A stretch of DNA of 64,000 bases from Euglena gracilis (GCA_039621445.1 CP154954.1:38115703-38179702), one strand, 5' to 3'; shown: positions 1 through 64,000, numbered from the stretch's first letter. The notes: a model not told the origin generated them from the letters alone. Translations and numbers: made by a program.

Positions 1-2027
1 AGTGGTTTTTTTTTGGTACAGCCAATGGCGGCGCAGGAATTTTTTCCCTTTTTTCGTACTCCCTTGAGGCAAGCCGAAAAGGGAGGAAGGGACACCGAGG
101 GCGAAGCACAATGGCAAAGTGCGGAGCCCGAGGTGTCCAGAAAAAGGGAGACTTTTGAGAAGCCTAAGGTATCGGACTCCCACGACAGAGGAAGGGGGAG
201 GAAGGGACCAAGAGGGCGAAGCACAAGAAGATGCCGGCAAGGAAAGCAGGACCTCACCATCTCGCAGTGCGGAGCCCGAATGGTCAATTTGTGGCCCATT
301 TCTTTGGAACCTCGTGCTCCTCACTTTTTCCTTGTCCCGCAAGGTCTTTGTGCTTCGCCCTCGGTGTCCCTTCCTCACTTGTTGGTTTACCGCGAGGGAG
401 TGCGACTTGCTGAGCCCTTTTCTGGTGCCGTGCATGCCTGTTCCGAGAAGGAACGGAAGAGGAGCCTTTGGTGGAAGCGGCGCCTCGCCCGGGGCGAGGT
501 GCATCATCTCCACCATGGCCTTAACTGCCATTCCCCCCTTTAGAATTAAAAACAAACGCTGCTTTCCCTGGGTGTCCATTCCTCCCTGGCTTTTTTTTTT
601 TCAAACTCCCGCGCTCCCTCCAGGAAAACTGATGCCGAGGGCGAAGCGCAAAATGCCTTTCGAGGTGTCCCTGCTTCTCTTTTTTGTAAGAAAAGAGAAA
701 GGGGGGGTGGACGACCCCCCGTCTTTAAAAAAAATTTTATTCCTTTTTTATTTTTGGTCGCAAACCCCGCATCGGTTTTTTGGCGATTTTTCTTTGTCTG
801 ACCATGCTCAAAAATGATGGGCAATTTTCAGGGTTGAGGAGGTCATTTTGGATTTGGGGATCGGATTTTCACCAACAAATCCCCAACTAATTAACTCCCC
901 TTTGGCTGACCCACGAATCCAAGGGGATTCAGAAGCGATGGGGGGGGGACGGAGGGGAACCAGCGTGCACAACACGTCAATGAATTATGCCAATAAGAGT
1001 TGGTTGGGCAAGGTTTACGCTCGCTCTAAGGGAAGGGAGTGAAACGATGCGGTGCAGCGGTGGTCAGAACCCTGAGCAAAGGAAAACACACACATATTTT
1101 CATTCTGGGCCGGTTGCTGAAAACCTCTGGGCGTCCAAAACCTTGGTGGGGGGGTCTTATTTTGGTTGATTTCTTCACAAACCGGAAATTGCACCATGCA
1201 CACAAATTGCAGTGAACCCCCCGGGGGGGAGTCTCTAGCAGGGCAAGCCAGTGTAATTCTTTCCCCAGCGGCAGGCGCAATTGCTGGAAAATTTGTATCA
1301 CACCCCCAAAAGCCCGCCAAAAATGCCCCTTTTAGCAATTTTTGGATTTTTTGAACAAAATTAGTGGGGGACAAACCGTTAAAAACCCCATTTCCACCTC
1401 GGCGCACAGTGAAGGAGAAAAATTTATTCCAGCGGGGGGGACCCCTGGACCCTCTCCCAAAAATAAAAACTGAGGCGAAACCGGCCGAACTTTGTAATCC
1501 TAATTTGCTCAAAGACCCCAGGCCTCAAGCTCAAGCCTCAAGCCTCAAGCCGGGAAGAAAAAAGCCACTAGCTTGACCCCCCCTGGCGGAGGGGGGGGCA
1601 CAAATAACACGCCGTCCTTTGTCATTTTTGTGCCCGAAAGAATCTAAAAGAAGAAAATTTCAGGGAAATTTTTCTCCCCGCTCAGCGCCACAGTTTTCAT
1701 TTTAAGGGATTGGTATCTTGGGGGCTCTTGTTTCATCTTGGGAGCTCTTGGGGTGCAGTTTTACCTTCATCTGTTCTATTTTGTGATGCGAACTTTCCAA
1801 GGTGCGGTGTTGAAAACTGTGCTGAACATCGATCAGGGTGTACAGTGGGATACACTACTAACAGCTGTCACCGATGCCTGCTAAGCGTTCCGCCTTCCAT
1901 TCCGCTTACACACGTGCTGCAAGGCAGCCAGGCTCTAACGGGGGTGGCGCTGGGCCACTGAGTGATGGAAACATATGCCGGGCAGCGCAGGTCAAGCAAG
2001 ATAGAAGTCCAGAAGTCCTCCGACCCC

Positions 2028-34905
<32,878 letters not shown>

Positions 34906-34940
34906 CACCGGCAGCCGGGCAACGGCTGGGGCGCCGCCAT

Positions 34941-34980
34941 CTATTGGGGTGGGTGGGCTGGGGGGGGGGGGGGGGGGGAA
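34941..34980 (-). promoter_or_regulatory. Candidate splice acceptor (possibly spliced-leader trans-splicing site) upstream of gene 1
   Basis: On the minus strand a C-rich tract ends in CCCCAATAG, 35 nt upstream of the candidate ATGATG. No upstream exon is evident. Confidence 0.4.
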
Positions 34981-35530
34981 CATCCCAGCCAGAGAATGGG
35001 GGCAGTGCTCAAAGCATGGTGGCCAAGCGTCAAACAGAAGAGGCCGAAGCTGCAGGTGCCCGCGCCATCTGTTTCCCCCTGAATACGAACCAGACACACC
35101 GACCCGTTTGGGTGCCCGTAGAAACAAACCTCATCCAGGGACCTGTCCTCGAAAAAAAGCACAAAAATGTACAAAAATATTCAAAAAAAGTGCAAAAAAT
35201 GCGCGGAAATGTGCATTTTTTGAAGAAGAAAAAAAATGTGCAAAAATTTTCAAACCCTGAGAGAAAGGCCCAAAAATCACGAAAATGCAATAATTGCCCC
35301 AAAAAACATGTGAAAAATGGCACCAAATTTGCAAGAATTGTGAGGGAAATGTCTTCAAAAAATGCAAAAATGGTCAAAAATGCAAAAAAAAAGGTTGAAT
35401 CACAAAAAAAATGCACCAAAAAGCAAAAAAAAAACTAAAAAAAAGGAAAAATACACAAAAAAATGAAAAAAAAACGAAAATGTGCATTATTATGAAAAAA
35501 ACTAAAAAAAATGCAAACCTAATGCCAAAC

Positions 35531-38500
35531 TTAGGCGGCGTAAATTGCCCATGAAAAAAATTGACTGAAGTGTCACCCGGAACAGCAGAAAAATGCTCTA
35601 AAAAACAGCCAAAATTTTCGAGTTGCACATCAAGTCAAAAAATTTTGATGGTATTGACCACAGAACAGATGAAGCGGAAAACCGCTTCGATGATTTATGA
35701 ATTTTATTTTTATTTTTAGCAGAAAACTATGGAAATACGAAGCAGCAAAATGTTGTAGAAAATTTACTATTATGGACAAACAACGAATGATAACATCTGT
35801 CTGGCACACAGACAGATACATAATGTGAGCATATATTTCGAAAATACCTGTGTACACCTAACACATAAGTATAACAACGAAAATAAATTAAAATACCTAA
35901 TGAAGCGGAATACCGCTTCATCGACACCCATAGTCGTGATATTACATGAAGTGCAACTGAATCAGAACTAACAGGAATACAATCACATTTATGCTTTACA
36001 GGATAAAACGGAGGAGAGACCACGTTTTGTATTTGTGATTCACTCTACCTGACACGGACGTTGGCTACCGTCGGAGTCGGTTGTTTCTGCGGGCTTCCGG
36101 GGCCGCAAGCGGCGGAAGCAGGCACCCGGCAGCCGCGTGGCTCCCTGCCTTGCACTGCTGGAGACAGAATGGTTCTAGGCCTAGACTGAATGTAGAACTA
36201 ACATTTGAGGTTCGTGATGTACTTGGCAGTTGGGTGGTTGCGTAGTGCGCGGGACAAATGCGTTGGTCCATGAAAAGTAGGTAATGAAGACAAAGCAAGC
36301 GGTTTTACGCTTGGTTTGCAAGTATTTGACAAAACTTCATAAAAAGGGGAGAGGCTGGACCGGGTCCAATTCACTTCCCCGTACCCCTGAACGGTGCCCA
36401 GCCATCAGGGGTTCGGTTACGGCTTTTGCTGGACCGGGCAGGCGATCGCACAGTCCAGGCTCACCAGTCATCTCGGTACATAAACGTAGTGTACGATGAA
36501 CCTTGTATTATGCACTTTGTGGTTCAGTCAAACGTTAAACGGTTAACAACATCGCGTATCGAATTCCAATACTGACAAAGCCAGACAGAATACAACGGCA
36601 GAATGAACAGGAGGCGGTTCCGCTTCCTTTTAATAAGGTGTCCAATATGCTTAGTGTTACTCGCGAGCTAGATAACTGTTTACCGGTTGCATGTACTGTG
36701 AACAGAGTAACAATCGTAATGTTAGCATCTAAATGGAAGAACGCGGATACAGTGGTGGACCGAAGCCAAGATTGGTCCACCGCAACTTGTCGTGCACGTA
36801 TCTCATCCTTTGGCACGACACTTGCACTGAGTTCATCGAGTCCATGAGAAGTCCTCTGCAAACATGACCTTGGCGGAGTTTTTACACCCAAAGTTATGAT
36901 GGAAGACAGTTCCTTAGGCGGCCTAACTCGCACTTAGCTTTGAAATGACTGTAAATTTGCGCCGATGCGCAAATCCAAAAAAAAAGTTTGGTTTTCGAAC
37001 ACCGTGGCCTGAGACTCAGGACAGTCTGAAAACAGTGTCTCCCTGCACCCCAGGGCCTGGGGACGACAGCAACGACCTGGAACTTCACGGTCTACGGGCA
37101 CAGCGTTCCCGGGGTCCAGTGTGCATGAACACACAGCGCCGGGCGATGACACGAGGGGATTCCATTGCACATTTGCTCTTTGGCGCAAATTTTAATTTCA
37201 TTACCAAAAAAACATTTGCGCTTTGGCGCAAATTTTTGACTTTTTTGTAATTCAACATGTGGGTGACCATTGCCGCACTTGGGCAATGATAACAACGTTT
37301 GCGTCAACATGTGTTTCCATTTGCGCCAAAGCGCAGTGGGCAGGCTCATGAAATATGGAAATTTAAGAGTTACCTTGCGCCAAAGCGCAAATAGAAATAC
37401 AATTTTTAAAATTGCAAAAGCAACATGGCTTGCGCCGAAGCGCAAACATAAACACTTGAAACTTATCTCACAATGGAGGGAGAGAACGGCCCAGGCAGAG
37501 TGTGAACACCAGAGGTGATAGAGCACAAAAATGAAGGACAGGGGGATGGAAACCTACTCTCAGTCTCGAACTTTGGCGGTGTTCATGATGGAGACCAAGC
37601 ATATGAAGGTATAATGTGAGCTTGTGTTATGTTGCTGTTGAAGCGGAAAAGCGCTTCGCATGCATTATGAGAGGTGAGTTATACAAACGTTTTACTTTGC
37701 ATGCATATGACAATTGCAATTGAGATTGACAATCAGTATTGTTTGTGCCGTCTTCACGTAGACCCCATCCAGATCACCCTGCAGGGAATGCACCAGGGCC
37801 CGGGTTGCACTTGTATGTCACTTTCTGGGTGAGGTTACATGCAATGATTTAATCTAAATGTTTTTGAATGTTTTTGAATGTTTTTGTTTTTAATCTAATG
37901 TTTTTGAATATGTCCAGTTTGGTAGGCTAAATACAAAGATGTGTGATGCTTGAAAATGCTCATTTCCTTTGTGACGTGTTACTTGGTGTCCCCAAATGTG
38001 TCCCGGTGCAGCCGACGTTGCCCACCTCGTTCCTGTGGAGGTCGTCTGGTGGTTCCTCCGGCGGTTGGAGGTGGCCACCGCCGACTGGGTGATTGTGATG
38101 AGCTCCCGGGCGGTGTTGACCGCCCAGCTGGCCGTGCGGGCCGGGAGTGCCATCAACCTGCTGTGGGGCATCCCGACCCTCCAGTCGGGAGACGCGGAGG
38201 TGCAGCAGCGCTGCCTGGACGACGTCGGCCGGGAGGTCCGGGTGGCCGACGGGCTGCCCCCAGTGGTCTGGGTTCAGGATGGCACATGATTTCTTTCACG
38301 TGTTGTCCCCGAACGTGAAATTTGTTTTGTGGTTTCATTACATCCTTATGATGTGTCATGGCAACAATCAAATTCCATTCAGTGTTTTGCTTTTGTTTCT
38401 CTTTTGATCATCAAAAATGAAGCGTAAAACCGCTTCAAATGATTTTCCTTCACATCCGCTTCAAATGATATTCGTTCCGAGTTAAAGCGTTCCAAATCCA

Positions 38501-40213
38501 TTTCGCCTGTGCATTGCCCTGTGGCCAAGGACGTCCACCTGAGGATCGTCCACCACGTGGCCCTGAACGTCTCTGGCTTCATCCTGGAGGGGACGGAGAC
38601 CACCCCCACAGCGGCCGACGCAGGGGGAGCCCCCGGCCAAGCAGGGCGGCCGGGACCCGAAGGAGTCCAAGTCCAAGGAGACCAAAGAGTCCCAGGACAA
38701 GCCCAAGGAGAAGGAGTCCAAGGACAAGCCCGACAAGAAGACCAAAGACACACCCAAGAACGGCACTCGGGGGAAGCAGTTCCGCCTCCTCGCAGCCTGC
38801 CCGGCACTCCTACGAGTCGTCCCCGGAACCGCCTGAGTGCCCGACACACAGGGAGAGGCCCAATGGTGCATTTGCTATAATGTCTCTTTCATTATGTCAT
38901 GTTTCAGGTTACCAGTAATTTAATATTTATCTCAGATGAAGCGTTTTTCCGCTTCCTTGAAAAAATCTCAATAATTCTTCCACTATTTGATGTGTGTTCG
39001 CATTCTGCTGTAAATGGTTTGCATCAACGTTCAAAACAAAAGCATCTTGTCGTAACTACGGTTATCTGTGTGTTATGTCTCCGGTCTGCGCCGCCCCTGA
39101 TGCCGAGGAAGCGGTCCGCCCTGGAGAACATCCAGGAGATGGTGGTGGACGACGAGTGAGCGGGCGGCTGCGGCGGCCGCGGTGGCAGCGGGCGGCTGGT
39201 GCCGCCGGCGAGGGAGGGACAAGCGAGACCCAGACCCAGACCAGACCCAGACCAAGACCCAGAACCGGTCCTCAACCATTCACACAGCTTCGCACACCGC
39301 ACACGCCCATTTCGCCGTGTCTTCCATTTGTGTTTGTCTTTGGCATGGCTGTGGAACTTGGGGCTTTGGGGGGTTGTCGGATCTGTCACCTTTGTGTAAG
39401 AATAAGATGATAAATCCACAAAACGCTCAGTTCATGCCTCAGCTTTGGAATACAATACAGCTTTTCAATAATGTTCGATGAGGTATTGACGTTTGTTGGG
39501 TATTTCATGTTTGGGGTTATGCTGATACACTCTCCATTCAGATGGTTCAGTTTTGTTCGCACTCAAATGGACTCAGTTTGGGAGCCTGACCTGCATAAAA
39601 TTTCTGCACTCCAGCTTGAGGAAGCGGAAAACCGCTTCTTCGTTTTTCTGTTTGTTTTCAAAGGTTTTCCCTCCCTGCCCACTCCTTATGGCTGAGTACC
39701 TGAAGCGTGGACACATATAATACAGGTCTGTATTGTTCCTTGTCTTGGATTTGCATTCCATTTATGGTGTTTGTAAAATCTTCTGTGGATCATGTTTGTT
39801 AAACTGATGACAATTGTTCACTGCTGATTACGTTTTATTCATTATACCTTTTGAAATGATGAACAATGGTATGTCTGGAATGATTGCTGACTGCCTGATT
39901 TTGAAGCGGAATGACATTTTTACCGCTTCATGCTTTTCTCCTTTCTGTTTTTCCCCCTTTTCAGGGGGTTTCAGGCGGTGGCATCGAATATCAGGTGTGA
40001 ATCTGCTCATTCTGTGTGGGTTTGTAATTCTTGTACGGTTTTCGTTCGTTTGCACATGATTTGAAAAAAAATTTTCGGGTCTGTTTTGGAGTTTATAGGA
40101 CTCCGAGTGCACCTTCCAGAAACCTCAAAAAAATGGGCCTTTTTGGAAGCGGTTTTCTGCTTCCTTTTCCGTTTCGGACGGGTCAGAAATTTTGGGTAAT
40201 TTACGTCTCCTAA
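35531..40213. mobile_element. 4.7-kb TIR DNA element with passenger gene and internal hairpin array
   Basis: Left TTAGGCGGCGTAAATTGCCCA vs right rc TTAGGAGACGTAAATTACCCA (18/21). Direct repeat gccaaac at 35524-35530 and 40214-40220. Confidence 0.8.
37750..39159 (+). CDS. Spliced passenger gene of unknown function (3' part), with a Lys/Glu-rich region and PRKRS basic motif; two apparent +1 frameshifts in G5 runs
   Basis: GC3-rich exons at ~38010-38257, 38522-38820 and 39089-39159 join through stem-paired introns 38258-38521 and 38821-39088: ...VRVADGL|LAKDVHLRIV...KESKSKETKESQDKPKEK...SYES|SPPLMPRKRSALENIQEMVVDDE*. Confidence 0.55.
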
Positions 40214-40815
40214 GCCAAACGCTTCGCCCCCCTCTCCTTATCCAAGGTTTACTTCCTTTCAGCCATTTTCTTAGGAAGTTGATGGGTTGTGCACATCAAT
40301 CGTGTCAGTCCTTTTTGACTTGCTCTTTTCTCTTTGACCCAAACTTGTGGGCAAAAATGGAGCCACCATAAACCCACGCCCAAAGGTCTTGGATAGCTGG
40401 CATATGTTCAATTGAACGTCTTCAAAAGGCACAACAGCACATTGACTAATTTTCAGTGCCAATTCATCAGCCCCCCCCCCATTTATAACCCCCCCTTGGG
40501 CCAGCCAACCGAAGCACTACTTGACACCTTGGAAAAGAAAAACGAAAACGGTCACAGACAGTTTGTTTGCCCTCAAACCCCACAAATGTGAAATCAAAAT
40601 GTTTTTCACAGTTTTAATGTCCCGGCCGTCATAAAATATTTTACCAAATGTGCCAGAATGGGTGATTTGGGGGCATTCTGGAACATTTTGGGGAGTTTCC
40701 AACGACTCCTTGATTTACACCGCCCCACTTATAACCCCCTCCCCTTCGGCTGACCAAACCAAAACACAAACCCCCCGAAATTTAAAAGTGTGGGGATTTA
40801 ATAGTTTGAACAATG

Positions 40816-42540
40816 TCTGAATTCATGGAAAAGACGACTCTGGAAAGTCATTGCATTGGTGGTGTTGGGGATCCGACCGGGCCACTGTGCCAAAGCCACC
40901 ACCCCAAGTGTGCCGAGACACAGGGTCATTTAGCGCCTTCCTGTCTGTCTCGCAGTGGGCCTGAATACAGGTGGGTCGGGTATCGGTTACAGTCTGGTTG
41001 GTAGGTGGGGGGGATGGTCACCCCCCCAAAATATCCAGGAGGTGGGAAGATGGATCCCAGGCGTATATGAAGCCGAAGGGCCTCCCCACCAAGGGGGGAG
41101 CAGCCAGCCAGCAGCCTGTTTCTAGTCCTGGACCTCCCTCCCCCATCGACGAATTTCATTTCCAGTCCAGCCCCCCTTTGTGCGGCTGGACAGTGCTTTA
41201 GATGGCTGGACAGATTTATTTTTGCTCTGGAGGTGCAACGATGGGCCAACACTGGGCAAAAATGGGTCGGAAATGGGTTGCCCAGCTCAAAGTTGGGGTC
41301 GTAAATCGATTTTTTGCATAGCTGCCAAGCATTTTTTGCAGTTTCAATTTTTGCCATATGGTTCGACCCCCAGTCGCTTCCACTTCTAGCCACACCCCTA
41401 CTGAGCTACTGGGGAGGGCAGCCAAGGGCCTTGTGGGGAGGGGAGTTGGCACCGGGTCGCGGGGGGGGGGGGTCGCGGGGGAAACACCCCCTGAACAGAG
41501 TACACAGAGAGTGGTTGTACCTGGCAAAAGACCGATCATCCGTGTGAAGATAATACGCTGTTTTTTTTGGGGGGGGGACTGAGAATGATGGATCCTAATT
41601 TCAAAAGACGTGTTCTTGAACAAAAACGTACAGGGGATTGAACCCGGAGCTCCCAGTGGGTGCATAGGCCACATGTTTTGTACATATTTCAACCATGACA
41701 TCCCTGAACTGGACAGGGGTAACTGATCTGGCTGCACATACATCACTGGTTGTGGGATCTGACCAACCTCCTGATGGGAGGGGAACACCACCTCTGATCC
41801 CCAGGGTATGCCACCCCTGGTGGCAGTGAAGAAGAAGCTGCAGCTCCTGACTGTTGGGAGGTGTCTGTACCCCCACCCCCCCCCCTTTTTAGAGGTTATG
41901 AAAATAGCAATAAGCACGTTTTGGGATGTTTTGGTGTTTTCCATACGAAAAAACATGGTGAAACTTCAAGAAATGAGCATTGAAGAGTTATTTCCAAAGA
42001 GAAAATCACGGATTTTCCAACCATTTTGCCTTGGTATCTGGCCCTTTGCTTGTGCACACAACCAGAAACTTTCCCGGCCCTGTACCGAGGAGGAGGGTCC
42101 AAGCCCCATCAGGGCTTCCATATGTCCCCCCAGCAACATCATCACATTGTTGGGGACCCCTCCCACAGCAGGAGGTTCCCGAGGGCACAACTATCCCCCC
42201 GCAACAGTTGGAACTCCCCTGGAGCGTGGATACAAAAACATGATTCACATCGGGGAAGGTGAGCCCAGAGTCAGATGTAAAAAAAAAGATACCAGTTGTA
42301 TGTAACATCGCAGACAGTGAGGGAGGGAAGGAGGGGTGTGCCATAAAGTGCCCAAAGGCACTGATGCCCGTGCAGGCGGCAACCGTATTGGCGAATTATA
42401 TTCACAGCACCTTGCAATGTGGTTGGAGGGTAAAAGGGTTTGCTCAAGAATACTGGTCACCAGAACAGACTGCGGCTGGGAAAGGTTGCCCTGATGCGCA
42501 AAGAGCGAAGGAGATTTGGAGGCCGGAAATTACCAAATAA
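40816..42540 (+). mobile_element. Possible decayed non-LTR retrotransposon 3' fragment
   Basis: Broken, GC-neutral reading frames end directly at a long (TATG)n tail. No RT motif recognised. Confidence 0.25.
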
Positions 42541-42557
42541 TATGTGTGTGTGTCTAT

Positions 42558-42566
42558 TTATATATA

Positions 42567-42602
<36 letters not shown>

Positions 42603-42875
42603 TGTATGTATGTATGTATGTATGTATGTATGTATGTATGTATGTATGTATGTATGTATGTATGTATGTATGTATGTATGTATGTATGTATGTATGTATG
42701 TATGTATGTATGTATGTATGTATGTATGTATGTATGTATGTATGTATGTCTGTATGTATGTCTGTATGTCTGTATGTATGTCTGTATGTATGTATGTATG
42801 TATGTATGTATGTATGTATGTATGTATGTATGTATATATATATATATATACGTGTGTGTGTGTGTGTGCGTGTGT
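42558..42875. repeat. (TA)n-(TATG)n-(TA)n-(TG)n microsatellite
   Basis: Direct reading. Confidence 0.95.
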
Positions 42876-42999
42876 GTTTGCTTGTGTGTGTGCCTTTGGT
42901 GCATGTATTCATATATGTGTGTATATAATAATATAATATATAATTGACATAATCATTGCCGTCTGCACCCTTTTTGGATGCCACAGTCATCAGCAATCA

Positions 43000-45900
43000 C
43001 TTTGGGACTCCACCACAGAACCGCCCTCCCACCACCCCACGCCGCATGTGCACCAAAGCAGTCTTCCCACCGGCAAAGGGGTGGGAGAAGGAGGCAGGGA
43101 GCAGGGCCAAAGGGGGGTCAGGGGGAGAGGAAGGGGTGGGCGTCGCCCTCGTGGGGCACGCCCCGCTTGTGCCCGGCGGCAGGGCTGGGGACAGGGCATG
43201 AAGTGAGAGGGGGGGAGAGGAGGGGGGGGACCCGGACCCTTCCATGGGGGGGTCGGACAGCGCCAGGCCTTAAACCAGACAGAAGCCGAAATGCATCTAA
43301 GGGGGGTCAGACCCCCCCTCTCCCCTGTGCAAAACCAACGATCACTTAATATCCTGGCTAGGGAGGGGGCTCGGCCGTGGTGCGCCGTATGCCCGGCCGG
43401 GGGTGAGCGGCGGGCGGGGTGGCTCGCGCACCGACAGGGCGAGCTCCATGCCGCTCAACAGGAGGGACAGCTGCTCTCCCCTCTGCGGGGAGGTGGGGGG
43501 GGGGGAGGGAGGTCGGGTCGACTGACTCAGGGACGGGTGTGAAGATTGCGGGGCTTCCGTGCCATCAGCACACAAATGGGTCGGCGGGAGGAGGGTCCGT
43601 GGCCTGGCATCAGACCCATCCGTTGAAAAACTGCACAAGCTTAATTCAAGAAAGTAACAAGGTTGAGAAGAATGACCATTTCATTTCATTGCATCAGCTG
43701 GGTGATCAAAAAAAACATCAACCCCCCCCGGGAAGCTGTCCTCTAGTCACCTGTCTCCATGGGGACCTGTCACCAGCCTCGATACTCGCTGACTTGTATG
43801 GTGACAGTTTCAGTTTCCCGGCAGGGGATAGCTCGGGAAGTTTTGCCTTTTTTTCAGCAAAAAAATGCGAAGAGTGTCAAAGAGACAGGTCAGCAGGTAC
43901 TAAGGTAGGAGACAGGTCCCTGTGAAGACAGCAGGTACAGAGGGTAGAGGACAGTTTCCCGGGGGTGGTGGGAGCCATGCCCGAGAACCTGCCAGGGTGC
44001 TGCCCGGAAGCAGGGATGGGATACCCGCTGTCTGGTGGCACTGTCCTTGCTGCTGGTACTGCGGGAGCTGAGCGGGGGCTGGCTGAACGGCCGCTGCGGA
44101 GAGGCGAACCGGACCGGCTGCCAAGCAGCACTCCTCAAAGGTCAGCTCAATGCGCCATGACAACTCGCAAAGCCGGCCGGCTGGAAAAAAGGTGCTGGCT
44201 GGACCCCCCCAAGGGGGTGGGGGTCCAGGGAGGTGGTTTGAACCCGGCTGGGACCCAAAAACGGGCAAAACAGCCCAAATCCAGCTGGGATGCATTTTTT
44301 CAGCTGAATTTTTGGGTGAAAACCCCCGAAAATGCCAAAAAATGACCATTTGTTTGGCCATTTTTGAACCACTTTTTTTTGCACCAAAAACTGTTTTGGT
44401 CGAGCCCAGCTTTGCCCAGCTGCGAAAAAATTTATAACTTTTCTTACCGCTTGACCCTGGGGTGGGGTCTGCAGCCTGGCTGGGAGGTGCTGGCTGGACC
44501 CCCCCCCCCCCGGGAGAAGGGTGGCAGCAGCAAGATTATACTTGCCCCCCCCAGGCTGGGGCGCCAAATAAAATCTCTGGGGGAGTCCAAAATTTCTTTT
44601 GCAGATTTATTGATGGAGTAGGGTTGGGGTTAGGAGTTCGGCCTGACTTTAAGCCTAACACCTAACCACCTAACACAATCTATAAGTTGGACCAAAAGTT
44701 GGGCCTAACTCCTAACCCTAACCCTATTTCATCAATAAAACAAAAAAAATTGACCCCCCTGGAGATTTTACTTATTTCAAGGAAAAGGCACAAAAACAAT
44801 TGGACACAAAAAAAACAAAAAGAAAAGTATTTGAATCCCCCACACTAGAAATATCAGAACTTATGACATTAAAGGAAATGCATGTTCACACAAAAAAAAT
44901 AGTATAGTGACTACATAAAGCGGAGACCAGGTGCTCCATCCGACATTATCAATAATGCTTCAATTTATACTGAAGCATTATTAAACATCCTGGGGAGGGA
45001 TTTAATTGTTCTGTTATCACTTGAAGTCCGAGTATATAATTTTGTGACACATGGCTCCATTTGTCCTTGCATGCAAAAATACACATAAAATGCTGTATTG
45101 TGCAGTGCTTTTCGTCATTTGAGATAAAAAAAAGGGGGCCAATTTTCAATCAATCAACATGGTTTCACCTTCAGATCCCAAATAGTGTACCCGGGGGTAA
45201 ATTATTTGGAGGGGTTGCTATTTCGCTATACCCTCACCCACGCGTGCCCCTTCCACAAATCAGAGTGGCTAGTGGATGGACTCGTCGGTTGCTGCCAATG
45301 GGCCATCACAGCAAGTCGCCCCCTTGGACCAAACCAGTGATACCGGGCCACCGGGGAAGGGGAGGCTGCACACGTGCAAGGCGCGGCCGCTGGAGTCGGA
45401 GGCTCCACTGCGGGCGCTCAGCAGAGGCTCAATATGAATGGGGGGCACCGGGGGCCCCGCATCGCCGGCAGGGTTGCTTGCCCTCGGCTGGATGGACAGC
45501 CGGTGGGAAGGGGGACGGCCGCCAGGACGTCAGGGAAAGGAAAGCAGGGAAAGAACCGGGGGAGAAAGGGGAAGCACCGTGGACATTTTTTTTTAAAAAA
45601 AGACCAGGTGAAGAGTTGGTGTAGTCTCCCACCCACCCACCCAAACAGGTGGGTGGGGGCTCATTTCGACCTTTGGGGCCATTTTGGAGTCCAGAAGGCA
45701 CGAAGCAACCTCCTGAAGGGGAGGTCCGATACTGGGTCCGATACTGTGCACACTCAATATGTGTGAAAAATGTTTGCAAGAAGCAGGTTTGCAAAAATGC
45801 TGGACTTCATCAGTATTTGTTTCAAATTCCTGGAGTTCCGGAATTCCAGACTGGGCTGGCCCAGTCTGAAACGTTTGACATAATCAGCATTGAAAACAAA

Positions 45901-48900
45901 AACAAGCTCCTCAGGAATTACATGCACACATCACATGCGCACATTTGTTGACGACAGCATGGACTGACTGAATCACCCGAACACCGCTTCGCCCCCCCCC
46001 AAAATATGAACACAACCAACCATCGCGACGGATCAATGCCTGTACAACCGGGCCGCCAGCCCTGCTCGTGCTCCTCGTGGTCGGTCTCCCCATCCCGGCG
46101 CGCCGCGGGGCCAGGCTTCTTTTTAAGACCCCCGGGGGGGGAGGGGGGGTTCCCCCCCACCCACCCAGGGTGGCGCAGGACCCCCGGGGGGGGGGGGACC
46201 CCCCCAAAATCGGGCCCGTTAAAGGCAATTTTCAAAAAATTTTCGGCGCTTCGCACCGAAAAGGTATACCCAGCGCCTCCGGTGCGGGACCCCCCCCCCC
46301 GGGGGGGGTCCGGCCCGGACCCACCCGCCCACCCCCTCCCCTGGGGGGGGGGGGGTCAGGTGACTTAAAAAGAAGCCTGCGCGGGGCCCAGCATGACCCG
46401 CGGGGTGCGGACATGCACGATTGGCGGCACACCGGCGAGACCACGGGGCGGCAAATGCCCCCCAAATGGTTGGGGCGTATTTCTGTCGGCAGAAAGTGGT
46501 GGAAAATTCTCTGCTGGATCAAGCTTGGCCTAACCCCCCCCAAAATAAGACTCGGGTCTTATTTTTGGGTCCGTTGCTGGAAACCTCCAGGGGGGGGGGT
46601 CTTATTTTTTGGGCGTTCTTAATTTCTTAAACTTTTTCTTGACCGACCCGGGCCCAAAAAAAAACCATCATTTTTCAGCTTCCCAGAAGCATTAAAATTT
46701 TTCGTTTGGCGCTTCGCACCATGGGTGAATTTGGTGTAAGTTGACATTTAGCATGTTTTTTTGCACTTCAAAAACGTGAAAATTTTTGAAGTTTCATCAT
46801 TTTTGTGTGTGAAATTGGGGTTTTTTGTTAATTTCTCATCTTCGGCGCTTCGAGCCGTCAGGGGGGTCTGATTTTTGGGGGGGGTCTTATTTTTGGGGTT
46901 TAGAAGAGAAAAAACCGGGGAGGGTTGTGCTAGCCTGGCCAGGGCTGCAGCGGGGGGAAAGGCGCGTTGATCGCCACTCCCTGGCTGGCTGGCAATCAAA
47001 AATAGGCATACACTTCCAGGTTCACAACAGGTTCACAAACGGAGGAAAACAACAACCCGGGAATTGCGTTGGGTGAAAAAATAATGGAAGAATAGGGACA
47101 ATAGAAAAAAGGCAACGTCCAGGCACAACAGCCCAAATGGCTGACACAAACTTTCACCCCAGGGAACAGCACTTGGGTCAACGTCACCCCACGCACTCCG
47201 CTGGGGGGGGGGGGACGGCTGTAGTGCGCAAAGAGCCCCCGGCGGCGTGGGCGAGTGGTCCAGGTCCATTGTTGTGCTGCGGCGGCTCAGCGGACGGGCG
47301 GGGGACACGTCGTGGGCCCACGACCCCGGGGAGTGCCCCTCCCTCGCCGTACCGGAGTCTGCAGGGCGAGAGAGAAGAAAGGAACCCGCTTGGCACTGCT
47401 GCAGGTTGGCCCAAATACGTCGTTTCTGCCGCCGGGCCCTGAGGTTCTGTGGCATGGTAATGTGCCGGGGACGCACGGTATTGCGCGGGATGGGGGACCT
47501 GCGCCGCCCGGCACACCACCGCCGCCGCCGCCCGGCACGCCGTCCGGCTTCAGGACGACGGCGGCCACCACCGTCCGGCACCGCCGCAGCCCTGCAGTGC
47601 CAGGCAATGTGGGCGGTCCGCCCAGCAGCCACCACACAGGGGTCTCGGAGGTTTGGGGGTGCCCAGACTGGATGGCAAAGCGGGCCAACGGAGTGGATGG
47701 GGGCCAGCAAGGTCATGCGCCACCCCCCCCCAACCCCGGCCCCCCCCCCAAAACGGGGCCACGGCAGGCAGCAGTGTGGGCGACCACTGCTGCCAACCCC
47801 TCCCGCGGGATGGCACACACCCGGCTGGTGCTGGGCCACGGTGGGCACCAGCTTGCACGTGACGTACTTGTGCCGCCGCTGCGGGGCCAGGCGCCGGCCC
47901 GCCTTGTCCCCCCCCCCCCCGAGGGTGTGTTCCATTCGCCCGGACGGCCAAGCGCGAACCGCCGGGGACGCCGTGGCACTCCCGCAAGCAGCGCCACCCA
48001 AACCTTAACGCTGGCGGAGCTGGGGGAAAATGGAAAAACAAGCACCGGAGTGCATGAAAACCGCACGGATCGTCGGATGGATTTGAAAAGGTGCAGACGA
48101 CCTCCACAATGAACAGTCGAGACCACCGCGCTGGAAAGCTCCCGCAGTGGGCAGGCAAAGAATGGGGGGAGGCTGTGCGGGGGGGGCCCATCGCTGAAGC
48201 GGGGCACTGGCCTGTGCAGGACCAGCCGACACGGGCGGCCGGGCTGCAGCTTCTGGAACGCCGCCTTGAACAGGCGCAGGGACGGCGTGCGGCGGGAGTT
48301 GACCTGGACGATGAAGTCGAACACCTGCGCCGGGGCGGAAGTGAAACGCGTCAGCCCAACCGTGCTGGGAGAATGTTTCATGTGAAACCGTTGGGCAGCA
48401 GCTGAGGCCGGGAGGGGAGCAGACCCCCTCCATCCGGCCAAGGAGCGGAGAGTGGGGGGGGGGGGGCACGGCACTCCTTGCCACCTTGACTCTGTAAACC
48501 CTCCAAATATCGAACCAGTCATCCCCCCGAGACCTGTCCCTGCTTCCTGTCTGCCTTTAGCGACCACCGGACAACAAGACAGAAGGCGCGACGGCCGGCG
48601 GTGCCACAGCCCCGGGGCTGAAGGGGGGGAGGACCTGGATCCCACTCCTGGCAGCCGGGCTGTGCTCCTTGACTCGGATGACCTGGGGAGGGCATGGGCG
48701 GAAGACGTACAGGGCACAGGGCGACGGCACTGACCGGCAGGGGAAACAGATGCTCAATGTGTGTGTGGGGTGGGTGGGTGGGTGGGTGGGTGGGTGGGTG
48801 GGTGGGTGGGGTGGGTGGGGTGGGTGGGGTGGGGTGGGTGGGTGGGTGGGGTGGGGTGGGTGGGTGGGTGGGGTGGGTGGGTGGGTGGGGTGGGTGGGTG

Positions 48901-48993
48901 GGTGGGGTGGGTGGGTGGGGTGGGTGGGGTGGGTGGGTGGGTGGGTGGGTGGGGGTGAGTGCGTGCGTGAGTGCGTGTGAGTGAGTGCGTGTT

Positions 48994-49029
<36 letters not shown>

Positions 49030-49132
49030 GTTGTGGTGTGTGTGTGGTGTGGTGGTGGTGTGGTGGTGTGGGTGGGGGTGTGTGTGGGGGGGTGGGTGGG
49101 TGTGTGGATGTGTGGGTGTGTGTGTGGGTGTG

Positions 49133-49165
<33 letters not shown>

Positions 49166-49185
49166 GTGTGTTGTGTGTGTGTGTG

Positions 49186-49266
<81 letters not shown>

Positions 49267-49343
49267 TGTGTTTGTGTGTTTGTGTGTGTGTGTGTGTGGT
49301 GTGTGTGTGTGTGTGGGTGGGTGTGTGTGTGTGGTGGGGGTGT

Positions 49344-49427
<84 letters not shown>

Positions 49428-49430
49428 TGT

Positions 49431-49469
<39 letters not shown>

Positions 49470-52400
49470 GGTGTGTGGGGGGGGTGTGGGTGTGTGTGGG
49501 TGTGTGTGGGTGTGTGGGTGTGTGTGGGGGGGGGTGTGGGTGTGGTGTGGGTGTGTGGGGGGGGGGTGTGTGTGGGTGTGGGTGGGTGGGTGGGTGTGTG
49601 TGTGTGTGCGTGTGTGTGTGTGTGTGTGTGCGTGTGCGTGCGTGTGTGTGGGTTTGTGTGTGCACGTGTCTTCTGCAAAATCCTGCTTCTCAGGCAAAAA
49701 ACTTAAGATTTTGGGCTGCTGGCAAACTTGCCTGCGCGGAAAACGGTCGACTAGAGGTTCAATTCTGTTGGGTGGAGGGGGGCAGATACATCAACGAAGG
49801 CTGGCTCTCCAAATCACCTACCACAACGGAACCTTCAGTGCTCCGTAGCCATGCCGGACCCGGGTCGCCCGGAGCCAGAGGCTGTCCGTCATCTCGAGGC
49901 CGATGTACGCGTGCCTCTGCCGCTCGTCCCCGGAGTCCTCCAGGCCCCCAAGGCCCGCCGCGTCCGACACGTCCTCGAACAGCAGCCTGCAGTGGGGATA
50001 CGACTCCGGGAAAACAAAAGGTTTTTGCTGTGGCCAGTGTCGCAGCGCAGTGGTGACACCTTTCGGACACAGGGCTCAGGGTTCGATATTAAGGCAGGCG
50101 GGGAAGGATGGGTTGGACCCCTCCCCCCCCCCCCGGTCCACGCGGTGCGGGTGACCGATTTTCAGCCCGACGTGCAGTTCTGGGCCGAAATTTCTTGCCC
50201 CGCAAAATCGGCCAAAAATGCCCATTTTGGGCATTTTCTGGGCAAAAAAATTGCCAAAATGCCCCAATTTTTTCAGGGTAAAGTGTCAGAAAGAAAGATT
50301 TGGACTTTGGGGGGTCCCAGGTAAACCCCCCCAAATAACACCCCTCCAAGGTACTATTTTTTCGCCCGTCCCGACCTGAGGGGGGGGGGTACTATTTGGG
50401 GGGTCGCTGAGCTCTTATCCCTTTATGGGTAAGATCGAAGCTTACCACTGGGGGAAAACCCCCCCGAACCCCCCCCCTCCCCCCCCCCTCGGGGCCACCT
50501 CGGGAACCGGCGGATTATCACCATGATCCCGGCCCCGTTCCCGAAATTTTTTTTTTCAGTCGCGAGCGACTGGATTCCTAGTTTCCGAATCACCTGGGTT
50601 TGACCCCCAACTCCCCGCCAGGCCCGAGTTATTCACGCGCGAAGGGGTCCAAACTGGGTAGGATTCGCCAACCCCCCCTGGATAAGCCCCCCCCCTTTGG
50701 ACGGCCAAAAAATGTCAATTTTCAAAATATCTCCAAAATGAAGCAAAATCAAAGGAAATGTCCGGAGACCTAATTTGAAGCCCTTGGAACGCCCCATATG
50801 CCGGTATTTTGATTTCCCCGCAACTCCCCGCCTGGCCCGAGATACGGCCATTTTTGGCCCGGATGGCCGTTTTGTACCCGCCCCCCCCCCTTGTCCACCG
50901 ACCGGGTTCCTGCGACCCCCGACCAGGGGGGGTGGTCGTACACCCCCCACAACCTGCAACCCCCGACCGGGGGGTGGTCGTACCACTAGGGGCCAAAACA
51001 AAACCAAAAGCCAAAAAAGGTGCAATTTCATAACGGTAATATTTCTCCCCATTAGGTGAGGGACCAATGCCATCACTACACTCAAACAAAACAGGACTCC
51101 CCGGAGGGAACATGACGAACACTCAAGGGACAGGAAACACGGGAAAAAAGCTGGTCAATAAGCACATGAGAGGAAAAATTTTGGTCGTCACCTGCAACCC
51201 CCGACCAGGGAGGGTGGTCGTACACCCCCCTCCACCTGCAACCCCCGACCGGGGGGTGGTCGGTATATAGGGGTGGTCGGTGGACAAGGGGGGGGGCGGG
51301 TACACTTTTCCCACTGTCCGACTTAGCCGTTTTCGGGGGGTGGGGGGTCAAAAAACGAATGTTTTCAAAATTTCTCGAAAATGTTGCAAAATCAAAGGAA
51401 ATGTCCGGAGACCTAAATTGAAGCCCTTGGAACGCTCTATCTACTGGGACTTTGGTTTCCCCACAACTCCCCGCCCAGCCCGAGATACGGGCGTTTTTTG
51501 GCCAATTTGGGCCGTTTCAGGCCATTTTGTACACTTTTCCCTCTGTTCGACTAGGCCGTTTTCGGCCCAAAAAGTCGAAAAAAATCGAAAAAAATTTTTT
51601 GCCCCGAAACGATGTTTTTTGGCCTCCCGGACCCGGAAAAACTGTTTTTGAGCCGAAAACGAGCGTTTTTCGACCCGCCAGCGCCCCGTTTTGGGCCGCC
51701 GACCCATTGACTTTGGGTCAAAACCGGGTCGAAAAAGTCGAAAAAAATCGAAAAAATTTTTTTTGCCCGAAACGATGTTTTTTGGCCTCCCGGACCCGGA
51801 AAAACTGTTTTTGAGCCGAAAACGAGCGTTTTTCGACCCGCCAGCGCCCCGTTTTGGGCCGCCGACCCATTGACTTTGGGTCAAAACCGGGTCGAAAAAG
51901 TCGAAAAAAATCGAAAAAATTTTTTTTGCCCGAAACGATGTTTTTTGGCCTCCCGGACCCGGAAAAACTGTTTTCGAGCCGAAAACGAGCGTTTTTCGAC
52001 CCGCCAGCGCCCCGTTTTGGGCCGCCGACCCATTGACTTTGGGTCAAAACCGGGTCGAAAAAGTCGAAAAAAATGCAAAAAAAAGTTTTTTTTTTTTTTG
52101 GCCTCCCGGACCCGGAAAAACTGTTTTTGAGCCGAAAACGAGCGTTTTTCGACCCGCCAGCGCCCCGTTTTGGACCGCCGACCCATTGACTTTGGGTCAA
52201 AAACGGGTCAAAAAAAGTCGAAAAAATTCGAAAAACATTTTTTTGCCCAAAACGATGTTTTTGGGCCTCCCGGACCCAGAAAAACTGTTTTGAGCCGAAA
52301 ACGAGCGTTTTTCGACCCGCCAGCGCCCCGTTTTGGACCGCCGACCCATTGACTTTGGGTCAAAACCGGGTCAAAAAAGTCGAAAAAAATGCAAAAAAAA

Positions 52401-55400
52401 ATTTTTGCCCGAAACGATGTTTTTTGGCCGCCCGGACCCAGAAAAACTGCTTTGATCCGAAAACGAGCGTTTTTCGGGCCGCCGGGCCGCCGGGCTGCCG
52501 GCCGGGCCGCCGGCCGGACCGCCGGGCCGCCGGGCCGCCGGCCGGGCCGCCTGGCCGCCGCCGGGCCGCCGGGCCGCCGGCCGGACCGCCGGGCCGCCGG
52601 CCGGACCGCCGGGCCGCCGGCCGGCCGCCGGGCCGCCGGGCCGCCGGCCGGGCCGCCGGGCCGCCGGCCAGGCCGCCGGGCCGCCGGGCCGCCGGCCGGA
52701 CCGCCGAGCCGCCGGCCGGGCTGCCGGGCCGCCGGGCCGCCGGCCGGGCCGCCGGGCTGCCGGGCCGTCGGGCCGCCGGGCCGGGGTCAATGAAGGCGTG
52801 CGGGCGCCCTTATAAAGAGCTCAGCACTATTCAAAACCTGGTATTATTCCCCCAAATTTTCGAAAATTTTCGAAGTCCTGTAGGAGCCAAAATAGCGCCA
52901 AAGCTCCCCTTTGGGGTCATTTTTCGTACTTTCTTCTGAAATTTACCATTTTTTTAGAGGTCAGATGATCCAGAAAAATCGATTTTTTTTTCTTAATTTG
53001 TTGTCAGAAATTGTGCTTCTTTTTAACCTACATTTCAGGTCAAATCCTTATTTATTATTTTGATTATTATTTTGATTTATTGGTGATTATTTCAGTCGCC
53101 GAAGTCGGACCCCAAGGGGGGTATTATTTGGGGGGGGTATTATTTGAGGGGGGGTATTACTTGGAGGGAGGGTTTACCCCCCAGGGCCGGTCCTGAACCC
53201 CCGGTCCAAGACGGGAGACAACCCCCCCCCCCCCAACCTGTACACCCTCCTATCGAACCTTGGGCGGGCTGTTGACGACGCCCCACGGGAAAGGTGACAG
53301 AACTTCCTTGGGTGTCACTGGCTCTCCACTGGTGTGAGGGCAGGAGAGGTGGGAGTTGTATTGGTGGGGGGGGAATTAGAGACACAAGCCCCCGGAAAAG
53401 CCAAGAGACGTTCAGATACCAAAATGATGTGCAATCCCTAAAAATCTGCCTGAAGCGTGAAGCGCACGCAATGGGATTTCTTTTCTTGTGTAAATGATGA
53501 TTTTCCGTGGGCCTGGATCAGCCAAGTGATTGGTCCAGCTCACATGCTGGAAAATTAGGGCTGGCTGGAAATAGCTATTGGCTGACTCACCCATAAGAGT
53601 CTCCTGGCTAGAACTGGTCTAAATCCGACCTCTGGTGAACCATGCCTTTGGGCACAGCATTGCCCAGCATCGCCCAGCATCCAGGGTCGAAACCCAGAAA
53701 AAATCAAAAAGTGTAAAAGTGCAAAAGTGCAAAAAAAAATTTCCAAAATACAAAATACAAAATACAAATTTTTTACAATTTTTTTGGAAATGCAAAAAAA
53801 AGTGCAATTTTTTTTACAAAATACAAAACTACAAAAATACAAAATTTTTTATTTTACAATTTTTTTGGAAATGCAAAAAAATGCTCAAAAACAACTGACA
53901 AACTGACATAAAACAAAAAGGCCTATTTTTGAACTGCAAAATTGGCCTGCCTTCTGACCATTTTTGCCATTTTGGCTCATTTAACACCTACTGCAAAAAC
54001 CAAAAATGCAGGAAAGGAAAGCACCCCATAAAGAGAAGGGGGGGAGGGCATTTAATGACTGGGGGAGGGGTGATCTGGACCCCCCTCCCCCGAGGGGAAA
54101 AACTTGGCGCGAAGCGCCAGATTTTTGAACGTGCCCAGAAGTGCCAAAAATTGTGTTTACAGGTGATTTTTTTTCACAAATTGACAACAGACGATAAAAA
54201 CACAAGTTTTCCAGCTCAAAGCGCTGGTGATGAGTTCTCTTGGTTCCAGGGGGTCCTGGACCCCCCACTGCCCTGGGGGGTCAGACCCGCCTAGTAAAAA
54301 ACCAACGCTCACTAAATACCCCTGGGGAGGGAGTCCAGGGCTGGGGAAAAGTCCCGGGGGGGATGGGGTGCTCTTCCGCTTAAAAATGAGGCAGTGTATC
54401 TGAACAATCCAAAAAATCATTCAAAACTTTCTTCTTTTCTGTTTCCGAAATTCAAATTTTCAGCACTCTGAGGAATTGTTTTCATACGGCAATTTTGGGG
54501 AGGGGTCCAACTTTCAACGTGGAGTCTTCTTTGGGAAGGGGCAGCCACCCACGCGGTCAGCCTTGGAGTGCACTTTTGTTACGACCTGCTCCTGAGCGCG
54601 AGGCGGAAAATGACCCCATTCCGGGGATGACCCACCTTGCATTGAAAGCCCAGCCAGAGATAGGGCTGGAGATAGAAGGGGAATAATGCAAAGGCAAATT
54701 GGGCTGGACAAAACTGGGCAGGCAAGTCCCGCCCCACTAAATCCGCCCCCCCCCCTAAATAACCTGGCGGGGCCCTTGCTCCTGGCAGTGGCCAAATAAC
54801 TTGGCAGGGGGCCAGGCAAAAAAAAGATTGCTCAAGTAACTTGGCACCGCCACTTTAAGGGAAAAGCAGCTTGTGCCGCTAAAAAAAAAGGGCGCAAACG
54901 ACCTGGCAGGGGGAATGCCAAACAGATGGTTCCAATAACTTGGCACCCGCCGGGTTACTTGGGGAGGGGGGCGTGTTTCCGGGGCCGCTCTCCCTCCTCC
55001 GCCAAGGGCACACCGCTCATCCTCCGGGTCCACGTCGGTCGCCCCCTCCCGGTCCCCGCCCGGCGCTGCCCAGCGGCCGTGGCCGGGGGCCCCTTCCGCC
55101 AGCTTCGGGTCCTGGAACACCCGGCAACCGCAGGCCCGCACACGGACTTCCCGGTGCCCTCCGGCACGGGACACGGGCTGAGCACGGGGTCTGCCCCCGC
55201 CCAGCCTGGTGGGGGACCCCTCCAAAAAATCGGGCCGTCTGAAAGTGCTTTTCGGTCCAGCCGGGCTTTGCTGGGCAGTGGTAACTTTTTTTCCACTTGG
55301 GGGTTCTCAGCCCCCGGCTGGGAGGAAAAAAAAGTGGGGCTGGCTGGATCCCCCCCACATGTGTGGGTCTGGCATTTAAAATTCCCTCCGTCCGAGGTAA

Positions 55401-56425
55401 ACGAAGCCTGGGCTGGTTCCTGGAGAACGGGGGGGGGGGGTCACTCGCTTCACCAGCAATGAATCAAAATGATGTGCGGCTTCCCCTCACCGGGGTGTGT
55501 GCCGCGGCCTGGGCATCGCCGGCGGTACTTCTTCGGGCGCTGCCACACGTCATCACCGGCAGACACGGCCGCCGTCCCAGTGCCAGGCCCGACCGGACCG
55601 GACCTGACGGAGCGCCGACACCCGGCACGAGAGACCGTATTCGCAGGGCGGCTGGCAGGCTGGCTGGAGGCAGCCGGCGAGAGGGGAGGCCTGTCTGTGG
55701 TGTGTGCCGTGCCGCACCGCCCGCGATGGCTTTCGCCGCACGTTTCGAACCCCAGCGGCCATTGCTGGAGCCGGCGGTGCATTTTGTATCATGGGAAGGG
55801 CGACACGAATTGAAAAAACCTTTGGCTTGGTGGTTGTCGGGACATCACGAGGCGGGACATACAGGTTAAGGGTGGCCAGAGAGTTTCTGTCGGTCCAAAA
55901 ATAAGGGGGGGAACCATGAGGCAATGGACAGGAAAGGCACAAACCCAATCGTCAAAATGCACGGCCTGCGGAGTCCCCGGTGCCTCCGTCCGTTGCGTCG
56001 ATCGGGTGGATGGAGTGGACGGGTGTACCCCGCGGAGGGGGGTGGTGAGTCGACCCTTGATGGGCGTGGAGATGGCCGACCCCTGCAGGAAGGCCACCGA
56101 AATGCAACCACATCTGTCACGCAGACGAGATATTGACGACCCAGCTCAGGGAGGAAACTAGGAGTGTGGCATGCCCCCCCCCTGCAGAACACATGGGCAA
56201 CCCAAAAACGTTCTATCAATGAGCTTCTGAATGCACTCTTAAAAGCTTTGGTGGTTCCATTCCAGGCTTTCTCCTTCAGGGGTGGTAACGGTTGGGGAGG
56301 GACGGAGAAGAAGCATCACCATCAAATCAACAAGGCCAACAGTGAAAAGGCAAAGCAGAGCAAGAGAGTACCTGCATGCCATATGCTGCCGGCACGTCGC
56401 TGACACCTGAGGGGCAGGGTTTACC

Positions 56426-56479
<54 letters not shown>

Positions 56480-59400
56480 TGTGTGTGTATTGTCCTAATA
56501 ATAAACCCACACTTCTGCTTTCGGTTCTCAATACACTGACAAACAAATAATTGTTGTGTATTTCCAGAGAGCTTGACCTTGAAACCTGCCATCACGGCAA
56601 ACTTCGTGCTCAGGGGCCGATTGCTCTTGCCGACTCACAAAAGGGGGATCCGCAGGGAATGAGAGCCCTTAAATAATAATCTGATAGCAATAACAATAAC
56701 AATAACAATAACAATAACAATAACAATAACAACAACAATAACAATAACAATAGCAATAACAATAACAAAAATAACAACAACAACAACGATGATGATAATG
56801 ATGATGATAATGACGACGATGATGATGACGAGACGACGACGACGACAACAACAACAAAAACCATTTTTCTGGCCCCAGCGCCAACAAGGGGAAAGGGAAA
56901 ATATCACCGCTACTGCCAAGATCGCTGCTCCTCCCCTCCAAGCCTGATACAGCTTCCCACTTAGCTTACCAAACGTCACCTGCCGCCGCCACACGATTTC
57001 AACCGATGAATTTTGGCAGATTGCCTTTTGCACGTGGTGCAGCCGGCGGTGTGTTTTCTGTCCAAAGGGCGGGCACACCGGGGCCCCCGGGCAAAATGCC
57101 TGCCGCCTTCTGTACGGCGGCGAAGGACAGCCTCCGGTGCCGGCGGCGCTTCCTCTTCAGGCCTGCCGGGGCAGGAAGGGACAGCCCACAAACGCCCAGG
57201 GGCAGAAGGCCCACACATTTTCTGGCCAACCTTTGCATTGCCGCCGGGGGTTTGCATTGCCGCTGGGGGGGGGGGGATCTGCGACAGGGCACCTCAAGAT
57301 GTGCAGGGCAAAAAAATGCAAAGAAGTGCAAAAAGTGCAAAAAATATGCAAATTCTGTACAAATTCTTTCAAAAGTTCCCCGGGCTGTACACTTTGAAAT
57401 TGGTGCAAAAACGTCAGGTATGCAACCTCCAGTTGTCTAAAAGTAGAGCGATTTGCCTGCACAAATGCCTGGAAAAAATCAGAAAGGTAAAATATGCGAA
57501 AAAGCAAAAAATGAGACTGTTCACAACTTATTCACTGTTGAAAAAAAAATCCAAATTGTGCAAAAAATTCAAATTATGCAACTTGCATATTTGCCCCCCC
57601 CATCTACACCCAGCCTCTGGCCCGCAGGGCACAGGTCTCAGCTTGACTCGCTGGGCTGGGAAATTCCCACCGCCTCTCCACTGTAATGCCGTGGCTGCTC
57701 TGTCCCTTTGGGACAGCTGCCCTGCCCCGCCCCCAGCCCCCAAGGCGTGGGGAAGAGTTAATGGGCAGGTTGCTGGTCCTGAAAAATTCTCCTCCCGAAA
57801 CATTTGAGTTCGTGTGCAACAGCCAGAAGGGTGTACCTGTGAGAAGCTGAGAAAGGAGGGCAGTCTTTCATTCGATCCTGGTGACGCCAGCCACCGAATG
57901 ACCCAAGGTCCATGTGTCCCCCACACCCCGCCAGCAGTACAAACCACCCCAACGGAGGACACTGCGCCGGCAAATCCGTGCCGTGGCGGGCCACACCGGC
58001 CTGGCGCCTCCGCCGCACCGGGCCGCTGCTCTCGGACGCGTGGCTCAAGGGGGGCGGAAACGTGGGCTCATCGTCGGAGGGGCCAGCCTTGGCGGGGCTG
58101 GCTGTGGGTGACCGGGTCGGCGCAGAGGGCGTCGACGGCAACCCGAGGGCTGGCGGCGCCCCTGCCACGCGAGGCGGGCTCCGGTTGCCGGTGCGAAGGA
58201 CGATGCCCCGCACGGACACCATTTACCACTGTGTCGCAGGGATCACTTTGAGGGAAAATGGGTTGACACTTTCAGCTTTCAGTCCGGCAGGCCGATCACG
58301 ACAATCTGACAGCCGAGGACACAGTTCAGTGTGGGCCATGCTGCGGGTAGTGGGACCCCCACACCAGGCTGTTTTATAAACCATACCCCCCTTCGGGCCG
58401 GCCGTATGGGTGAACAAAACAGCCTGGTGCGGAGCGTGGTGAAAAGGAACGACACTGGGCACCTGGGGTGACTGCCCCTGGGGCACCGGGCGTTGAGGAA
58501 CTGGGCCTCTTCTTGGCCCCCTTGGAGGACCTCGGCGTTGTGCTCCTGAGACACAGTGCCGGGCACATCATGCGTGGAGTTGGACTTCACCAAAACACGC
58601 ACCATTGTCTGTATTTGCATGCAGGATGCTCCTGAAAGACCGGATGTTAGGTTGTTCCTCCATTTCCTCATATGGCCGGGCAGGGCTGCATGGGAATCCC
58701 TGAAACCCTATTGGCGGTGGGGGTGGAGTCCGACCCCCCACCAGCCCTTCCCGCATTTCCGGGGGCGCCAATTTTAGGTCAAAATTTTTTTCAGCACCTT
58801 CAGCACCAAAGGAATTTATCCTTGGGATCAGAATTTTTTTGGGCCAGGAGCAAACGTTGTTTTTGGCCCCTCCCCCCGGATATGTGTGTCCTGTGTCACG
58901 CCCTCAGGGAACAAACAAAAAAAATGGAGAAATCCGGTGGAGTTCCACAATTCTATTTCCGTTACTTTTTTTCAGACCGGGACCAAAAGTGGGAGTGAAA
59001 ATAGGACCATAACCCGAGGAAAAAATTGCTCCTTGCTCTCGCTGAGTAAAACGAAAAAAGCATAAAGAGTCGGGGCACAGGACAATAACAAGCACAGAGA
59101 TGAAAGGAAAAAAGACAACACTTTTACGTGAGGTGACAGGTTGGCGACCACAGAAGGTGAAAAACGACAGGACAGATCAACTTCGACGGTCTGGGTGTTT
59201 GGGCGTTGACGGGAGCCCTTGCACGCCAAAGTAACGCCCTGGCCGAGACGCCCTATGCACGAATGGGCGGTGCAAAAGACTGCAATACAAACATGATAAA
59301 AACCCGGCAGCATCCCATCGAGGCGTACCCTTTCGGCGCCCGGGGGTCGGCCGGCCGGTCCCGCTGTCCGGCGCCGCCCGCCCGGCCGGGCCCCGCCCGC

Positions 59401-62400
59401 GGCGTCAGCACAGGCGACGCCAGGGCGGGCGGCGGGGCGCTGTGGCTGCCGCGCGGCGGGGGGCGGCCGAAGCCCACCCCGCCGGCCGGGGCCGGGGGGG
59501 CGGGGCCGGGGGCCGGGCGGCGGGGGGCGGCGGCGCCGCTGCGGCTGCGGTGGGGCGGGACCGGGGCCGGGGGGTGCCCGGGGCCAAAGAGGGGGGTCAC
59601 GGTGGGCCGCGGGGGGTGGGGGGCCCCGGCGGCCCGGCTGGGGGCAGGCACCCCCGGGGCGGACCATTGGTGGTCACTGAGTACTGTTGTGGGAACCAGC
59701 CAAACCTGCAGTGGCTGCCCTGAGGGCATCGGGGACAGGTCAGGGGCAGGACACCCAACCCCCACAGTCTGCCGGTGTCCTCATCATTGGGCGGCGGCCT
59801 GGGCGGAAGGGCCTCCCGGCGCGGGGCCGTGGGGCCGCACCGCCCCGACAGGGACCGGCGTGGCCCGCTTGGCGGCAGCCACCGGGGCGGTGGGACGAGG
59901 CAGCGGTGGGGCGTCTGCCCCCAGCGGTCGGGCGATGCGGCTGACAGTGGGCCAACGGCAACCACCCACGGCGCCCGCTTCCGGGGGGGGGGGGGCACAC
60001 ACCGGTGCACGCTGTCCATCGCTGCCACGTCTGTCGGTTTGACTCACCACCTGTTTGGTTTCAATCCCCTCGTATTTCAGGGAGAGCACAAGCAGGCGAA
60101 CCCCACACAAGACTGGCTGTCGGGGCTCGGGAGAGGGGGCACTCCTCTCTGGGCAGAAATCGCCGCTGGCCAGCGTTGACCGTTTGATCTTTGGCGCACC
60201 AAAACACGCTGGCTGTGGGTGACTGGCTCCTTCGGCTCCGCCTCTTTGGCTTCGTCACTTTACCTCGTTTGAAGAGAGAGAAGCGGTTGCATTGAATCAG
60301 TTGGCAGCCAGCAGGCCTAAATGAACTGGGATTGAGATTGCAGTCGGCCGGAGGGGGGAGGATTACGTAAAGACGGGGACCTGCAGGGCCACCGCGGGTA
60401 AGGAAAAGTTTTATCCAATCAAATCCCCCCTCAAGCTGCTCTGCCTGGCCCCGACAATGACCATCCTCTGCAGAGTCACGTTTCCATTGCGGGTAGACAA
60501 GGAAGCTGCCTCAGTCTTCAATGGCAGCCAAATTGCAAATCCAGCGCAGACAAATTGTTTTCTTGGGCAGCGCCATGCAACTTAGTTCAGCAACTGACCT
60601 CCCTTACACGAGGTCGGGCTTTTTGTCACAAGAAAGAACGTCCATTTATGACGGTCAACGTATGCCTTATAAGAGATTCCATATCGGTGCAAAAGCAGTC
60701 TGTGGAGCACTTGAGAGGAAGCGTGAAATGTGATAGGCTGGGGGAGGGATGATTTGCTTTCCCCCCTTCTTTTTAGTTCAGCAAGAGTATGAAGAGGTTC
60801 AAAAAGAGATTTCAAAGTTCTTTGAATTTGAAGGGGAAAGAAACCGAAGAAATGCAAACAGAACAAATGAAACAAAGGTAAACATGCAATTTTGGCAGTT
60901 TTGGAATGCCATTGGATCGGACTTGGACTGGCAATCCTCTCCCTTGGTGGAATAAAATAATGGCGCTCCAAAATGCTCCCTTGGTTGTCGTCAGCGGTGG
61001 AATCCGTCTCACATGCCCAGGGTCGGAACAGTCCACACGATCCTGAGTGCCTTTCCAATCCAGTCCTGGGCATTCCCCTCCGCCAGGTTGGGGGAAAGCC
61101 CCTCCATTGGCACCGAACCGGCGGCGGATAGCAGCGGGAAAGTGACGGGCGGCGTGGGTGGGGGCAGGCGCGGCCTTGGACCCCGGCCGGGCGGTGGCGG
61201 AGGGCAGGGCACGGTGGGGTCGGGCCTCGCCCCTCCATCCCTGGGCGGGGCAGCACCGGCTTTCCTGGTTTCCTCTCATTTGCCTCTTTGATTTGAATCT
61301 GAATTCTGCTTTTGAATTTTAATGATTTGAATCTGCATTTTTGCATTTTTGAATTTGAATGACTGCTGGACTGAAAGCCAGAGCCTCCCTCCCCAAACGT
61401 GCCCCGGAAGGTGCCGGGCGCAGACCAGGGGTAGCCATTTTCCCACCCGTATGTGTTTCATTTCGGCTTTTCGGCTTTTATTGCCGTTTTTCTCACTTTT
61501 GGCTGGCAAAACAGCTTTTTCGCCGTTTTACCAACAGCGAAACGGCTTTTTTGCCGTTTTGCTGACGGCTTAACGGCTTTTTCGCCGGTTTGCCGAAAAG
61601 TCGTTTTGAAACAGAAGGGCTTCTGATGGGTGGGAACACAGACCAGGGTAACCAGTGCACAAATGGGGTCCCACCGCCCTCCCTCCCCCGCCCCCTCCGC
61701 CCCACCGTGGGCGGGTCACTCCGTCCTCTCTCTTCCCCCGCCCTGGGCGCCTCCACCCCCGGGGCCCACGGCTCCAGCACCGCATCGCTGTAGTCCACCG
61801 CCGCCCCGCCGGACCCGCCGCGGCCCACTGGCCGCCGCTCGCTGCCCGCCGGGGGGCGCAGCCGGGCGTCGGCGACCCCAGGCTCCGGGTCGAGGCCACC
61901 CCGCCGACGGGTCCGATGGGGTTGTGCCGGGGGTGAGCTTCTCCGACGTCCATAGCACCCTGAACGCCTATGGCACCCTGAGCCCCCCCCCTCCTGGGAA
62001 GGCGAGGCTCTCAGAATCACTGACAAGTCAGCGAGTGAAAAGCCCATCTGAAAATCCCAGAACAGAACAAGTCAGCGGAACCGCCGGAAGGCTGAAGGAA
62101 AGACTGAGGGGGGGGGGGGGGGGCAATCAACTGGAATCCTGGACTGTGATTGTGGCACTGAAAAAGCCCAAAAAGGCAGCACCTCGAAATGACACTGCAC
62201 AGCCTGCCCCTTAGCACTTGGTGGACCCCTCGACACCACGCCAATGATTGTTTGGCCCGAGATAAATCTTTGTGAATCGTAGAACACATGCACCAACACC
62301 ATTTTAAAATGCACCCACTCCCTCCAAGGGGGAAAACCTTCACATTATTGACAAAAATGCGATGGGGTGGTTGGAATTGTCCTCCTGAAGCCCAGCAGTG

Positions 62401-63600
62401 CTCCCTCCCAGATCCACCATGCTGAAGTTCGGCCGGTCGTCTCTGCTTTGGCCACTGGTGCACTTCACACGGCGCACACTTCACACAGTGGCAAGCGACG
62501 GAGGAAGGCGAAGTCAGTGATGGCATTGCCCGAAATACACGTCCAGGCAACAGGAGAGGGGAAGTGTTTCCATGGTTCCCAAAGTGGGGGACAAACATGG
62601 AAATGCAACGGTGTTTTGGTCCCACGTCTGCTGCGAAAAGATAATGGGCAACAGGGGTGGGGGGATGATTGTCCATTCAAATTGTGACTGCCTGGAAAAG
62701 ACGGACAAATTAAAAGACAAACAAAAAAATCAGAGATTAAAAAAGCGATGAAATTAATGAGATCACAAAAAGTGATGAAGTGTATTTGTGCTTCAGGATT
62801 TGCTGACCACCTGGGGAGGGCTGGACTAAAGTTTTTTGTGCAAAAATGGGCCGGCTTTTTCGGGGTTCAACAGGTCCACAGCAAAGCCTCCTGAAAAAGA
62901 AAGTTTTTGTTCGGGCTTTTCTCGTCTTGCTGAGTTTCCTGCCTAAAAATTGCGACCATTCCAGGTTTTTCTTCCCTCCCGGAAGACACCCCACCAGGGG
63001 AGATTCCAGCTGGTGGGTGTGCGGCCGCATCCAGTGGAACCGCAGTCTGACTGACCCAGCCAGGGAGGGGGTGGGCTGGATGGTGTGTCCGCTGGGAATG
63101 CAACCGCCTGGCTGGCTGGCGGCGGCATCCGGCTGGGGGGAAGGGCGCCAGTGGCCGGGCAGCGGCCGGGCGGCGCCGAGCAGGGCCTCCTGGCCGGGCG
63201 CCAGCCGGTGGGCGGGGCGGTCGGGGCGGTCGGGGCGGGAGGGTGGTCCCGCCCCGGCGCCGTCGTCGGCGCTGACGGGCACCGTGGCGGCCGTCGCCCG
63301 GGAGGACGTGCCGCCAGGGCGGGGGGCCGTACCCCCTCCTCGCCCTCCCCCCGGCCACCGACGGAAGCCCCAGGACGGGGGGGACCACGGCGCCGGGGCT
63401 GCCCGGGACCCGCCGCCCTGGGTGCTCTCCTGGCGCTCTCGGTCGCCCCCGGCGGCTGTCCCCCGGGGGGAAAGCATTCCCCGCCCAGCGTGCCGGCGGG
63501 CCGCGCTGTGGCTGCCGGCCTGGCGTGGGCCCGGCGTGGGCTGGCGCTGGCCGCAGGCGGGGCCAGCGCCGAGGGCTGATGGCCCCCATTCCCTCAATCT
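43000..63600 (-). CDS. Second multi-exon gene: Pro/Ser/Gly-rich low-complexity protein with an internal PDZ domain; both ends approximate and may extend beyond the window
   Basis: In-frame joins 55014>49986 (GT-AG), 49833>48682, 48635>48324, 48213>47983 and 46383>46106. Further GC-rich exon-like blocks near 55.5, 56.0, 58.1, 58.5, 59.5, 61.8 and 63.3 kb were not joined rigorously. Confidence 0.6.
44569..44770. mobile_element. TA-flanked ~200-bp foldback element containing telomere-like TTAGGG/CCCTAA hexamers
   Basis: Imperfect inverted arms of ~80 bp: taaaatctctggggg...tttattgatggagtagggttggggttaggagtt vs rc taaaatctccagggg...tttattgatgaaatagggttagggttaggagtt. Confidence 0.75.
46112..46379. 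mobile_element. Young hAT-like MITE forming nonconventional intron 46107-46382
   Basis: Perfect 16-bp TIR CAGGCTTCTTTTTAAG / CTTAAAAAGAAGCCTG. Perfect 8-bp TSD cgcggggc at 46104-46111 and 46380-46387. Confidence 0.92.
48213..49986 (-). CDS. PDZ-domain exons of gene 2 (49833-49986, 48635-48682, 48213-48324)
   Basis: Spliced peptide HAYIGLEMTDSLWLRATRVRHGYGALK|VIRVKEHSPAARSGIQ|VFDFIVQVNSRRTPSLRLFKAAFQKLQPGRPCRLVLHR. Both introns are GT-AG, phase 0. Confidence 0.85.
48758..49662. repeat. (GGGT)n followed by degenerate (GT)n, ~900 bp, intronic
   Basis: Direct reading. Confidence 0.95.
51560..52476. repeat. Tandem satellite, unit ~163 bp, ~5.5 copies
   Basis: Marker gacccattgactttgggtcaaaa recurs near 51701, 51865, 52028, 52180 and 52344. 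Confidence 0.92.
52476..52786. repeat. Almost pure G+C minisatellite of GGGCCGCC/GGCC units
   Basis: Direct reading. Confidence 0.92.
56689..56858. repeat. (ATAACA)n / (GAT)n / (GAC)n compound microsatellite
   Basis: Direct reading. Confidence 0.9.
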
Positions 63601-64000
63601 CTCGTATCAGTGGCAGGGCTTGGGGGGGGGGGGACGAGGGAGAAACAAACAAAGACAAACGGGTGCAGCGGGAAAAAAAACCAAAGCACGGAAAGGAATG
63701 GGGTCCCCATCAAAGTGCAGCCACCTTCCACCACGGCTGACACCCAAGGTCCCGAAGTGCCTGTTCTCGGTGTTAATGTTAATTATGACTGTCTCTGATG
63801 TCAAAGGCCCTATTATATGTTTTCCTCTGAGCAGTTTTGTATTTTCAAAGGTATGTATTCCCCTCATATTGTGCACAGCTTTGCATTTTTATTCAAACAC
63901 ATCAATGCGGTTTCAGGAATTTTTCATTTATTTTTCATATTTAACTTCGTCTGTGATTGTCATGAAAGAATTGTGAATAAATGCCAAATTTGAAAATTAT

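Follow-up and report, generated by a model that had tools for sequence, protein, structure and literature searches.

Nonconventional introns of euglenids have borders other than GT-AG, carry CAG at positions +4 to +6 and CTG at positions -8 to -6, and are set off from the exons by spacers of 3 and 5 nt (Milanowski et al., 2014; Milanowski et al., 2016; PMC12501133). Since the 1990s their origin has lacked a settled answer. In 2014, a MITE origin was proposed on account of their inverted repeats, the authors remarking that euglenids had so far yielded no identified transposon (PMC3935182). The same group reported 2 years later a gapC intron in Euglena agilis that is new and specific to one strain, and its eight-nucleotide direct repeats were read as a product of double-strand-break repair (PMC4770533). 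A 2024 review labels the CAG/CTG motifs as inverted repeats, mentions TSD-like repeats at the junctions and describes a pathway from which introns are reportedly released as circles (PMC11282704).

A splicing code for these introns, 5'-N3-CDG-/-CH'G-N5-6|R(exon)-3' with pairing beside the motifs, was published in PNAS in 2025, together with the demonstration that five wholly artificial 50-bp introns containing only the features of the code are spliced in E. gracilis knock-ins (PMC12501133). According to the same source, 71.8% of the introns of E. agilis are nonconventional, and the 84.4% of introns with flanking direct repeats were set aside as 'slidable' (PMC12501133). Its available text calls the origin of nonconventional introns unclear, and the word 'duplication' is absent from that wording (PMC12501133). 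Papers of 2018, 2024 (BMC Genomics) and 2025 (on a diplonemid) repeat the MITE hypothesis and, in the portions available, go no further. In the open full-text literature, a body to which subscription papers and supplements do not belong, we found neither an identified euglenid transposon family tied to these introns nor an equation of the N3 and N5 spacers with an 8-bp TSD, nor any naming of hAT. A general MITE origin, and CAG/CTG inverted repeats with TSD-like repeats, are thus already in print.

Here we describe a MITE that interrupts the coding sequence of a PDZ-domain gene of Euglena gracilis, in exon 10, within a 64,000-nt stretch of DNA that was analyzed as a whole (the window). We consider it probable that this sequence is a transposon and a nonconventional intron at once, which makes a known hypothesis concrete and adds no new category. 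With the published introns of this kind it shares the non-GT-AG borders, the CAG and CTG motifs with their spacers, a purine as first base of the following exon, paired intron ends and absence from mRNA. Unlike them, it is intact, has a TIR perfect over 16 bp and a perfect 8-bp TSD, and belongs to a family of probably high copy number, whereas the available text on published introns gives their origin as 'unclear' or as a hypothesis and names no transposon family (PMC3935182; PMC12501133). The closest single case is intron 4 of gapC in Euglena agilis ACOI 323, also a new nonconventional intron with eight-nucleotide direct repeats, for which the available text offers the break-repair reading and reports neither a repeat family nor a long inverted repeat (PMC4770533). 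The locus also resembles the introners of Micromonas, Aureococcus and others, which are MITE-like transposons inserted in exons and excised from RNA, the TSD aiding exactness; introners are removed by the spliceosome at GT/AG sites that are supplied or co-opted, and that of Micromonas has a 3-nt TSD (PMC11282704, as far as its text was available). At the locus described here, unlike in introners, the TIR ends would determine where the cut falls, at 3 and 5 nt from them. Introners also form near-identical introns in many unrelated genes; here one copy is placed in an exon.

An intact inverted-repeat element in a coding exon

The gene that hosts the element was recognized through a 42-residue exon translation (43357-43482, minus strand), which a protein search matched with 100% identity to a transcript-derived protein of 409 aa, eukprot:EG_transcript_7597 (hereafter P0001). 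We take the EG_ prefix to stand for Euglena gracilis. Residues 124-193 of P0001 form a PDZ domain (Pfam), and the protein maps onto the minus strand from 55762 to 43121, where everything matches except residue 290 and a stretch of Gly repeats in exon 8 (Table 1). The 14 introns divide evenly into conventional GT-AG introns (3, 4, 5, 7, 8, 12 and 13) and nonconventional ones (1, 2, 6, 9, 10, 11 and 14), intron 10 being the MITE; these intron types fit a euglenid.

Table 1. Coordinates of the PDZ-domain gene, the element in its exon 10, related elements and nonconventional introns (window numbering)
Feature	Position	Strand	Description
PDZ-domain gene	43064-55762	-	Matches EG_transcript_7597; 15 coding segments
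Exon 10 of the PDZ gene	46068-46422	-	Interrupted by the MITE; encodes (S)IVHVRTPRVMLGPAARRDGETDHEEH(D)
Intron 10, nonconventional	46107-46382	-	276 nt, N3/N5 register, GCG-CAG...CTG-GCCCC|G
TSD, left copy	46104-46111		CGCGGGGC on the plus strand, GCCCCGCG on the coding strand; 8/8 identical to 46380-46387
MITE	46112-46379		268 bp, non-coding; G/C homopolymer palindromes and a central hairpin core
TIR, left arm	46112-46127	+	CAGGCTTCTTTTTAAG; pairs exactly with 46364-46379
TIR, right arm	46364-46379	-	Plus strand reads CTTAAAAAGAAGCCTG, exact reverse complement of CAGGCTTCTTTTTAAG
TSD, right copy	46380-46387		CGCGGGGC again
Related family member	2511-2834		308-bp element at 2519-2826; perfect 8-bp TSD CTCTGGAG
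Third CAGG...CCTG element	26664-26869		190 bp at 26672-26861; TIR 15/16; flanks AGGAGGGG/GGGAGGGG, 7/8
Intron 14, older, MITE-like	43186-43360	-	173 nt; 165-bp element CAGGATATTAAGTGA...TCACTTCATGCCCTG; flank match in 8-nt register 7/8
Intron 1			Flank match in 8-nt register 2/8
Intron 2			Flank match in 8-nt register 5/8
Intron 6			Flank match in 8-nt register 6/8
Intron 9			Flank match in 8-nt register 2/8
Intron 11			Flank match in 8-nt register 3/8

The original prediction described a 268-bp element with a perfect 16-bp TIR and a perfect 8-bp TSD, and all of these are present. The terminal sequence is CAGGCTTCT..., 236 bases separate the two TIR arms (46127 to 46364), and the hairpin core is AAAAAATTTTCGGCGCTTCGC at 46234-46254. 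The sequence inside contains short ORFs only; the element is short, has a 16/16 TIR and an 8/8 TSD, and lacks coding capacity, as a MITE does. Together with one TSD copy its 268 bp make 276 bp, a number divisible by three. Read through in the minus-strand frame, the element gives ...PRVMLGPAQASF and then a stop (...GPAQASF followed by the stop codon), which is the immediate termination that had been claimed for it.

The 16-mer TIR occurs twice in the window, as the two arms; with up to two mismatches allowed, 0.04 occurrences are expected by chance, and none of 100 shuffles had two or more. The window has 110 perfect inverted repeats of at least 11 bp that are not of low complexity, and a flanking direct repeat of more than 3 nt is found only at the MITE, where it measures 8 nt.

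A probable high-copy family with 8-bp duplications

Sequencing reads suggest that the element is highly repeated. In the DNA run X1, the summed depth of two bins over the MITE is 615,345 and 552,491, with 993,656 at 46234, sums that count partial and low-complexity matches as well and so give no copy number; single-copy contigs in the same run have depths of 31-72, and single-copy bins about 50-130, some four orders of magnitude lower. RNA reads derived from other copies cease to match precisely beyond 46379, the last base of the TIR, and then continue in mixed sequence: 11 reads from run X21 diverge at this point with a flank agreement of 0.52 and 10 reads from run X24 with an agreement of 0.64.

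Other copies had been expected to carry 8-bp TSDs of their own, and the element at 2519-2826 has one that is perfect and different from that of the MITE. Its right arm is identical to the MITE TIR at 13/16 positions, and it has the same core, AAAAAATTTTyGGCGCTTCGC. Across the window, 280 CAG...CTG pairs have an inverted repeat of at least 10/12, and 8-nt flanks agreeing at 7/8 or better occur in three of them, namely the MITE (8/8), the 2519-2826 element (8/8) and the 26672-26861 element (7/8). Thirty dinucleotide shuffles produced one such pair in total; a control with the flanks shifted by 12 nt yielded two chance 8/8 matches, so the count of 3/280 is weak when taken by itself. The MITE is the only copy in the 64-kb window that was placed in an exon, and for the elements at 2519 and 26672 an analysis of ORFs and GC3 over the junctions gave no sign of whether they are exonic. 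Taken as a whole, these observations are best explained by the MITE being one of a high-copy family whose termini read CAGGC... and whose TSD is 8 bp, a reading we hold with reasonable confidence. We infer that the family is still mobile; its proposed role as a recently active generator of introns is conjectural.

Further searches for relatives covered several other sources. A metagenome scan with the two-arm TIR pattern gave no matches, and Rfam gave none on the window. Metagenome matches to the core motif, on four contigs, were set aside as unrelated: they are terminator-like hairpins in AT-richer DNA and lack inverted repeats. A coiled-coil exon at 15848-16033, used as a protein query to reach a further set of introns, had no match.

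Superfamily of the element

An 8-bp TSD combined with CAG termini is the classic signature of hAT transposons, whose TIRs start with YARNG and whose target motif is nTnnnnAn. The three elements, with TSDs agreeing at 8/8, 8/8 and 7/8, have duplications of the hAT length, and all of them begin with CAG: the termini are CAGGC in the MITE, the 2519 element and introns 1, 2 and 6, CAGGG in the 26672 element and intron 11, and CAGGA in intron 14. From the 8-bp TSD and the CAG ends, and from these two features only, the responsible transposase would be labeled hAT-like.

The assignment to hAT that was originally made is a tentative one: the TSD length and the CAG ends agree with it, while other features do not. 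The fifth base of the MITE TIR is C, where YARNG has G, and the target motif fits one of the three TSDs (CTCTGGAG). A transposase was sought among the nine ORFs of the window and none was seen, with a Pfam match in 0/9. We regard it as quite possible, if somewhat doubtful, that the transposon-intron is as described here but belongs to another superfamily whose TSD is close to 8 bp (P, Merlin, Mutator-like or an undescribed one). The deviating fifth base and the one-in-three fit of the target motif speak for such an assignment, as does the report of Merlin elements from Discoba; the classic hAT combination of TSD length and CAG termini speaks against it, as do the two CAGGG termini, which have the G that the MITE lacks.

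The element and one TSD copy are absent from mRNA

The flanks of the MITE were predicted to be exonic, and both sides do encode P0001 sequence. The window codes IVHVRTPRVMLGPA up to 46380 and ARRDGETDHEEH from 46103 onward, and P0001 reads ...TTMDLDHS-IVHVRTPRVMLGPAARRDGETDREEHD-AGPPVPPIHIE..., running straight across the MITE site. As P0001 is contiguous across IVHVRTPRVMLGPA and ARRDGETDHEEH, 276 nt are absent from the message and the pre-insertion frame is kept. The peptide that had been proposed for the restored exon is right in its frame, which matches P0001, but not at its end: exon 10 closes with EEH followed by D, and the claimed 'EQG' belongs to intron 11.

A second line of evidence comes from RNA run X15, in which a contig of 813 nt (record 9) consists of pieces matching 47359-47253, 45461-45374, 43482-43356 and 43182-43064. 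Exactly 81 letters lie between the first and second of these pieces. The interval 46422..46066 spans 357 nt, and 357 - 276 = 81, equal to this gap; the 81-nt stretch is known by length alone, its content being inferred from that length together with P0001. A further 69 unlisted letters of the same record equal the length of exon 12 (44093-44025), and short pieces of this record are thus simply missing from the matches listed. RNA reads matching the window number 257 in X21 and 199 in X24, nearly all of which match only partly.

Known transcripts thus lack exactly the MITE and one TSD copy, although the allele from which they originate may differ from that of the window. The loss of 276 nt from mRNA that was foreseen from the genomic sequence is what P0001 exhibits, and the 81-nt count in X15 agrees with it.

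Agreement with the nonconventional splicing code

On the coding strand, the junctions read ...GGCCCC|GCG-CAG-GCTTC...GAAGC-CTG-GCCCC|GCGGCG. Eleven cut positions are compatible with P0001, each giving 276 nt, and GT/GC-AG ends occur at 0/11; the cut may slide over the TSD with the mRNA unchanged. One of these positions yields GCG-CAG...CTG-GCCCC|G, with the purine G at the start of the next exon, in accordance with the published N3-CDG...CH'G-N5-6|R. The pairing of the ends consists of 16 perfect base pairs. In the predicted RNA fold of intron 10 the TIRs close the minimum-energy structure, which at -202.5 kcal/mol (z = -4.99) is more stable than shuffled sequences (mean -170.0 ± 6.5; 0/200 as stable). 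The MITE with its TSD copy thus carries every item of the 2025 code, and the prediction of CAG at +4 to +6 and CTG at -8 to -6 with 3- and 5-nt spacers agrees with the code in print.

The removal of the MITE would restore the sequence exactly, whereas that of maize Ds, reportedly a hAT-type element with 8-bp TSDs that is removed from transcripts of the gene it interrupts, is said to proceed through ordinary splice sites and to be mostly imprecise. The behavior of Ds as an intron goes back to Giroux et al. (1994), as cited in the available part of PMC3935182.

Allelic origin of the transcripts

Several differences between the window and the transcripts bear on which allele is being expressed. 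At residue 290 (codon 46079-46077) the window encodes H and P0001 carries R, and the Gly repeat of exon 8 has four fewer residues in P0001. The X15 contig and the DNA run X1 both differ from the window by T>C at 43381, and introns in X1 contigs differ from the window by ~1-2%. Among the matches listed, a junction of 46383 with 46106 never coincides, in a read or a contig, with a window-specific variant. The 15 joints listed, out of 375, contain neither 46103/46380 nor a circle junction of the kind expected of nonconventional introns, which are released as circular RNA after the conventional ones; the certain joints of record 9 are missing from these 15 as well, so they speak neither for nor against splicing. 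As P0001 and the X15 contig differ slightly from the window, an empty-site allele could be the source of the transcripts.

It could accordingly be proposed that a recent insertion, specific to a strain or haplotype, breaks the allele through the in-frame stop and stays unspliced, with intact transcripts coming from empty-site alleles. The difference at residue 290 and the four-residue indel in exon 8 would be compatible with this proposal, as would the variant at 43381 and the intron divergence in X1, which point to several haplotypes or strains, and the fact that among the matches listed no DNA contig spans the MITE site. We nonetheless judge it unlikely. The MITE and its TSD have every feature that was sufficient in artificial introns, and splicing is expected regardless of whether an empty allele exists. 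Moreover, intron 14 of the same gene has the same anatomy and is spliced. It combines an inverted repeat of 12/15 with 8-nt flanks TCCCTAGC/TCCCCAGC (7/8), part of its sequence is high-copy, and its junction is seen both in the X15 contig (between positions 486 and 487 of the record) and in P0001. As the code sufficed for the artificial introns, splicing of the MITE-bearing allele of the window is likely.

That intron gain was accompanied by double-strand-break repair which left the 8-nt direct repeats behind, with no cut-and-paste transposition, is how Milanowski et al. (2016) read the eight-nucleotide direct repeats of the new E. agilis gapC intron (PMC4770533, as far as available) and would sit well with the lack of a Pfam-recognized transposase among the nine ORFs of the window, but is very improbable here, where a TIR perfect over 16 bp, a very high summed depth with a repeat boundary exactly at the TIR end, and a related second copy in the window with its own, different perfect 8-bp TSD are the marks of a transposon family.

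A proposed route from insertion to intron, and older introns of the same gene

On the reading of the locus as a transposon that is also an intron, a non-autonomous DNA transposon (MITE) would have inserted into exon 10 of the E. gracilis PDZ gene and created an 8-bp TSD. Pairing of the two 16-nt TIR arms would draw the ends of the MITE together in the pre-mRNA, and the euglenid nonconventional splicing pathway would then cut 3 nt upstream of the 5' CAG and 5 nt downstream of the 3' CTG. Since 3 + 5 = 8, the length of one TSD copy, the excised piece would be the MITE plus one copy, and the pre-insertion frame would be regenerated exactly.

A broader proposal, which seems to us about evenly balanced between right and wrong, is that the spacer rule of 3 and 5 nt could be the RNA-level mirror of the 8-bp TSD of a single CAGG...CCTG superfamily. 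The splicing machinery would measure from the transposon ends, most nonconventional introns (~72% of introns in E. agilis being nonconventional) would be fossils of insertions, the 'slidable' repeats would be decayed TSDs, and the family would still be making introns.

For a question to which the MITE hypothesis of 2014 was one answer, the locus offers an intact member of the family within a coding exon, simple arithmetic behind the 3-nt and 5-nt spacers found by experiment, whose sum is one 8-bp TSD, and termini with which a transposase can be hunted. With these, existing knock-in methods for E. gracilis make it possible to test the cutting rule as well as intron gain and insertion polymorphism.

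The 8-bp geometry was predicted to extend beyond the MITE, and traces of it are found in the same register in the older nonconventional introns of the PDZ gene. For six such introns (a small sample from a single gene), the register was set by the CAG/CTG ends, or by CAC/GTG in intron 9, which falls outside the splicing code; the code fits the other five, or 6/7 with the MITE included. When the six introns of Table 1 are pooled, 25 of 48 flank positions match in the 8-nt register (a share of 0.52). Among assumed lengths of 2-12, a length of 8 gives the best agreement, the other lengths giving shares of 0.22-0.42. The 25/48 also exceeds the value obtained in each of the 265 possible derangements of the flanks, which have a mean of 16.0 and a maximum of 23.

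MITE-related elements and convergent hairpins

The window contains a second member of the family of the MITE that is read as nonconventional intron 10 of the PDZ gene (Table). This 308-bp element is bounded by a perfect 8-bp duplication (CTCTGGAG), has a central hairpin core in common with the MITE, and leaves six of six reading frames open across its junction. In the core of the MITE itself (46234-46262), an A-run leads into a GC stem capped by a TTCG loop, and a T/A-run follows. Exact matches to this motif in four metagenome contigs (L001-L004) are terminator-like hairpins in unrelated surrounding DNA and were rejected as relatives; the likeness is one of convergent shape.

The high-copy repeat within intron 9 of the PDZ gene is distinct from the MITE, and its arm motif is also present in internal copies. 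Read mapping places boundaries at 46534, 46668 and 46825, and depth in the DNA run X1 is 300,000-420,000, a sum that includes partial and low-complexity matches and is not a copy number.

Table. Repeats and coiled-coil-like exons in the window
Feature	Position	Size or unit	Arms or inverted repeat	Remarks
MITE family member	2511-2834 (with duplications)	308 bp	CAGGCTGTTGCTTAAA / CTCAAGCAGAAGCCTG	
190-bp element	26664-26869 (with flanks)	190 bp	CAGGGCAGAACGGGAA, 15/16	Flanks 7/8
High-copy repeat	46533-46898		CCCCCAAAATAAGAC / GTCTTATTTTTGGGG	PDZ intron 9
Tandem array	42561-42865	(TATG)76		
Tandem array, GT/GGGT-rich microsatellite	48758-49662	~900 bp		PDZ conventional intron 4
Tandem array	51569-52000	163-bp unit		PDZ 5-kb intron 3
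Coiled-coil-like exons (examples)	15848-16033, 21259-21420, 29567-29752			Minus strand

Putative large gene and PDZ gene structure

Coiled-coil-like exons are strung along the minus strand over about 8000-30000, an arrangement that suggests a very large putative gene. Its exons flank the 190-bp element. A protein search with one of them returned no match among proteins of 110-2000 residues.

At the 3' end of the PDZ gene, the match to the transcript contig from RNA run X15 ends at 43064, 54 nt past the stop codon (43120-43118), and a further 208 nt of the contig lie elsewhere. This break in the match points to one more intron in the 3' untranslated region.

Two differences from the transcript-derived protein are allelic: the exon 8 Gly repeat (GGC/GGT, 47502-47540) is 12 nt longer in the window than that protein implies, and exon 10 encodes His (CAC, 46077-46079) where the protein has Arg.
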